In this document: positions 1 through 64,000 of the stretch, piece by piece
Position numbering within the stretch: position 1 is the first letter of the stretch
Layout of the letters: the number at the start of each line of letters is the position of its first letter
Origin: a virus
Lineage: Duplodnaviria > Caudoviricetes
Virus record (IMG/VR): IMGVR_UViG_3300020331_000002
Reading direction: 5' to 3' (one strand)
Length of the DNA: 64,000 nucleotides
Made by a program: the position numbers and the translations under genes
Notes under the pieces: generated by a model
What the model was told of the DNA's origin: nothing
The model's input: only the letters and a program-made list of their open reading frames with translations
Databases searched by the model: none

Positions 1-12
1 TCACAGCGCCAT

Positions 13-366
13 TTGATTGACTATTTTAAAATGTTGCGCGGTGATATGCCTGTTACTAAATCAAAACTAAGCTTTTATCTGTTTTCATTTGAAAGCATGT
101 TATTAATAAGTGACAAGAAGATTAAGCGTCTTAGGCGTAAGGTTATCCAGCTGGCGGAAATCACACCGGTTCAGCGAGTTTATGCTTACAAAGACGCCAA
201 GATGCTATTGCGCAGGTATAATCCTCGTTTAGAGATATTGCCTTATTTCGATCCACTAATACCGGCTAAGATGCAAGACGCCGGCACTACTGTTGACACT
301 CTTTCAGCTGTAGCACTAGCCGCCCTTACAGGGTACCAAGTAGGCAGACAGAAGAGGCGGGACTAA
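13..366 (+). CDS. Hypothetical protein, probably the 3' part of a gene starting before the window
   Basis: ORF at the window edge, followed by a hairpin (aagaggcg...cgcctctt, about 352-378). Confidence 0.5.
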   Translation: MIDYFKMLRGDMPVTKSKLSFYLFSFESMLLISDKKIKRLRRKVIQLAEITPVQRVYAYKDAKMLLRRYNPRLEILPYFDPLIPAKMQDAGTTVDTLSAVALAALTGYQVGRQKRRD

Positions 367-390
367 CACTCGCCTCTTGTTCATTAAGAC

Positions 391-396
391 TAAATA
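391..396 (+). promoter_or_regulatory. Putative T4-like late promoter (TAAATA)
   Basis: CTAAATA in the intergenic gap 28 nt before ATG 424; the same hexamer recurs before many structural-looking genes. Confidence 0.6.
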
Positions 397-423
397 AGTT
401 TATTAAACTATCTAGGTACCATA

Positions 424-1410
424 ATGAACAAATACATTAAAATTAAATTTTTGTCAGAAGCGGCGATGGACACATATATGTCGCATCCCATTCTTTCTGA
501 GAATTCTAAATTTGAAGGCGACCGTGAACTTGCACTGGACGCTGATTATGCTGCTAAATTTACCAAGTTCCTTCAACATTCTGATTTATCAGAAAGTGTA
601 GAGTACAGCATGCAAGAACCTGCCCCTAAAAAGAAAGCAAGCAACAAGCAAGCTATCGTAAAAGAAGGTATTATCGACTTTAAGAAGAATCTAGACTATA
701 TGTCCACTGGCCGCCTTGGCCTAGCTGATCCTATGTCGTTTAATATAAACGATCCCGAAGTAGTAGGTGTGGATGGCTGTGCGTGCCTTAGCCAGGTATT
801 TGACGAGTTTAGTGCTCTTTGTAAGGATGTGAAAATACAAAAGAACGTGAGCTTCTTAGAAGATCTAAGAGAGAATATGGCTACCATACGCCGTATACGT
901 GAAATGTGTGAAATGATAGAAGCTTTTGAAGCTGATATCGACGCAGCGCCTATGTTCAAAGAACTGTTGTCTGGCGCAATTGTGGCAAGCGATAAAGTTT
1001 CCGGCCACAACCTATCTCACGAACTACCGTATACTATTTCTCCTGAGATAGAGGCGGACATCGCCGGTACGTTCGAAAAGATAAAGCCGATTGGGGCAGC
1101 GCTGAGCAAAGTGCTTCGTACCAGTCCGATTGATGAATCTGTTGCGATGATGAAGCTGGGTGATTTCGAGAAGAAACTTGGAAAGCCGTTTAGTGTTTCG
1201 CCTAAAAATAGCAGTGACACAGTGGCCGCGTTCTTAAATAGTGTGGCAAGCAGACTAGTTATGGTTAACAAGTCTCTGAAAGGCCAGAAGTCTTTAAGTC
1301 CAGAATCTGCTAGTCGAGTAAGGATGGACCTTGCCGAGTTAATGAACGACTTGACACTGGCGTATCAGATATCTGCGCGTTTACGTCAACTTGGCAAGCA
1401 AAAGAAATAA
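424..1410 (+). CDS. Hypothetical late protein (328 aa)
   Basis: Long ORF behind TAAATA; no recognised motif. Confidence 0.7.
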   Translation: MNKYIKIKFLSEAAMDTYMSHPILSENSKFEGDRELALDADYAAKFTKFLQHSDLSESVEYSMQEPAPKKKASNKQAIVKEGIIDFKKNLDYMSTGRLGLADPMSFNINDPEVVGVDGCACLSQVFDEFSALCKDVKIQKNVSFLEDLRENMATIRRIREMCEMIEAFEADIDAAPMFKELLSGAIVASDKVSGHNLSHELPYTISPEIEADIAGTFEKIKPIGAALSKVLRTSPIDESVAMMKLGDFEKKLGKPFSVSPKNSSDTVAAFLNSVASRLVMVNKSLKGQKSLSPESASRVRMDLAELMNDLTLAYQISARLRQLGKQKK

Positions 1411-1426
1411 TATTAGCCGTCGGCGC

Positions 1427-1436
1427 TAAATAAATA
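1427..1436 (+). promoter_or_regulatory. Putative late promoter (overlapping TAAATAAATA)
   Basis: Intergenic, upstream of ATG 1483. Confidence 0.6.
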
Positions 1437-1482
1437 TGTGAAAAGGGCACAAGCCCACAAAAGATTATGGAGATTTTTAATC

Positions 1483-1938
1483 ATGGCATTTGATGTATAC
1501 ACTAAAGGTTCAGTACAAGAAGGTATGTTCGTAGAACCAATGTACTTTGTTACACTAACATTCGATTCTGACATTTCAAGCTCAGCTTTCGGTGTTCGTG
1601 ATTCTGTACTTGAAAAAGCGCTACGCGTTCTTGGTACTCGTGCAGTTGTTACTGGTATTGGTCCTATGTACCTTGACGATGCAGGCACTGCGTCTAAAGT
1701 AGACGTTATCCTAGGCACTGGCCAAGGCTTCTACGTAGACGATCCAGCAACTAGCCTTGAAATTGAAGGCTTACAAGCTGAAGCAGTTGACGGTCTAGAC
1801 AATGCAGGCAACCCGATCTCTGCTACGTTTACGGCGACATTCGCTGTATTCTCTGGCTTAGATGCGGCTACTGCTGCTGACTTAGTAGAAGGCCACGACG
1901 GCGAACACCGCCCAGCTACTGCGCGTCACTTCAAGTAA
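1483..1938 (+). CDS. Small acidic, Ala/Gly-rich late protein, probably a virion component
   Basis: GGAG RBS supports ATG 1483 rather than 1438; monocistronic between a late promoter and a strong terminator. Confidence 0.6.
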   Translation: MAFDVYTKGSVQEGMFVEPMYFVTLTFDSDISSSAFGVRDSVLEKALRVLGTRAVVTGIGPMYLDDAGTASKVDVILGTGQGFYVDDPATSLEIEGLQAEAVDGLDNAGNPISATFTATFAVFSGLDAATAADLVEGHDGEHRPATARHFK

Positions 1939-1951
1939 TATTTTACTTCAT

Positions 1952-1980
1952 AAAAAAGCGGACTTTGGTCCGCTTTTTTT
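1952..1980. terminator. Rho-independent terminator (bidirectional form)
   Basis: aaaaaagcggac-tttg-gtccgcttttttt. Confidence 0.9.
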
Positions 1981-2009
1981 GTGCCCTGAGTTCGGTGAAC
2001 ATTTAATAC

Positions 2010-2015
2010 TAAATA
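2010..2015 (+). promoter_or_regulatory. Putative late promoter TAAATA
   Basis: CTAAATA just after the terminator and before the GGGAG RBS and ATG 2035. Confidence 0.65.
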
Positions 2016-2034
2016 AGTGAAACGGGAGCTCATA

Positions 2035-2439
2035 ATGGCCACACATGATTATGCATCCCTTGATATACGTGAGAAAATAGTTTTTTATTGTAGATCAAAT
2101 GGGAGACACGGCAGGGGCGGAGTTGAAGTTTCTAATAGCGGAGACTTCAAACAGGCGTCGCAAAAGAACTTCTCGATTATATTACAAGCAATAGGCCTTA
2201 GATGTCAACCACATGTGATAGTAGAACCGTATACTGTACTTGACCTCAATGATGTATGCGATTTAAAAGGCAGAGGAACTGCCTTTGTACTAGGATTCGA
2301 GCACGCTGACGCGTTTTCTAGAGGCGAAGACAAGCTGTGGTGGATACGGGAGAACCTCGATAACTTAATCCTATACGATGGTGGTAGATTAAGGTTATCA
2401 GAAAAAGCAAATGCAGCGGTAGGGATTTATGCTACTTGA
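2035..2439 (+). CDS. Conserved-type jumbo-phage hypothetical protein
   Basis: RBS GGGAG; first gene of an overlapping, coupled operon. Confidence 0.65.
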   Translation: MATHDYASLDIREKIVFYCRSNGRHGRGGVEVSNSGDFKQASQKNFSIILQAIGLRCQPHVIVEPYTVLDLNDVCDLKGRGTAFVLGFEHADAFSRGEDKLWWIRENLDNLILYDGGRLRLSEKANAAVGIYAT

Positions 2440-2908
2440 AGAACTAACAGGCGGCCGTGTTAACTTTATTGAAAGTAAATGGCTTGAACTAAAAACTCAT
2501 TTTAACGATGGCAAACTCATAGAAAGTAATCGACTTTGTGAAGCAATTTCGGTAGACGGAGAAGTGGTTGCTATGTATAATAGAGTCAATGGCAGTATCG
2601 TTTTCGAAGTAGAAGATCTAGGCGCTCTGCCGCTTGGTATCAAAACTTCTATAAACGAAGCAAGACGTGTCTGGAGTCGCGTAGGCGACTCCGTGGTGCG
2701 TAAATTCAGATGCACTAGTGGCCTCCGTAAAGGCCGCATTGTGTCTGACCCTGCTACCTGTCATAAACCGATTGACATTAAAAAGCGCGTCACTATGAAG
2801 CGAAACCAAGCTACAAAAGGCCGCACAATGTCACGCAAAGCTAAAAGAACAAAAAGAATAAATCCAGCAAGCAAACGAGTCGCAAGACTCAACGATCGGG
2901 AGAACTGA
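2429..2908 (+). CDS. Basic-tailed protein, possibly prohead core / head assembly
   Basis: Very Lys/Arg-rich C-half (RRVWSRVG..VVRKFRCTSG.RKGRIVS) resembles proteins I recall from head modules of large T4-related phages; function is inference. Confidence 0.45.
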   Translation: MLLEELTGGRVNFIESKWLELKTHFNDGKLIESNRLCEAISVDGEVVAMYNRVNGSIVFEVEDLGALPLGIKTSINEARRVWSRVGDSVVRKFRCTSGLRKGRIVSDPATCHKPIDIKKRVTMKRNQATKGRTMSRKAKRTKRINPASKRVARLNDREN

Positions 2909-3258
2909 TGAAAACATCTTGTGCATCATACGGCGAAACACCATACGGCTTCACAGTAACCAACGGTGGAGAGGTACACACTAACATCTTTTTGGAAGAC
3001 ACGGCTAAAGCCCTTGTTTCTGCGTATAATAGTGGGTACACCTTCCTGGTGCCGTCCTTAATCAACGACGATCGGTATTACGGCAAGTATACCACTGACG
3101 TCATGTTTTACGATAATTCGGCTAATTACGTATTGGCTGAAGACTCTGCGCAAATGGCCGGCATGTACAAGAGACGCCTGTACCAAAACATTGCTCGCAT
3201 CCGTGATGAAGTAAATAAGCTTAATGCTGAAAAGTTTTTAGAGGCGGACGTATTATGA
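2908..3258 (+). CDS. Hypothetical late protein
   Basis: Coupled by TGATG overlap. Confidence 0.65.
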   Translation: MKTSCASYGETPYGFTVTNGGEVHTNIFLEDTAKALVSAYNSGYTFLVPSLINDDRYYGKYTTDVMFYDNSANYVLAEDSAQMAGMYKRRLYQNIARIRDEVNKLNAEKFLEADVL

Positions 3259-3959
3259 AAGTAGATTCACTATACCTTAGTGAAAAAGTTAACTTCGGCA
3301 AAAACATGCCTAAGATTAGACCTGATTCTAAAATCAGTGATATCAAGGATGCTGTTAGTTACGCATTTAAAAAAATCCATGAGAACAGAAACGACTCGGT
3401 TATTAAGATCGCAATGAACGGTCTTATTAAAGAGGCGGGTTCTGTTATATCGAAACAAATTAAGGACGGCCGAATTGGTATGAAAGAGTTAAACGAATTT
3501 AGACAGTGGATTGACACCGTCGCAAACAACGAAAAGCAACTTAACGAAAACGTTGATCAAGCGGAAGTCCTTGTTGCTGCAAAAGCACTAAGTGGCGACA
3601 TTCAGAACATGTATGAGAAAGTGGCAAAGATGGTTGCCACTGACTTGATCTATATCACTGAAGAGATTAAGAATAAATTCGGTGAAGACCAAGCCAAAGC
3701 GTTTTACAATCTTGCTAAATCTAATTTGGAAGGCCTGACTGACACGCTTCAAGCTAGCTATGAAGAATTATCAGGCGCTGCTGATGACTTATCTTCTGGC
3801 ACACCTATTAGCTCGGACAGTGATATGATGGATTACGACAGTCTTGGCGGTGACGACAGCGATGATGAAGAAGGCGATACACCTGACCTTGATAGTGACG
3901 GTACTGATGCTCCCGAATTAGAGCTTGGCGGCGACCGCGGAATGAAGGACGACGCATAA
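3255..3959 (+). CDS. Helical protein with very acidic C-terminal tail, possibly scaffold-like
   Basis: Coiled-coil-like middle; D/E-rich tail (DDSDDEEGDTPDLDSDG). Confidence 0.5.
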   Translation: MKVDSLYLSEKVNFGKNMPKIRPDSKISDIKDAVSYAFKKIHENRNDSVIKIAMNGLIKEAGSVISKQIKDGRIGMKELNEFRQWIDTVANNEKQLNENVDQAEVLVAAKALSGDIQNMYEKVAKMVATDLIYITEEIKNKFGEDQAKAFYNLAKSNLEGLTDTLQASYEELSGAADDLSSGTPISSDSDMMDYDSLGGDDSDDEEGDTPDLDSDGTDAPELELGGDRGMKDDA

Positions 3960-4279
3960 TGCGCATAGATGAAATTATCAACGAAAGCGACGATAATTTG
4001 CGAGCCGAGTTAGAGAATTTCATCTTACGCCAACGAGCACAGGGACAAGAAGAGATTGATACTTCTGTTGCCGTTCAGTATATGCATGACATGACAGGTG
4101 TACAAGTTACACCTGAAATGATTGTTGATATGCTATCCGGGTCTGACATAATAGGCACGGTGACGGTTGATACGATTTCGTTTGGATCCGATCTTGCTAT
4201 TGACGTAGGTGACGAAGAAACCGCTCGAGATGCGGTTCGCAAAAAATCTTCACAATTTGCAAAAAAAGAAATGAGGTAG
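3959..4279 (+). CDS. Small acidic hypothetical protein
   Basis: TAATG coupling; 106 aa. Confidence 0.65.
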   Translation: MRIDEIINESDDNLRAELENFILRQRAQGQEEIDTSVAVQYMHDMTGVQVTPEMIVDMLSGSDIIGTVTVDTISFGSDLAIDVGDEETARDAVRKKSSQFAKKEMR

Positions 4280-4282
4280 TGT

Positions 4283-5371
4283 ATGCGCCTGTGCTTCAGT
4301 GCTGACGAGCTTGACAATGTAAAGCCGTATAGTGCGATGTTGATGGATGACTTGAATGTTGCTGAGAAAATGATACTCGATGCACATCATGCAGGAAACC
4401 GTTCCGTAGTAATTGACTCAGGCACGCACCTCACTGAAACATCTGGTTTTGTTGAATCAGTTAACATCTTAAGTGGCGGCAAGAACTTGTCGCCTATCCC
4501 TGCTAACGTACGAGTCGAACACTCTATCGGATATGGCGCCAAGTTTAAAGTGAACGTTGATAGCCAGGGCGCTATAACTAGAGTAGATGTAGTAGAGCCT
4601 GGTTCAGGCTATTACCCTGTAATAGCTAAAGCCTACCCGCCAGTCCGTTTTACCGAGGACGAGCACACGTCAGCCGAGTTTACCGTGGTCGCTAGTGATA
4701 CCGGCGCAGTACTAAAGGTGGTGCCCACTAAAGCAGGAACCGGCTACACGGTTGGTTCCGATATCATTATAGATCACCCGACTGGTTTCGGCGCATCAGC
4801 GCAGATATCTGAGGTTGATTCTCAGGGAGGCATAGTAAATGTAAGTGTATCTGCCCCTGGTACAGGATACTCGACACGCTTACCTAGCATTGTTGTTTCC
4901 CACCCGGCAGGCAAAGGGTTTGCCGCAGGTGCCATACACACTGAAAACGGCCGTATCAAGTCGATAGCGGTAAAGAGTGGTGGCTCTGGTTACAGCCCTA
5001 TCCAGTGCCGTGTGCGCATGTCTAGCCGTACAGGCTCCGGCGCTAAGTTTAAGCCCTTGTTTTCGGCTGCGGGTGAAATTATAGGTGTTACCTTGTTGTC
5101 GGGTGGCAGCGAGTATTCAGTACACGATACAATTACCGTTACCCCGAGTGAGTTCCATACAAACCCTGCACCAGCTATTTTAGAGCCTGTTGTAAATGTT
5201 AGCACGCCAACATCTACACCTTACTGGCAAGCATACAGGAGCCCTGTGAAGTCCCATGAAAGAGACTTTGTATACAGGTTTATAAGTATTTTAGAGGCTG
5301 CAAAATTTACTGTTAATGTAGTAACCAATCCGAAAACACTCAACACACTAAAGATAATAATAAGTTGGTGA
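4283..5371 (+). CDS. Structural protein with beta-rich G(S/T)GY repeats
   Basis: PGSGY, AGTGY, PGTGY, GGSGY, GGSEY with G.GA..  linkers, typical of T4-like virion proteins. Confidence 0.65.
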   Translation: MRLCFSADELDNVKPYSAMLMDDLNVAEKMILDAHHAGNRSVVIDSGTHLTETSGFVESVNILSGGKNLSPIPANVRVEHSIGYGAKFKVNVDSQGAITRVDVVEPGSGYYPVIAKAYPPVRFTEDEHTSAEFTVVASDTGAVLKVVPTKAGTGYTVGSDIIIDHPTGFGASAQISEVDSQGGIVNVSVSAPGTGYSTRLPSIVVSHPAGKGFAAGAIHTENGRIKSIAVKSGGSGYSPIQCRVRMSSRTGSGAKFKPLFSAAGEIIGVTLLSGGSEYSVHDTITVTPSEFHTNPAPAILEPVVNVSTPTSTPYWQAYRSPVKSHERDFVYRFISILEAAKFTVNVVTNPKTLNTLKIIISW

Positions 5372-5374
5372 TAT

Positions 5375-6073
5375 ATGATAGAACGTCCTGTCCTGGAGAA
5401 CCGGTTCGATTACGGCTCCGTAGAACGGGTTCTTGTTGATAGAAAATGGCGCTATGGTCCTGAAGGGCTTGCGCTCCCTGCAATAACAAGAATCCTTAAT
5501 GCAACCAAATCAGAAGAATCCAAACAAGCACTTGAAGATTGGAAAGCGAGGGTCGGTGAAGAAGAAGCCGAACGCATTTCAAAAGAGTCGACTGGCATCG
5601 GCGATGCAATGCACGCCAATTTAGAGAACTGGCTCCTTGATACCGGTAAAGATCAAGAAGGCGCTTATTTGGCTAAGCTCCTCACCAAACTAATGCAACT
5701 TGAAATCAATAAACACTGCGACGAGGTATGGGGCGTAGAAGTTCCTGTTTACTTACCCGGTATGTACGGTGGTATATTGGATATGTCGGGTGTTTGGCGC
5801 GGCAAGCGTTCTGTTATTGATTTTAAAAACAGTAGAAAACCCAAGCGCAAAGAATGGATAGAAGACTATCGCTGCCAGTGCGGTGCTTACGGTATTGCAC
5901 ATAACGCACTCTTCAATTCAGGCATCGAACAAGCAGTTGTTTTGGTTGCGTGCTGGGAGACAGGCACGGTGCAAGAGTTTGTTTTTTCTGGCGACGAGTA
6001 TCGAGATTGCGAGACTCTTTGGGTGTCAAAATTAGATGAGTATTACTCGACTAATCCGCTTCCTTCCAAGTAA
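5375..6073 (+). CDS. PD-(D/E)XK exonuclease (Cas4-like phage exonuclease family)
   Basis: LPAITRIL..WKARVGEEEA..G..MH..LE; E-x-P, G-x-x-D and IDFK motifs; Q...Y motif. Confidence 0.85.
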   Translation: MIERPVLENRFDYGSVERVLVDRKWRYGPEGLALPAITRILNATKSEESKQALEDWKARVGEEEAERISKESTGIGDAMHANLENWLLDTGKDQEGAYLAKLLTKLMQLEINKHCDEVWGVEVPVYLPGMYGGILDMSGVWRGKRSVIDFKNSRKPKRKEWIEDYRCQCGAYGIAHNALFNSGIEQAVVLVACWETGTVQEFVFSGDEYRDCETLWVSKLDEYYSTNPLPSK

Positions 6074-6095
6074 ATAATACTACTATTTGAAGGAA
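6060..6095 (+). promoter_or_regulatory. Late promoter TAAATA (6071-6076) inside an SD-sequestering hairpin
   Basis: TTCCTTC (6060-66) is the exact complement of GAAGGAA (6089-95), the SD of ATG 6101. Confidence 0.6.
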
Positions 6096-6100
6096 TAACG

Positions 6101-7054
6101 ATGAACCCAACTACTACTATTAAGGTGGCTAGGCAAACGAACCTACGCGGCCGACAAGTTGATCTACCTCAACCACTTGCTCCGGGCGAGTTTGGCCAGT
6201 GCGTTGATACTCAACGAATCTACATAGGCGGCGATCCTGCGTATACGCCGCCAGGCATAAACTACCTTGGATCTACCGAGGCATTAACTGGACAGAACTA
6301 CCTAGAAACGCGCTTTATCCCTGTTCGTTTAGCAGATGGTACAACCAAAGCTGACTTGGAAAACGAGTTCGGTTCTATGGTATCTGACCCGGGTACTGAC
6401 ATTAGATTTAACGTGGAAACTGCGCTTATTGTTCTCCCTGCAGGCACCACAGCTTCTGAAAAATTGGGCGCTGAAACCACTGTATCGGGTAGCTCATTGA
6501 TAGAAGAAATTCTAGATACTGAAACGGTTGGATTCACTGTAGAGACTGGCGGACACGGCGAAGCTTCGCTGATAGCAACGGCCATGAACGAGATGTCTAA
6601 CAGGGCGATTGCTAATGTTCGACTGAATATAGAGCTAAAGACCTCAGTTGACAGTGAAACCATTATTGTTACTAGTCCTGGCGAAAACATATACGCGCCA
6701 CTTCGGTGGACGCTTCCGCCAACGGAATCCTTTTTGGATTTCCCGGACGGGGGCCTAATATTTGAAACTACCGAGAGTGACGTGTTCACTTGTGAGTATT
6801 CACTCGAAATGGCAGACAACGGCGACACGTATTTTAGTTCAGGCATAATTACCGCCCACTTAAGTCCGTTATCACGAACCGGTCTAGTATCAACCCAAGG
6901 ACCATCTGTAAGAGTACCTGATGGCCTTGCCGGGTATGTTACGTTTTCGGTGGACTTTCTTACGCCTGACAGAGCGGTATGGCGCTATAAGAACACATTT
7001 AACGCAGACGCTAAACTTTCAATGGTTATAAGGCGATTTGCTTCAAGAGATTAA
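6101..7054 (+). CDS. Virion structural protein (tail/baseplate-type N-terminal module)
   Basis: RGRQVDLPQPLAPGEFGQCVDTQRIYIG resembles the ..L..GE.G...DT..LYIG N-terminal module of phage tail proteins; late promoter. Confidence 0.6.
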   Translation: MNPTTTIKVARQTNLRGRQVDLPQPLAPGEFGQCVDTQRIYIGGDPAYTPPGINYLGSTEALTGQNYLETRFIPVRLADGTTKADLENEFGSMVSDPGTDIRFNVETALIVLPAGTTASEKLGAETTVSGSSLIEEILDTETVGFTVETGGHGEASLIATAMNEMSNRAIANVRLNIELKTSVDSETIIVTSPGENIYAPLRWTLPPTESFLDFPDGGLIFETTESDVFTCEYSLEMADNGDTYFSSGIITAHLSPLSRTGLVSTQGPSVRVPDGLAGYVTFSVDFLTPDRAVWRYKNTFNADAKLSMVIRRFASRD

Positions 7055-7060
7055 ACAGGG

Positions 7061-7525
7061 GTGCGTATGACACATACAGATTGGACTCAACTTGACTTTG
7101 AAGATTTTATGGCACTGTGGCGCAAAATGCGTGTTGACCTGCCTGTATTAAGCGCTGAAGAATTAGGTTCTCATCTGCGCGAAAAGTTTGCAAGGTTTCC
7201 TATCGAGACGGGCAAAACACTAGATCCCTATTCCCCGTCTAACTGGCCTAGTCCATGGGAGCAGATTACTGATAGTCTGTTTTGTTCATGCGGACTAGGC
7301 GTATTTCTTTACTATACTATAAGTCTTTCAGACTCGTACGCTGACGACGATTTCGGGATTTATTACGTAGAAAAAGAAGGATATGACAGGATAGTCATCG
7401 TAAATAACACACATGGTTGGTTTATAGATACACTGACTTATGATGGCGGTACGGTGTCTGACTTGCAAGTAGGAAAAATACTTGCCTCTTACAGTAGTCA
7501 AGACCTACCGAGATACAATAACTAG
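7061..7525 (+). CDS. Hypothetical protein upstream of nrdA
   Basis: 154 aa with a WPSPWE motif; overlaps the nrdA leader. Confidence 0.65.
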   Translation: MRMTHTDWTQLDFEDFMALWRKMRVDLPVLSAEELGSHLREKFARFPIETGKTLDPYSPSNWPSPWEQITDSLFCSCGLGVFLYYTISLSDSYADDDFGIYYVEKEGYDRIVIVNNTHGWFIDTLTYDGGTVSDLQVGKILASYSSQDLPRYNN

Positions 7526-7535
7526 CGAGACGAAA

Positions 7536-9875
7536 ATGACAGAAGAGATCCGCATTAAGAAGCGTGACGGTTCACTCGAGCCCTTCAATATCGAGAAAAT
7601 TCACAAAGTAGTACAGTGGGCATGTAACGGCTTAACCGGTGTTTCGCCATCACAAATAGAACTTAAATCAAAGCTTTACTTCTACGATGGGATGGAATCA
7701 CAAGCGATTCATAAAACGCTAACTAAAACCGCAGCTGATTTGATCACCCCTGAAGACAGTAACTACCAATACGTTGCGAGTAAGTTAGTGAACTTTAACT
7801 TACGTAAAGAAGTATACGGTCAGCCTGAACCGTGGCACTTGCGTAAGATTGTCGAGCGCAACATTACCCTAGGATGGTACACTGAAGAACTCAAAGAGTG
7901 GTACAGTGACGAGGAGTTAAATTATCTTAACAAAATCATCAAGCATGATCGTGACTATGATATCAGTTACGCTGGCATGGGGCAGTGGTTAGGTAAGTAT
8001 CTGGCACAGGATCGAGTGAAAGAAGAACACTTTGAAACCCCGCAGGTGGCATATGTGTTGATCGCTGCTACCCTGTTCCATGATTACCCCGCATCCACCC
8101 GTATGAAGTTTGTTAAAGAGTACTACGATGCGTTGAGTAAATTTAAGATTAGTGTGCCGACACCGGTTCTAGCGGGCGCCAGAACACGCGAAAAGCAGTT
8201 CAGTTCTTGTGTACTTATTGAGTCAGCAGATAGTTTGGATTCGATTAACGCGACGTCGTCTGCCATCGTAAACTATGTTTCACAGAAAGCAGGCATTGGT
8301 ATTAATATTGGACGCATTCGCCCAGTTGGTACTAAAGTGCGAGGCGGTGATGTTGAACATACCGGCGTTATTCCGTTCCTTAAGTATTTCCAGGCAGCAC
8401 TTAAGTCTTGTTCGCAGGGCGGTGTACGCGGTGGTTCTGCCACAGTGTATTATCCTTACTTCCATGGTGAAGTAGAAAACCTACTTGTTGCTAAAAACAA
8501 CAAAGGGACTGAAGAAAGCCGTGTTCGCCACGTAGACTACGGTATTCAGTTTAACAAGCTAATATATGAACGTGCACTAGCCGGGCAAGATGTTACCTTG
8601 TTTAACTCAAGTGAAGTGCCGCAGTTATGGGACACGTTTTACTCAGGCGATAACGATGCATTTGCCAAGCTTTACAGTGAGTTAGAAAAGTCACCTAAAG
8701 TTGCGTACAAGCGCAAAGTTAACGCGTATGAGTTGATGTCGCAGTTTCTAGATGAAAGACAAAACACTGGTCGAATTTACTTGCAGAATATCGACCACTG
8801 TAATACTCATAGCTCGTTTGATCAAACCAAACACCCTGTGACTATGTCTAACTTGTGTGCTGAGATTACGTTGCCTACTAAGCCTTTTGAGTCACTACAT
8901 GATGAATCAGGCCGCATTGCACTATGTACGCTATCGGCAATTAACTGGGGCGTAATTAATAAGCCTGAAGACTTTGAAAAACCTTGTGAATTAGCTGTTC
9001 GTAGTCTTGACGCGTTATTATCGTACCAAAATTATCCGGCTATTCAAGCTGAGCTTTCTACCAGAGAGTTTAGGACTTTGGGTATAGGTATCAACAACTT
9101 AGCCTACTTCCTTGCCAAGAACGGCACCGGGTATACGCAAGAGTCAGCGCTAGAGCTAGTCGACGAGTATATGGAAGCAATGAGCTTCTACATCATTAAA
9201 GCTTCTGTTCAGCTTGCTAAAGAGAAAGGCGCGTGTGAATTGTCGCACGAGACCAAATACGGTCAGGGACTATTCCCGTGGGAAACTGCGCATAAAAATG
9301 TCAATGACTTGGTGCCTTTGAACTTGCGCATGGACTGGGAGTCGTTACGTGCTGATATGAAAGAGCACGGCGTTCGTAATGCGGCGATGATGGCATGTAT
9401 GCCGAGCGAGTCTTCTAGCCAGCTAATTAATGCTACTAATGGTGTTGAACCACCGCGTGGTTTTGTTAGTGAAAAGTCAAGCAAGCATGGTGTATTTAAA
9501 CAAGTAGTGCCTGAGTACAGTAAGTACAAAAACAAGTACGAACTGTTATGGGATCAAGAGTCGCCGCGTGGGTACTTGTCTATTATGGCTGTGTTGCAGC
9601 GCTATATGGACCAGACTATATCTGCCAACACAAGTTATAACCCGTTACACTTCAAAACACTTGATGCAAACGGCGGCGAGATGAAGAGTAAAATACCACT
9701 CACTACGTTGATCGAAGACTTGTACTTCACCTATTCTCACGGTATTAAGACGTTGTATTACGCGAACACGTATGACGCAAACGAAGGCGACGGCACCGAG
9801 AAGAAAGACACCGTAGAAGAGCCGTTACCGGTCGAGATTATCGACGACGATGACTGTGAAGGATGTGTACTGTAA
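7536..9875 (+). CDS. nrdA: Ribonucleotide reductase class Ia alpha subunit with ATP cone
   Basis: KKRDG ATP cone, PTPVLAG, QFSSCVL, SQGGVRGG, NLCAEI (catalytic N-x-C-x-E), TLYY, C-terminal CEGC; uninterrupted. Confidence 0.98.
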   Translation: MTEEIRIKKRDGSLEPFNIEKIHKVVQWACNGLTGVSPSQIELKSKLYFYDGMESQAIHKTLTKTAADLITPEDSNYQYVASKLVNFNLRKEVYGQPEPWHLRKIVERNITLGWYTEELKEWYSDEELNYLNKIIKHDRDYDISYAGMGQWLGKYLAQDRVKEEHFETPQVAYVLIAATLFHDYPASTRMKFVKEYYDALSKFKISVPTPVLAGARTREKQFSSCVLIESADSLDSINATSSAIVNYVSQKAGIGINIGRIRPVGTKVRGGDVEHTGVIPFLKYFQAALKSCSQGGVRGGSATVYYPYFHGEVENLLVAKNNKGTEESRVRHVDYGIQFNKLIYERALAGQDVTLFNSSEVPQLWDTFYSGDNDAFAKLYSELEKSPKVAYKRKVNAYELMSQFLDERQNTGRIYLQNIDHCNTHSSFDQTKHPVTMSNLCAEITLPTKPFESLHDESGRIALCTLSAINWGVINKPEDFEKPCELAVRSLDALLSYQNYPAIQAELSTREFRTLGIGINNLAYFLAKNGTGYTQESALELVDEYMEAMSFYIIKASVQLAKEKGACELSHETKYGQGLFPWETAHKNVNDLVPLNLRMDWESLRADMKEHGVRNAAMMACMPSESSSQLINATNGVEPPRGFVSEKSSKHGVFKQVVPEYSKYKNKYELLWDQESPRGYLSIMAVLQRYMDQTISANTSYNPLHFKTLDANGGEMKSKIPLTTLIEDLYFTYSHGIKTLYYANTYDANEGDGTEKKDTVEEPLPVEIIDDDDCEGCVL

Positions 9876-10765
9876 TGAATATTGAAGCACTATCCAATAT
9901 GACAGCCAAAGAGCTGGGAAGTGCGGCCAATAAAAACATGCAGGAGGAGTTGCTCATGGCAACTCCGTTCTTACCGGAGAGTGCGACCTGGACTCAAAGG
10001 AAATGGCATGTAATAAACGAAAACTACGGAGCGGTGTTATGTGACGATTGCGACAAACACGCTAAGTGGTCTGGCCGTGGCTATTCGAAGTACTGCGGCG
10101 GTGATGTGTGTAATACGCCTAGCGAGCCTATTAGTGACATTCTTGATAAGGAAGTTAGAGAAAAGATTACTTTGCCTTATTTCGAGCAAATTGTCGCATA
10201 TATGCGTCGATTAATAGGTGATGAAAACATAGTTATAGACGAAAATAAAGTCGGCTATAAGCAAGGCAACTACCGCGGCATATCCGCTAAACCTGCGCTT
10301 GGGTACTTGCATGTGAGTGAGTACGACTGGGATAAGAAGAATTCGCTGTCTATGAGCTTCATAAACAGAGAATACGGGGCTCATAAGGGTCATGTGCATC
10401 CTAACTCCATTAAGGTAGTTAGTGTGCCTGTCGGTTTATACAGAAGCTTTTTCAACAAGTATAGTTTTGATGACTCTACTGTTGGGAAGACTTGTATAGG
10501 ACTGTATGGCGGCACTGAGCTTATCGCCGCTGTGCTTTTTGACTACGAAAATGAAGCGCAAGGGAAGTGGCGCATTATAAATAAAGCAATAAAGGTAGAC
10601 AGACACGTAGATGCCGCAATAACTCGCATCACTGAATACTTTAAGGCAACTTTTTTCCCTAAAGAAATTAGTTTAATCTTGAACCCTTACAAAGACAATG
10701 TGCAAGCCTGGGAGAACCGCGGGTTCATGCAACATGAAGATAGATACATTTGGAAGAGTAAATGA
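9875..10765 (+). CDS. Degenerate Hef-like free-standing homing endonuclease / GNAT-like remnant
   Basis: CxxC...YSKYC Zn-like N-terminus; LHVSEYDW, IGLYGGTELIAAVLF and EYFKATFFPKEI resemble the IHIFEDEW / GLYY..ELV.VMTF / YF.....P..I motifs of Hef-like proteins; lies between nrdA and nrdB. Confidence 0.55.
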   Translation: MNIEALSNMTAKELGSAANKNMQEELLMATPFLPESATWTQRKWHVINENYGAVLCDDCDKHAKWSGRGYSKYCGGDVCNTPSEPISDILDKEVREKITLPYFEQIVAYMRRLIGDENIVIDENKVGYKQGNYRGISAKPALGYLHVSEYDWDKKNSLSMSFINREYGAHKGHVHPNSIKVVSVPVGLYRSFFNKYSFDDSTVGKTCIGLYGGTELIAAVLFDYENEAQGKWRIINKAIKVDRHVDAAITRITEYFKATFFPKEISLILNPYKDNVQAWENRGFMQHEDRYIWKSK

Positions 10766-11886
10766 AGTCAGTATATAACCTCGACAACGTAAAATCCAAC
10801 GTTCAGTGCAACACGTTTCTGGATGCAGATAACGACGGCGTAACAGTTGCGCGGTACGATAAAATCAGATACAGTACAGTTCAGCGCATGACTGAACAAC
10901 AAGTTGGCTACTTTTGGCAGCCGGAAGAAGTTGACTTAAGCAAAGACGTCCGTGACTTTAAGAAGCTCACACCGGCTGAGCAACGTATCTTCACGTATAA
11001 CTTGCGCAGACAAATTCTGCTAGATTCAATCCAAGGACGCTCGCCTAACTTGGTGTTCTTGCCGGTTGTTACCTTGCCTGAAGCAGAAACATTTATCGAG
11101 ACGTGGAGTTTCTTTGAGTCTATCCATAACAGATCGTACTCGCACATTATCCGTAACGTGTATTCTGATCCAGGCGAAGTGTTTGACGGTATTAATAATA
11201 TCCAGCCAATTGTTGATTGTGCTAAATCAATTGCCAAGTATTACGATGTGCTTGACTATAACAATTGTTATGTGCGCGTTCACGGTTATGATGATAAGCT
11301 CAGTCTTTATGAGCACAAGAAGTCATTATGGATGGCACTTAATGCAGTAAACGCGCTTGAAGGTATTCGTTTTTATGTGTCGTTTGCATGCTCATGGGCA
11401 TTCGCTGAACAAAAGAAAATGGAAGGCAACGCCAAAGTCATTAAGTTCATTTGTCGTGACGAAAACATTCACTTAATGTTCACCCAGAACGCAATTAAGA
11501 CACTGCCTAAAGAAGATCCGGACTTTGCAAAAATACGTGAAGAAACTCGCGACGAGTGTAATGCGCTGTTCGTTGAGGCCATCGAGCAAGAGAAAGAATG
11601 GGCTAAGTTCCTGTTTGAAGAAGGCTCGATGATAGGCTTAACTGAAGGTCTTTTATGTAATTATGTTGAGTGGATTGGCCATAATCGTATGCGTGCCATT
11701 CAACTTAACAGTCCGTATTCACCGGGCCAAGCTAACCCGCTGCCGTGGACTACGAGCTGGATCGCTGGTAAGACACGCCAGGCGGCACCGCAAGAAACAG
11801 AACTTGAATCTTACGTTATTGGTGAGATCGATAAACGTGTGCCTGAAAACTTCATGAAAGATTTGGCATCCAAAATAAAACTATAA
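10762..11886 (+). CDS. nrdB: Ribonucleotide reductase class Ia beta subunit
   Basis: FWQPEEVDL, LLDSIQGR, ESIHNRSYSHI, LEGIRFYVSFA, RDENIH, PQETELESY. Confidence 0.98.
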   Translation: MKSVYNLDNVKSNVQCNTFLDADNDGVTVARYDKIRYSTVQRMTEQQVGYFWQPEEVDLSKDVRDFKKLTPAEQRIFTYNLRRQILLDSIQGRSPNLVFLPVVTLPEAETFIETWSFFESIHNRSYSHIIRNVYSDPGEVFDGINNIQPIVDCAKSIAKYYDVLDYNNCYVRVHGYDDKLSLYEHKKSLWMALNAVNALEGIRFYVSFACSWAFAEQKKMEGNAKVIKFICRDENIHLMFTQNAIKTLPKEDPDFAKIREETRDECNALFVEAIEQEKEWAKFLFEEGSMIGLTEGLLCNYVEWIGHNRMRAIQLNSPYSPGQANPLPWTTSWIAGKTRQAAPQETELESYVIGEIDKRVPENFMKDLASKIKL

Positions 11887-11899
11887 AAAGGAATCACAC

Positions 11900-12205
11900 A
11901 TGCTCATACAGCCTACATACTCATTAAACGAGACACCTGGAAAAATATTCATGTTTCAGATGTCAAATGGCGCAGAAGTCATCGGTAAAGTAAAGTCGGT
12001 GGACGACACTAGTCTTATAATAGAAAAGCCCATCCGACTTGCAATACAAGGACAGGGGCAAATTATGCCGTTTAGCTACGCAATCGGCAACCCGGAGGCC
12101 GACACTGTGATATTCATGCGCCATGCATTGACTTCGTACTACTTGCCTTCCAAAGACATGGAAGAGATGTACATTTCTAATACGACTGGTATTGATCTTG
12201 GCTAA
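11900..12205 (+). CDS. Small Sm-like/SH3-barrel hypothetical protein
   Basis: MSNGAEVIGKV....LIIEKPIRL pattern, common in T4-like phages. Confidence 0.55.
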   Translation: MLIQPTYSLNETPGKIFMFQMSNGAEVIGKVKSVDDTSLIIEKPIRLAIQGQGQIMPFSYAIGNPEADTVIFMRHALTSYYLPSKDMEEMYISNTTGIDLG

Positions 12206-12228
12206 TAGCCGCAAAAGGTGAAAATATC

Positions 12229-12269
12229 GTAAATACTCCTAGTAATACACAATATTTAGGGAGTTTTAC
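12229..12269 (+). promoter_or_regulatory. Late promoter TAAATA (12230-35) in the 5' arm of an SD-sequestering hairpin
   Basis: GTAAATACTCCTA pairs with TAGGGAGTTTTAC, covering the SD of ATG 12270. Confidence 0.65.
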
Positions 12270-12437
12270 ATGGCGAAGAATGCCTTTGAAATCCGTACAG
12301 ACATTTTGGAATTAGCTACTAAGATTGTTCTTGCCGGATCTAACGAATCAGAAAAATGCGAAGTAGAAGAAGTACTTAAAGTAGCAAACGAGTTGAACAA
12401 ATTCGTAAGTGAAAAAAGTGATTCATCCTCGCGATAA
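12270..12437 (+). CDS. 55-aa protein missed by the ORF track (MAKNAFEIRTDILELATK...)
   Basis: GGGAG SD, ATG 12270, TAA ending 12437, followed by a terminator. Confidence 0.8.
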   Translation: MAKNAFEIRTDILELATKIVLAGSNESEKCEVEEVLKVANELNKFVSEKSDSSSR

Positions 12438-12450
12438 AGTACCGCAGTAG

Positions 12451-12482
12451 AAAGCGCTCATATAAAGGGCGCTTTTTCATTT
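12451..12482 (+). terminator. Rho-independent terminator
   Basis: aaagcgctc-atataaa-gggcgcttt followed by ttcattt. Confidence 0.8.
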
Positions 12483-12509
12483 CAAACAAACCGCACAAAA
12501 TTAAATATC

Positions 12510-12538
12510 TAGACTTTTGCGTAATACTAATATAGAAT
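12510..12538 (+). promoter_or_regulatory. Putative sigma70-type promoter
   Basis: TAGACT-N17-TAGAAT; a TAAATA also sits at 12502-07, so timing is ambiguous. Confidence 0.5.
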
Positions 12539-12569
12539 TGATGTAATATTTCTATAAAAGTAGAACGCC

Positions 12570-13553
12570 ATGATTAAAATGTCAGAACCGATATTTGTGG
12601 CTGATCCTATTATCGATTTAATAGGCGAGGCTGCCCCGTTGTATACCGTTATAAACTACGAATCAGTTAGTAAAAAATTCCTGTCAAAAGGAATGTGGTG
12701 GGTGCTTGATACAAGCCTCCAGGACAAACTTTCCCAAGGCACTGATGTATACCGACAATGGATCGCTTATGTATTAGAAGATATTATCACTGAAGCGACC
12801 GATGTTAGGTACGATATAGTATGTGATGCAGAAGAAGTAACGGACATACCTGGCGGCGAGGTTTTCCGTAGCTTTTTCCACTGGCGCAAGGGAGGACCAA
12901 ACAATAGCGGGTCACGTCCAGAAGCCTTAGCAATCGGTAAGGTTGCCATACAAGTAGACGATAATAATCACTTGCACAAAACAGACGGCCCTGCGGTCCA
13001 TGCTATATTTTTCCATTGTCTGGAAGGAAAGTCTAACGTTTTTGACTACGAGTACAGTGTGCACATGTTGCACGGCATGCCGCACCGTTTAGACGGGCCT
13101 GCGATTGAGGTCAAGATATTTGATCCCCTAACACAGGAATATATTCTTCATATTGAAGTTTGCGCAGTTGCCGGAAAACTCCATAACGTAGGTGATGCGC
13201 CCGCGATTTATATGAGTAAAGGTGATTACACACTTAAGCTGTTCTTTGAAAACGGCACGATGGTGTCGGGTTCTAGAAGTGACCAATACTGTAATATGAC
13301 TATAGATACTACGCCGCACGGGTTTGTTGTATCCGAGACATACGTTGATTCATCTGGTATAGCCGGTGTGACCCACTTTGACAAGACAGGCGACTTGCAT
13401 AATCCGGTAGGACCTGCCGTTATAACACCTAGAAGCGCCAGCTTTTATCTACATGGTAGAGAAACAACATTCGAAGCATTGTGTTCACTCGGCATATTGA
13501 CTAAAACTGAAGAAACAATGATTGCGTTATCGCATGGTGAGGTGGTTGCATGA
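12570..13553 (+). CDS. H(R/K)xDGPA-repeat protein, paralog 1
   Basis: LHKTDGPA, PHRLDGPA, LHNVGDAPA, LHNPVGPA; C-terminal LTKTEETMIALSHGE. Confidence 0.8.
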   Translation: MIKMSEPIFVADPIIDLIGEAAPLYTVINYESVSKKFLSKGMWWVLDTSLQDKLSQGTDVYRQWIAYVLEDIITEATDVRYDIVCDAEEVTDIPGGEVFRSFFHWRKGGPNNSGSRPEALAIGKVAIQVDDNNHLHKTDGPAVHAIFFHCLEGKSNVFDYEYSVHMLHGMPHRLDGPAIEVKIFDPLTQEYILHIEVCAVAGKLHNVGDAPAIYMSKGDYTLKLFFENGTMVSGSRSDQYCNMTIDTTPHGFVVSETYVDSSGIAGVTHFDKTGDLHNPVGPAVITPRSASFYLHGRETTFEALCSLGILTKTEETMIALSHGEVVA

Positions 13554-14617
13554 GATATGAAGAGTTCGCGCTAGTTTCATACACACCCGCGTTTTACCGT
13601 ACCGGAATACCCAACACTATAGATCATCATTTGTTGGATATGGGATTGAAAAACGACGGCGCTATTTATATGGATAATATTTCGGATTTGTTACGCAAGT
13701 CGAATGACGGCGGTATAGGGAGAAGGATAAAGTCGCTTGGTCTTCACTATCGCGGAGACACCGAGGACCATGAGTACCTGAATGGTGTGAATGATTTAGC
13801 ACTAGGTATTATCGAATCGCTGCGCGAACACTCGTTGTTTGCTGGATTGTTTATGCTTGGCGACACGGGACTTAACGCTAATTGGCTTCAGCGTTTCGAG
13901 GTAAAAAGAGTCGGTGAAAGCTTAAACCAAGTCACTATGTATTCTGACTTTGATGGATACAGATCACACTACCTTGAGTTTTATTGTACTGATAGAGCCG
14001 AGATAGTTACGCCGGAAGACGACAAACCGGCGCTGGTTATACGCGCTGCTAAAGGGCAGTCGATAGGCACTAATACCCGCTTGTCGATATACTTGAATCG
14101 TTTTGGTAAATTACACCGTGATGGTGATCGCCCTGCGCTGGTATTAAATGATCGTGAAGGTTACCGAAACTTTATTATATGCGCACGTGATGGAGAGTTG
14201 CACAGAAGCGCTGACGAGCCTGCGCTTTACGGTACGACAAGTGACTTCACTATGTCAGTTCACGCCTGTGACGGCCACATTCACAACGAAGATGGACCTG
14301 CCATAGATTATAATGCTAAGAGAGTAGAAGCATACACCTCTTATATTGTGAACGGCAAGCCTAGGTCATCTACACCGACAGCCGCGCTTGTTTGTCTGAC
14401 AACGAACGTGCTGACTCATTATTATTTAGATGATAATTTTGAGGTACACAATGAGTACGGACCTGCTATTAAAAGTATCAACGCGGGCAAGACTGTTACG
14501 CGGGTGTATGCAAGGCACGGCCACAAAATGTCCGGTAAAGAAGAGTGGTTAATGCGTTCAAAAATGACAGAAGCCGAAAAGGGTTTGTACGTACTGGGAG
14601 AAGACCTCGATGCTTAA
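13550..14617 (+). CDS. H(R/K)xDGPA-repeat protein, paralog 2
   Basis: LHRDGDRPA, LHRSADEPA, IHNEDGPA, VHNEYGPA; C-terminal MTEAEKGLYVLGED. Confidence 0.8.
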   Translation: MRYEEFALVSYTPAFYRTGIPNTIDHHLLDMGLKNDGAIYMDNISDLLRKSNDGGIGRRIKSLGLHYRGDTEDHEYLNGVNDLALGIIESLREHSLFAGLFMLGDTGLNANWLQRFEVKRVGESLNQVTMYSDFDGYRSHYLEFYCTDRAEIVTPEDDKPALVIRAAKGQSIGTNTRLSIYLNRFGKLHRDGDRPALVLNDREGYRNFIICARDGELHRSADEPALYGTTSDFTMSVHACDGHIHNEDGPAIDYNAKRVEAYTSYIVNGKPRSSTPTAALVCLTTNVLTHYYLDDNFEVHNEYGPAIKSINAGKTVTRVYARHGHKMSGKEEWLMRSKMTEAEKGLYVLGEDLDA

Positions 14618-15605
14618 ATTACCTGATATACGAAATGTAGTAGTCGGGCGCTCAAACGTGAATCAAGTAGCAGTTGTTTTGACGCGTCTTGTAGACGCGT
14701 ATACACAAGAGCAGCGTTATGGGACGAAGTTACTCGGGTTCGTTAGCGCCCTGGCACGAGGTGAAGACGTTGAGTCCGGTAGAGTCATTAATGGGTGCTG
14801 GCTGGCTTTTGAGACCAAAATAAAGCCGTACTTCGCTAGTACCATATTCATGAATAACATTGATATGGATCAATACCGACCGACTGTGAATCATGTAAGA
14901 GACGGGATTGCGTATTGTAAATTTGAAACTCAGGACGAAAACTCATTAGTAACAACGTATGAGTTCACTATTAGTGCCGAAAAAGTAACTCCGCACGACC
15001 TGTTTCGTGTTGATCTTAAAGGCGATATTAAGAACATAAACGGCGACCAGCGCGGGTTTACTCATGCCACATTCTATATTGATACAGCGACCGGTCTCTT
15101 AAATGATTTTGGCGAAACACCGTCACTTGTTATACACACAATGCGTAATGTGAATTTGAACAACTACACTAACCGCATTAAGGTACACGCCAAAAACGGC
15201 GACATAAACGACAACGGTATTCACCCGGCTTTTACGACGAAAATTTATTCTGATAGAGATAACAAAAAGATAGTAGATATTACGGTGAGTATCGAAGATA
15301 AGAAGCTTAGTAAAAAAGGCTTCAGGTCTATCACTGTGCGTAGCGGCGACATTACCGAGATCGCTGAGTGCTCGTATGTAGATGACAAATTCGGATGGAA
15401 GGTAACAATAGACAGTGATCCTAATTATTGGCTACTAATTGATCACAATATGGATGTGGGGTCTAAATACTATCCGGGGCTCATAACAGAGCAAAACACC
15501 CACTATATAATAAAGAACGAGGTGTTATCACCGTCTGAGTTCGTAAAACGATGTAATTTAAGTGATGAGGAAAAAGCTATGATAATTTTGGGTGAGACCC
15601 AATGA
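14610..15605 (+). CDS. Divergent repeat protein, paralog 3
   Basis: LLNDFGETPS, INDNGIHPA; C-terminal LSDEEKAMIILGETQ. Confidence 0.7.
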   Translation: MLKLPDIRNVVVGRSNVNQVAVVLTRLVDAYTQEQRYGTKLLGFVSALARGEDVESGRVINGCWLAFETKIKPYFASTIFMNNIDMDQYRPTVNHVRDGIAYCKFETQDENSLVTTYEFTISAEKVTPHDLFRVDLKGDIKNINGDQRGFTHATFYIDTATGLLNDFGETPSLVIHTMRNVNLNNYTNRIKVHAKNGDINDNGIHPAFTTKIYSDRDNKKIVDITVSIEDKKLSKKGFRSITVRSGDITEIAECSYVDDKFGWKVTIDSDPNYWLLIDHNMDVGSKYYPGLITEQNTHYIIKNEVLSPSEFVKRCNLSDEEKAMIILGETQ

Positions 15606-16693
15606 AAGGTATCTTAGCGTCAGTATTTGAAATACCCGCATCTATCCGTAACACTTCTACGGTGCCGGATGTGTTGCCTGTGTTAAAGACCGTACTCGAC
15701 ATTTCTGGCAAAAACAACGCATCGAATGCAGTGCATATATCTGCTTTCAGTGAAGTAACAGAAATACTAGTACCTGATGGTACCTATAGCGTAAGTGAGG
15801 TGGTTACCGCAGCAAAGGAAAACGCCCTAAAACTTTTCGTATCAACAACCAATAGATTGTATTCCGATGCGACAAACAAGAAACGACCTACTAACGAAGA
15901 CCTCGAGGCAGTAATAGACCATAAAAATGAAGCGGTGGAGATATCTATCAAGTGCTTCCATACCAGTGTCAATCTTTTTTTGTCGTTTTACGAAACGGCG
16001 GGAGGGATATTGCTACACTCTGAATCAGGTCCCGCGCTTGTAATAACCACTAGATCTACTGAATATCCGCTTGAGAACACCGATATAAAGATATACGCAG
16101 AGTATGGATTATTACATAGAACGGGTGATCTGCCTGCTCTTACGAGTAGTTATTGTGTTGGTATATTAGGGAATCGGTTCCATCAGAAATGCTACGCAGA
16201 AAATGGACTAGTAGGAAGAAACAATACTGCTCCTGCTTTGATCGTTGAGAAGTACAGGGTAAGAGAAGGGTTCGAAGACGAGATATCTACAAAAACCCGT
16301 TTATACGCAAAGAACGGGAAGGTTGATCTAAGCTCGCAAGACTATTACATGGTGCATGAATCGTTTAGGCCGGATAAACCAGCGCTATTAGAGATGACGG
16401 TTGATGAAACTGGACACCCAGTTTTACACACGTACTGGCCAAAAAACGGTAAGCTAGTAAGATCCAACTCGCGCTATTTAGATGACAGCCTGACATATTT
16501 ACACCGCGTCGACGGTCCGGCGGCAGTGTTTGCCTATGCCGGTGGAAGAACCGGTATTGAGTATTGGTATCGTGGCGTGCCGTGTACTATAGATCAATAT
16601 TTGCGTATGAACAATGAACTTACAGATAGTGAAAAAGCAACAATCAGGCTTGGACACGAAAAGACAAACTGCGTGAGATACGTAGATAAATAA
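15602..16693 (+). CDS. H(R/K)xDGPA-repeat protein, paralog 4
   Basis: LHSESGPA, LHRTGDLPA, LHRVDGPA, IEYWYRG; C-terminal LTDSEKATIRLGHE. Confidence 0.8.
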   Translation: MKGILASVFEIPASIRNTSTVPDVLPVLKTVLDISGKNNASNAVHISAFSEVTEILVPDGTYSVSEVVTAAKENALKLFVSTTNRLYSDATNKKRPTNEDLEAVIDHKNEAVEISIKCFHTSVNLFLSFYETAGGILLHSESGPALVITTRSTEYPLENTDIKIYAEYGLLHRTGDLPALTSSYCVGILGNRFHQKCYAENGLVGRNNTAPALIVEKYRVREGFEDEISTKTRLYAKNGKVDLSSQDYYMVHESFRPDKPALLEMTVDETGHPVLHTYWPKNGKLVRSNSRYLDDSLTYLHRVDGPAAVFAYAGGRTGIEYWYRGVPCTIDQYLRMNNELTDSEKATIRLGHEKTNCVRYVDK

Positions 16694-16724
16694 ACAAAAA
16701 CAACTATAAAAGGACAAGACAAAC

Positions 16725-17105
16725 ATGATTACATATAGTATATTTTTCGATAAGAGATTCAGCGAAGCTTTCACTCGACTAGTCGAGCTACCAATGAAGC
16801 CGGCATTGTCGCAGAAGTTCAGTAAAATGGCCGAAACGATAAGCAGTGCTGAGCAAAGTTTTGGTGAAGAATACGGTGCTATTGTCAAGGAGTGCGTCAA
16901 ACTAGACGACTCAGGCAACCCGGTAACTACCGATAACGGTGGTGTAGTTATAGCCGAAGATAAAACAGAGTACTATAAGAACTCTATTGCTGAATTAAAA
17001 CAGAAACCAATTCAGGGCGTTGTTCCTGTCTATATTTCTGACTTGGGTGATGACATTAAAATATCACCTAAAGACTTAGGGGTATTACGGGAAGTCCTAG
17101 TATAA
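16725..17105 (+). CDS. Hypothetical protein
   Basis: AAGGA RBS; TAAATA at 16687-92 upstream. Confidence 0.75.
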   Translation: MITYSIFFDKRFSEAFTRLVELPMKPALSQKFSKMAETISSAEQSFGEEYGAIVKECVKLDDSGNPVTTDNGGVVIAEDKTEYYKNSIAELKQKPIQGVVPVYISDLGDDIKISPKDLGVLREVLV

Positions 17106-17114
17106 GGAAAACTC

Positions 17115-17639
17115 ATGTATAACAGCGGCAGCATATCAATATTGACGTTGGACACAGCGGCAAACAATGTCCGGCAGTTAACATACAACTGTTTGGATAT
17201 AGTTCGTGAAGGTTACGCACGCACTGGGATCTACCCTGGTGACTTCAAAGACCTGCCGCCACCGGCTTTGAGCGTTGAAGAAGTAGAATCATCGATCGTG
17301 CTATCCACAAGGGCTTTCGGCGAACTAGAGTTTTTTTGTGGTGCCACTGTTGACTTTTTGCGGGAGATGGATTCGTCTATCTCCCAGTACGGTGTGAGTA
17401 TCACCAATCTCGAAATAGGCGTATCCAGCATATCCAAAAAGGTTGATGAATTAGAGGATCGCATGCGGAGGATTTTCGAAGCACTTGAAAATGCTGCGCC
17501 GGATACTACGGTCGCAGACCTAAAGAGTATGATTTACTATAGTTATAAACTCGACGAGATAGATGCCCAGGTAAAGGATAATGGTGGCGCTGACGCTTTC
17601 GCGCATTTAGATAATATGGTTAAGAAATCTTATGGATAA
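17115..17639 (+). CDS. Hypothetical coiled-coil protein
   Basis: AAGGA RBS; heptad-like segment ISKKVDELEDRMRRI. Confidence 0.7.
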   Translation: MYNSGSISILTLDTAANNVRQLTYNCLDIVREGYARTGIYPGDFKDLPPPALSVEEVESSIVLSTRAFGELEFFCGATVDFLREMDSSISQYGVSITNLEIGVSSISKKVDELEDRMRRIFEALENAAPDTTVADLKSMIYYSYKLDEIDAQVKDNGGADAFAHLDNMVKKSYG

Positions 17640-17883
17640 CGACGATAATACATACGACGGGTCTTTGGTTGCTAACCTTATCGACACGTCAACTCTTAGT
17701 ATCGAAGGCCGTTCTTTATGGGATAATGCACTGGCGCCGCAGGCTGAAGTAATTACGGCTGAATCAGACGAGATTAAAGCATTGAGACTGTTACTCGAGG
17801 CCATAGATATGCTACCCGACGACAATGAACTAAAACAAACCCTCAACTCACTTCGTGCATCAATTAAGTTACAAGGCGAATAA
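17632..17883 (+). CDS. Small acidic hypothetical protein
   Basis: Overlapping, coupled ORF. Confidence 0.6.
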   Translation: MDNDDNTYDGSLVANLIDTSTLSIEGRSLWDNALAPQAEVITAESDEIKALRLLLEAIDMLPDDNELKQTLNSLRASIKLQGE

Positions 17884-17889
17884 TAATAA

Positions 17890-18171
17890 ATGAATATCAA
17901 CGATGTATTAGGCCAAGCACTAACAGTGCCTGGATTTTTCGGTACGCTAGGCAGCGCTTGTGTTATCCTTGCATATTACTTAAATGTTATGGAAAAGGCA
18001 GGCACGTTTTCGTATCGTTATACACTCTTAAACTTGAGCGGCGCCCTCATGCTGACATTCAGTTTAGTTTACCATCCCAACCTACCTTCGCTCGTTATTG
18101 AAATGTTTTGGATTTATATTAGCGTAACCGGGCTTTATAAGACATGGCAGAAAAAGAAAATTACGGGATAG
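17890..18171 (+). CDS. Three-helix membrane protein (CBU_0592 / PQ-loop-like)
   Basis: GTLGSACVILAYY, LLNLSGALML and LVIEMFWIYIS..GLYK patterns. Confidence 0.65.
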   Translation: MNINDVLGQALTVPGFFGTLGSACVILAYYLNVMEKAGTFSYRYTLLNLSGALMLTFSLVYHPNLPSLVIEMFWIYISVTGLYKTWQKKKITG

Positions 18172-18356
18172 CGCGATGCGGTGGTTGTGGTGATTTTTTC
18201 ACCGCGCCCACGCACTCAAAACCATTACCGTCAGTTACCACACCATTAAACGATGTCGACTACGCTATTCTGAATCACGCCGGTATTGACATAGAGCAAC
18301 TTCCTGTACCTACCACCTGTTGCGCGACGTGCTACCGAGAAATATTTTATCGATAA
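18144..18356 (+). CDS. Small Zn-ribbon protein
   Basis: CGGC and CCATC. Confidence 0.45.
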   Translation: MAEKENYGIARCGGCGDFFTAPTHSKPLPSVTTPLNDVDYAILNHAGIDIEQLPVPTTCCATCYREIFYR

Positions 18357-18368
18357 TAAAAATTCTGT

Positions 18369-18397
18369 TTGATTAATTCTTTAAAGTTTGCTAATAT
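18369..18397 (+). promoter_or_regulatory. Sigma70-type promoter of rIIA
   Basis: TTGATT-N17-TAATAT with extended -10 TG. Confidence 0.6.
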
Positions 18398-18431
18398 TGA
18401 ATTATAGTTTAACCAAGCTTTAAGGTATGTA

Positions 18432-21239
18432 ATGAAAGTCACAACCAAAGGAAAAGAAACACGGACTTCGAGCGGCGTTGCCTCGACAGGCTTTACCATA
18501 AAATCTAACGCACACGCTTTTAAGATATTATCAAGCAACATGTATTCAAACCCACGACACGCTATTATTCGTGAGTTGTCTACTAACGCACTTGACGCGC
18601 ACGCGATGAATGGTAACACCGAGAAGCCGTTTGATGTGACCCTCCCGACGCAGTTTAATCCAGTATTCGTGTTAAGGGATTATGGCCCTGGCTTGGATAT
18701 AGACAATGCAACTAATCTCTATACCACGTATTTCGACAGCACTAAAAACGACGACAACAAAGCCGTAGGCGGTCTGGGCCTTGGATCCAAATCACCACTC
18801 GGTTATACAGACATTTTTAATGTTGTGTCTTACCACGAAGGAAAAGCACACTATTTCGCTGTAATTATTAATGAAGAAGGCCTCCCGTCTATCAACCATT
18901 TGGGCAGCTCGGACACTGACGAACCGTCAGGACTTGAAGTTTCAGTACCGATGAAAAACAACGAATCTTCTGAACGTGCACATTGGCTGGCTGAAGCTAT
19001 CGACATTTACATGTGGTTCCCTGAAGGCTCTGTTAATATTGTTAATCCGTCGGCGTACGATGACCGTCTTATTGATGAAGATATAGCTAGTATCGTCCAG
19101 GCAGGCAAAGTAGCGCTAGAAGAAGCCGCTGACTACGATATAGTGTCGTATTCTACTAACGTATACTTCGATGGAGGCAATAGCAGGTTGAATTATCACA
19201 CCTCCAAAGTACGGATACGTAGCTCGGGCCTTTACGCTCAAATGGGGCCTATAATTTACCCAGTCAGTATGGACCGTTTGGTGCTTCCAAACAACATGAC
19301 TTTAAACGCGCCTGACTCCGCAGTAGTAATGGAGTTTGGTATAGGCGAACTTACGATTGCACCTTCCCGTGAAGAACTCCACTATGACGACGAAACAGTC
19401 TCTGCCTTAAGTAAACGTATATGGCAAGCAGTTAACAACACAATCACAAGTATCACAGATGCAGTTGAAGAAATACAAACCGTTGATCAAGTAATTGAAA
19501 TGGCTAAGAACGGCCTGGAACTTGATGTGCCGGGCGGCACGTATGCAGCTCGTATGGCCAGTATGGACTTTCGTTCGCTATTAAGCGATCGTGTCCAGAA
19601 AATCGTTGACGCTCAGTATAATCCTATACTATCTGTATCGACACTTTCTTTAGATTCTGAACGAGTAGCACATAAGAAGAACAAGTACCGTATTAACCTT
19701 AGTATGTCAATACCTGACTTGTTTGTGACACATGGTACTATACCTGTAGAAGATGTGGCTGAGGTCAAACAAGCGCTTTGTCGTGCACGTATGATGAAAG
19801 CCGATAAGACATTTGACGTTGTCTATACAGAAGTAGTACACCGACACATACTGGACAAAGTTTACGAAAACTATTTGGAATCTGACCAAGCCGAAGAAGT
19901 AGTTGAAGCAGTTGCCGAACTGCTAGGCCTTGACCCTAGCGATGAATACTTTGACGAGACAGACTTGCCGTTGGGTAGGCTGTACCCGCGACACTTAAAG
20001 GGTTTAGTGGATGACGGTTTCGAAAACTTCGAGACTGCTTATGCTTTTGAATATGATTTCGGCAAGACGTGGACTCGTACTTGGACAAGTAGCAACTTTT
20101 TCAAAGACAGTGTAGAGATTTTGATTGAAGACAAGGCAGGCTACGTTAATGCTTGGCGTCAATACGTTAAGGAAAATCGTGCTTACTACTGCAACATAAG
20201 TATTCTAGCAAACGAAAAAGATGCTAAGCTAATCAAAGCGTTCCTCGATGCTGTTGACTTAAAAGTATCACACTACGGTAACGTAAGTGATTTTGAACCT
20301 GTAGTTGATATTAGGGAAGCCAACCGTCGCGATACATCTGCTATGAATATTGGTGTCCGCCGCGTGCGCAAAGACGGGTCGCTAATTGATTCTTATTTAG
20401 AAAACTGGGATGTTGTTAGCGTACACTCTGATACCACTGTGTACGTGAGCATAGACGCAGGTACGTTGTCGTCGCCGTATTCTACTGAGACAATGGAAGC
20501 GTGTAGTAAGTATTCTGACCAAGTTAAAGAGCTAGTTAACAAGGCCTATACGCTGCCCTCAGGTGACCCTGTTTCTAGAATATTGTTTTATACTGCAAGT
20601 AAACGGAATGTGAAGGCTATCGAAAACCTTGAAAATTGTTTGTCTGTGCAGTTAAAAGACTTCCGTGGTAAAATATCTGAAATGGCAGTAGTAGATCACA
20701 AAGACTACATTGATTCTATTAAAGGGGTATCGGCCGGCGAACTAGCAGGTAATATACCGAGCTTTATAATGGAAACTATAGAGTTCATATCGGATAATTG
20801 TCCTGATCTTAGATTTAAGATAGATGATGATTTTACTAGTAAATACGTCAACAAGGTCTTAACAATTACGTCAGCTACTACGAGCAACACCTACCAGTTC
20901 CTAGAGGCAGTAATTGGTAAACAAGACTTTCATGCTATTATTGAAGACGAGTCTTCAAAAGAAAGTAAAATGTTGCGGGACGCGACGTTCTGTGGTAAAA
21001 TTGCTAACGTCTTCGCGACACCGGTACTGTATTCGTTTGTACGCGGCTTGAGACTCGCGCAGAACAGTGCTTATTCTTATACAGGCATTTACGACTGTAG
21101 TTCGTGCGAACTAACGCGATATGATGGTCAGAAGCGTATTGTTCGCATACCGGAAGTTTCTATCAAAGAAGCGCTAAGACAAGCACGGAATATAATACGA
21201 GATCAGGTAATAACTGATACTAACACAGGAGAGGAATAA
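18432..21239 (+). CDS. rIIA: rIIA-like protein with N-terminal GHKL ATPase
   Basis: FKILSSNMYSNP..AIIRELSTNALDAH, LRDYGPGL, GGLGLGSKSP; adjacent to rIIB. Confidence 0.92.
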   Translation: MKVTTKGKETRTSSGVASTGFTIKSNAHAFKILSSNMYSNPRHAIIRELSTNALDAHAMNGNTEKPFDVTLPTQFNPVFVLRDYGPGLDIDNATNLYTTYFDSTKNDDNKAVGGLGLGSKSPLGYTDIFNVVSYHEGKAHYFAVIINEEGLPSINHLGSSDTDEPSGLEVSVPMKNNESSERAHWLAEAIDIYMWFPEGSVNIVNPSAYDDRLIDEDIASIVQAGKVALEEAADYDIVSYSTNVYFDGGNSRLNYHTSKVRIRSSGLYAQMGPIIYPVSMDRLVLPNNMTLNAPDSAVVMEFGIGELTIAPSREELHYDDETVSALSKRIWQAVNNTITSITDAVEEIQTVDQVIEMAKNGLELDVPGGTYAARMASMDFRSLLSDRVQKIVDAQYNPILSVSTLSLDSERVAHKKNKYRINLSMSIPDLFVTHGTIPVEDVAEVKQALCRARMMKADKTFDVVYTEVVHRHILDKVYENYLESDQAEEVVEAVAELLGLDPSDEYFDETDLPLGRLYPRHLKGLVDDGFENFETAYAFEYDFGKTWTRTWTSSNFFKDSVEILIEDKAGYVNAWRQYVKENRAYYCNISILANEKDAKLIKAFLDAVDLKVSHYGNVSDFEPVVDIREANRRDTSAMNIGVRRVRKDGSLIDSYLENWDVVSVHSDTTVYVSIDAGTLSSPYSTETMEACSKYSDQVKELVNKAYTLPSGDPVSRILFYTASKRNVKAIENLENCLSVQLKDFRGKISEMAVVDHKDYIDSIKGVSAGELAGNIPSFIMETIEFISDNCPDLRFKIDDDFTSKYVNKVLTITSATTSNTYQFLEAVIGKQDFHAIIEDESSKESKMLRDATFCGKIANVFATPVLYSFVRGLRLAQNSAYSYTGIYDCSSCELTRYDGQKRIVRIPEVSIKEALRQARNIIRDQVITDTNTGEE

Positions 21240-22576
21240 TGATATCGTATATCATACGTGAAGATAGTGTTGTCGTTTTCGTAGACGGCAAACAACACAT
21301 CGTTTCACAGAGTAATCACCCGCGATTTGCTGGTATTGTAGATGCCATTGATCGTGAAGACCATGAGTATATTCGAGAGAATATAAACGTCAAGGACGCA
21401 ATAACTCGTGAAATCACCGGCGCTTGTGAAGGCCGTGTAGAAGTAACCGACTCACAAGTATTGTTTAACGGGGCGGTTGTTACCAACTCAATCGGTAAGC
21501 GTATCCTTAGATGTATCGAACAAAAGCTACCGTTCAGACCACTGATGCGCTTCCTAGACAATATCATGGAAAACCCGTCTCGTACGGCAGTTGAAGAACT
21601 GTTCTTGTTTTTAGAACATAACGACTTGCCAATTACAGACGACGGTCACTTGCTTGCATATAAGAGCGTAACGGAAAACTTCAAAGACCGTCACACTGGT
21701 ACTATCGACAACTCGCCTGGCCGGGTAGTGGAAATGCCGCGTGAAGAAGTAGATAGCGAACGTGAAAGAACATGTTCATCCGGTTTGCACTTTTGCGCGT
21801 TGCACTACTTGAGCACGGCCTACGGGTATGGCGGCCAAGTGGTTATCCTTAAAATTAACCCGCGTGACGTAGTAAGTATTCCGTCGGACTACAATAACTC
21901 TAAGGGCCGCTGCTGTCGTTACGAAGTGCTATGTAAACAAAACAAACCAGGCGACGATATTCTAGCTCAAGGCCCAGCAGTAGTTGAGACCGAAGCGGTT
22001 AAAGATATCGTGAACAAGACTTCTACAGAAGTATATAACACTGACGGTAGTGAGTTTGTTCCTGAAGAGCGTGGATCAACTGTGCACTTTGAAAAACCAG
22101 TTGATGAAGTACCGGAAGAAGATGAAGAAAAGCCAGCCGAAACTGTTACTGAGTCTAATGTTCCTGGCGAACTACAGGTACCCTCTGCTACAGATGAAGC
22201 CCATCCGTTTGTTGGTAAAACTTTAGCGCTCTTCAGTGTGCAAGGCACGTTCTATAACGGTCGTCGTTACGTTGAAGCTAAGCTTCCTGTTTACGTTGCA
22301 TTAGAAGATGGCATGAGCTTAGACGACGCTGCTGAAATTCTAATAGAGTGTGAAGAAGCTGTTCGCTACCGTGTTTCTAACTTCCGTGTAGGTGCCAAGC
22401 AAACCTTACTAGTTAGACGCAGTGACGGTCCTGATTCACTTAATGTTGAGATTCAGAGCACTGGTAAGGTTAAGCTTAATAAACACGTTTCGTTTAACGG
22501 CGTATGTGTTGAAAGCACAGAAGACGGCAAAACTTTGATTGGTCTTAACGTCGGAAGCCCAGGCCGCTTAGAATAA
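21239..22576 (+). CDS. rIIB: rIIB-like protein with acidic linker and extra C-terminal domain
   Basis: ENPS..AVEELFLFL, LPIT.DG.LLAYK, CSSGLHFC, KINPRDVVSIPSDYN..KGRCCRYEV. Confidence 0.93.
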   Translation: MISYIIREDSVVVFVDGKQHIVSQSNHPRFAGIVDAIDREDHEYIRENINVKDAITREITGACEGRVEVTDSQVLFNGAVVTNSIGKRILRCIEQKLPFRPLMRFLDNIMENPSRTAVEELFLFLEHNDLPITDDGHLLAYKSVTENFKDRHTGTIDNSPGRVVEMPREEVDSERERTCSSGLHFCALHYLSTAYGYGGQVVILKINPRDVVSIPSDYNNSKGRCCRYEVLCKQNKPGDDILAQGPAVVETEAVKDIVNKTSTEVYNTDGSEFVPEERGSTVHFEKPVDEVPEEDEEKPAETVTESNVPGELQVPSATDEAHPFVGKTLALFSVQGTFYNGRRYVEAKLPVYVALEDGMSLDDAAEILIECEEAVRYRVSNFRVGAKQTLLVRRSDGPDSLNVEIQSTGKVKLNKHVSFNGVCVESTEDGKTLIGLNVGSPGRLE

Positions 22577-22588
22577 AACACACAAAAG

Positions 22589-22607
22589 AAGGGGGCTAGT
22601 CCCCCTT
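22589..22607 (+). terminator. Hairpin terminator
   Basis: aaggggg-ctagt-ccccctt. Confidence 0.75.
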
Positions 22608-22635
22608 AGTTCATAGATAAAAAGAATAATAAATT

Positions 22636-23517
22636 ATGGATACTTTTGACACACAGTATTACGAGCTTCTTCTCCATTTGGTGAATGTAGCTGAAGAAAA
22701 ACCTTCATCCCGCCCGGGCATGAAAACAAAGTCGACATTCGGGCATTCTATGTCAGTTGACTTGAGTGACTCCCTCCCGTTGACTACATTGCGCAAGACT
22801 CCGCTTAGATGGATATTTGAAGAAACAATGATGTTTGTGCGCGGTGAATCACAAACAAAAGTTCTAGAAGAAACCGGGATTACTATTTGGAAAGGTAATT
22901 CAAGCCGTGAGTTCTTAGATAACAAAGGTCATACTGATTGGCCGGAAGGTGAAATCGGTCCTGGCTCCTATGGCGCCCTGTGGCGTGCGTTCCCCGGCAA
23001 GGACGGCAAGACTGTCGATCAACTTAAACAGCTTGTAGACGGGCTAAAGAATAACCCGTACGACCGTAGACACTTAATTAGTGCATGGCATCCACAGTAC
23101 TCAGTAGATTTTGCTGCGCTACCCGCATGCCACATATTACAGCAATATGATGTAACCCCTAGCGGCAAGCTAAACAGCAACTTTTACATGAGATCCAACG
23201 ATGTGTTGTTCGGCTTGCCGTTTAATATGGCACAGTACGCGTTTATGAATATTTGTATTGCTAAACTCGTTGGACTTGAGCCCGGTAAACTTACTTATAT
23301 GTGTGGTGATTCACACATTTATGAAAACCAGTACGCGGCGTCTGAATATTTATTGTTACAGACAGAGCAAATGGATATTCCGCCACCGCCGAAACTAGAA
23401 ATTACAAAAGAGCTAAACACCTTAGATGACTTTGTAGACCTCAAGTACACAGACTTGCAACTAACAGGCTATAATCCTAATCCGGATATACCGAATAAAC
23501 CAAAAATGGCCGTTTAA
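22636..23517 (+). CDS. thyA: Thymidylate synthase
   Basis: RRHLISAW, LPACH, YMRSNDV..GLPFN, GDSHIYENQ; the dUMP-specifying Asn in PFN is retained. Confidence 0.96.
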   Translation: MDTFDTQYYELLLHLVNVAEEKPSSRPGMKTKSTFGHSMSVDLSDSLPLTTLRKTPLRWIFEETMMFVRGESQTKVLEETGITIWKGNSSREFLDNKGHTDWPEGEIGPGSYGALWRAFPGKDGKTVDQLKQLVDGLKNNPYDRRHLISAWHPQYSVDFAALPACHILQQYDVTPSGKLNSNFYMRSNDVLFGLPFNMAQYAFMNICIAKLVGLEPGKLTYMCGDSHIYENQYAASEYLLLQTEQMDIPPPPKLEITKELNTLDDFVDLKYTDLQLTGYNPNPDIPNKPKMAV

Positions 23518-23538
23518 TAGAACACACTCGATTTTTTT

Positions 23539-23603
23539 GACTAAATAGTATTGTGACAAGGACAAGACGATCGTTGTTTGCGTCACAATACAATTCACTA
23601 GTC
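23539..23603 (+). promoter_or_regulatory. TAAATA plus a long hairpin in the folE leader
   Basis: GTATTGTGAC (23548-57) and GTCACAATAC (23582-91) form a perfect 10-bp inverted repeat. Confidence 0.55.
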
Positions 23604-23626
23604 ATTAGATATGTAAGGAAAATCAA

Positions 23627-24316
23627 ATGTCATTTAATAAAACAAAAACTGACCCAGTTCTGGGCGCAAAAATCCAAGAACACTTGCTTGCGAAAGGTGT
23701 AGCAACTCCGGTTGTAGACGAGTTTCTAACAGTAGAAGCCAAAGAAAAAATATCTGTACTTGAAAAACACTTCTTTGAAATTTGGAAGAACTTAGGTATG
23801 GATATGACAGACGACAGTTTGTGCGAAACACCTAAGCGTATGGCTAAAATGTACGTGTTGGAAACAATGTGGGGCCTACTTCCTGAAAACTTTCCTAAGT
23901 GTACCGCCGTAGACAATAAAATGTCATATGACGAAATGGTTCTTGAGTGTAACATTAACGTTCAGTCTAACTGCGAGCACCACGGTGTGGTAATTGACGG
24001 TCTTGGTTATGTTGCATATATGCCCAAAGACAAAGTACTGGGTTTAAGCAAGATCAACCGTATTGTTGAATACTTTGCTAAACGGCCGCAAATCCAGGAG
24101 CGCTTAACAGAGCAAGTGTACTATGCGCTACAATACATTTTAGGTACCGACGACATCGCAGTTGTAGTCGACGCGACTCATTATTGTGTTAAGTCGCGCG
24201 GTGTTGAAGATACTGGGTCTAGCACTATGACTAGCAAGTTAGGTGGTCAGTTCAAAGAAAACCAAGCCCTTCGCCAAGAGTTCATGTCTCTAGTAAACGC
24301 GAAGCGCATCAAGTAA
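23627..24316 (+). CDS. folE: GTP cyclohydrolase I
   Basis: ETPKRMAKMY, SNCEHH, GLSKINRIVEYFAKRPQIQERLT, HYCVKSRGV. Confidence 0.97.
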   Translation: MSFNKTKTDPVLGAKIQEHLLAKGVATPVVDEFLTVEAKEKISVLEKHFFEIWKNLGMDMTDDSLCETPKRMAKMYVLETMWGLLPENFPKCTAVDNKMSYDEMVLECNINVQSNCEHHGVVIDGLGYVAYMPKDKVLGLSKINRIVEYFAKRPQIQERLTEQVYYALQYILGTDDIAVVVDATHYCVKSRGVEDTGSSTMTSKLGGQFKENQALRQEFMSLVNAKRIK

Positions 24317-24326
24317 GGGAGGCATT

Positions 24327-25334
24327 ATGGCCGAAAGTACAATGTTCTTGTCGAATATAAGCGTTGTGGATCATGCTTATATTGACGACATGGGTATGAT
24401 TATAGGCGGATCCTATAACCCTAGCTTTCTAGTAACTGGGAAAGTAACAGACGACGAAAGTGTGGTTATTGATTTCAGTACTGGTAAAAAAGCACTGAAG
24501 AAAATAATCGATCATGACGTTTACGGATTCGATCACAAGCTGTGGTTGATAGAAGGTTTTAGTAACGTGTCTACTGTTACTATCGTGTCGTCTGCTAAGC
24601 GCGAATACCTGAATAAGCAGTTTCTGGCGATCAGTGATCCCCGTCTTAAGCAGTACATGGAAGAAAGCGAAAAGACTATGTCTATGAGAAGTGATGTTGT
24701 TAGAATTACTTCTAGAGCGTTTGAGATCGATGTGCCGCGTGACGCGATTAAATGGGTGCAGAACCTTAAGCCGAGTAAAGACCTGCAAGAAATAGTAACC
24801 GAAGCGCTTGTTGCCTTGCTTGAAGAAAAGCTACAGGCCGAAGCCGATTACGAAGTTTCGCTCGAGTGCAAACTAGAGGTCACCGAACATGTGTATAATC
24901 AACATGTGCCGACCGCGCCGTTTAGATACACGCATGGATTAAAGTTCTCTACGTCTTGGGGATGCCAAAACATTGCCCACGGGCACTTGAGTTATATGCA
25001 GCTTATATTCGATGATATGACGAAGACTATTCGTCCTGAATACGTGAATGCAGTTGCCAAAGAGTTCGAAAACGTAGTGTTCGTGTTCAAAGAAAATGTC
25101 ATTGCACATGACGAAAAACACATCACTATCCAATACAGAACTAATCGCGGACATTTCCGTGCAAAGTATAACTTGAAACGTTTTGACGTTCGCTTGCTTG
25201 ATACTGAAACTACGGTAGAGTATCTAGTAGATCACATCTCCAAGTGTGATGCTGTACAGTCACTTCTTAAAGAAGGGCTTAAAGAGCTATACGTCAGTGA
25301 AGGGTTATCTAAGGGCGCTATGAAGCGGTTCTAA
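24327..25334 (+). CDS. Long two-domain QueD/PTPS-like T-fold protein
   Basis: VIDF...K..ID...DHKLW in the N-half; THGL, QNIAHGH and TTVEYL in the C-half; directly after folE. Confidence 0.75.
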   Translation: MAESTMFLSNISVVDHAYIDDMGMIIGGSYNPSFLVTGKVTDDESVVIDFSTGKKALKKIIDHDVYGFDHKLWLIEGFSNVSTVTIVSSAKREYLNKQFLAISDPRLKQYMEESEKTMSMRSDVVRITSRAFEIDVPRDAIKWVQNLKPSKDLQEIVTEALVALLEEKLQAEADYEVSLECKLEVTEHVYNQHVPTAPFRYTHGLKFSTSWGCQNIAHGHLSYMQLIFDDMTKTIRPEYVNAVAKEFENVVFVFKENVIAHDEKHITIQYRTNRGHFRAKYNLKRFDVRLLDTETTVEYLVDHISKCDAVQSLLKEGLKELYVSEGLSKGAMKRF

Positions 25335-25352
25335 TAATAACAACACTGAGAC

Positions 25353-25378
25353 AAAAAGGGACTTCGGTCCCTTTTTTC
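25353..25378. terminator. Rho-independent terminator (TTCG loop)
   Basis: aaaaagggac-ttcg-gtcccttttttc. Confidence 0.9.
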
Positions 25379-25379
25379 T

Positions 25380-25385
25380 TAAATA
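25380..25385 (+). promoter_or_regulatory. Putative late promoter TAAATA
   Basis: Abuts the terminator, 26 nt before ATG 25411. Confidence 0.6.
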
Positions 25386-25410
25386 TGCTTATAGGAAATA
25401 GGAAATATTT

Positions 25411-26451
25411 ATGCCAAATCATATTGGAATTAGTGTACTGGCTACCAAGCCGGGCCAGCCACCAACGTCCGGTGGTACTACGGTAGAAGCATTTATGTTC
25501 GATACGTTCGAAGACGCGGTGCCGTTTATAGCTAGCTATGAGCCGCCTACTAATTTCGAAGTGTTTCAGACCTGGAATCGTTTCTCTAATAGCCTTTTCT
25601 TTGAACCGGGGGATCCGCTGTCTAACAACGCGGGTGCGTTCACGTATAACTCGTCAGCTGACAGGATACAGTGCACGGCAAATACACCCCAGTATGTTGG
25701 ATTCTCCAGTCCGAGCAAATCACGCAATGTGACCATTGAAGTTACTGTCGGTTCCACGGCACAAGACGATGATGCGCTTGCTGTCATTGTTGCACACGAG
25801 CCTTACACGAATGCCGACGGCGAACCTGCAAACAGGTTCCTTGCAGTTATACGACAACCCGGCGGCTTAGCACTCGGGGGAGGATCAGGCCAGTATTACC
25901 TGGCGTGTTTGTCTTATAATGATACGGAGCAATCAGGCGGTGTGTACTTGCCGTTAGGCACACCAGTAAACTGGAACAACGGTCGTAACTCAAGCAACAA
26001 TGGCTGGGCAGCAAGTGGCAAGAGCCGTATACGAATTGAGAGAGAAGGACCAGTAATCCGAGCTTGGGCCACCCCGTTCTCCACCCAAAGCCTCGCAGCC
26101 CTATCAACAGTGGATCCTAGTGAAGATAATCCTAACAGCATTATCAACATCAACACTGGTAATTACCCAGAGCTTGCATGGGTAGGCGCTAATAAATTGG
26201 CGTTTGGTTATGGCTGTCAGTCCCAGGACGATGCATACTTCGCAGACATAGAGATAGAAGGCGGCCTGCTCAACGATACTATTTTTGTGGCATCCACGAA
26301 CAGTGTTTACAAATACAACTATGACACTGGTGAATGGGACTTAGTGGAAGGCGAAACTGTGCAGAGCCGCTTAGGTAAACGCATCGATATAGTTAACCCT
26401 AACACCGGCAAAAAGTACGTCGTTGACATAAACGGTAACCTAATAACTTAG
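25411..26451 (+). CDS. Beta-sandwich (ConA/lectin-like) virion protein
   Basis: YVGFSSP, ST.QDDDALAVIVA, RIRIEREG..IRAW and FGYGCQSQ pattern; Asn/Ser/Gly-rich; late promoter. Confidence 0.55.
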   Translation: MPNHIGISVLATKPGQPPTSGGTTVEAFMFDTFEDAVPFIASYEPPTNFEVFQTWNRFSNSLFFEPGDPLSNNAGAFTYNSSADRIQCTANTPQYVGFSSPSKSRNVTIEVTVGSTAQDDDALAVIVAHEPYTNADGEPANRFLAVIRQPGGLALGGGSGQYYLACLSYNDTEQSGGVYLPLGTPVNWNNGRNSSNNGWAASGKSRIRIEREGPVIRAWATPFSTQSLAALSTVDPSEDNPNSIININTGNYPELAWVGANKLAFGYGCQSQDDAYFADIEIEGGLLNDTIFVASTNSVYKYNYDTGEWDLVEGETVQSRLGKRIDIVNPNTGKKYVVDINGNLIT

Positions 26452-26608
26452 CTTTGTGGCAAAGCTTATTAGAATCGTTAATAACTTAAAAAAATTGTTA
26501 AAAAATACGCATGATGGTCTTGATTTATCTTTTACGACTTACTAGTCTTAGGAATAACAAGGGCGCCGTAATTTTTGCAGAATAATTACATTTTTATGCA
26601 CCTAGGTG

Positions 26609-26637
26609 TTTGGATTCAGGCATGGCTGTGTTATAAT
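26609..26637 (+). promoter_or_regulatory. Extended -10 sigma70 promoter
   Basis: TGT-TATAAT at 26629-37 with a weak -35. Confidence 0.5.
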
Positions 26638-26685
26638 TATTTATACTAAAAAGCAGTAATATAACTGTAGTCGCAAGAGCCTTTC

Positions 26686-27063
26686 TTGCGAGACTTAGAT
26701 AAAAATATCAGAGCCATGCATAATAACAACAATAATACAGGCATGACGTGTGAATCCTGGTACGAAGAACATCGCCGTACAATTAACGGACTGTATAGTA
26801 GATCGGATTCAGGCACGGCCTTCTCGCAAGAGTTATATGGTGCAATATTTAAAACGTGCGATTTTTTGCCGGTAACCCTTGTAACAGACTATCACGAAAA
26901 CGGATTTAAGAAAAATGACTTGTTAATTCGCCGCTGCGAGTTTACGGGCTGCTTTTTCACAACCACGGTTTTGTGTGATTGTCATATGAATACTGATTTT
27001 GACGTCGACTTTGTTATACGACTAAATTGTAGTAACAAAGTACAAAAGGACATAAGTATATGA
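26686..27063 (+). CDS. Hypothetical Cys-containing protein (start uncertain)
   Basis: Overlaps the next ATG; TTG start doubtful. Confidence 0.45.
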   Translation: MRDLDKNIRAMHNNNNNTGMTCESWYEEHRRTINGLYSRSDSGTAFSQELYGAIFKTCDFLPVTLVTDYHENGFKKNDLLIRRCEFTGCFFTTTVLCDCHMNTDFDVDFVIRLNCSNKVQKDISI

Positions 27064-27449
27064 CACCCATCAAACAGAGACTTATCTACGTCACGTTTCA
27101 AAAAGAAGGCATACACTGCTACCCGGCAGCCGCTACTGATCCGAAGTTAGCGACCGGCGACTGGAAAGACGTTAGTTTTCTTGCTCATCCGCATCGACAC
27201 ATCTTCCATTTTAAAGTCACTATTAGTGTGACTCACAATGATCGTGATATCGAGTTCATTCAATTTAAGCGTTGGTTAGAGCGCTTATATGATGGCACTC
27301 TTGAGTTAGATCACAAAAGTTGTGAAATGCTAGCCGAAGAATTAGGCGAAATCATACTCGAAGAATACGGGTATGATGGTGTTTATCTAAAAGTAGACGT
27401 TAGCGAAGACGACGAAAATGGTGCTGTGCTGGTGTGGGGTGATAAATGA
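27060..27449 (+). CDS. Short QueD-like T-fold protein
   Basis: HPHRH metal motif, DIEFIQFK, SCEMLAE, VSEDDENGA. Confidence 0.75.
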   Translation: MTPIKQRLIYVTFQKEGIHCYPAAATDPKLATGDWKDVSFLAHPHRHIFHFKVTISVTHNDRDIEFIQFKRWLERLYDGTLELDHKSCEMLAEELGEIILEEYGYDGVYLKVDVSEDDENGAVLVWGDK

Positions 27450-28522
27450 ATACGATTTTTATTGTCCCGATTGAGCCTTTAGAAACGCGATACACCGGCG
27501 AGTGGTACGGTCATTTGCCTGCTACCCTTACCCGACAAATCGCCGACAACGAGTCAGAGTACCAAGTTCGAGTTATCGACGGTGATGTTGTGTCACCACG
27601 GCCAAGTCCGGGTGCTTTCTTGGACTTCGCTGCAACCAACATTTACAAGTCATCCCAGCTAATTAGTATAGCAGAGATGTTCCGTGATGGCGAAGTTAAA
27701 CCGGGTGACAAGTTCCTGTTTACTGATTTTTGGAATACGTGCGCTCTACAACTGCGTTATATGAGCGATCTTAACGGTATTCCTGTTGAGATACATGGAT
27801 TAGCGCATGCCGGTAATTATGACCCTAACGACTTCCTAGGGCGCATAAAAGACGGTGACTGGGCTAAGGCTACAGAGCAAGCATTTTATCACGCGTATAC
27901 GAATATCTGGTTTGCGACACACACGCATTTGGATCTATTCAGCGACAACGTGATGGGAAGCGGCTTTGAAGATTCAGCTGACAAGCTACGCATAACTGGC
28001 TGGCCGATGGAATATATGCAATCGATGAATAAGCCGTATATTAAAACGGAAAAGAAAGACATTGTATTATTCCCGCACCGATTAGCGCCAGAAAAACAAC
28101 CCGAAATATTCGACATGCTCGCTGAGCGCATGCCCGAGTATGAATTTATCAAGTGCCAAGACAAAGAACTTACCAAACGCGAGTACCACACTTTGCTCGC
28201 TGAGAGTAAGGTTGTCTTCAGCGCAAACTTACAAGAAACGTTAGGGATTAGTGGGCCCGAAGGAATGTGCTTTGGCGCAATTCCGTTGGTTCCTTTGAGA
28301 CTTAGCTATCTTGAAATGTTCGATCCGGAGTTTACCTATCCTTCGGAATGGACTACCAGCCTTGAAGCTGCCGAAGAACATGCAGACGACTTAGTTGCGT
28401 TGATACGTCACGCGGTGCAGAACTACGGTAATCTTCAAACTAAACTTCAACATAATAAGAATAAGATACTACGCAATTTCTTTTCAGCAGACGCGTTATA
28501 CGCAGAGCTTCTAGATCTCTAA
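27446..28522 (+). CDS. GT-B fold glycosyltransferase
   Basis: FPHRLAPEKQ and QETLGISGPEG..G..P.VP..LSY.E GT4-like motifs; coupled (ATGA overlap) to the QueD-like gene. Confidence 0.8.
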   Translation: MNTIFIVPIEPLETRYTGEWYGHLPATLTRQIADNESEYQVRVIDGDVVSPRPSPGAFLDFAATNIYKSSQLISIAEMFRDGEVKPGDKFLFTDFWNTCALQLRYMSDLNGIPVEIHGLAHAGNYDPNDFLGRIKDGDWAKATEQAFYHAYTNIWFATHTHLDLFSDNVMGSGFEDSADKLRITGWPMEYMQSMNKPYIKTEKKDIVLFPHRLAPEKQPEIFDMLAERMPEYEFIKCQDKELTKREYHTLLAESKVVFSANLQETLGISGPEGMCFGAIPLVPLRLSYLEMFDPEFTYPSEWTTSLEAAEEHADDLVALIRHAVQNYGNLQTKLQHNKNKILRNFFSADALYAELLDL

Positions 28523-28547
28523 GCGCTAGGTATAAAGGGGACGAGAT

Positions 28548-29012
28548 ATGTCAAGTAACAAAAAAATCACTTTATCGGTATTAGTAGAAGACGATAATGG
28601 TACTACCAATGCCAATACAGTGATCACAGAAACAGAAGATATGGGGTACGAAGACATCCACGCCGAACGTGTAGGCCATTTTATGGACTTCATCATTCAG
28701 GTTGCTAGTGTGTCAAATACTGACCCTGAGTACATGGCAGCTATGTTTTCTACTGCTATGATGAGTGTGGCTGAATCATCAACCTCTAACATTAGGTTAG
28801 TGTGCGGTGAAGGAAAATATGTGGATGTTGTTATGGATGAAAGCGATCCAGAGTATGTAATGATTTACTCAGAAGACGCGGTTCCTGCAGACGGTGTTGC
28901 TGAAGGCATGGTACCAGTCGGTATTCAAGGCGAGTATGACGAAGAAGACGAAGGTGTCGACTTAGACGCTGCTGGCCGCGATAGTATCACCCCTCCTCAC
29001 AAGTTACATTGA
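28548..29012 (+). CDS. Acidic hypothetical protein
   Basis: GGGG RBS; D/E-rich. Confidence 0.7.
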   Translation: MSSNKKITLSVLVEDDNGTTNANTVITETEDMGYEDIHAERVGHFMDFIIQVASVSNTDPEYMAAMFSTAMMSVAESSTSNIRLVCGEGKYVDVVMDESDPEYVMIYSEDAVPADGVAEGMVPVGIQGEYDEEDEGVDLDAAGRDSITPPHKLH

Positions 29013-29052
29013 TATAAATAGTCATAAAGAAGGAGTTTCATACTTCTTCTTT
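29013..29052 (+). terminator. TATAAATA followed at once by an 11-bp hairpin terminator
   Basis: aaagaaggagt-ttcat-acttcttcttt. Confidence 0.6.
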
Positions 29053-29054
29053 AC

Positions 29055-29516
29055 TTGACTAATTTATGGATTTACTGTAATATGAATACTAGAAATAAAA
29101 ACTACGTTGACCTTTTTGAAGGAGTCGATAAGAACGAGAATTGGCGCGCACTAAACCAACTTATTGTCGAGGTTGTGGGCGAAGAGTTGACTGAGGGCCA
29201 GATTATCCGTGACTACTTAAGCGAGTCGCTGGGTGTAGAGACCAGACTGTCATGGGTCGTTGAGACCAACCTTAATGCCAAAAAGGCATGTTCACGTTTT
29301 TTATCCGAACTCAAAGAAAGGTGCAAAGTAGAGGGTATGGAGTTGACTGCACATAGTGGTGTTCCTAAAGAAGTCAACTATGTGATGAGCTACCCTAAAG
29401 AAAACGGCGGCGCATTTTGTACGTTGACCTACTTTAGTGACAAAAACCCTATCCCTGTTTGTGGATTTCAATTTAACATAATAGGCAACTTTGCCGAGCC
29501 CGATAATATGGAGTAA
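29055..29516 (+). CDS. Hypothetical protein (start uncertain)
   Basis: The 5' end overlaps a TTGACT-N17-TAATAT promoter-like element. Confidence 0.55.
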   Translation: MTNLWIYCNMNTRNKNYVDLFEGVDKNENWRALNQLIVEVVGEELTEGQIIRDYLSESLGVETRLSWVVETNLNAKKACSRFLSELKERCKVEGMELTAHSGVPKEVNYVMSYPKENGGAFCTLTYFSDKNPIPVCGFQFNIIGNFAEPDNME

Positions 29517-29519
29517 ACA

Positions 29520-30038
29520 ATGACGTCAGCTGCTGAGTTCGAACAGAATCTTCAAATAGGCCAACAGTTCGAAACAGAAGTTGCGGAAAAAGTTATACGT
29601 TCCGTCTTATCTCCGGACGGGTACATAATACCTACCCATAATTGGCAAGTGGATCAAGGAAACAACAGAGGGCCACGTATACTGCTGCCTAGCGGCGGAA
29701 AAGTAACGTTGCCTGATTTCTTTGTGATTGACCCGGTTAACGGCACCAAAACGTTAATTGAAGCCAAATACAAAAAGAAAGCCGCGTATGTAAACGGACA
29801 CGATGGCTACTGTGTAGAACAGTACAAGTGTTGGGATTACCAACGCGCTGCTCGTTTAATGGACGCCTCCTTGTTGTTCTTAATCGGTGACGGTACCACA
29901 CAAGAAGTGCTGTTATACGATCCTTCTGAAACCGACACATATACTACCCATACTTTTAATAACAAGTTTACCAAATTCAAACCAGTTGATAACTGGGTGT
30001 TTCTAAAACACAAAGGAACCAAGGTGGATATCAAATGA
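29520..30038 (+). CDS. PD-(D/E)XK restriction-like nuclease
   Basis: G.QFE helix, LPDF and IEAKYK catalytic motifs. Confidence 0.7.
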   Translation: MTSAAEFEQNLQIGQQFETEVAEKVIRSVLSPDGYIIPTHNWQVDQGNNRGPRILLPSGGKVTLPDFFVIDPVNGTKTLIEAKYKKKAAYVNGHDGYCVEQYKCWDYQRAARLMDASLLFLIGDGTTQEVLLYDPSETDTYTTHTFNNKFTKFKPVDNWVFLKHKGTKVDIK

Positions 30039-30598
30039 AATACGATGGATGCGACACATGCGCTTCGCCTGACGTAACACAGAAAGTTAAACTAACATCT
30101 GCTCGCCGTCGCCTTGACGATGCGCTGATGTATTGTATAGATAATGCCGCTCAAGAAGTAGGCGACGCCCGGTTCGTAGATATAGGTACCTCTATTAGTA
30201 TTGGTAAGTTTTTCAAAAAGCCTTGGACACTCGGCATATGTAAGCGCCGCATATATTTTGACAATCATGTATTGAGACTGGTTATTGCAAACCTCGAACG
30301 TGTTCTTCGTTTCCATGGCGGCGCCCGTGCACTTGCTGACCTGTACTCTGAAGCAGAGCAAAAAGAAGATCCAAAATTAACGCGGCGTCTGCTGCTGTAC
30401 TTCCTTTACTTAGGTTCGCTCGAAGTACCAGTAAGTAGAAAAACTGCTAATCCAAGCCGCTTTGTCAAGTTAGACGTGATGGTCTATAGTCATTTATCCG
30501 GTGCAGACATGTCATCTAATACCGCAGCACTCGCAGTAATTAGTGGTGACTATGAACCTTTAATTGAACGCACAAAATACAAACTAGGTATAGCATGA
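30035..30598 (+). CDS. Hypothetical protein
   Basis: ATGA-coupled ORF. Confidence 0.65.
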   Translation: MKYDGCDTCASPDVTQKVKLTSARRRLDDALMYCIDNAAQEVGDARFVDIGTSISIGKFFKKPWTLGICKRRIYFDNHVLRLVIANLERVLRFHGGARALADLYSEAEQKEDPKLTRRLLLYFLYLGSLEVPVSRKTANPSRFVKLDVMVYSHLSGADMSSNTAALAVISGDYEPLIERTKYKLGIA

Positions 30599-31149
30599 GA
30601 AGAGCAAAGTCTCAACGTGGTTTGGAGTTAATGTCTGGGATAAAGGAGTTGATTCACAATCACCCGGATATAGACATAGTACAAGCGGTTGTACCACCGG
30701 AAATGTGGGTTAAAAACGGCCCAAATGACGAACCAGTTATTGTAGATTGTGTGCTATTCAAACGAGATAGACATTACTCAATCATACCGGTGCCTACATT
30801 AGGTACATTGTTGCATACATCAGCTGCTGGACTTCGCCCCCAGATCCCGGTTGCACCCTTGCGTGGCGTAAAAGACTGGGAACAGAAGTTATTTGATATG
30901 CTCTATAGCGCCAATATGGTAGCCAATGGAAGATATTTCTTTACTAGTGGTCGCAGCTACTGGAGAGTCAAGATGTTAGGCCTTATGTATCGGTGGACAT
31001 TCAAGCGAACGGCCTTTTATGTGACGAATGAAGAAGCGTGTATGAATTCACTGGCAAATGACTGGTCTCAACTTTTGATGAAAAGAATGGAAAAATCAAA
31101 GCCGTTTTTCACATGGGTTAATGTTTCTTTGGATTTGTGCACAACATGA
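30595..31149 (+). CDS. Hypothetical protein
   Basis: Coupled ORF. Confidence 0.65.
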   Translation: MRRAKSQRGLELMSGIKELIHNHPDIDIVQAVVPPEMWVKNGPNDEPVIVDCVLFKRDRHYSIIPVPTLGTLLHTSAAGLRPQIPVAPLRGVKDWEQKLFDMLYSANMVANGRYFFTSGRSYWRVKMLGLMYRWTFKRTAFYVTNEEACMNSLANDWSQLLMKRMEKSKPFFTWVNVSLDLCTT

Positions 31150-31757
31150 TAGCGGAAATTCCTGATTACATTAGTATAACATGTGACTCGTCAGCTGAAC
31201 CGTTTTATATGACTGCCAGGCGAGCATTGCGTAGATTCGTACTACTATACGCTAACCGTATAGATGGTGATATATACGAGGTAATAAAACCAATACCCGT
31301 AGTTGGCGGAACGAGGTATATGACATCGTATGTTAAACCCGTTCATGTTCGTGCCATGAGTTACTTGTTTGCTAAACAGCCACCGGAGGACGGTATATAT
31401 GAAGTAAGCGTGCTGGGACTAATGAGTCTGTATAACGCGGTTGATGCTTCGAATATATCAATGACCCAGTCCCCTAGGCCAGCGATCGTTCCGTCTGATC
31501 TCGAGGATACAGCGAATATCATATACTCGGAATTTTTGACAGACATGTATAATGATCAGAAAGGCGCTTGTTACCAATACGAGGATATGCAGCTAAATCT
31601 TAAAGATCCGGTAAAAAGTGCATGTGATAAAAACCGACTTCGGATGATTTGCATTCATAGCGAAACGTTTAGGACCAGACTTAATGAAATGGGATATATT
31701 CGAATCCAGTCCGGCTCTGAAAAAGATAAAAGAAAACCGGAAAAAGATGTTAGCTGA
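31137..31757 (+). CDS. Hypothetical protein
   Basis: Coupled ORF. Confidence 0.6.
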   Translation: MHNMIAEIPDYISITCDSSAEPFYMTARRALRRFVLLYANRIDGDIYEVIKPIPVVGGTRYMTSYVKPVHVRAMSYLFAKQPPEDGIYEVSVLGLMSLYNAVDASNISMTQSPRPAIVPSDLEDTANIIYSEFLTDMYNDQKGACYQYEDMQLNLKDPVKSACDKNRLRMICIHSETFRTRLNEMGYIRIQSGSEKDKRKPEKDVS

Positions 31758-32238
31758 GATACTAAGATCAAAAGCCGAATGCGAGGTCGGCCATGTAAAT
31801 GAGCCTTCTACCCAGCCGTATATTAAAGATATGCGCGAGCATGCTTGCGTGTATCTTTTTGAAAGTACTTCGATGACCAACCGCATTCTTAATATGTTTA
31901 GAAAAAATAAATGTTGCGAGTATGTGGTTGTTTTTGTTAGTGTATACACCATAACAGGCTTCGTTCGATCGTTTTTGCAAGAGTATTCTTTTAAGAAATC
32001 GTTGAGTGATTACGATGTTGATAAGCTTGTACTGGCACTTGTGGCGTTCAGTGCGCAATATGAAACCATGCGATATTTGCCCAGCATGCCTGACTTGAAC
32101 TCGCCTCGTTTGACGCGCAAGAATGTCCTGCGCGAATACGAAAAAGTAGGTAACGTGGTTAAGATAGATGCAACTGAAATGGCACTAGCAAGGATCGAGG
32201 GCTATACTTACTATCAGCGACTATGGGATAACGTATAA
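31747..32238 (+). CDS. Hypothetical protein
   Basis: Probable start ATG 31747; weak similarity to 30035..30598. Confidence 0.6.
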   Translation: MLAEILRSKAECEVGHVNEPSTQPYIKDMREHACVYLFESTSMTNRILNMFRKNKCCEYVVVFVSVYTITGFVRSFLQEYSFKKSLSDYDVDKLVLALVAFSAQYETMRYLPSMPDLNSPRLTRKNVLREYEKVGNVVKIDATEMALARIEGYTYYQRLWDNV

Positions 32239-32795
32239 TGGCAGAACTAGGCAACACCTGGCAAGGAGGGTACTTGGACCACTTCACCCGCGCTGAAGCA
32301 TATACCAAACGCGTCATACGCGATATAGGCACTGATACTATTTTCCTTGATAGTAAAACGTTCATGATAATCACGCCCGAATTCGTCTTCGTACAAAAGG
32401 CGCACTATCCATGGTACGCAATGCCGTGGCACAAGCCGAAAGTTTATGCAAGTATATGGGATTGTCCTGACACCATCGGCTTGTCGTTTGCATCGGTGTC
32501 ATCTAAGCTAACGATGTCTATGCACATGTCAATGCCATCCACTGATTCATCGAATAGTTTCAACGAGTGGTTTAAGTACGCACGTACTGATACTAAAGAG
32601 TTGAATGACAACATACGGTTCTTTGACAAATTTTTTAAGCTGGCATCGCCTCATTTTAAACGAATGTCTGAATTCGTTCCTCTTACTGAGGAAGAGCAGA
32701 GTATTAATATGCTCTATGCCAGACAAAATGTTCGTCCACCGTGTGTTAGTGAGCTTAGGCCAAAGAAGCGCTGTTGGTACCGGCCTCTAGGATAA
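32238..32795 (+). CDS. Hypothetical protein, paralog of 32808..33368
   Basis: PLTEEEQSINMLYARQ..P.CVS. Confidence 0.7.
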   Translation: MAELGNTWQGGYLDHFTRAEAYTKRVIRDIGTDTIFLDSKTFMIITPEFVFVQKAHYPWYAMPWHKPKVYASIWDCPDTIGLSFASVSSKLTMSMHMSMPSTDSSNSFNEWFKYARTDTKELNDNIRFFDKFFKLASPHFKRMSEFVPLTEEEQSINMLYARQNVRPPCVSELRPKKRCWYRPLG

Positions 32796-32807
32796 CAGGA
32801 TAATATA

Positions 32808-33368
32808 ATGACTCTTGCAAGTTCGATAGATTTGAATAACGTTCTTGGACACGGCGACGTGATGTACGGCGCTGAGATGGATACTCAATGGGCACTTGCC
32901 GATGCAATGAACCGGCCAATATTTCTCAACGAAGTGACGTTTGTGTTCTTTCATGAGGCTGGCGTGTTCATGCAGTACCGTCACGATAGATGGTTTACTA
33001 ACTCGTTTAATAGAGCGAAAGTGTATGCGGCCAGCTATACGGTAGACGACCCGCAGAACCCTCGGCCTGTGAATCTACCCGAAGCAACGTCATACGAGAT
33101 GTCGGATATGACTAGGCAGTTAGACATCAGAAGAATGTTCCTTCGCAGGTCTGAGTTTGCTGAAAGGTGGCGCATACACTTTTTCGACAGACCGGTAGAG
33201 CTTGACAAAGAAGTTAACTTTTTCAACCGCATATTTTTATCCTTGCTGCCTAGATGCGAACTAACGTCTGACCTTCAGCCCCTTACCGAGACAGAGCAAG
33301 CACAAAATGTCTTTTACGCCAAACAGCACTGTGTACCTAGTATAGTGAGTGGTTATGATCGAACATGA
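32808..33368 (+). CDS. Hypothetical protein, paralog of 32238..32795
   Basis: PLTETEQAQNVFYAKQ..P.IVS. Confidence 0.7.
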   Translation: MTLASSIDLNNVLGHGDVMYGAEMDTQWALADAMNRPIFLNEVTFVFFHEAGVFMQYRHDRWFTNSFNRAKVYAASYTVDDPQNPRPVNLPEATSYEMSDMTRQLDIRRMFLRRSEFAERWRIHFFDRPVELDKEVNFFNRIFLSLLPRCELTSDLQPLTETEQAQNVFYAKQHCVPSIVSGYDRT

Positions 33369-33984
33369 TGAGATTTACCTTTCTAACGGATATTTGGAAG
33401 AAGATCCGGGAAACAAGTACAAGTTCTTAGTGCCGTCACCGTATTATACGAGTGGTAGAGAAAAGAACTTTGCATTACTAGGATCCAACGACAGAGAACT
33501 TATTAACCCGAGCAACGGCGACGAGTTTCTTTCTGAGTATAAAATACTAAGCGTTGCTGAGTTTGAGGACGAAGATGGTGACAACGGCTATGTGCCGTAT
33601 ACTGTGATGCTGTACTCAGTCAAGGACACTATCGCAGAAAAGTCTGTATCGAATATGCTTGGTCCGGGCTATTCCCCTGACTTGTTTACAGAGTTTACTA
33701 GGTTAGGCCGTCGCAACCTTTATCCGATTTATGCCTGGGCGCTTTTTAATGATCAGATGCCTGAAGCCAAACGAATAATTGAAATGGTGGAAAGGAAGGA
33801 AATTAACGACGAATTTTTTGACTTTATTGCACAAACGGTATTGACTTTTAACAATAATAAGTTATTATCGTATGAAGAACTACAAACCGCGACATCGGTA
33901 CTCTGCACGTTTGGCACATCACCGGATGTACTAGAGATGCCGAACCAAGTTATACAAAGGGTAAGCAATGTCTTCACGGAGTAA
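33349..33984 (+). CDS. Hypothetical protein
   Basis: Overlapping, coupled ORF. Confidence 0.65.
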   Translation: MVMIEHDEIYLSNGYLEEDPGNKYKFLVPSPYYTSGREKNFALLGSNDRELINPSNGDEFLSEYKILSVAEFEDEDGDNGYVPYTVMLYSVKDTIAEKSVSNMLGPGYSPDLFTEFTRLGRRNLYPIYAWALFNDQMPEAKRIIEMVERKEINDEFFDFIAQTVLTFNNNKLLSYEELQTATSVLCTFGTSPDVLEMPNQVIQRVSNVFTE

Positions 33985-34702
33985 TATCAAACTGATGCGA
34001 CTAGAACAGGCAAGAACAGGCATGCGTAAGATCCAGGCCGACGCGAAGGAGTTGTTAGGCGGACTCGAGCCTTTTAAAGATTACTATGAGTTTTTTGATT
34101 ACTGGCAATCAATACTTCCGACTGTGCGCACCCTTGCTCTACGACACGCTGCTTATTACCTTTATACAGCTGGCCGCCCGCATTGTGCGCTTAACTGTGT
34201 TGACGATATTATATCCGATCACTATAAAGTAAAAATATCCACATTGAACCGGGTATCATCAAACACAGTCGCGGTAACTACCTCGTCAACCCTAACTGAA
34301 ATTAGCCTTAAAGTCAAAATATCCGATAAACACGATAACAGTGATCTCTTTAACGGGTTGGGCATGTATGGCTATGTACCTGTATTGAAAGCCATGTTCG
34401 GTGAGCTAGGTGATATTGGGCGCTACGGGAACAATGGGGTGGTAGTTACGTTAAATATAGATAAGGATAACCCGATAACCGGCCACGTAGTAGCCATGTC
34501 GGATGACTTTTTTGCTAACAACCTGCTAAATGTAGCGATGGAAAAATTACAAGGGGTCTCTGACAGTCGTCAATTGCGTGAACGACTCGGAATCCCGGCA
34601 AGCACTTCCCGACGACTATACCCGTGGGGAGAAGAATTCAGTTCGAGCATAACTCGCCCGGACGGATACGTCGAAGAGACGCCAACCTATAAGTTGGTTT
34701 AA
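33968..34702 (+). CDS. Hypothetical protein
   Basis: Overlapping, coupled ORF. Confidence 0.65.
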   Translation: MSSRSNIKLMRLEQARTGMRKIQADAKELLGGLEPFKDYYEFFDYWQSILPTVRTLALRHAAYYLYTAGRPHCALNCVDDIISDHYKVKISTLNRVSSNTVAVTTSSTLTEISLKVKISDKHDNSDLFNGLGMYGYVPVLKAMFGELGDIGRYGNNGVVVTLNIDKDNPITGHVVAMSDDFFANNLLNVAMEKLQGVSDSRQLRERLGIPASTSRRLYPWGEEFSSSITRPDGYVEETPTYKLV

Positions 34703-34717
34703 TTAAAACAAAAACCT

Positions 34718-34731
34718 ATCCGTGGAGGATA
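34718..34731 (+). promoter_or_regulatory. ATCCGTGGAGGATA element, copy 1 (includes the SD)
   Basis: Identical 14-mer at 35836-35849. Confidence 0.7.
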
Positions 34732-34733
34732 TA

Positions 34734-35789
34734 ATGTCAAGTAAAAAACACAAGTTAGCTGTCGTAATTGGCCGCTTTCAACTGTTCACCCAATCTCATA
34801 TGGCAATGATTGAAGAAGCTTTGGATGTAGCGGATAACGTCATCGTATTAGTTGGGTCCATCAACCGATCCCAAAGTTTGTCTAACCCGTTTAATTACGA
34901 AGAACGCAGAGAAATGATCCGTAAGTCTTTACGAGGTGATTCACTCTACCGTGTCGAAATTAAAGGTGTGAATGACTACATGTACGTAGAGTATGACTGG
35001 GAGTCTGAAGTTCAACGCGTTGTCCACGAGCATGCTCAACGATTACGTATTACGTCGAACAAAGACATTGTCCTTGTGGGTCATATCAAAGATAATACAA
35101 GTTACTACCTGCGCTCGTTCCCTACATGGGATATGCATGATGTCAGTCTTCTTAATAACGGTGAAAATGCTACCGAGCATCGCAACCGTTACTTTAAAGA
35201 AGGCGTGGTAAGTGATTCACTGCCAAGCGGCACGGTCGGCTTTTTGGAAGAGTACAAAGATGGTGAAGGGTTTGAATGGATGCAAGGTCACATCGCTGGC
35301 ATTGAAGAATTTCAAGCACCGTATAAGGACTTGCCTTATGGTATGACATTCCAGACAGGTGACGCGCTAGTAATCAACCGCGGACACATTTTAATGGTAG
35401 AACGCGGTCAACATCCGGGCTATGGTCAATGGGCTTTGCCGGGAGGCTTTAAGCACCCTGGTGAATGGGCACGGGATTGCATTTTGCGTGAGTTGGAAGA
35501 AGAGACTCTAATAAAAGTAGGTCCTAAGGCGCTGAAAGGCGCGTATAAAGGCAAGCGGTTTTTTGAAGGCCCTGGACGTGACGATCGTGGTGACTTAAGT
35601 ACCCATGTTGGTTTGTTCATCCTAGACGAAGACAAGCTGCCAAAAGTGAAAGGTGCCGACGATGCCAAAAAAGCTCGCTGGATACCTTTCGCGCAATATC
35701 GAAGAATGAGCAAAGTCTTGTTCGCTGACCACTATTTCATTATCGATCAGATGTTGAAGAGCGGTTACGGTACAGGCTTTACTTTATAG
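34734..35789 (+). CDS. nadM: Bifunctional NMN adenylyltransferase / Nudix hydrolase (NadM-Nudix, NatV-like)
   Basis: GRFQLFTQSH, LVGS, NPF.YEER, LVGH.KD.TSYYL.SFP; Nudix box GGF..PGE.......RELEEET; FADHY.II. Confidence 0.93.
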   Translation: MSSKKHKLAVVIGRFQLFTQSHMAMIEEALDVADNVIVLVGSINRSQSLSNPFNYEERREMIRKSLRGDSLYRVEIKGVNDYMYVEYDWESEVQRVVHEHAQRLRITSNKDIVLVGHIKDNTSYYLRSFPTWDMHDVSLLNNGENATEHRNRYFKEGVVSDSLPSGTVGFLEEYKDGEGFEWMQGHIAGIEEFQAPYKDLPYGMTFQTGDALVINRGHILMVERGQHPGYGQWALPGGFKHPGEWARDCILRELEEETLIKVGPKALKGAYKGKRFFEGPGRDDRGDLSTHVGLFILDEDKLPKVKGADDAKKARWIPFAQYRRMSKVLFADHYFIIDQMLKSGYGTGFTL

Positions 35790-35835
35790 GCGCAGAGCCG
35801 GGGCATGGTGCCCTTAATTTAAGAAAACAACAACG

Positions 35836-35849
35836 ATCCGTGGAGGATA
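35836..35849 (+). promoter_or_regulatory. ATCCGTGGAGGATA element, copy 2 (includes the SD)
   Basis: Identical to 34718-34731. Confidence 0.7.
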
Positions 35850-35851
35850 CT

Positions 35852-37283
35852 ATGAAACAAATACCATTAATTTTTAAAACTGATTCGTATAAAACTGGTC
35901 ACTTTGAACAGATGAACCGTGATGCAGATCGAATTTACATTTATGGCGAAAGCCGTTATGGATTCGATAACCTAGTATGGTACGGCCTGCAAGGTATCAT
36001 AAAACTGCACCTCATGGAAACGATTACTGTCGAATCTGTAGAACAGATGCGCCGCTTTACCGAAGCACACGGCACGTCATTTAACTATGACGGCTGGATG
36101 GACATCGCAGTAAACTTTGAAGGAAAGCTACCGTTTACCATTCGTGCATTGCCCGAGGGTATGGTAGTACCTAGTAGAACGCCTGTATTTGTACTTTACA
36201 ATGAAGGCGGAAAGCGCACTTCGTGGCTCATACCTTATTTTGAAGCATTGCTTCATCGAGTATGGTATCCTACGGTAGTTGCGACTAAGGATCTTGAGAA
36301 GTATGCGATGCTACGCAAATGGGCCGAAAAGTCCGTTGATGATGTTGATGCCTACTTGACATTTGCATTACACGACTTTGGCGCACGCGGTGCAAGCTCT
36401 AGCGAAACGGCAGCAATCGGTGGATCGGCTCACCTCATGGGGATGTTCCGTGGAACTGACACATTAGAAGGTGCTTGGTTTGCCAAAGAAGCATATGGTC
36501 TAAATGACGATGTCGCCGGCTACTCGGTTAACGCTATAGAACACAATGTGGTTCTGTCGCATGGCGTTGAGAATGAGTATAATCTGTTTAAAGATTTGAT
36601 TGACCTGTATTTGCCTGCCGGAAAAATCATCAGTATTGTGAGTGATACTCGTGATATAGATGCTGCGGTTGATTGGTATATTGACAATCAAGACTACATT
36701 GCTGACCAAGCTGCTAAAGGCGGCGAAGGTTCTCGTGTTGTAGTCCGCCCTGACTCGGGCGGACCCGATTGAGGTTCCGGTAAGAGTGGTTAAAAAGCTC
36801 ATTAAAGGCATGAGCAAGTACGTCACTAAGAACAACAAGGGATATCTTGTGTTGCCTAGCTGGATACGTGTTATTCAGGGTGATGGCGTTGAGCTTGAGC
36901 AAATGGATGCGATCCATACTCTGCTTACTGACGCTGGCATCTCTGCTGAAAACATTATATTCGGCCAAGGTGGTTCTATGTTGCAAGCGCACGGTCGTGA
37001 TGACGCGGGCTTTGCAATGAAGATGTCTGCGATGGAAGTTGATGGCCGAATGGTGAAAACATCCAAGAAGCCAAAAACTGACGCTCGCAAGCACAGCCGT
37101 GAAGGTTACTTTAAGGTTGCGCGAGACGAAAACGGTGACATTGTTACACTAGCTACTGATGATCCAGAGAACTCTGGCTTACTAGAAGTGGTGTATTCAA
37201 ATGGCGAATTGATTAGAGATATGACATTCGACCAAGTACGTGCCAACTACGAAATCTTTGTTAATAAGAAATGGAACTGTTAA
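35852..37283 (+). pseudogene. nadV: Nicotinamide phosphoribosyltransferase split by a +1 base (one extra G at 36761-62); real lesion or sequencing error
   Basis: TDSYK, HDFGARG, GTDT, EH, VSD, RPDSG in ORF1; RVIQGDGV, FGQGG..LQ...RD...FAMK, KKPKTD..K.S..G in ORF2. Deleting one G restores RPDSGDPIEVPVRVVKK in frame. Confidence 0.9.
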
Positions 37284-37298
37284 TTAGTTCAAAACTGT

Positions 37299-37330
37299 AA
37301 AAAGGCTGGCCATTGTGCTGGCCTTTTTCT
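37299..37330. terminator. Rho-independent terminator
   Basis: aaaaaggctggc-cattgt-gctggcctttttc. Confidence 0.85.
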
Positions 37331-37339
37331 TTTAATGTC

Positions 37340-37367
37340 TTGCTTTGTATTACCCGTGTGCTAGTAT
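37340..37367 (+). promoter_or_regulatory. Sigma70-type early promoter
   Basis: TTGCTT-N16-TAGTAT with extended TG. Confidence 0.5.
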
Positions 37368-37398
37368 GTTCTAGAACAATTCAAAAACAAGGTAAAAG

Positions 37399-37668
37399 AT
37401 GATGCGCAATTTAAAGCCGTATACGTGGAAAATCATTTACGAAAGTGTCGCTGTAGTGGCAGGCTGGATAATACTCGGGCTTTTGAACGCCATTGCTGCT
37501 GACGTGTTCTATTTCAACGAGAGTGTAGCCCGAGAATTACGTGTGGCACTCGGTGTAGTTATTGGCGTAACGATACTGGCCGGTTCGTTTATCGGCTGTA
37601 TGGTACTCGCATCTACTTTCCCGCGCTGGCGTTATTATAAAGAAGTGTTTGAAAAGGGTGAATCATGA
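37399..37668 (+). CDS. Small membrane protein (2 TM)
   Basis: Two hydrophobic stretches. Confidence 0.7.
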   Translation: MMRNLKPYTWKIIYESVAVVAGWIILGLLNAIAADVFYFNESVARELRVALGVVIGVTILAGSFIGCMVLASTFPRWRYYKEVFEKGES

Positions 37669-37889
37669 ACCAACAAGAAGTGAATTATACTTTGTTGAAA
37701 CGATCAGCGTGCGTCGCTGCACTCTTAATGTGCGTCGTGTTTTACTGCGCCCTACAATTGGTAATCGATGGAACCGAACCGGTATTCGGTGGCATGATTA
37801 TTGTATTTATAATGTTGGTATTGCCGCCAACCGTACTTGTGATACGATTCGCTCATTACAAGCTTGTAAACTTGAAGAAAGGCGTATGA
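37665..37889 (+). CDS. Small membrane protein (2 TM)
   Basis: ATGA-coupled; hydrophobic. Confidence 0.65.
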   Translation: MNQQEVNYTLLKRSACVAALLMCVVFYCALQLVIDGTEPVFGGMIIVFIMLVLPPTVLVIRFAHYKLVNLKKGV

Positions 37890-37940
37890 TCTAGCGCCAC
37901 AGGCTTCTAATAACAATAAGAACAATAATAGGAGTAACTT

Positions 37941-38231
37941 ATGCAAAATCACGAAGAAGCTGTGCCTACGAAGCACACAGACTTTGTTAAATTATGTCTG
38001 CGAGTCGCTTGGTTCGCAATTTGTAGCCTCACGCTTTATGCGTCGTCTATGTCATTATTGGCGGTGTTGCTGCAAATCGTCAGCGACCAAAGCCTAGACG
38101 CGGTGTTCGTTCGAACATCCGTCGGTATGCTCGTGTCGGTAGTTTTTATTTTTACTGTTTATGTGTTGTTCCAGGCCATAATCGGTAATAGAATGCGAGA
38201 GAAGACCGATGCAACAGAAGACTCTAATTGA
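37941..38231 (+). CDS. Small membrane protein (2 TM)
   Basis: AGGAG RBS; hydrophobic. Confidence 0.7.
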   Translation: MQNHEEAVPTKHTDFVKLCLRVAWFAICSLTLYASSMSLLAVLLQIVSDQSLDAVFVRTSVGMLVSVVFIFTVYVLFQAIIGNRMREKTDATEDSN

Positions 38232-38448
38232 TGTAGTTATTACTCTAACCGGTTATATTTCGTTTATTGTTGCTGAATACTTTTTATCAATGGTGGTGAT
38301 TAACGCGATTGCAACGGTGCCTAACCCTAGCTTGATAATAGTATTCTTACTGGTGCCGTTTGTGTGGTCAACTTATGTTTGTTCGCAATATGCGATTGAT
38401 GTGGTGAAAATTTACTGTAACTCGAGGAAAAGGAATAAGAACCGATGA
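38209..38448 (+). CDS. Small membrane protein (2 TM)
   Basis: Hydrophobic; overlapping. Confidence 0.65.
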   Translation: MQQKTLIDVVITLTGYISFIVAEYFLSMVVINAIATVPNPSLIIVFLLVPFVWSTYVCSQYAIDVVKIYCNSRKRNKNR

Positions 38449-38699
38449 GTGGAATCACAAGCAACAAAACAGCCATGCTGATAATTCGTCCAGTATCGTT
38501 TATATTGGCGCTAATTGGTATACTTTTATTAGTGATAGGCTTTTTTGCCACGTTAACTGGCATATCTACCTACGCTGATTTACACGGTGTGCATCGTATG
38601 AATATATTGCCGGTAATCATGATCGGTGCGCTGGCACTGACTATGGCGCTTGCTTTAATGTTGTCTGGCTGGACAAGGATTTTTTCAAACAGAAAATAA
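38445..38699 (+). CDS. Small membrane protein (2 TM)
   Basis: AGGA RBS; hydrophobic. Confidence 0.65.
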   Translation: MSGITSNKTAMLIIRPVSFILALIGILLLVIGFFATLTGISTYADLHGVHRMNILPVIMIGALALTMALALMLSGWTRIFSNRK

Positions 38700-38714
38700 A
38701 GTTGAAAATAAATC

Positions 38715-38743
38715 TTGATTGCTCTTTGAGTGTTTGCTATATT
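38715..38743 (+). promoter_or_regulatory. Sigma70-type early promoter
   Basis: TTGATT-N17-TATATT with extended TG. Confidence 0.65.
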
Positions 38744-38776
38744 AATGACACTTAGAGAGCAAAGCGAGATTTAGAA

Positions 38777-39025
38777 ATGGCAGAATTAACTAGAACAGAT
38801 TTCAAAAAAGCTAAAGAAATTTGCAAAGCGCATGGTGTAAAAGGCTTCCGTAAACTTGCGCTGAAACGTCCATTGTATATTGCAGGCAAGCAATGTATTA
38901 AAATCGAAAACGCTCAAAAACTCCTCATTGACTTGCACAGTGCCGGATACGGTATTCGTGACTACCAAACTTGCTTTGAGCTTGCCCAAAAAGGCATGCT
39001 TGATTGTGTAACTATTTCTTTATAA
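38777..39025 (+). CDS. Small early hypothetical protein
   Basis: First ORF after the promoter. Confidence 0.7.
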   Translation: MAELTRTDFKKAKEICKAHGVKGFRKLALKRPLYIAGKQCIKIENAQKLLIDLHSAGYGIRDYQTCFELAQKGMLDCVTISL

Positions 39026-39026
39026 G

Positions 39027-39293
39027 GTGAATGACATGACTTCTGTAGCAATTGATCCTAATACACTTGTTGGCAATGATATTTCTCACAACCGCAGCAC
39101 GTGGCGCGTTACTGACTACTCGCCGTACGATGCTGAAAAGCTGCCAAACTTGGTGCGAGTTTGCGAAGAACATGATAAATTTCCAGGCGTGTTTACCTGT
39201 GCGAAAGTTCTAAAAAGCGGTGAAACTTCAAAGAAAGTCGTTAATTTATTTTTGTGCTTTACAGATGGCAAGTCGTTTGTTAAAATGGTTTAA
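39027..39293 (+). CDS. Small early hypothetical protein
   Basis: AAGGT RBS. Confidence 0.65.
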   Translation: MNDMTSVAIDPNTLVGNDISHNRSTWRVTDYSPYDAEKLPNLVRVCEEHDKFPGVFTCAKVLKSGETSKKVVNLFLCFTDGKSFVKMV

Positions 39294-39317
39294 AATAAAA
39301 AAACCATTAGGACATTT

Positions 39318-39398
39318 ATGACAGCTAACAAAACGGGCACCAATCCACTTAGGCGTCACACTCAAGTATACCTTGACGCTGCAAACTTCAAATGGTGA
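39318..39398 (+). CDS. 26-aa microprotein (MTANKTGTNPLRRHTQVYLDAANFKW)
   Basis: AGGA RBS; fills the gap; not in the ORF track. Confidence 0.45.
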   Translation: MTANKTGTNPLRRHTQVYLDAANFKW

Positions 39399-39404
39399 AA
39401 CACT

Positions 39405-39557
39405 ATGGTTACCTTAGCAGAAGTTAAGCAAATAGCAAAAGAGAAAGGCATCGAAGCTGAATACGTGTACAACAAAGCACGTAGCCGTTACGAGGTTATC
39501 ATGCCTGACGGTTTCAAGTACAAGTCACTGTCAGACTTCAAAAAGGCAATGCTATGA
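39405..39557 (+). CDS. 50-aa protein (MVTLAEVKQIAKEKG...)
   Basis: ATGA-coupled to 39554; not in the ORF track. Confidence 0.65.
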   Translation: MVTLAEVKQIAKEKGIEAEYVYNKARSRYEVIMPDGFKYKSLSDFKKAML

Positions 39558-40141
39558 TGCTTTGGGGCAAGCCTGCAGGTGTTATGCTGCGTCTGAATAC
39601 TGAGGCTGACTTAATCAAACTGATTAACAAAATGGGCGTTCATGACGAACACACATTAAACATTGCCGGCATTCATCTCAAGTACAGGCAGATGACTCCT
39701 GAGGAACTTGCTGAAGAAAAGCTTACGTATGATCCGGAAATGCCGGAGAACACCGAAGTATTCATGGCTGATTATGGTCGTGGTGACTTTAACATCATTC
39801 CTATGTTTGACAAAAATCAGTTCATGACTTTTGACGAGCAATTAGCAAAGCGCGAGCGTGGGTACGTGTTCAACCTAGCACCGGGCACATACGACCTTGA
39901 CAAGGACACATACCCTAGTTTCCCCGTTGTGCTTTATGCTGTGTTAGACAATAGCTACGGCCGCGGCGGCAGTTTGACTATTGAAATTTGGAACGTGTCA
40001 CCCATTGACAGTATAACAACCGTTGACGACTTGCAGCGCATTGAAGACGAGCACGGTGAAAAGTGGGTCAACAATTTAGACACAGCTATCGAGATGCACA
40101 AGCGTCTAGAGGCAGCAAGGCAAAAAGAACAAAATCAATGA
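39554..40141 (+). CDS. Hypothetical protein
   Basis: Coupled ORF, 195 aa. Confidence 0.7.
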   Translation: MMLWGKPAGVMLRLNTEADLIKLINKMGVHDEHTLNIAGIHLKYRQMTPEELAEEKLTYDPEMPENTEVFMADYGRGDFNIIPMFDKNQFMTFDEQLAKRERGYVFNLAPGTYDLDKDTYPSFPVVLYAVLDNSYGRGGSLTIEIWNVSPIDSITTVDDLQRIEDEHGEKWVNNLDTAIEMHKRLEAARQKEQNQ

Positions 40142-40449
40142 CAATATATTCTGATGAAGACATGAAACGTGTCTGCAGTGAAAACAGCCGCTTGCGCAAT
40201 GAGCTCGCAAGCCTTGAACGTTTGGCAGCCAGGGGCGCATATTACACGACGGAAGAATTGCAGCATTCGCGCGACCACTGGGTGGTATCCGAAATTGCGA
40301 ACTACGAAAGTGGTAATGGCCGTCCAATTACTGCCCGTGCACTGAGTGTATTCGCACAAAAAGAAAAGAAGGCATTAGTAATGTCTTTACTTAAGGACGG
40401 CACACTAACTTCCGTCCAAGCCGCTGATATTATTAAGGGGTTAGTATGA
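40138..40449 (+). CDS. Hypothetical protein
   Basis: Probable ATG 40138 (MTIYSDED). Confidence 0.6.
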   Translation: MTIYSDEDMKRVCSENSRLRNELASLERLAARGAYYTTEELQHSRDHWVVSEIANYESGNGRPITARALSVFAQKEKKALVMSLLKDGTLTSVQAADIIKGLV

Positions 40450-40739
40450 CAGTTTCAATTCAAGACAGACTAGAATATTACCGTGAGCTCAGAGCAAACA
40501 ATGACCCGAGCTTATTGCCTACAGCTGAAGGCTACACTCGTGCATTTGATGGCACCGTTGTTCCTGAACGTGGCGAGCCTGCGCCGTGCGGTAATGAAAC
40601 GTATTTTGACCATGATTCAGGCTATGCGTACCGATGTTCTACTTGTATGGCAGTTGTCGGATCTACGGGCATGCCTCGTGAGTGTTACAACCTCATGAAG
40701 ACTATGGAAATATTACAGTCCGGAAAGAAAGATGTATAA
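40446..40739 (+). CDS. Small Zn-binding-like protein
   Basis: APCG...AYRC..CMAVVGS.GMPREC. Confidence 0.65.
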   Translation: MTVSIQDRLEYYRELRANNDPSLLPTAEGYTRAFDGTVVPERGEPAPCGNETYFDHDSGYAYRCSTCMAVVGSTGMPRECYNLMKTMEILQSGKKDV

Positions 40740-40995
40740 CGTATTTATGCCGATGTTCGTGCGCTACGGCCTGCCTGCTGTCTATTCGATAATATCAGCA
40801 CTTGTGGTCGCTTTTATTGTTACCGGTGTGTTGTGGTGTATTACACCTACGGCAACTAAGGTTGAATTTTTCACACACTACAATGACGGACATATTTCGT
40901 ATTTGTTTTTATTCGTATGTGTGTATTGTATGGCCCTGATCGCAGAAGTGTTAGGGTATGTTGGTAAACTAATGGTAAAGGTTATAAAGAAATGA
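40732..40995 (+). CDS. Small membrane protein
   Basis: Two hydrophobic stretches. Confidence 0.6.
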   Translation: MYNVFMPMFVRYGLPAVYSIISALVVAFIVTGVLWCITPTATKVEFFTHYNDGHISYLFLFVCVYCMALIAEVLGYVGKLMVKVIKK

Positions 40996-41447
40996 TTGAT
41001 GAAAACGAATTAATTGCGCGCCTATTGCGCCATATATTAGGCGATATGTCTAGTACTACCGTTTATGACATGCGCATGATACTAGAGGACGGTGAAGACC
41101 CTGAAGGGTATGAGGCTATTGTTTTTCAACCCGATGCAATTTTGCTTCCGGTAGATCAACCGTGTCACGACACATTTATTGTTATTTCCTATACTGAGCA
41201 AATTAACCCTAACGAAAAGGTCACTACGTTAACCGTATTAGGTGAAACAGACGACAAACCCGTGCGACATGCCAGTGACATAATGCTTGGATATCCTGAA
41301 CAACTTTTCTCAACTGACAGTACATATGGCGGTTTTTCAGAACTGCACGAGATGTTTGATCAAATATTAATCCAACTACATACTCGTGACGTTTCAGAGC
41401 AAGATGAACGTCGAACCGGTACATTGAAGTTATTTTCAAAGTTCTAG
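40992..41447 (+). CDS. Acidic hypothetical protein
   Basis: Coupled ORF. Confidence 0.65.
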   Translation: MIDENELIARLLRHILGDMSSTTVYDMRMILEDGEDPEGYEAIVFQPDAILLPVDQPCHDTFIVISYTEQINPNEKVTTLTVLGETDDKPVRHASDIMLGYPEQLFSTDSTYGGFSELHEMFDQILIQLHTRDVSEQDERRTGTLKLFSKF

Positions 41448-41456
41448 CCAAAAGTC

Positions 41457-41485
41457 TTTACAAAAGATGAAAGGTTGTGTATCTT
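41457..41485 (+). promoter_or_regulatory. Sigma70-type early promoter
   Basis: TTTACA-N17-TATCTT. Confidence 0.5.
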
Positions 41486-41520
41486 ATAATTAAAACGTTA
41501 ACTTAATAAGGTACACAACT

Positions 41521-41895
41521 ATGGCAACAACAAAAGAAATCATCCACTCTATTCTTGATTCAATTACTGCGCCTGGTCCATTAGAGCGCGTATCTAGTGA
41601 CCTTAATAAACTAGTGTTAAAGGTACCTAGTTCTCTGAACCCCGGCACGTATGCGACATTTGAGCTTATCCGCACTAATGTTGAGTTTAACGTAGTCATT
41701 AATGTGCGTTCAACTGTGTTTAATAACGGCGAAGAAGTTCGTAATTGGGTTGTTCATAACGACGTTGACTCGGTTGATAAAAACATCATCGACAAGTGGT
41801 ACGCCGCTGAAATGGCAGCTACTGTCAACGAGATGAATCGACCAACTGACGGCCTGACTGAACTCAAGCGCTTTTACCAATCAAAGCAGGCGTAA
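41521..41895 (+). CDS. Hypothetical early protein
   Basis: AAGGT RBS. Confidence 0.7.
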   Translation: MATTKEIIHSILDSITAPGPLERVSSDLNKLVLKVPSSLNPGTYATFELIRTNVEFNVVINVRSTVFNNGEEVRNWVVHNDVDSVDKNIIDKWYAAEMAATVNEMNRPTDGLTELKRFYQSKQA

Positions 41896-41896
41896 T

Positions 41897-42259
41897 ATGA
41901 AAAGAAAATTTACTGAACTAACGTTTGTTGAGCTAGCGGCAATTGCCGCTAGCGTCAGTGTCGCGACTGGCAAAAATGTCCTAACATCTGGCGCTGACGC
42001 GGTATGTGAAAAATACGGCTTGCTATCCGTTTACGAAGCGCGTGCCATTAACCTAATACTCTGCGCACCTGATTCGCTGGAAGTAATGAACAAGCTCGTC
42101 GCGCATATGGGCGACAAAGCAAGCACACTCACACTCGGCTCACCTGACGTGTTGTGTGACATATTTTCGTGCCCGGGCGTTGAGCTCGACTACTTGGGTA
42201 GGTTCCTGTCAAATGTTGCCAACCGTGTTAGGTCTCTTGAGGAGCAATACCGTGACTGA
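41897..42259 (+). CDS. Hypothetical early protein
   Basis: Adjacent ORF. Confidence 0.65.
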   Translation: MKRKFTELTFVELAAIAASVSVATGKNVLTSGADAVCEKYGLLSVYEARAINLILCAPDSLEVMNKLVAHMGDKASTLTLGSPDVLCDIFSCPGVELDYLGRFLSNVANRVRSLEEQYRD

Positions 42260-42665
42260 AATAACAACGATTCAGGACATCGCACAGCTAAGCGTACATG
42301 ACTATTATATCGTTGTGGAGCGCGAACCGACACCGACTATCCACGTTATTGCCCTGCCGGATGATATAAAGGGCGGCCAGTATTGGCAGTTGCGTTCCTT
42401 GCAATCGTCGCATAAACGCGCACTATCACATTGGTCCAACCGTTATTATAACGCTAGTGATTTTGGGAGAGTTCACCTACGTTTTTCAAACTCGTGTGAG
42501 TATATGAACATCCAATATGCCGTTGAACATGACCATAAAATGTATTCTTTGCACAAAATAGTTGTACATGAGTCAGTTTGGCAGTATTATAAGAATATAG
42601 GGTTTGACTACAAAAACAAAGCAGTCAAGCACCTAGAAGAAGTTTTTATAATTTTTGACAAATAA
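42252..42665 (+). CDS. Hypothetical early protein
   Basis: GAGGAG RBS before GTG 42252. Confidence 0.6.
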   Translation: MTEITTIQDIAQLSVHDYYIVVEREPTPTIHVIALPDDIKGGQYWQLRSLQSSHKRALSHWSNRYYNASDFGRVHLRFSNSCEYMNIQYAVEHDHKMYSLHKIVVHESVWQYYKNIGFDYKNKAVKHLEEVFIIFDK

Positions 42666-43137
42666 GGTAATTACTATGAAGAAATTTATTGTTGATGATG
42701 CGAAGATTGCCCGCGCGATGAACTTTATCAAAACTGTTAAACAAGCTTATGCCGACAACGGTGTAACTGATCAAAACGCGGTACTCGAGATATATGGTCG
42801 TGCTGTGCATATGGTGTTCAGTGATGTAGCGGTTGATGTTTTTGAAACATTGATGGTTGATCCAGCTACACATAATGACCCGAGTAACTTGAGCGATGAG
42901 TCAAACGCACTTGCTAGTTTCTATCACCAACTAGGCACTCACGCCCCGTTTTGTGTGTTCTTTGAGCCGTTTGAAAGCTTTGTGGTAGAGCGCTGCGACA
43001 TGAACGCTGCAACGTTTATCGACACTGTTCGCCTTGACTTAACTGAAGCGAAACTTGACCCTATTAGCTTAGAGGCACAAGCTGCTGAAGAAGCAGAAGC
43101 TGAAACCGAAGAGACTGAACATAGTTTGATGCACTAG
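42655..43137 (+). CDS. Hypothetical acidic protein (probable start ATG 42676)
   Basis: AAGGT RBS; acidic tail. Confidence 0.65.
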   Translation: MTNKVITMKKFIVDDAKIARAMNFIKTVKQAYADNGVTDQNAVLEIYGRAVHMVFSDVAVDVFETLMVDPATHNDPSNLSDESNALASFYHQLGTHAPFCVFFEPFESFVVERCDMNAATFIDTVRLDLTEAKLDPISLEAQAAEEAEAETEETEHSLMH

Positions 43138-43151
43138 TCATTTAAGTACTC

Positions 43152-43190
43152 AAAAAGGTAGTGAGATTGAAAAATTTCCTACCTTTTTTC
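43152..43190. terminator. Terminator hairpin
   Basis: aaaaaggtag...ctaccttttttc. Confidence 0.75.
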
Positions 43191-43218
43191 TTGGCCTGAA
43201 TTTAAACCTGTGTATAAT
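43191..43218 (+). promoter_or_regulatory. Sigma70-type early promoter
   Basis: TTGGCC-N16-TATAAT, preceded by TGTG. Confidence 0.55.
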
Positions 43219-43253
43219 TAAAAGGGTGATGTTAAACGAAATAGGTAATTATT

Positions 43254-43370
43254 ATGACAGCGAAACAGAGAAAAATAACGGCAGATATTTACGTACCCGC
43301 AATCGTCTCCAGTTCGATTCTAGCAGTAGTGGCGTTTGTTGCGGTGAACGTTAGTTCTATAATTTTTTAA
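43254..43370 (+). CDS. 38-aa single-TM microprotein
   Basis: MTAKQRK basic N-terminus then a hydrophobic helix; AGGT RBS; not in the ORF track. Confidence 0.6.
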   Translation: MTAKQRKITADIYVPAIVSSSILAVVAFVAVNVSSIIF

Positions 43371-43378
43371 AAAGGTAA

Positions 43379-43717
43379 TTGACTATGCGAAACCTTTTAG
43401 CCGCTGCCTGTATATTTGCAGCAACCGCACAAGCGGAAGTTATAGAAGTGCCTGCCGACTTTAAGGACGGCACTCCGATCACCACGCATTCGTTTATGCA
43501 ACGCGATCCGTCCATCATAGATAAGTTCCTCCAAGTCCATGGTTACCTATGTATCTATGAATTCGACGGCGGCGCGCCTATGTGTTTCGGCATGCAAGCA
43601 CTTGAACTCAAAGACGGCAAATACCAGTTCAAAGACGATGCACCAGTTTTCAATTTTCCGGAAACTAAAATGACGCCAGGACTGAAAGCAATGTATACAA
43701 GCAAAGTGTGGTCTTAA
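43379..43717 (+). CDS. Secreted/periplasmic protein with signal peptide
   Basis: MRNLLAAACIFAATAQA-E, an AxA cleavage site. Confidence 0.7.
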   Translation: MTMRNLLAAACIFAATAQAEVIEVPADFKDGTPITTHSFMQRDPSIIDKFLQVHGYLCIYEFDGGAPMCFGMQALELKDGKYQFKDDAPVFNFPETKMTPGLKAMYTSKVWS

Positions 43718-43727
43718 GTTTTAAAAG

Positions 43728-43755
43728 TTGTAATTTTGTGTGATCTGTGTATACT
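43728..43755 (+). promoter_or_regulatory. Sigma70-type early promoter
   Basis: TTGTAA-N16-TATACT, preceded by TGTG. Confidence 0.55.
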
Positions 43756-43784
43756 AATCTTTAATAAACCAGCACGAGATAATT

Positions 43785-44384
43785 ATGAGTGACAAACCAC
43801 AAAACTGTGCCGCCTATTTCGAAATAGGCCGTTCGTATAAAATGGACGGTATGAATTGCGTTCGGATGCGAAACCTTATGTTTCGCTGTACAGGGCATAC
43901 CGAAGCTGGTTCTGCGCTGCTCAGTGTGCTATACGTTAATCCAGAAAATCATTCCGACGGATCTGCTCTCATTACTGTCTTGATTCAGACAGAAAACCAA
44001 ATGAAAATGTTTTCAAGGGTGACACAAAGTGAGCATGAGCATAAAACAGTCTATGGCATGAACCTTGCCGAGCTCCACTCTAATTTACGAAGCATATTGG
44101 GCTATCCTATCACTGAGGTTCTTGAAGTCATGCCTAAGTCAGCGCCGCTTGCTAATTTAAAAACAGGCAGCATGTTATCGGCGGCATACAGGCAACGTCC
44201 TGTCATTATAACATTTGATGTTTCTAAACATGGTCACATAACGCCGTATTACAAGGTTAAAGGCTCACTATTCCGTCGCAAAGTATTTGGTAACATTGCG
44301 CCTATACCAAAGGTACCGCCTTCCACCATGGGCGAAGTTATGTTTTATATCAACAATACTTTCTCAAAGGTAGCAATAGCATAA
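43785..44384 (+). CDS. Hypothetical protein
   Basis: ORF after the promoter. Confidence 0.65.
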   Translation: MSDKPQNCAAYFEIGRSYKMDGMNCVRMRNLMFRCTGHTEAGSALLSVLYVNPENHSDGSALITVLIQTENQMKMFSRVTQSEHEHKTVYGMNLAELHSNLRSILGYPITEVLEVMPKSAPLANLKTGSMLSAAYRQRPVIITFDVSKHGHITPYYKVKGSLFRRKVFGNIAPIPKVPPSTMGEVMFYINNTFSKVAIA

Positions 44385-44392
44385 GGACACAT

Positions 44393-44875
44393 ATGGAATT
44401 TTATTGTAATACCCCAACATGTAACGCTGGACTTCTTAGTTCAGACCCAATGCAAGCGCTACTTGGCAACATAGTATGCCATGAATGCGGTAACCCTGCC
44501 GAAATAAGTGAGCATGAAAAAGAAACTGCCGCAATTGCGCTAATCAATATGGGCGCCGGGTCATATAAACTTGGACTAGGGTCGCAGGTTGTGTACGTTG
44601 TGGACGACGAGTTTGGCAATCCTGCTATGTCAGAAGGCACATTTGTATGCACTCATGACAATGCGTTTATATTCGCTACGGCGTATGGCGAAATGGATAG
44701 AGTTGACGCCTCCCGGATGGTGTCTATCACGTTGGCTGAAGAAGACTTCAACAAGTGCCTAAACGAGATCACTACGGTACTGTCTAGCTATTTGACAGAA
44801 GCTCCCATTGACTCTATCACAGACTTAGCTCGCGGGATGATACAGGATAAAATTGAGTTCAGGAGAACATTGTGA
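44393..44875 (+). CDS. Protein with N-terminal Zn ribbon
   Basis: CNTPTC...CHECG; AAGGA RBS. Confidence 0.7.
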   Translation: MEFYCNTPTCNAGLLSSDPMQALLGNIVCHECGNPAEISEHEKETAAIALINMGAGSYKLGLGSQVVYVVDDEFGNPAMSEGTFVCTHDNAFIFATAYGEMDRVDASRMVSITLAEEDFNKCLNEITTVLSSYLTEAPIDSITDLARGMIQDKIEFRRTL

Positions 44876-45216
44876 TGGAGTACTACGGCTACCTGGGTTT
44901 GTATTTAATAGGCGTTCTCGCCGCGGGTATCGTCGCTTCTCACCATTTGTACTATAACGTTATGGCATTTGAAGAATGCGTCAACTCAAGCCCGTGGCGC
45001 TATCCGCTTGGATTACAGCCTTTTATTATTATTTGCATATTAGTATGGCCTGCCGGGATGCTGGTGTATCTGGCGCTTAAAGTTGAAAATAGGTCAATGG
45101 CGACTATATTTGATACTGGTGAATCTCATCCTGATTCCACATTGGGTGCTATAGCTATTATATCCGTCATGGTATCAGGGATCATGGCCTCCATATTAGT
45201 TGCCTTCTTCGAGTAA
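44872..45216 (+). CDS. Membrane protein (3 TM)
   Basis: Hydrophobic segments, .WPAG motif. Confidence 0.65.
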   Translation: MMEYYGYLGLYLIGVLAAGIVASHHLYYNVMAFEECVNSSPWRYPLGLQPFIIICILVWPAGMLVYLALKVENRSMATIFDTGESHPDSTLGAIAIISVMVSGIMASILVAFFE

Positions 45217-45219
45217 AGA

Positions 45220-45498
45220 ATGATGGAACCAATAAAACTCACAAAAGATATTACAGTTGACGCGTTCGAATTGCTAGACAAATTGGACGCCATATGTAAC
45301 ACTACTAATAACGACGAGCTGGTTTCTGAATTGAGACAATTCGCAGCAACCCTTGCAGTCGACGTATCGCGCAAATGTGACGACGTGGTGCGACTATCAG
45401 GTAGATCAACTACTTTTTATGACAAGAAGGCTAGTGAAATGAAGTCGCTATCCGAAAAATTATTATTGGGGCCAAACAATGTTTTTCCGAAATTATAG
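45220..45498 (+). CDS. Hypothetical protein
   Basis: Adjacent ORF. Confidence 0.6.
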   Translation: MMEPIKLTKDITVDAFELLDKLDAICNTTNNDELVSELRQFAATLAVDVSRKCDDVVRLSGRSTTFYDKKASEMKSLSEKLLLGPNNVFPKL

Positions 45499-46099
45499 AA
45501 ATGCGCAGCTTGAATTTTCTAGGAGTGTTTCACCAGACACAATGTATGTGCCTTGGCAATTAACTTCACGGACAAGATGGCTAAAGTCCAAACTCAACTG
45601 CACTGTGTATTATGAGGCACGGACGTTCTACTTAAAGGACATCAAACGCCGCCATTTTTGGCTTTCGTACATGATGGACTATATCACGTTTGTCCTTGCA
45701 TGGGGCGACGAGATCGAAACCGGATTCGCATCACACATTAAAATGTTATTGGTGATAATGGGCGGCATAGTAGTCCCGTTTACTGGTATTTTGTACGCTC
45801 GTGAAATGAAACGCGAACTCGCTAAATGGAAAGTGAAGGATGGCGAAGACACCTTTTTTGCAACCCGTACCGTTGAACTATACTGGTTCTCATCCAACTC
45901 ACTTGATATCCCGCCTACCCATGAGTTTAATGTTAAAGAGAAGTACAAGATGGGTACTGTTGGTTGCCGGTATTGTTCTGGTTTGTGTAACAAGGATTTA
46001 TCTGGCACAACGAAGATGATGTGCCGGAACGATAACTGTCATTACGACGAACTATCCCCCAAGAACTATTATAGCACGAATAAAGGGGTCAACACATGA
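45479..46099 (+). CDS. Membrane-anchored protein with C-terminal Cys cluster (start uncertain)
   Basis: One TM; CRYC...C...C. Confidence 0.55.
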   Translation: MFFRNYRNAQLEFSRSVSPDTMYVPWQLTSRTRWLKSKLNCTVYYEARTFYLKDIKRRHFWLSYMMDYITFVLAWGDEIETGFASHIKMLLVIMGGIVVPFTGILYAREMKRELAKWKVKDGEDTFFATRTVELYWFSSNSLDIPPTHEFNVKEKYKMGTVGCRYCSGLCNKDLSGTTKMMCRNDNCHYDELSPKNYYSTNKGVNT

Positions 46100-46977
46100 T
46101 CGCAGCGTATCGGTATTTTAATACTGAGTTGGGCATGTGGCAGTATGTCGACTGTCACCAAGCAGGATCAGTAAAGGGTTATGAAGTTAAGGCTGTGTTC
46201 AGTAATGTTGACGCTTACGGGCTACCAATTATCCAGGGTAACCGCTACGCGTTGATGATACCTGAAATAGGCACGAATGCAGCATACGGTGATGTATACG
46301 AGTGTATTGTACACGAAGAGCCCGTGGATGACATACCTGCTCTAGTACCAGTGGATGGTGACTTTTCTGACACAATTGTCGTACATGTAGATGAACTAAC
46401 GAAAAACTTTGCGTTAGTGCTAGATAGTGATACCAATACCGTACCGCTACGGGTGGTATCAGACATGGCCTCTGCATTAGTGACCGCTTGTGTAGACTTA
46501 ATCAAAGACGATCATTACGATGCTGCTGAATACATGATGAGTGAGTTTCTTGCAGCCGAACCCCAGCGCCGCAAGTATATAGAAGCACAGTTATCAGATG
46601 GTTCTGCAAGTGCGCGTTCTTTTATTGACGAGATCAGCTCACTACGTTACGCACTAACCCAAGCAAAGCTTGCTATCAAAAACAGCAAGTGTCGTGAAGA
46701 GTATCTTAAAGATGAACTTATGCGTGCGTCGCGTGATAATATTGAGCTAGAACACACGCGCATGCGAATGTTCAACGACGAAGAAGTATGGATATATGAT
46801 CCTAAAGGTGAAAACATAATTAGTTCTTTAGTGTGCCCGCTAACAATGCACGCTTCAACCTTACAGGACATTACAAATCTGGCAGTTGATCGCGCACTAG
46901 CGGCAAAGAATGCCAAGGAAATAGAACAATTACGCAACGAAATCGAATCAGGAGTGTTTTATGACAACCATCCTTGA
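46096..46977 (+). CDS. Hypothetical protein with coiled-coil C-half
   Basis: GGGG RBS; ATGA coupling. Confidence 0.7.
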   Translation: MIAAYRYFNTELGMWQYVDCHQAGSVKGYEVKAVFSNVDAYGLPIIQGNRYALMIPEIGTNAAYGDVYECIVHEEPVDDIPALVPVDGDFSDTIVVHVDELTKNFALVLDSDTNTVPLRVVSDMASALVTACVDLIKDDHYDAAEYMMSEFLAAEPQRRKYIEAQLSDGSASARSFIDEISSLRYALTQAKLAIKNSKCREEYLKDELMRASRDNIELEHTRMRMFNDEEVWIYDPKGENIISSLVCPLTMHASTLQDITNLAVDRALAAKNAKEIEQLRNEIESGVFYDNHP

Positions 46978-47254
46978 TATGGGAAAGTTAACAAATAGTG
47001 TTGAGGTGGCCAATGATGATCACGGCCCACACAAACATTTAAAAGTGATGATTGGTCTGAATCCGTTTGATTATTCTACCACATCGTTTACTAAGGTGCG
47101 AAGAATTAGAGTACCTGAAGAAAACATACACCAAGTCGCTGACGTACTAGAAGACCTCTTAAACTGTGCCATGAACACCGGCGCAAATGCTGTACAGGAA
47201 CAGGTAAGACTTGCAGAGCTCGAACGCAAGAACGCGCTAGAACGGGGTTGGTGA
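46961..47254 (+). CDS. Hypothetical protein
   Basis: AGGAG RBS. Confidence 0.65.
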   Translation: MTTILDMGKLTNSVEVANDDHGPHKHLKVMIGLNPFDYSTTSFTKVRRIRVPEENIHQVADVLEDLLNCAMNTGANAVQEQVRLAELERKNALERGW

Positions 47255-47255
47255 T

Positions 47256-47573
47256 ATGTTTCAACGCTATGAGTACGAATACGTACTAGATTTCTTAGCG
47301 ACCCTGAGGCTTGAAGGACACGATGTAGAAGTGCTGAGTTCAGGGTACCTTACCAATATGATATGGATAAGTTTTTCGCTACAGTATTCTGAATCAGGCA
47401 CACTCATTTTTAGTCTTAAAAAGAACAAATACGGTTACGGGTTGTCTGTATCTGACTTTAACGAATCGTCGCTAGTGGCAGTCTCGTCCCCGCCGCCGGG
47501 CATTACTGATGATGTTTCCGGTGTTAATGAGTTGCTTGATGAGGTGAGGAAACGGTTACCCGACCCGCGTTAG
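47256..47573 (+). CDS. Hypothetical protein
   Basis: Adjacent ORF. Confidence 0.6.
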   Translation: MFQRYEYEYVLDFLATLRLEGHDVEVLSSGYLTNMIWISFSLQYSESGTLIFSLKKNKYGYGLSVSDFNESSLVAVSSPPPGITDDVSGVNELLDEVRKRLPDPR

Positions 47574-47788
47574 GCCGGAACCTCTGTTTTGAAAAGGTCG
47601 TCTTTACAGTAAGACGACTCTTTCGTCTTCGTATTCAGATAAATGCGCCAAAGCCCGTTTAAAACCATACCAGATATGACGTCACTATTAGGGTAGAGTT
47701 TGTCTACCTGTATGGTGTAAGTGTTAAATTCGAGTATATACGGCAAACGACAATACGGTGTTCCCGCAAATAAGCAAAGTTGTTTCAT
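47570..47788 (-). CDS. Small hypothetical protein (convergent)
   Basis: AAGGA RBS on the minus strand. Confidence 0.65.
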   Translation of the reverse strand: MKQLCLFAGTPYCRLPYILEFNTYTIQVDKLYPNSDVISGMVLNGLWRIYLNTKTKESSYCKDDLFKTEVPA

Positions 47789-47873
47789 AGTTTGTCCTTT
47801 TTTATTTCTTTTAGTCTACTATTAGTGCAACCCTAAGTAAACCTTTTCTTGAATGTGAAACTTTCTCAGACAG

Positions 47874-47879
47874 TAAATA
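47874..47879 (+). promoter_or_regulatory. Putative late promoter TAAATA of the cassette operon
   Basis: 28 nt before ATG 47907. Confidence 0.6.
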
Positions 47880-47906
47880 TGATAAAACAACATAACGGGG
47901 CAGAGT

Positions 47907-48224
47907 ATGATTCATAATGTTCGAGTGTATACCTCGCGCGAGCTGGCCGCTGAAGAAATAGACGAGTTGATAGACGCGGTGGATTACGTTGTAGATGTAG
48001 TGCCACGCGATTTCTACGACAACGAACACAACATGCAAGTGAGCTATCTTAACGTATACGATCAAGAAGAAGGTGACTGGGTATATGAGATGTCAGTAGC
48101 GCGTATGCTACAAGACACCGACGCACAAGAAATCATCGAAATACTAAGTGAGTTCCTGGATGTAGACTTTGACTTAGACGCATCCTTTGAAGAAGATGAA
48201 TGTGAGGCGTGTAATGCCAATTAG
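47907..48224 (+). CDS. Very acidic small protein heading the cassette operon
   Basis: D/E-rich; ends EEDECEACNAN; overlaps cassette gene 1. Confidence 0.7.
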   Translation: MIHNVRVYTSRELAAEEIDELIDAVDYVVDVVPRDFYDNEHNMQVSYLNVYDQEEGDWVYEMSVARMLQDTDAQEIIEILSEFLDVDFDLDASFEEDECEACNAN

Positions 48225-49401
48225 ATTTAGAGGCCCGGTGAGGCCACGTAAATTAAAATCACCAGATCCAATTAATATACCAACAGTACGCGACAATAAA
48301 GCATCACGGGTTAGAAGCGATGTCGAGTACTTCAAAGCCAATGGCGAGATGCCGAGCGTAACTTCGAAATGGTCGTCCATGTCTGTATACTTCCAGATTC
48401 CTGGACACACAGCAAACGGCGGTGTCGACTCGGTTGATGTAAACGGCGATGTAATGGCCATAATGTCTTCGGCAACAAACACGATCTATATCTTTAAGAA
48501 AGACGTGAACGGCGAATATCAACAAACCGATACAACCACGCAATCTGGCGGTGATTATTCCGACATTTACCTTATGCCTGCTGTAGGCAAGGTTGTATAC
48601 TCTGCACCGTTGGCCAGTAGCAACGAGGGTCGTTTAGTTGCTATGGACCTTGACTTTGCAACAGGCATCCTGGACCAGGCATCTAGAAACGTTTATCCGT
48701 TAAGTACCGGGAGAGACAACTCGTACGACGGCCGTGGCATAATCGGCATTGGCAATACTATATTCAGTGGCGCGCCGGGGTATTACTTGAGCAGTGCCAG
48801 CGCACGTGGTGGCTTGTTATCGTTCCGTGACACTGCGTCTGGCGCATTAAAGCCCCTTAACGTGTCTTACTTAGGCGGTATAAATGAATCAAATAATCAC
48901 GTCTACGGTAACCGCATATATAACGAAGACGGTTTGTTCGCTAACACGCTAGCAACTGATAGTAGCCGCCTCTTAGTACTTGCGCCTGGTGCTGCGTCAT
49001 TCAATACAGCTGATAACGGTTATATATCTGTATTTGACTATGACGACACGAATCAGTCACTAACAGAGATACAGAAGATAGACAACCCGGCGATGCCGCA
49101 GTATGCAGGAACTCAAGCTTCAATGAGAGCCTTAGCCGCGCTGAATGGCAAAATACTTGCGCTGCTTAATGTCGGCGGACCAGATAACAACTACGACCCC
49201 TTACGAACGTCTTTGGTAGAGTATACATGGGACGGTAGTGCGTATATTCAATCAGGATGGTCGGATGTAGAGTTATCCCCTGATTGGACGGCTAACAGTA
49301 CAGACAGCGTAATAGCCCATATGACTATGCTAAGTGATACTGAACTATTGATACCTGGTACTGGCATATCAGGTGGCAAAATTTATAAGGTGACAAAGTA
49401 A
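48214..49401 (+). CDS. Cassette gene 1: constant N-module plus beta-propeller-like domain
   Basis: MPIRFRGPVRPRKLKSPDPIN...GEMPS; repeated beta-strand units; homologous to gene 4 over its length. Confidence 0.85.
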   Translation: MPIRFRGPVRPRKLKSPDPINIPTVRDNKASRVRSDVEYFKANGEMPSVTSKWSSMSVYFQIPGHTANGGVDSVDVNGDVMAIMSSATNTIYIFKKDVNGEYQQTDTTTQSGGDYSDIYLMPAVGKVVYSAPLASSNEGRLVAMDLDFATGILDQASRNVYPLSTGRDNSYDGRGIIGIGNTIFSGAPGYYLSSASARGGLLSFRDTASGALKPLNVSYLGGINESNNHVYGNRIYNEDGLFANTLATDSSRLLVLAPGAASFNTADNGYISVFDYDDTNQSLTEIQKIDNPAMPQYAGTQASMRALAALNGKILALLNVGGPDNNYDPLRTSLVEYTWDGSAYIQSGWSDVELSPDWTANSTDSVIAHMTMLSDTELLIPGTGISGGKIYKVTK

Positions 49402-50141
49402 TGCCAATTAGATTCAGAGGCCCGGTAAGGCCGAAAAAACTAATATCACCAGACCCAATCAATATTCCGGTTATAAGGAATGATAAAGTACCAAAGATCA
49501 AATCCGAAGTACAGTATTACAAAGAACACGGCGAGATGCCACTAACCGGCGAACGCGTTCCTGAAAGCAGACTATCACGTATTGACTGGAAAGTAGCGGG
49601 CGACAAACTATCTGTACTTGACTACCAAACAGGTATCGAGTACCTTCGTTTATCTGAATCAGTTGGACGATCAATCGATGACGTTAGTGCTAACTTCGGC
49701 ACAGGCGGAGACTTCGAAGGCTGGCGTCTAGCTACTGAAGCAGAGATTAATTCTTTTATGGACTACGTAGTCGCATCAGCCGGCACTGGTCCGGGCTTTA
49801 CTACTGACGGACAGAGCGCGAACGTCAGCACATCCTTACAAGAATGGCAGGACTTTGTTCGTATAATGGGTTATACTTACACCGTTTCGGACAGACTGCA
49901 CTCGTTTGGTATATTCTACGACGGCTCTGAAATACTTAACTCAGGTGTGCTGGGGTACGATAGTGGCGATGCGCGTTTTAGACGTAGTCACAACGATGGT
50001 GGTATTGACAATAACACTTCAAGTTCATTGGCTGCTGCGGGTGTGTGGATAGTAAACGACGGTGGGGTCAGTATCGAGTCCATTGAATATCCTGAACTCA
50101 ATAAAAACAACCCTAACTCGCCATATAACCAAGGAGGTTGA
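49401..50141 (+). CDS. Cassette gene 2: constant N-module plus DUF1566/Lcl-like domain
   Basis: DYQTGIEYLRL..S.G......FEGWRLATEAEI; ends NNPNSPYNQGG. Confidence 0.85.
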   Translation: MPIRFRGPVRPKKLISPDPINIPVIRNDKVPKIKSEVQYYKEHGEMPLTGERVPESRLSRIDWKVAGDKLSVLDYQTGIEYLRLSESVGRSIDDVSANFGTGGDFEGWRLATEAEINSFMDYVVASAGTGPGFTTDGQSANVSTSLQEWQDFVRIMGYTYTVSDRLHSFGIFYDGSEILNSGVLGYDSGDARFRRSHNDGGIDNNTSSSLAAAGVWIVNDGGVSIESIEYPELNKNNPNSPYNQGG

Positions 50142-50143
50142 TT

Positions 50144-50875
50144 ATGCCGATTAGATTTAAAGGTCCAGTAAGGCCACGTAAACTAATATCACCTGATCCG
50201 ATTAATATTCCGGTTGTTCGTGATAATAAGGCATCGCGTGTTAGGCAAGACGTCGAGTACTTCAAAGCCAACGGAGAAATGCCAAGTGTTGAGCCGACAT
50301 TAGGTCCGCCAGAAGGTCAAGCAATAGGCGACGCTGACGTATCGACGGCCGGGGATAATAAAGCATTCATCGATTACCGAACTGGTCTTGAGTGGGTTCG
50401 GCTTGCCCAAACGAATACATTCACTGACACGACTATCCAAAATGAGCTACAAGAAGGCGGCCAATTCGAAGGGTTTAGAATTGCAAATGAGGCTGAAACG
50501 GAATCATTGCTGCACACAATTACACCTAATTATTTCGACCCCGTTCATGTTTATGCAGTCGATACTCACTACATTGTGCCGGCACAATGGCACAACTGGA
50601 ACTCTATAATGGGTATAACAGGCAACAAACACGGAAGGGACTGGTCGTATGGCATATACGACACCGGTTCTGGCTTCAAACACGGCGGAACTGACGCTTG
50701 GGCTGAATCTAATAGGTTGCCTAATAGGCTGATGAAGTTCAATAAAAGTGAGGCCCTTGACTTTGATTTCATGGGCATATTTTTAGTGTCAGACGGCGGC
50801 AACACCTTGTTGAGTCAAGAGTTCCCTCACTACATGGTTAATAACCCTAACTCGCCATATAACCAAGGAACGTAA
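50144..50875 (+). CDS. Cassette gene 3: constant N-module plus DUF1566/Lcl-like domain
   Basis: DYRTGLEWVRL......FEGFRIANEAET; ends NNPNSPYNQGT. Confidence 0.85.
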   Translation: MPIRFKGPVRPRKLISPDPINIPVVRDNKASRVRQDVEYFKANGEMPSVEPTLGPPEGQAIGDADVSTAGDNKAFIDYRTGLEWVRLAQTNTFTDTTIQNELQEGGQFEGFRIANEAETESLLHTITPNYFDPVHVYAVDTHYIVPAQWHNWNSIMGITGNKHGRDWSYGIYDTGSGFKHGGTDAWAESNRLPNRLMKFNKSEALDFDFMGIFLVSDGGNTLLSQEFPHYMVNNPNSPYNQGT

Positions 50876-50877
50876 CA

Positions 50878-52032
50878 ATGCCAATTAGATTTAGAGGGCC
50901 GGTGAGGCCACGTAAATTAAAATCACCTGATCCGATTAATATGCCTGTTGTTAGGGACAACAAAGTCCCTAAAGTCAAAGCAGAGGTAGAGTATTATAAA
51001 GAACATGGCGAGATGCCTAGCATATCAGGACCTTGGTCCTCTGTTACGACTTATTTTGGTCTATCTTCGAATAGCACAGTAGACCCCATTGCTGGTTTTG
51101 ATGTGTACAATGACGATATCATTGTTATAGCAAATAGAGAAACTTCGTCGGCAGAGTCGTATAAACGCAACGGAAGTACCGGTGAGTGGGAATATGTTGA
51201 CGGCAAATATATTGCGAATATTCGCAACGGTGATATTTTAATAAACGCAGACGACAGCAAAGTGTTTATCGGCGCAACGCATGTTTCTAATTCTACTGGT
51301 ACCGTTATTGAGTGTGGTATAGATTTATCTACGGGCACATTGGCCGGGACGCATACTAGTCGCCCGTCTGGTAATTCACAAGACTATGTATACGACGGCT
51401 CCAGAATAGTGGATGTTGGTAACAACCTTATTATATCTTCTGGTCCCGGGTTTACTGCAAACTCTGCCAGAGCGGGCATTATATGGTTCAGAGACAGGAC
51501 AACTGGCGCAGTTTCGCAGATAGTCAGGAACTTCCAAAACGGGTTGACGAATAGCGGTTTCGGAACTAACAGTGGTAATCACCAACTGGGTTTAGGACAC
51601 AGGGATTATTTATGGAGCGCTTCTACCATAGTAGATGATGGTCGACTGGTCGTTGCGGCTTCGCCGTCAGGTGATAGCGATGCGTTGTTGAATAATAGCT
51701 TCGCTACCGTGTTTACTTGGGATGGCACAACAATTGCTGATATACAACAAATACAAGCACCGGGCAACGGCGAGCGCATGATAGCCGTGTTTAATTCGGA
51801 TACATCCGGGAACTTCTACATGGTTTTAGACAACGGCGACAATACTAGGGACCTTATTGAATACTCATGGAATGGTTCAAGTTATGATCAGATTAGCAGA
51901 GCTAAATGGGGCCTTGCATTTGATATGGTGAGCAGGGAAAGTCTTATTCGAACCCGCACGATGCCAGACGGCTCGCTTCTTATTTCGGCGTCAGACAGCT
52001 CTGGCGAAATAAAACGCATCACGAGGAATTAA
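50878..52032 (+). CDS. Cassette gene 4: constant N-module plus beta-propeller-like domain
   Basis: YDGSRIVDVGNNLIISSGPG..SARAGIIWFRD aligns with gene 1 YDGRGIIGIGNTIFSGAPG..SARGGLLSFRD. Confidence 0.85.
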   Translation: MPIRFRGPVRPRKLKSPDPINMPVVRDNKVPKVKAEVEYYKEHGEMPSISGPWSSVTTYFGLSSNSTVDPIAGFDVYNDDIIVIANRETSSAESYKRNGSTGEWEYVDGKYIANIRNGDILINADDSKVFIGATHVSNSTGTVIECGIDLSTGTLAGTHTSRPSGNSQDYVYDGSRIVDVGNNLIISSGPGFTANSARAGIIWFRDRTTGAVSQIVRNFQNGLTNSGFGTNSGNHQLGLGHRDYLWSASTIVDDGRLVVAASPSGDSDALLNNSFATVFTWDGTTIADIQQIQAPGNGERMIAVFNSDTSGNFYMVLDNGDNTRDLIEYSWNGSSYDQISRAKWGLAFDMVSRESLIRTRTMPDGSLLISASDSSGEIKRITRN

Positions 52033-52035
52033 TCA

Positions 52036-52803
52036 ATGCCAATTAAATTTAGTGGGCCGGTGAAACCACAAAAACTAAAATCACCAGATCCGATTAATAT
52101 GCCGGTTGTTCGCGATAACAGAGCGCCAAAGATCAAGGCCGATGTAGAATACTACAAAGAAAACGGCGAGATGCCGTCTGTATATGACGGTCCTTACATA
52201 GCGCAAACACAGAACCTGCTCGAAAATAACAAGTTTGCCTGGGCTGATAATCCTGACCAATCATCAACGACAGCGACCACAGCCGATACTTGGACGAATT
52301 CAAATGGTCTATTTCGTATTCACACATACTCTGGGCCTGATATAGAGAAACTAGGTTTGGTAGACGGCGAAGTACTGCGCTACGCACGCGGATCAAATAC
52401 ATCGTATGCACAGATATTCAAGACTTTGGATCTGGATTCGTTAGGTATTAATACTGCTTTGGTTGACGCAGGTGCGGTGACGTTGACTATGGCCGCACTT
52501 TTTGGTGAGGACTATAATGACTCGGATGCCGCAAGGTATAGACTTATACTTAGAAGTGCTGATACCACCCAGCTTGCTACATACAATACCGGATATATAA
52601 GTGTTAATCAATGGTCGTATAGAGAGGTAGCCGACTTGGATGTGCCTGTAAACACACGCTTAATTGATGTTATATTAGATTTTGACAGGAATGCAGGATC
52701 CGGCAGTAACGGTAATATCCTTGCCCCGTATTTAGAATTGAATGTCGTGAACAACGGCACTAACTTGTCTGCATACGAGGCAAACGGGTCAGTATTACTT
52801 TAA
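52036..52803 (+). CDS. Cassette gene 5: constant N-module plus galactose-binding-like jelly-roll domain
   Basis: W......VPVNTR.I.V.L.F.R..G...NG....LEL pattern. Confidence 0.8.
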   Translation: MPIKFSGPVKPQKLKSPDPINMPVVRDNRAPKIKADVEYYKENGEMPSVYDGPYIAQTQNLLENNKFAWADNPDQSSTTATTADTWTNSNGLFRIHTYSGPDIEKLGLVDGEVLRYARGSNTSYAQIFKTLDLDSLGINTALVDAGAVTLTMAALFGEDYNDSDAARYRLILRSADTTQLATYNTGYISVNQWSYREVADLDVPVNTRLIDVILDFDRNAGSGSNGNILAPYLELNVVNNGTNLSAYEANGSVLL

Positions 52804-53018
52804 GATTCAACTAGGGCAGCAATACCGCGCCAAGATTTGTATTGCTGCTCTACTTGTAAAAGAGTATCGAACTCTTTGAACCCAGGCCTACCGAAGTTAT
52901 ATGCACGAGCCGCAGCATTGTCGGTAACCATAAGCCAACGATCACCTAACTTTTCAAGTGTCATTTTGTTACCGCGCGACTCTGTGTAAAATTTGTTTTT
53001 GCTAAGCATCTGAATCAT
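52800..53018 (-). CDS. Small hypothetical protein
   Basis: AAGGT RBS; convergent on the cassette operon. Confidence 0.65.
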   Translation of the reverse strand: MIQMLSKNKFYTESRGNKMTLEKLGDRWLMVTDNAAARAYNFGRPGFKEFDTLLQVEQQYKSWRGIAALVES

Positions 53019-53074
53019 AACTATACCTTACTTGTTTAAGTTCAAGTAGAGTATAGCAATGAAACAAATTATTG

Positions 53075-53560
53075 TCAATTAAAATGTGTGATTAATGACT
53101 CCATCACTTCTTTTGCTCTATCAAGTGCGCGTTCACGTGTCATTGAAGCCACTGTATTGTCAAACTTCCTTAGTGGGTTACTCGACTCTATGGATGACTC
53201 GATTCGTTTTTCGATAACTTTTTCGACATCAGCCATCCCGCGGCATATTGCCAAGTCAACCACTGATGCAGCTTGTGAGCGAATGTTTTCCAATATACGA
53301 TTCGACAGTGTGACTTTGGGATTAATTGAATACGTGTTTTCCACTTTGGCAATTTCTTCCTGGATCACTTCTTTCGCTTTTTCGTCAATAACAGCACGCA
53401 AGCCAGACAGCGCTTCGTTTAGCGCTTCTTTCATCGCTTTGTCATACAGGCGCTTAGTCATTTCAGCGATAACTGCGTTCTGTAATTGTACGCGAACCTC
53501 TGAACCCTCAGGGAATAGTGACTCTACGGCGTTGGTATCAAGTTTAAGTTGAATGCTCAT
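53075..53560 (-). CDS. Helical/coiled-coil hypothetical protein
   Basis: AAGGA RBS before ATG 53560. Confidence 0.7.
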   Translation of the reverse strand: MSIQLKLDTNAVESLFPEGSEVRVQLQNAVIAEMTKRLYDKAMKEALNEALSGLRAVIDEKAKEVIQEEIAKVENTYSINPKVTLSNRILENIRSQAASVVDLAICRGMADVEKVIEKRIESSIESSNPLRKFDNTVASMTRERALDRAKEVMESLITHFN

Positions 53561-53562
53561 AA

Positions 53563-54267
53563 TTAATATTCCTTGTGTTCGTCCCAAAGTTCAGGCAGGT
53601 CACCACCCTCTCGCCACACGTCCTCCATCGTAATATTACGATAAGAAGCATGCGCTCGTGCTCTGCGTCTGCGTGCAGGCGTTGCTTTGTTGTTGAATTT
53701 GTCTTTACAGTTGCCTGGCCCTTTATTAGAACAAAAGCGCTTGTTAGGGTGCGCATCAGGCATTGGCTTTTTACAGCACGCACATTTAGGACCAGTGTAC
53801 TTTTCCATACCGTAACACACTAGCCCAGTACGCTTTTCATTACAGCGTGTTGATGTGCGTTGGTGTTCATGTAGTTGGTTCTTGTTTACCATTTTACGGC
53901 ATGTAGTGCAACCAACTTTGCTTTGCTTCATTCGCTTGCGCAGGTCCAGTTCAAGCTCAATCTCAGCGCTGACAAGCTCTAGCTCTTCGACTTTGGCAAG
54001 GTACTTGGTGTACTTTGGTCCTAGCGCTTCGGCTAAGCCTTTTTCGGTACCCATGCAATCGTCATCGTGCGCTTGCCCTTCGGATACACAACAATGACAG
54101 AAAGTACAGTAAGAATACATACGACCGGCATATTCAGATTCGTATGAGTCGTTGTGTTCGTGCATTTCGATAAGCTTGAGTTCAGCTTTTGAGAACCCGC
54201 TGTGCGACGATTTGGTATCGCGCTCAAGTTGCTCTTTGCGGCGTTTCATATCAGCTAATGTAGTCAT
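53563..54267 (-). CDS. Multi-Zn-finger basic protein
   Basis: CTFC, CTTC...H...C, CACC...FCS...C; Arg-rich tail; GAGGT RBS. Confidence 0.75.
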   Translation of the reverse strand: MTTLADMKRRKEQLERDTKSSHSGFSKAELKLIEMHEHNDSYESEYAGRMYSYCTFCHCCVSEGQAHDDDCMGTEKGLAEALGPKYTKYLAKVEELELVSAEIELELDLRKRMKQSKVGCTTCRKMVNKNQLHEHQRTSTRCNEKRTGLVCYGMEKYTGPKCACCKKPMPDAHPNKRFCSNKGPGNCKDKFNNKATPARRRRARAHASYRNITMEDVWREGGDLPELWDEHKEY

Positions 54268-54283
54268 GGAATACCTCGCTCGG

Positions 54284-54499
54284 TTATGCGTTTGAACGTT
54301 CAAGCTCTGTTTCGTAACGAGCACACGCTAACGTGTAAGCTTGTTTACGGAACTTGGCGTTTGCAATTTCTTCAAAACCGCTGATTTCGGCCTGTTCTTT
54401 TACCATGTAAAGTGGACTGCCGTTTTTTAACATATCAACGATGTGGATAGCGCGTTTAAGGTTTTGTGTTTTAGCTTCTGTGAATTTTATAGTTTTCAT
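54284..54499 (-). CDS. Small hypothetical protein
   Basis: Behind a minus-strand TTTACA-N16-TATACT promoter (about 54553-54580). Confidence 0.7.
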   Translation of the reverse strand: MKTIKFTEAKTQNLKRAIHIVDMLKNGSPLYMVKEQAEISGFEEIANAKFRKQAYTLACARYETELERSNA

Positions 54500-54584
54500 C
54501 TTCTAAACCTGTTTGAGTATCAACTAGACGTTATTGCCTAACTTCTGTGTGTAGTATAATACCTGAGTAGAAGATGTAAAGGAT

Positions 54585-54848
54585 TTATTTGAAGTTTTTA
54601 TTTATTGAAAAGGCGTGTTGGTAACTATCAACAAATTGTATAGATTTGGCTTCTGATACGTCGACAATTCCCATCTCTGTTAGTTGGAAAAGCCGTTCCA
54701 CATCATCGTCGTCGATCATTTCAGCATATAATACATCAGTGCCGAATTCTTTAAACAGGTTGATACTATGTACCAATAGCTTGACTGTCGGCAATTCTTT
54801 GCCGCAAAATAGCAATTCTGTTTTTATTAGTTCTGTATTAAAACACAT
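54585..54848 (-). CDS. Small hypothetical protein
   Basis: GAGGTGG RBS; TATAAATA on the minus strand at 54889-54896. Confidence 0.65.
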   Translation of the reverse strand: MCFNTELIKTELLFCGKELPTVKLLVHSINLFKEFGTDVLYAEMIDDDDVERLFQLTEMGIVDVSEAKSIQFVDSYQHAFSINKNFK

Positions 54849-54943
54849 AGTACCACCTCTGTAACATGTCTTAAGTCTATATACGTATTATTTATATGTC
54901 AATAAATTTAAAATTGAATTTTTAAAAAAGTAGAAAATAAGTC

Positions 54944-54971
54944 TTGACATTCAATCTTAATACCGTAATAT
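54944..54971 (+). promoter_or_regulatory. Sigma70-type promoter
   Basis: TTGACA-N16-TAATAT with an A-rich UP-like tract. Confidence 0.65.
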
Positions 54972-55010
54972 CGCTGTGAAAGTTGAACACCTAACAAACA
55001 AAAGGAGAGT

Positions 55011-55802
55011 ATGATGTCAACACTTTCAAAAGCTATTCCGGCAAATGCCTCAGCGTTCCTAGCACGTTGGAAGACTAATACAGTAACGGCTACCGTTACT
55101 GCAACGAAGGGATGGGGTGGTCCTAATGATACAACATCAAAAATCACTATCGCTGTTCCTGAAGCCGTGCAGAAATACTTTAACAGAAACGTTATTGTGA
55201 AATGGCAGCGTTGTGGACGTTTACTTATCCTACGCGACTGCGATGGGCTATGGTTGCGCCGCGCTGAAAACGTAGGTGATCAGTGTTTTGGCGTTAGTTT
55301 GACGTATTACTTATACGGGTTCAAGCATTTGCGCCGTGCGGCTGGCGTTGAGCCGTTTAACTTAGATTATACGCTGCCGTCGTTTTCGACTAAGCGTATG
55401 GTTGAAATGGCTGAGTCGCACATCAAATGGCAGCCTGACATTGCTTTTGATAGAATCCAGCGCTTCCCGGCTCAGGAAATTGAAAGCGAGGAGGATCCGC
55501 ACTCGTGTATAAGTAAAGGAATATTTTTCCACGAAATGGAAAAAAGAAGACCCGGTCCACGCTCGTCACTGTATAGTATTGAAACAACACCTGTGACTAA
55601 GGTGCCAACAACACGCAACATGCCGAAGCGTAATACTGTTGACACGATTGCTGTTTACACTGGCGAAGCGGACGACACTGAAGAACGTCTTGACGATCTC
55701 GAAAATGCGATGGTTGAAATGGTTGAATCCAATGATACCGTAACAATACGCGGCATTGAGTTCAGTATCACTGACGCACGTAAACTACTAGGTATCGCTT
55801 AA
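55011..55802 (+). CDS. Early hypothetical protein
   Basis: AAGGAG RBS; 263 aa. Confidence 0.75.
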   Translation: MMSTLSKAIPANASAFLARWKTNTVTATVTATKGWGGPNDTTSKITIAVPEAVQKYFNRNVIVKWQRCGRLLILRDCDGLWLRRAENVGDQCFGVSLTYYLYGFKHLRRAAGVEPFNLDYTLPSFSTKRMVEMAESHIKWQPDIAFDRIQRFPAQEIESEEDPHSCISKGIFFHEMEKRRPGPRSSLYSIETTPVTKVPTTRNMPKRNTVDTIAVYTGEADDTEERLDDLENAMVEMVESNDTVTIRGIEFSITDARKLLGIA

Positions 55803-56173
55803 TGGATGCCGCTAACACTGAGAAAAATAGCGCACAGGGCCTTGTGGTCCTAGGCGCTTACGTAGTTGCATTATGGTCAATTGGGCAGTCGCTACTGTCT
55901 GCGATCGTACATGGCGGTGACTGGATATACATAGCTTGCTATGCTGCGATAATGGCCATTGGTGCTTTTATAGTGGATAAGCGTATGCTATTTGATCACC
56001 TAGTTGTTAGCGCGGTAGGACTCGTGTATATGGTCGCTATTAGCTTCACATCGTTTGATATTTTCGTTGAATACACCTTCTTGTATAGTGTGATGTATGT
56101 TTTCTGGTTGGTTACCGGGCTCTTACACTTTAGGCTACTTGTGCAGAACCATATTATTTCTACTAATGAATAG
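55802..56173 (+). CDS. Four-TM membrane protein
   Basis: Four hydrophobic helices; TAATG coupling. Confidence 0.7.
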   Translation: MDAANTEKNSAQGLVVLGAYVVALWSIGQSLLSAIVHGGDWIYIACYAAIMAIGAFIVDKRMLFDHLVVSAVGLVYMVAISFTSFDIFVEYTFLYSVMYVFWLVTGLLHFRLLVQNHIISTNE

Positions 56174-56192
56174 GGGCTATACCGCCCCTATT
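56169..56192. terminator. Hairpin between convergent operons
   Basis: aataggggc-tatacc-gcccctatt. Confidence 0.8.
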
Positions 56193-56833
56193 ACCATAAA
56201 ACGTCTATAAACCCCTAAGTCGAGATTGCCTAAATACTCGATCTCTGTTAAGTTGCTTTTTTCGGATAACTCGTCTCTGCTGTTTACGCAATTTATGTGC
56301 CCGGCAATGTTATGTGCGTCGTTATTCTGTAGAATAACCGTAGTTCCCTTTTCTAACATACTCACCCAAGCCGGTATATCAGCTATGTGCTCGGATGAAG
56401 TGTTAATGACTATGTCGTAGCCAGAATAGTCGAAGTCGTACATATCACCTGTTACGGCGTCTAAGTTATCGACTTGGTAATTCATAGCGTCAGCGAACGT
56501 CTTACAGCGTGGATCAATATCCAGCATTGTTACGAACGCATGCGGCATCACTTCTTTAATCATAGCACCCAACAAACCAAACCATGATCCTACAATCAGT
56601 ATGGTAGGCTGATCGTATAAAGGCACTACACGATCAAGAACCCAAAGTTTGCTGACTATTTGTCCTCGACTAAACATGTCACGCACTTCGTCAGGCCTAG
56701 GCTGTAGTTCCGGATCAGTGCCGTATTGCGCGCCGGTGAATCGTATCATTAACCCGGGGTTAATGGACTTTTGCCATGTATGTACTAGGTAATCGATCGA
56801 CGGGGTGCGCGTGTTGGGCTTGATAAATCTCAT
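56177..56833 (-). CDS. Class I SAM-dependent methyltransferase
   Basis: ILIVGSWFG, LDID, GDM, VINTSSEH motifs. Confidence 0.8.
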   Translation of the reverse strand: MRFIKPNTRTPSIDYLVHTWQKSINPGLMIRFTGAQYGTDPELQPRPDEVRDMFSRGQIVSKLWVLDRVVPLYDQPTILIVGSWFGLLGAMIKEVMPHAFVTMLDIDPRCKTFADAMNYQVDNLDAVTGDMYDFDYSGYDIVINTSSEHIADIPAWVSMLEKGTTVILQNNDAHNIAGHINCVNSRDELSEKSNLTEIEYLGNLDLGVYRRFMVIGAV

Positions 56834-57816
56834 GATAAATCCTTAATAAGGCGTTGTGTTGCTTCCTCCGTTGCAGTGTGTGCCAAATTTGGAATATAAG
56901 GCGCAGTTGCCACGTAAAAGCTGCTACTCTGTGCGTCTAATAAATGGAAGTTGAGTGTAACTTCTGCTCGGATAAGTTCGCCTAACTCTTCACACCATTC
57001 ACGCGCAAGGTTTTCGGAAAATTCCAATGAACAGAATTCACTTTTGGGCATAGCGATCCTTGGCACAACTTCCTTCTCCCATAACTCGTGGTTGAGGTAA
57101 GTAAAGTCGCGTACCTGGATAAAGTCCCAGTCAGTTGCTATAGTCTTGTAGAACCCAAGACGTGCGCCAAGTATAGCGAATATACCATTGGCTACGTGTT
57201 GACCGACTGACATCCATACACATAAACGTCTAATGTTGCCGTGCCATACCTGGGATAAGAATTTAGAAGGGTGAACCTTTTCACCACGATCCAGTGCAAG
57301 CTTGCATCCTTCACGGAACCCTGCTCTAAATGCCATGCGCGGACTTGCGTTTTGGTATGTGCGACAATAAGCGTTAGTCATTTGCACGTAGCGGTCCTCC
57401 CAGCAAAAATCAACCTTAGCTCTTGGGTCAGTTGCATTTTCGTGGGTTTTCATATCTTTTACGTACTGCGTAGGCCAGCATTTGAGACCGCCGTTGCCGT
57501 ATTGTAGGCCGTTTATTTCGTTTACCGCTGCCCACGACAGTACCTTGTCTTTAAAACGCGCAGATTCGAAGTCATAAACCATATCAAAGAATTTTTCATC
57601 AACACGGTTATCGGCGTCTACTGTGATAAAGCGCTCAGCATCACCAACTGTTTCGGCTGCTGCTTTGTGTGCATTGTCGGAACCCTCAACCCCGTGAACG
57701 CGGGTTGCCCACGGCACAAGGTTAAGTAAATGATGGAAGTTTTCGTCTGCGTTTTCTTCGTCGTATGACATGAATACGACTGGAAACTCACTCAGTCGTG
57801 TCTTTGATGAATTCAT
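56830..57816 (-). CDS. GT-A-like glycosyltransferase (probable start near 57798)
   Basis: FMSYDE..AD.N, RVHGVEG...AH.AAA, FITVDADN (DxD), YGNGGLKCWP. Confidence 0.7.
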   Translation of the reverse strand: MNSSKTRLSEFPVVFMSYDEENADENFHHLLNLVPWATRVHGVEGSDNAHKAAAETVGDAERFITVDADNRVDEKFFDMVYDFESARFKDKVLSWAAVNEINGLQYGNGGLKCWPTQYVKDMKTHENATDPRAKVDFCWEDRYVQMTNAYCRTYQNASPRMAFRAGFREGCKLALDRGEKVHPSKFLSQVWHGNIRRLCVWMSVGQHVANGIFAILGARLGFYKTIATDWDFIQVRDFTYLNHELWEKEVVPRIAMPKSEFCSLEFSENLAREWCEELGELIRAEVTLNFHLLDAQSSSFYVATAPYIPNLAHTATEEATQRLIKDLS

Positions 57817-58297
57817 ATGTTAGTGTTCCTCGGTCGCCTAAAAGCACTGGTTCACAGTACTCATTCATATAAGGCATATCTGTTTCGTGGTATTTACTAA
57901 CAAGAATATCTCGGTTAATAGAAATTGTACCAATTACATAAACAGGATGGCGTCTATCTCTGAAGTATATGGTTGTACCTATGTCTACTGCGCCAGCGAC
58001 GGTAACTGATACGGTTGTGCCCTTCACAGACACTCGTAGGTCTTCGTTGCCGTTATTTGTAGGGAAAGACAACCAAGGTGTAGATGGCCTTGATTGGCGC
58101 TTGACAACGGGTTCTATGGTAGGCTCAGCGCGACTGAGATCAACGTAGAAATTTCTAAGGTCAACCTCGCCGCTATGTACTTTAGACATGTACTCTTCAT
58201 CTACCACGATATACGGCAAGTCGAGCGCTTCGACAGTGCCCGGACTTGTGCCTCTGATCTTACCAGTTGTTGATTCGTAATAAATGTTATAGTGCAT
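57788..58297 (-). CDS. Hypothetical protein of the glycosylation operon
   Basis: Coupled ORF. Confidence 0.65.
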   Translation of the reverse strand: MHYNIYYESTTGKIRGTSPGTVEALDLPYIVVDEEYMSKVHSGEVDLRNFYVDLSRAEPTIEPVVKRQSRPSTPWLSFPTNNGNEDLRVSVKGTTVSVTVAGAVDIGTTIYFRDRRHPVYVIGTISINRDILVSKYHETDMPYMNEYCEPVLLGDRGTLTYEFIKDTTE

Positions 58298-59112
58298 TAC
58301 TTAAACCACTTTTCTGCTTCTGTTATGTCAAAAATAGGATTTCTTCCATAGTGCAACGGCGCATTAAACGAAAAGTCGTTGATGGTATAATCGTCTTCAT
58401 TCAAACAAATACGGTTGCACTGATTCAAGTCCTTTGCGTCAATATAATCCATAGGTCCGTTGTGACTTACTAATGGATGATTATCAAGCCCACTTGCTCG
58501 CAATGCTAGTGATATACATGTCGCGATATGCAGCTCATCCGGACGCGACTGTACCTTTAGCTCGACACGGTAAGCATCTTCGTGATCATGCATATACTGC
58601 CTAAACAAGTCAAAGAACTCAAATACTTCTTTATTCTTAGCAAAGTAAATCATATCTTTACATACCGGTACCAGACCGTTATCACGCATGGGCACAAACT
58701 CAGGCGCTATCTGTTGTGGTTCGTTTAACTTGATTGGTGTAGATAATATGCAATTGTCTAATGCTGCCCAGTCAGAGTCCAAATCAGTAGATGGTGTGAC
58801 TAGCACATCAGCTGACATGAGAATGGTTTTTTCGTACGGGGTGGCATGTACCGCTTTCGGATAGTTAAGGATCCTTGGCAAGCTTTTCACACTACTATCA
58901 TCGCCCCACGGCGCCGCAATTACTTGATCAAAAGCATCGCGGTATTCTTCTTTAATGGTACCATCACCTGTGATAACAGATACTGAGCGGTACTTGTTGC
59001 TCGTAACTGATATACATTTTGCTAGGAGCCAAGCACGGTACTCGTAATCTACGATCACGTTGCCGTTCTCGTCCTCAAGATTTTGGGCGATAACCAAAAA
59101 ACCCCTGTTCAT
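58297..59112 (-). CDS. GT-A (GT8-like) glycosyltransferase-like protein with altered DxD
   Basis: GFLVIAQN, DY...A..LA..I, FDQVI, TPYEKTILMSADVL, LHYG. Confidence 0.65.
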   Translation of the reverse strand: MNRGFLVIAQNLEDENGNVIVDYEYRAWLLAKCISVTSNKYRSVSVITGDGTIKEEYRDAFDQVIAAPWGDDSSVKSLPRILNYPKAVHATPYEKTILMSADVLVTPSTDLDSDWAALDNCILSTPIKLNEPQQIAPEFVPMRDNGLVPVCKDMIYFAKNKEVFEFFDLFRQYMHDHEDAYRVELKVQSRPDELHIATCISLALRASGLDNHPLVSHNGPMDYIDAKDLNQCNRICLNEDDYTINDFSFNAPLHYGRNPIFDITEAEKWFK

Positions 59113-59123
59113 CTTTTAATCCT

Positions 59124-59810
59124 TCATAATATTTTACTGTGTGGATCTTCAATTACAAAGTCTGACAGTATTTTGATGATGATAACGTCGTCGTCATCTT
59201 CCGTTACTAACGCAAAGTCTGAACCGATGTTACTGATAGTAGCACCAGGCTCAACAACTGAAACATCACCTGCGTTGATAAAGCTAGGCGACATCTTGAA
59301 CTCGTCCCATAGAACACTAACTGCGCCACTAAAGTCGGAAACCGTCTTTGGTATTTTAAAGGCACGCCTAATGTACTCGTAATTATTGCATATAGAGAAG
59401 AACGTTAACGCTATTGACGTGTCAATATCGAGTGGCGTTTCTCCCTCGCGGTACTTGAGAATGATGCATTCACCATGTACTCGTCTTAAGTAGGTAGCCG
59501 GCACAGTGTCTTTACCGTTTACGTCGTCTACCCATACTGCGCCTGATACGTCGGTATCCCGTACGAACCTAGCAGTGTCTTCTACCACTTTTGATTGTGG
59601 TATAAAATTAGTTGTAGCGACTACGCACGTTTTCTGAGCGCCGTGCTCAATCACATTTTCTGTTATTTTACGGGTGTCAGATGCCCTTGCGATAACCATG
59701 TTGTCGGCTAGCTCTGGCATATACTTTTGCCATTGTGCTTCGACTAAAGCAGACCTTGCTTCGTCACCTTTAGGCGACATGTCTAGTAACACTAAAACAA
59801 CATTATTCAT
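59124..59810 (-). CDS. Hypothetical protein of the glycosylation operon (possible degenerate GT fold)
   Basis: Coupled ORF. Confidence 0.6.
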   Translation of the reverse strand: MNNVVLVLLDMSPKGDEARSALVEAQWQKYMPELADNMVIARASDTRKITENVIEHGAQKTCVVATTNFIPQSKVVEDTARFVRDTDVSGAVWVDDVNGKDTVPATYLRRVHGECIILKYREGETPLDIDTSIALTFFSICNNYEYIRRAFKIPKTVSDFSGAVSVLWDEFKMSPSFINAGDVSVVEPGATISNIGSDFALVTEDDDDVIIIKILSDFVIEDPHSKIL

Positions 59811-60151
59811 TTGTTATAAATATCCTCAACTGATTTTGACGATATTACGCGGTTATACGCCACGGTGTATGCGTTAACAGCCTCACGCTCCTTGGCTATC
59901 AAACGCTTGAAAAAGTCTTCGGGGTTATGAATCTCAACCGGACGTTGATGATCATCTAAAATGGTGTATGATTTGTTGCCCAAGTCGTGCATAGCCTTCG
60001 CATAACAAATCAACTCTCTGGTGGCTGCGAAACAACCGTTCCCGTAGTACAACACGCGATCGCGTTCTACTACTTTTTGTAGCTGACGAATTTGTTGATT
60101 GGCTGCTTTTCGTAAATTGGCCTGTTTGAGTAATGTACCTAGCTTATCCAT
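59807..60151 (-). CDS. Hypothetical protein, first gene of the minus-strand operon
   Basis: YGNGCF.AT.ELI, ILDD...PVEI pattern; AAGGT RBS. Confidence 0.7.
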   Translation of the reverse strand: MDKLGTLLKQANLRKAANQQIRQLQKVVERDRVLYYGNGCFAATRELICYAKAMHDLGNKSYTILDDHQRPVEIHNPEDFFKRLIAKEREAVNAYTVAYNRVISSKSVEDIYNK

Positions 60152-60184
60152 ACCTTTAACCTCGTTTACACTAAAGTATACTTT

Positions 60185-60233
60185 TATTTATTGTTCGCTA
60201 AATCGCCTGCATTAAATCTTTCCGTGCTAAATA
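60185..60233. promoter_or_regulatory. Divergent pair of late promoters (TAAATA minus 60185-90; plus 60228-33)
   Basis: One hexamer faces each flanking operon. Confidence 0.6.
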
Positions 60234-60264
60234 CCAATAAACCAAAATCGTGAGGTAATACAAA

Positions 60265-60831
60265 ATGGGTAGACCAGTTAAATCTACATACTTCGGAAAA
60301 CCAACCGGCAAACAGGCACAGATTGCATATACCGTGTCTAGTTCTGGTAAGGTACAGCCAATCATTAAAGAAGCTGGCGAAGGCTACAATAGCAAATTTA
60401 AGCTAGAAATAAAAGCTAAAGATGAAGAAGGCGAAGACGTATTGGCAGAACTTTCTGTTTCTGTTAAAGACGGTGCAGTGTCTGAAGTATCAGTAGCACA
60501 AACAGGTGAGTTTCCTGCTAACAAAAAACACACACCGCTAGGCGGTATTCCCGCGCCTGTTTCTGGCGGCGGCGTTATTGTTGGCAAGGGTGTTATTGAC
60601 GAAAAGATCGGCGTTGAAGATGTATTCATCATCAAGCAACGTGGCCAGCGCAAATATGCAATTGGCGCAGTAGCAGACGAAACCCGTACAGGTGTCGGTA
60701 GTCTAGTAGAAAAGGCTGAGTCACTTGGTGACCTGGAAGTATCTGCAGGCGACGCAAAGGTACATACCATCCAGCAATATCAAGTGAAGACATTCGGTGG
60801 TGAAATCAAACCAATTTCCGATATTCTTTAA
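60265..60831 (+). CDS. Late structural protein (MGRPVKSTYFG N-terminus)
   Basis: GAGGT RBS; one GEGY repeat unit; IIKQRG.RKY motif. Confidence 0.7.
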   Translation: MGRPVKSTYFGKPTGKQAQIAYTVSSSGKVQPIIKEAGEGYNSKFKLEIKAKDEEGEDVLAELSVSVKDGAVSEVSVAQTGEFPANKKHTPLGGIPAPVSGGGVIVGKGVIDEKIGVEDVFIIKQRGQRKYAIGAVADETRTGVGSLVEKAESLGDLEVSAGDAKVHTIQQYQVKTFGGEIKPISDIL

Positions 60832-60860
60832 TTGACAAAGTTTGCAAGATCTGTTATCGT
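60832..60860 (+). promoter_or_regulatory. Sigma70-type promoter
   Basis: TTGACA-N17-TATCGT with extended TG. Confidence 0.65.
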
Positions 60861-60893
60861 ATTGGTAATTATAATAACGATAATGGATCTTGC

Positions 60894-61181
60894 ATGGAAA
60901 CCTTTATAGAAGTTGTACTCCAAGCCTTAGTGGCACTCGCTGCTATTGGCGTCTCAGATGGCGCACGTAGGAAGATGTATGCCTGCGCTCGTGGCATTGA
61001 AACAGACGACCCCGAATTCAACGACGCGTATCATGAATTTCTAGATTATAACAAAGGCGTGGTGTCACGCGACACACTCATTATATTCGTTGCTGCCATA
61101 GTCGCTATTCAATTTATTGGTATGGTACCCACCACCTGTGTTATTGTTGCTTGGTACATGTGGTTTACGAGAAACCTATGA
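60894..61181 (+). CDS. Small membrane protein
   Basis: Two to three hydrophobic stretches. Confidence 0.65.
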   Translation: METFIEVVLQALVALAAIGVSDGARRKMYACARGIETDDPEFNDAYHEFLDYNKGVVSRDTLIIFVAAIVAIQFIGMVPTTCVIVAWYMWFTRNL

Positions 61182-61483
61182 TTTCAAAACTACTAGAAGA
61201 ACACGGCCTACTAAATCGTAATGTAGGCGCAGCACGAACCATCAACGACATTCTTATCGAGTACAAGCGTAACCACAAGTATCGTGAACGCTTGCTTCAT
61301 ACTATCATGGCACATGATAAAGAATCAGACCACGAGGGTGATTACCTAAAAGGCTTGAAAGCTGCCCTTGCCATGCTCGACGGCTGTGACGATGTTGAAG
61401 CACCTCCCAGTGATGCTGAGATTGAACACAATGCCGTAATGATAGGAAATAAATTGCTGCCAACTAAGAAGCGCAATAATTAA
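61178..61483 (+). CDS. Hypothetical protein
   Basis: Probable ATG 61178 (MISKLL), ATGA coupling. Confidence 0.6.
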   Translation: MISKLLEEHGLLNRNVGAARTINDILIEYKRNHKYRERLLHTIMAHDKESDHEGDYLKGLKAALAMLDGCDDVEAPPSDAEIEHNAVMIGNKLLPTKKRNN

Positions 61484-61503
61484 AAACAAAAAGAGATTTA
61501 TCA

Positions 61504-62766
61504 ATGACCGAAATCAATTTGTCAGATATTTCAATCGGGTTCATCGGCCTTGGCAAATTAGGCTTACCGTGCGCTGAAGTATTTGCCCAGCATCATCCAG
61601 TATATGGCTATGATGTAGTCGACTATAACTCATCAGTAATAAACAAGTGCGAAGATATTGAATCTGTAGTTAAGCAGAGCGACTATGTCTTTATCGCAGT
61701 GCCAACCCCGCACGCGCCTGGCTACGGCGGCGAAACACCAACTAGCCACCTCAAACCAACTGACTTTGATTACGGCATTGTGGACAGCGTAATTAAGGAA
61801 GCTGTCAAATATACAGCTGATACTGACACTGTGTTGGTGCTCATCTCTACTGTTTTGCCTGGCACTATTAGTGAACGTTGGCAAGACGATTTAAAGGGTA
61901 CAACATTCATTTACAACCCGTACTTGATTGCTATGGGCACAGTAGCACATGACATGGTTAATCCTGAAATGATTATGATAGGCACAGCTGACGGTGAAAC
62001 TACCGATCAAGCTGAAGTCCTTGCTGCTATGTACAAGAATATGGCCGAAGTAGACAACTTGCGTATCGAATATGGTACACATACTGAGATAGAAGCACTA
62101 AAGGTGTTCTACAATACGTGGATCACAATGAAAGTCACTCTTTGTAATATGGTACAAGACGTGGCTAATGCTGCTGGCAATATGAATGTTGACGTAGTAA
62201 CAGGCGCTCTGGCGCGTTCTGATTTGCGTATCATGTCAGACAAGTACATGACAGCCGGTATGGGTGATGGCGGTGGATGTCACCCTAGAGACAATATTGC
62301 ACTAAGTCAGATGTCATCCAAATACAACCTTGGTTACGATATGTTCGGTGCACTCATTAAAGCACGTGAAGAACAAGCGCGTAATATGGCTGAGTTTCTC
62401 ATGCAATATGATATGCCTGTCGTAATTGTTGGTAAAGCGTACAAGCCAGCTGTGCCTTATTGCGAAGGTTCACCGTCGTTGTTAGTAGGACATTACTTGG
62501 AAGAAAAGGGTACTGAGCTATATTACATAGACAGTTTAGCAAGTAGAACACAGCCTAAAAACTTTCTCAATAAGAAGGTTGTCTACTTACTTGCACACTC
62601 TTACGACGTGACGTACCACAAACAAAAGGCCGCAACGGAAGACTCTGCCCAAGTGCTGTATATATCGCCTGGCTCAGTTGTAGTTGATCCATGGCGCAAA
62701 TTCAAGTCAATCGACGATCGTGTAACAGTAGTTCACTATGGAGACACCCGTGGCAAATCACTATGA
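61504..62766 (+). CDS. UDP-glucose/GDP-mannose 6-dehydrogenase family protein
   Basis: GFIGLGKLG, FIAVPTP, STVLPGT, YNP..IA.G, E..K.FYN, GDGGGCHPRD, KAYKP. Confidence 0.92.
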   Translation: MTEINLSDISIGFIGLGKLGLPCAEVFAQHHPVYGYDVVDYNSSVINKCEDIESVVKQSDYVFIAVPTPHAPGYGGETPTSHLKPTDFDYGIVDSVIKEAVKYTADTDTVLVLISTVLPGTISERWQDDLKGTTFIYNPYLIAMGTVAHDMVNPEMIMIGTADGETTDQAEVLAAMYKNMAEVDNLRIEYGTHTEIEALKVFYNTWITMKVTLCNMVQDVANAAGNMNVDVVTGALARSDLRIMSDKYMTAGMGDGGGCHPRDNIALSQMSSKYNLGYDMFGALIKAREEQARNMAEFLMQYDMPVVIVGKAYKPAVPYCEGSPSLLVGHYLEEKGTELYYIDSLASRTQPKNFLNKKVVYLLAHSYDVTYHKQKAATEDSAQVLYISPGSVVVDPWRKFKSIDDRVTVVHYGDTRGKSL

Positions 62767-63808
62767 TTTTAAATATGCGGTTGATATCGAGTCAGTCGGC
62801 CTCGACTATTGGTGCTGGCTCAACAGCTATAAAAACACGCCCGGTCTAATTAGTGAGATAAGAAGCTTTCATCGCGCTCGTAGACCGTTTAATATTGTGT
62901 GTCCGTACGAAGCATATGTTGGTATAGATAACCAATATAAATCGTTGCTTGAAGCAGTTAACGGCGACGCTGATTATATTAAGAACTATGTCACTGTTAT
63001 CGCCGGTTCTGAACCCCGTAAGAATGCAGAGCGCTATAAACGAGTTGTGTATGGTTCTTTTATCTTTGATTGGATGCAACACGATCCGTACAGTGTGCCT
63101 GCATATAACGATAGAATACCAGAACATGACTTCTTGTCGTTTAATCGCATTATACGCCCGCACCGTTTGATGTTAATTGCTGCACTTGCGCATATAGGCC
63201 TACTTGACAAGAACTTAGTGAGTTACACACTAGCTCAGCTAGAACATTTTCCTAAGTTTGCATTAGACGGGATCGCGTGTATACCGGACGAGCGTGCCAA
63301 AAAGATAACAGAAATATTGGCTGAGCTACCTACTGAACAAAAAGCTGACCCGATTGTATGGGATTCTAATTTGTCAGTAATGACAGCACCAAGTGATCTT
63401 TACGAAAATGCTTTTTATAGCCTTGTAACTGAAACCGCTTTCTTTGAAGATGATCCGTTCTTAACTGAAAAGATTATTAAGCCGCTAACATACGGTCATC
63501 CGTTCATTGCATTAGCACCTAAGAACACACTGACGCTTCTACAAGAGTACGGCTTTAAAACCTATTCAAGTATATTCGATGAATCCTACGACACTGTAGA
63601 TGAAGGCTATGTGCGATTTAGGCGCGTGATAAAGGAAGTTGTCCGTATCGCTAACTTGACACAAGAAGACAAGGCACAATTGTTCACAAGTGCACGTGAA
63701 ATAGGTGAACATAACAGTGCTCACTTTAAGAAGAACGTCAAACAGATAATTGAAATGTCTAGCAACATTAATGAGCACTTGGATATCAAGAACAAAGTCT
63801 TGCGTTAG
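62738..63808 (+). CDS. Glycosyltransferase-like protein (GT10/exostosin-like C-terminal region)
   Basis: FLSFNR..RPHR, YSLVTETAF, FLTEKIIKPL..GHPFI, GFKTY..IFDESYD. Confidence 0.65.
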   Translation: METPVANHYDFKYAVDIESVGLDYWCWLNSYKNTPGLISEIRSFHRARRPFNIVCPYEAYVGIDNQYKSLLEAVNGDADYIKNYVTVIAGSEPRKNAERYKRVVYGSFIFDWMQHDPYSVPAYNDRIPEHDFLSFNRIIRPHRLMLIAALAHIGLLDKNLVSYTLAQLEHFPKFALDGIACIPDERAKKITEILAELPTEQKADPIVWDSNLSVMTAPSDLYENAFYSLVTETAFFEDDPFLTEKIIKPLTYGHPFIALAPKNTLTLLQEYGFKTYSSIFDESYDTVDEGYVRFRRVIKEVVRIANLTQEDKAQLFTSAREIGEHNSAHFKKNVKQIIEMSSNINEHLDIKNKVLR

Positions 63809-63852
63809 TGAATGAAGCGTGTTTTAATGTCGTAATACATTAGGGAGATAGT

Positions 63853-64000
63853 ATGAAGATTTTATCTAAGTTTTATGATTATTACGACAGTTGCCTTGCA
63901 GCTGGTGTAGACACCACTGTTATCTTCAAACGCGAGCAGGAAACAAGTGACTATCGTGATATCCTTGACGAATATTATCAGTACAGAACTGCTCGTGAAC
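63853..64000 (+). CDS. Partial hypothetical protein (MKILSKFYDYYDS...), runs off the window
   Basis: GGGAG RBS; open to the end of the window. Confidence 0.65.
   Translation, partial: MKILSKFYDYYDSCLAAGVDTTVIFKREQETSDYRDILDEYYQYRTARE

Follow-up and report, generated by a model that had tools for sequence, protein, structure and literature searches.

The stretch of viral DNA analysed here (64,000 nt, IMG/VR record IMGVR_UViG_3300020331_000002, hereafter the window) contains five consecutive and tightly coupled plus-strand genes, g1 to g5, at 48214-52803. The ORF listing and alignments show that each of them opens with one copy of the same 47-49-aa module. The operon and the elements that precede it are the following:

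47596..47619, plus strand: terminator-like hairpin with a 9-bp stem that includes 4 GC pairs, then a T-rich tail
47874..47879, plus strand: TAAATA promoter-like core, 33 nt 5' of the ATG of the leader gene
47907..48224, plus strand: small, very acidic leader gene of 105 aa (ORF listing), whose 3' end overlaps g1 by 11 nt
48214..49401, plus strand: g1, 395 aa, module (48214-48354) and predicted beta-propeller body of ~345 aa (alignments, AlphaFold2, Foldseek)
49401..50141, plus strand: g2, 246 aa, module (49401-49541) and Lcl_C/DUF1566-like body with a terminal NNPNSPYN motif (alignments)
50144..50875, plus strand: g3, 243 aa, module (50144-50284) and Lcl_C-like body paralogous to that of g2 (alignments, homologues)
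50878..52032, plus strand: g4, 384 aa, module (50878-51018) and predicted beta-propeller body paralogous to that of g1 (alignments)
52036..52803, plus strand: g5, 255 aa, module (52036-52176) and candidate galactose-binding-domain/CBM-type jelly roll (ESM-Atlas leads)

From g1 to g5 the intergenic gaps are -1, +2, +2 and +3 nt, and a Shine-Dalgarno sequence lies upstream of each gene. The bodies follow in the order beta-propeller, Lcl_C/DUF1566-like, Lcl_C/DUF1566-like, beta-propeller and jelly roll, so that the A-B-B-A-C array sharing one N-terminal module that had been read from the sequence is borne out, and the TAAATA motif and the small acidic gene said to head it were both located. The hairpin divides the promoter region of the operon from the upstream plus-strand genes and from the end of a minus-strand gene (47570-47788). 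Given that the neighbours of the operon in the window gave no family matches, the array lies here outside any recognisable structural cluster; a convergent unit just downstream is headed by TATAAATA at 54889-54896 on the minus strand. The earlier description of the operon as an island among early genes is unsupported and partly contradicted.

The module is rich in proline and in lysine/arginine. Over the first 50 residues of the five copies, 25 columns are invariant and the mean column identity is 82%, and the likeness between proteins of different body types ends at about residue 49. When an HMM of the module was run against all six frames of the window, exactly five copies were found with E values of 1e-33 to 1e-34, the next match being at E 0.15. 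Furthermore, the module is 72-74% identical between paralogues compared to 27% for the bodies, and in its codons synonymous changes equal or exceed the non-synonymous ones, e.g. 23 vs 4 in g1/g3. Since the module is far better kept than the bodies and displays this synonymous excess, selection appears to act on the peptide. This points to purifying selection at the protein level on the module, joined to fast-evolving bodies, as would be expected of a part that binds an invariant partner. Conservation could also be placed at the DNA or RNA level, the segment being a recombination handle or a translation-initiation region kept by gene conversion and the peptide having no function. Indeed, the 152-nt module segment is the sole direct repeat in the operon, its copies being 72-80% identical, and would permit homologous recombination between cassettes, and cassette indels do occur. 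However, the copies are only 67-80% identical in nucleotides with no near-identical tracts found between them, a mean of 13.5 codons per module pair differ synonymously with the peptide kept, and the peptide is also kept across a divergent lineage. We regard this reading as very improbable and, on the synonymous versus non-synonymous pattern, it seems largely refuted.

The module is strongly basic (net charge of +3 to +6, pI 9.5-10.9) and is carried on acidic bodies. In the AlphaFold2 model of g1, residues 1-32 are of low confidence and a helix is seen at 27-43; the model being this uncertain over the module, the structure there is conjectural. A Sec or Tat signal peptide was ruled out, the module being charged and proline-rich throughout with neither a hydrophobic stretch nor a twin-arginine motif. 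A capsid-targeting leader of the type of the T4 CTS, by which the proteins would enter the prohead and be ejected into the host, was considered as well given that a single short N-terminal leader precedes bodies of no mutual relation, that the phage is of T4 type (with homologues of gp23 and gp20) and that the basic arm could bind DNA. Against it, the 18 modules inspected have neither an invariant Glu nor a conserved (L/I)-x-E prohead-protease site at the module end, the Glu near residue 45 being swapped for Ser in half of the copies. Moreover, the module is four to five times the length of the T4 CTS and the bodies are exoprotein-type lectin folds, making a leader of this kind quite improbable.

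The bodies of g1 and g4 are homologous, with 36% identity over their full length. The AlphaFold2 model of g1 (pLDDT 76.8, pTM 0.79) is all-beta beyond the module region, and Foldseek matches it to 6- and 7-bladed propellers of the PDB, such as paraoxonase, Drp35 and G-beta, with a probability of 1.0 and TM up to 0.62, and to FG-GAP or fibre-type viral proteins of the BFVD. The homologous beta-propeller-like bodies claimed for these two genes are thus supported, and a beta-propeller is the fold predicted for both. In the case of g2 and g3, which are homologous to each other, the claimed DUF1566/Lcl-like nature holds by way of their relatives: 6 of the 14 members of their alignment (A5), bacterial homologues included, match Lcl_C/DUF1566 (PF07603; best E 4.6e-5) and the TGLxW...GWR(L/I)(A/P)T motif is visible, while g2 and g3 themselves are below Pfam detection, with no match at E up to 1. 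The AlphaFold2 model of g2 is poor (pLDDT 50). DUF1566 is a C-type-lectin-like ligand-binding domain that is diversified in phage tail fibres (PMC5758913, PMC11661182). The homologues of g3, P0024-P0032 (E 8e-15 to 7e-5), come from bacteria and bear both a signal peptide and a PEP-CTERM-type anchor; in the A5 alignment the module takes the place of the bacterial signal peptide and the C-terminal anchor is absent from the phage proteins. Judged from this alignment, the g2/g3 head is of bacterial exoprotein ancestry, its signal peptide having given way to the module and its anchor having been lost. Tandem double and triple Lcl_C bodies also exist (P0006, P0007 and P0015). For g5, neither Pfam nor PHROG gave a match; its body resembles Atlas structures of CBM, dockerin and PEP-CTERM proteins with TM of 0.56-0.65 and feature scores of 0.86 or less, so the predicted jelly roll, of galactose-binding-domain or CBM type, stands as a lead only. 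Taken together, the heads would all be of carbohydrate-binding-type folds, from which we infer glycan binding. They are small globular domains that lack the coiled-coil or beta-helix shafts usual for trimeric fibres.

Regarding the promoter signal, TAAATA corresponds to the final six bases of TATAAATA, the T4 late promoter, and is the most enriched upstream hexamer in the window, with 12 observed vs 0.89 expected. It also ranks first in the complete relative G001 (57 observed vs 3.9 expected, mostly at -28 to -45 from the start), the upstream enrichment being 13-15-fold. For the full octamer no enrichment is seen in the window (7 observed vs 4.3 expected), and the divergent lineage carries the full TATAAATA upstream of its array. 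The TAAATA at the head of the operon is kept at the same place in L007 and G001, and the motif is also found upstream of homologues of the PA5oct virion proteins 0299, 0303 and 0305. The motif noticed at the operon head is therefore a real promoter-like signal, also present 5' of virion-protein homologues, and it would be in line with late expression of the operon.

The leader contains 30 Asp/Glu vs 4 Lys/Arg, for a pI of 4.05. It has no match in Pfam, PHROG or PADLOC and finds only its own cluster among 5.8 billion proteins, which makes it an ORFan of the phage clade. It occurs once per genome (one copy in G001) and is absent from the second array described below as well as from one array start of the divergent lineage. 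The role of adaptor that the original prediction had given to it is, on these grounds, unsupported.

The module itself has no match in Pfam, PHROG, the PDB or cultured phages, in agreement with the view that it belongs to no described family. A search of 1.84 billion representative proteins finds it in 13 clusters only, in all of which (13/13) it begins at residue 1, joined to bodies of 195-528 aa. All carriers belong to one clade of uncultured, ~310-kb marine T4-type jumbo phages. The module family is found on hundreds of Tara Oceans and other contigs, and no cultured relative was found in the phage collection. The HMM search of the module thus gave what had been predicted, i.e. a module at N-termini only, with at least six body types and 5 to 12 copies per genome.

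One Tara scaffold carries both the array of the window (L005) and a second array of seven genes (L001), ~190 kb away in the same genome, which amounts to 12 paralogues. This second array is flanked by homologues of EST35_0303 (36% identity, full length) and EST35_0305, both annotated 'structural protein, ESI-MS/MS' in PA5oct, and it shares its operon with fibre-like genes. Strains that are ~90% identical in nucleotides differ by clean cassette indels and have 5 to 12 module genes. Indeed, g4 and g5 are missing from L007 and G001 through a clean 1.93-kb indel, and the number of genes across strains is 5 or 3 in cluster A and 7, 6 or 2 in cluster B. In the divergent lineage the order of the array is E/D-A-F-A-A-B. 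Such strain-level turnover of copy number and make-up is typical of host-range cassettes.

In light of these results, we consider with a probability of roughly 60% that the module is an N-terminal anchor common to all these proteins, by which exchangeable lectin-like heads are docked on the virion. The fusions of the module, strictly N-terminal and with at least six body types, its copy number, the TAAATA motif and the presence of the second array in a structural operon all favour the shared docking tag of the original prediction, apart from its adaptor role for the acidic leader, which is unsupported. The module would be made up of a disordered Pro/Lys/Arg arm (~ residues 1-26) and, after it, a short amphipathic helix (~ residues 27-43), and would dock each protein onto one conserved virion acceptor, with the tail-fibre or baseplate-periphery apparatus as the most probable site and the capsid as a less probable one. 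The heads, namely FG-GAP-like beta-propellers, one to three tandem Lcl_C/DUF1566 domains, and galactose-binding/CBM-type and ConA-type jelly rolls, would recognise glycans of the host or of particles; as for the g2/g3 head, a domain of extracytoplasmic type that has no export signal can reach the outside on a virion. With a constant plug and cassette heads, arrays could gain, lose and rearrange genes from strain to strain (5 to 12 genes), and this turnover would tune the adsorption range. As for a candidate acceptor, PF07880 (T4 gp9/10 N-domain family) gave no match at E up to 1 in G001; this genome displays a weak partial match to the N-terminus of the PA5oct gp10-like protein (E 1.5e-13, 142 aa), and PHROGs gives no gp10 call for the matching gene.

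A function away from the virion is unlikely. The module would then be an unconventional signal to the host envelope, or would bind an intracellular host target or nucleic acid by its basic arm, with receptor masking or superinfection exclusion as the outcome. Its position in the A5 alignment, exactly that of the bacterial signal peptide, is in line with such a role, as are the strongly basic charge on acidic bodies and the unannotated neighbours of the array in the window. However, the module has no hydrophobic core or twin-arginine motif, the second array lies within a structural operon between homologues of verified virion proteins, and the promoter motif of the operon is the one found 5' of structural genes. 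In addition, a family of twelve paralogues whose lectin heads evolve fast and whose cassettes turn over between strains is better explained by adsorption than by exclusion.

We hold it to be equally doubtful that the module serves mainly for self-assembly, in which case the proline-rich arms and helices would oligomerise, as homo- or hetero-oligomers, into the shaft of short fibres or whiskers, and docking on the virion would be secondary or carried out by another part. In its favour, most receptor-binding proteins are trimers, the prolines of the module are regularly spaced and its helix is amphipathic, and the tandem double and triple Lcl_C bodies suggest that multivalency matters; but 47 aa would make a short shaft, the sequence contains neither heptad nor collagen-type repeats, and AlphaFold gives low confidence and no extended structure on the module. 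Self-assembly and docking are compatible with each other.

Within the virion-anchor reading, it is possible, as a tentative proposal, that the module is a monomeric universal plug of a kind not described before, loading up to a dozen different lectin heads, in a mixture that varies with the strain, onto an acceptor repeated on the particle, for instance hair-like appendages of the tail or head. This would build a combinatorial glycan-binding coat, partly from captured PEP-CTERM exoprotein domains, unlike either the trimeric branched tailspikes or decoration of the Hoc type. Were the module a virion plug, it would be a compact and portable attachment tag, within a natural cassette system that tunes the adhesion of a cosmopolitan, uncultured and abundant marine jumbo phage. 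Host range and particle adhesion in the clade would then be directly testable by swapping heads on one plug, phage display or engineering would gain a new handle, and there would be a clear case of a phage turning a bacterial surface-protein domain into a virion adhesin by replacement of the signal peptide. Should it serve instead for export or for intracellular targeting, it would represent a novel type of signal. In both cases a testable role is gained for a 47-aa family that Pfam and PHROGs lack.

Among known systems, the cluster EST35_0299-0310 of the Pseudomonas jumbo phage PA5oct is similar in that syntenic homologues of 0299, 0303 and 0305 flank the second array, that the small protein 0304, whose N-terminus is common with that of 0305, is at the same position, and that kelch-like (propeller) and adhesin proteins detected by MS are nearby. 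It differs in having no module (HMM E above 0.8) and small proteins that are unrelated in sequence. The bacterial Lcl_C/DUF1566 proteins P0024-P0032 share homology with the bodies of g2 and g3 along the entire domain, down to the NNPNSP motif at the C-terminus, but they have a signal peptide and a PEP-CTERM-type anchor where the phage proteins have the module and no anchor. The T4 CTS, of ~10 aa and ending in a prohead-protease site, is likewise one N-terminal leader on unrelated bodies in a T4-type phage, whereas the present module is 47 aa long, lacks a conserved cleavage motif and is joined to lectin domains of exoprotein type.

T4 Hoc, T5 pb10 and Ig-like decoration proteins also show dispensable small binding domains on the particle through a separate attachment segment, and as with these adhesins the targets of a lectin or Ig-type fold would be glycans of the host or the environment. 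However, Hoc is a single gene product attached by its C-terminal part, while here the candidate attachment segment is N-terminal, there are 5-12 members and the second array lies by fibre-like and not head genes.

The closest principle is that of branched receptor-binding proteins (Latka et al. 2019, PMC6872550). There, secondary receptor-binding proteins are attached to branching domains through short conserved peptides at their N-termini, as in K1-5/K1E/SP6, KP32, KP34, the Menlow group and PhiK64-1/RaK2 (PMC6872550); docking peptides of such systems have been validated (PMC13352976). Both systems have a short group-specific N-terminal plug on tandem proteins whose distal parts are interchangeable, fast-evolving and set specificity, and some PA5oct-related jumbo myoviruses carry many such proteins. 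One feature of a branched system, namely at least two tandem proteins with a common N-terminal peptide and unlike distal domains, is found here with five copies in the window and 12 in the genome; as to location in a structural region, the second array lies there and the array of the window has neighbours with no family matches. In contrast, there is no sequence relation between the two, the module has 47 aa compared to 7 to a few tens and is rich in proline and strongly basic, its heads are small globular domains of lectin type and not beta-helix depolymerases, and up to 12 copies are spread over two distant arrays, with no T4gp10-like branching acceptor found. The docking-peptide principle is hence already known for branched receptor-binding proteins, and the proposed anchor would be a further form of it.

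The five plus-strand genes of the operon are consecutive, with intergenic gaps of -1, +2, +2 and +3 nt, and a Shine-Dalgarno sequence stands before each of them. A terminator-like hairpin, together with a short minus-strand gene, parts the operon from the plus-strand genes upstream. For g1 and g3 the start is likely the ATG that opens the shared sequence rather than the longer TTG frames of the ORF listing.

Features of the window operon (genes g1 to g5 from the ORF list)
47596-47619, terminator-like hairpin upstream of the operon
47874-47879, TAAATA motif, 33 nt before the leader ATG
47907-48224, small, very acidic leader gene
48214-49401, + strand, module gene g1
49401-50141, + strand, module gene g2
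50144-50875, + strand, module gene g3
50878-52032, + strand, module gene g4
52036-52803, + strand, module gene g5

All five proteins open with the peptide MPI(R/K)F.GP..P.KL.SPDPI.., and in the alignment of the modules (A2) 25 of the 50 columns are invariant with a mean column identity of 82%, while between different body types the similarity ends at about residue 49 (alignment A1). When the six frames of the window were searched with a module profile, exactly five copies were recovered, those of g1 to g5, at E values of 1e-33 to 1e-34, the next match being at 0.15; at the nucleotide level the 152-nt module segment is the operon's only direct repeat (72-80% identity). The ORF list, both alignments and the six-frame profile confirm the original observation of a five-gene array with a shared N-terminal module. 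Scans of all six operon proteins (leader and g1 to g5) against Pfam, PHROGs and PADLOC returned no usable match, and neither megablast with the operon nor tblastn with the module and with g4 matched any of 50,697 phage records. Contigs of a single marine sample, taken from four metatranscriptome runs, span all gene junctions of the operon at ~100% identity, which shows only that it is present in an RNA library, as DNA carry-over is possible and the contigs carry no strand, level or timing.

The module belongs to no described family: it has no match in Pfam, PHROG, PADLOC or PDB sequences, and among 1.84 billion representative proteins its profile found only 13 clusters, all with E below 1e-17, so that the family is confined to one phage clade without distant members. 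In all 13 clusters the module lies at residue 1 and is followed by a body, the whole of the bodies ranging from 195 to 528 aa. Furthermore, one Tara scaffold of 312,990 bp carries both the window's array and, ~190 kb apart, a second array of seven module genes (263, 195, 388, 195, 528, 372 and 373 aa), giving 12 module paralogues in this one genome. At least six body types were counted, and the identifiable folds are all of carbohydrate-binding types.

Body types joined to the module
A, beta-propeller: AlphaFold2 model of g1 with pLDDT 76.8 and pTM 0.79; Foldseek probability 1.0 to solved propellers and to viral FG-GAP/fibre proteins
B, Lcl_C/DUF1566-like domain: single, double or triple in tandem
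C, body of g5: Atlas leads to galactose-binding or CBM-type jelly rolls
D, discoidin/CBM-like: Atlas structure TM 0.62-0.67
E, ConA-like jelly roll: Atlas feature scores 0.93-0.96, TM up to 0.70 to viral clusters
F, repeat-containing body with unassigned fold: protein P0019

The AlphaFold2 model of g2 (pLDDT 50) was too poor for a fold search. In the second array, three proteins encoded at 12360-16399 of its locus (P0006, P0007 and P0015) join one module to tandem Lcl_C-like doublets (372 and 373 aa) or to a triplet (528 aa), and the triplet, with its three domains in a single chain, could imitate a trimeric lectin head.

The conservation of the module might have been one of DNA and not of protein, a reading that is largely refuted by the codon pattern. 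Module copies share a pairwise nucleotide identity of only 67-79% and differ per pair by an average of 13.5 synonymous and 13.8 non-synonymous codon differences; between g1 and g3 the figures are 23 synonymous versus 4 non-synonymous. Taken together, codon pattern and nucleotide identity indicate that conservation acts on the peptide and does not stem from an RNA element or from recent gene conversion, the latter being rejected since the copies are just 67-80% identical. In both the propeller and the Lcl_C-like families, pairs of paralogues with only 27% identity left in their bodies still have 72-74% in the module. Moreover, module similarity cuts across body types, g1 being nearest to g3 and g2 nearest to a D-type gene of the second array, which indicates, from sequence comparison, that plug and head have undergone reshuffling.

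Strains that are ~89-94% identical in the array flanks differ by entire cassettes. In the relatives L007 and G001, g4 and g5 are both missing owing to a clean indel of 1.93 kb that begins where g3 ends and reaches to the end of g5, the second array counts 7, 6 or 2 genes according to the strain, and G001 has 5 module genes in total. A more divergent lineage has arrays of its own, with gene orders such as E/D-A-F-A-A-B. In that lineage, eight consecutive small genes of 113-135 aa, with a ninth before them that is cut by the contig end, lie on the minus strand (L015 141-3026) and diverge from the start of the module array; being so uniform in size, they may form another paralogous family.

One head has homologues among bacterial exoproteins. 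The body of g3 matches bacterial homologues (P0024-P0032) at E values of 8e-15 to 7e-5, which carry a classical signal peptide and a C-terminal anchor of PEP-CTERM type, one being named MYXO-CTERM by its source and two matching Pfam PEP-CTERM. In the alignment of the family (A5) the phage module stands exactly at the position of the bacterial signal peptide, the domain is co-linear between phage and bacterial proteins up to a terminal NNPNSP motif, and the anchor is missing in the phage proteins; this head is thus of exoprotein ancestry. Pfam Lcl_C (PF07603) matches 6 of the 14 proteins of A5 (best E 4.6e-5), and although g2 and g3 themselves have no match, their earlier assignment as DUF1566/Lcl-like is right by transitive homology. 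The profile of the Lcl_C-like family gave only chance-level matches against PDB sequences. DUF1566 is known as a C-type-lectin-like ligand-binding domain varied by diversity-generating retroelements in phage tail fibres (PMC5758913, PMC11661182). A constant N-terminus could also act as a packaging leader of the CTS type, a proposal that is weakened by the missing cleavage motif and by bodies that are of exoprotein type.

Among the products of the window are rIIA, rIIB, NrdA/B and a NatV-like enzyme, and no near relative of the window was found among the 50,697 phage records. Marine contigs of ~300-315 kb, from Tara Oceans and other sources, carry exact copies of its proteins, and G001, a complete IMG/VR relative of 306.5 kb with direct terminal repeats, is ~90% identical to the window. 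G001 has T4-type gp23 and gp20 genes and structural genes common to Pseudomonas jumbo phage PA5oct, Agrobacterium phage Atu_ph07, Salicola phage SCTP-2 and giant Caulobacter/Brevundimonas phages; a search of G001 for the sheath family PF04984 gave no match. Judged by these marine contigs and shared genes, it is a marine jumbo phage, abundant and uncultured, whose head is of T4 type.

Homologues of PA5oct structural genes were located by targeted tblastn, and they place the second array within a structural operon. In its own scaffold as well as in G001, this array sits between a 664-aa gene, which matches PA5oct EST35_0303 from end to end at 36% identity, and a 938/949-aa gene homologous to EST35_0305, both annotated in the PA5oct record as structural proteins detected by ESI-MS/MS. 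The upstream part of the operon holds a homologue of the MS-detected PA5oct 0299 and three large fibre-like genes, which have PHROG tail-repeat matches and homologues annotated 'tail protein' in the Caulobacter giants. In the corresponding neighbourhood PA5oct has MS-detected kelch-like (propeller) and adhesin proteins. Within the PA5oct locus L011 (14012-17398), EST35_0304 (211 aa) and EST35_0305 (894 aa) have a common N-terminal motif, ..S..G..VQ.GKKGG.., which suggests a comparable sharing of N-termini at the site that the second array occupies in the marine phage. Directly upstream of the second-array structural operon, G001 encodes on the minus strand (226981-235178) at least ten genes of similar size (240-315 aa).

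In the non-coding DNA ahead of genes no hexamer is more enriched than TAAATA, the motif that precedes the leader, with 12 seen versus 0.89 expected in the window and 57 versus 3.9 in G001, where even the Shine-Dalgarno hexamer ranks below it. Most copies are found 28-45 nt ahead of the start codon, often within CTAAATA, and the motif precedes the homologues of PA5oct 0299, 0303 and 0305; in the divergent lineage the full TATAAATA stands before the module array. The motif, of which only the six-base core and not the full octamer TATAAATA is enriched in the window, fits a T4-type late promoter core, and the operon would accordingly be expected among late genes.

The operon had been described as an island among early genes. 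This is partly contradicted by a convergent minus-strand unit downstream (52800-54896; four genes of 87, 253, 170 and 72 aa), which has a perfect TATAAATA at its head (54889-54896) and ends 4 nt inside g5, and by other TAAATA-headed units nearby; for the rest it is not verifiable because the neighbouring genes have no family matches, as was also the case for the two proteins of the convergent unit that were scanned. Inside that unit a near-consensus sigma-70-like site, TTGACA-17-TATACT, is found at 53078-53050. TATACT is enriched upstream of window genes (7 seen versus 1.15 expected) and may be the -10 element of the phage's host-type early promoters. Elsewhere in the window, in an otherwise metabolic or uncharacterised part, two genes without the module are candidate virion genes: 25411-26451 (346 aa), with PHROG 'tail fiber / virion structural protein' matches from residue 50 and a TAAATA 31 nt upstream, and 4283-5371 (362 aa), with Ig-like 'baseplate wedge / head closure' matches.

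The leader encodes 105 aa with 30 Asp/Glu versus 4 Lys/Arg (pI 4.05) and overlaps g1 by 11 nt. It is an ORFan, a homologue search of 5.8 billion proteins returning its own cluster alone. G001 has a single copy, adjoining the first array; no leader was found at the second array, nor before the first array gene of the divergent lineage at the one locus that includes an array start. A predicted complex of the leader with g1 residues 1-52 scored 0.00, speaking neither for nor against binding. Given charge complementarity and translational coupling, the leader may conceivably be a chaperone, but none of these results supports this or the proposed role as partner of the module.

In the best-supported reading, the module is a constant N-terminal plug by which exchangeable lectin heads are docked to a conserved acceptor on the virion. 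The module is basic, with a net charge of +3 to +6, on bodies that are acidic (pI 4.2-4.7), and in the g1 model it forms a low-confidence arm (residues 1-32) and a helix (27-43). The module would dock each protein onto the acceptor, the lectin heads would bind glycans, and the arrays may act as host-range or adhesion cassettes. Of this reading, the make-up of the family, its pattern of selection, the turnover of cassettes, the exoprotein ancestry of one head, the structural operon around one array and the promoter-like motif are shown, whereas presence in the virion, the acceptor, glycan binding and late timing are inferred. As to the acceptor, PF07880 (gp9/10 N-domain) gave no match in G001, where the gp10-like protein of PA5oct has just a partial homologue of 264 aa, and PHROG scans of candidate baseplate genes gave no gp10 call. 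Rival readings are that the module proteins self-assemble into fibres of their own, or that the module serves in non-virion targeting.

As a plug for virion-borne heads, the module would work in the manner of the N-terminal peptides, likewise conserved, that dock secondary receptor-binding proteins in branched RBP systems (PMC6872550, PMC13352976). However, it has no sequence relationship to those peptides, no gp10-like branching domain was detected in the marine phage, and the heads are small lectin domains instead of depolymerase spikes; the module system therefore cannot be counted among the branched RBP systems. The docking-peptide principle is familiar, and what is notable here is that as many as 12 heads share one plug, that there is turnover at strain level, that a plug has taken the place of a signal peptide and that the phage is abundant in the ocean.
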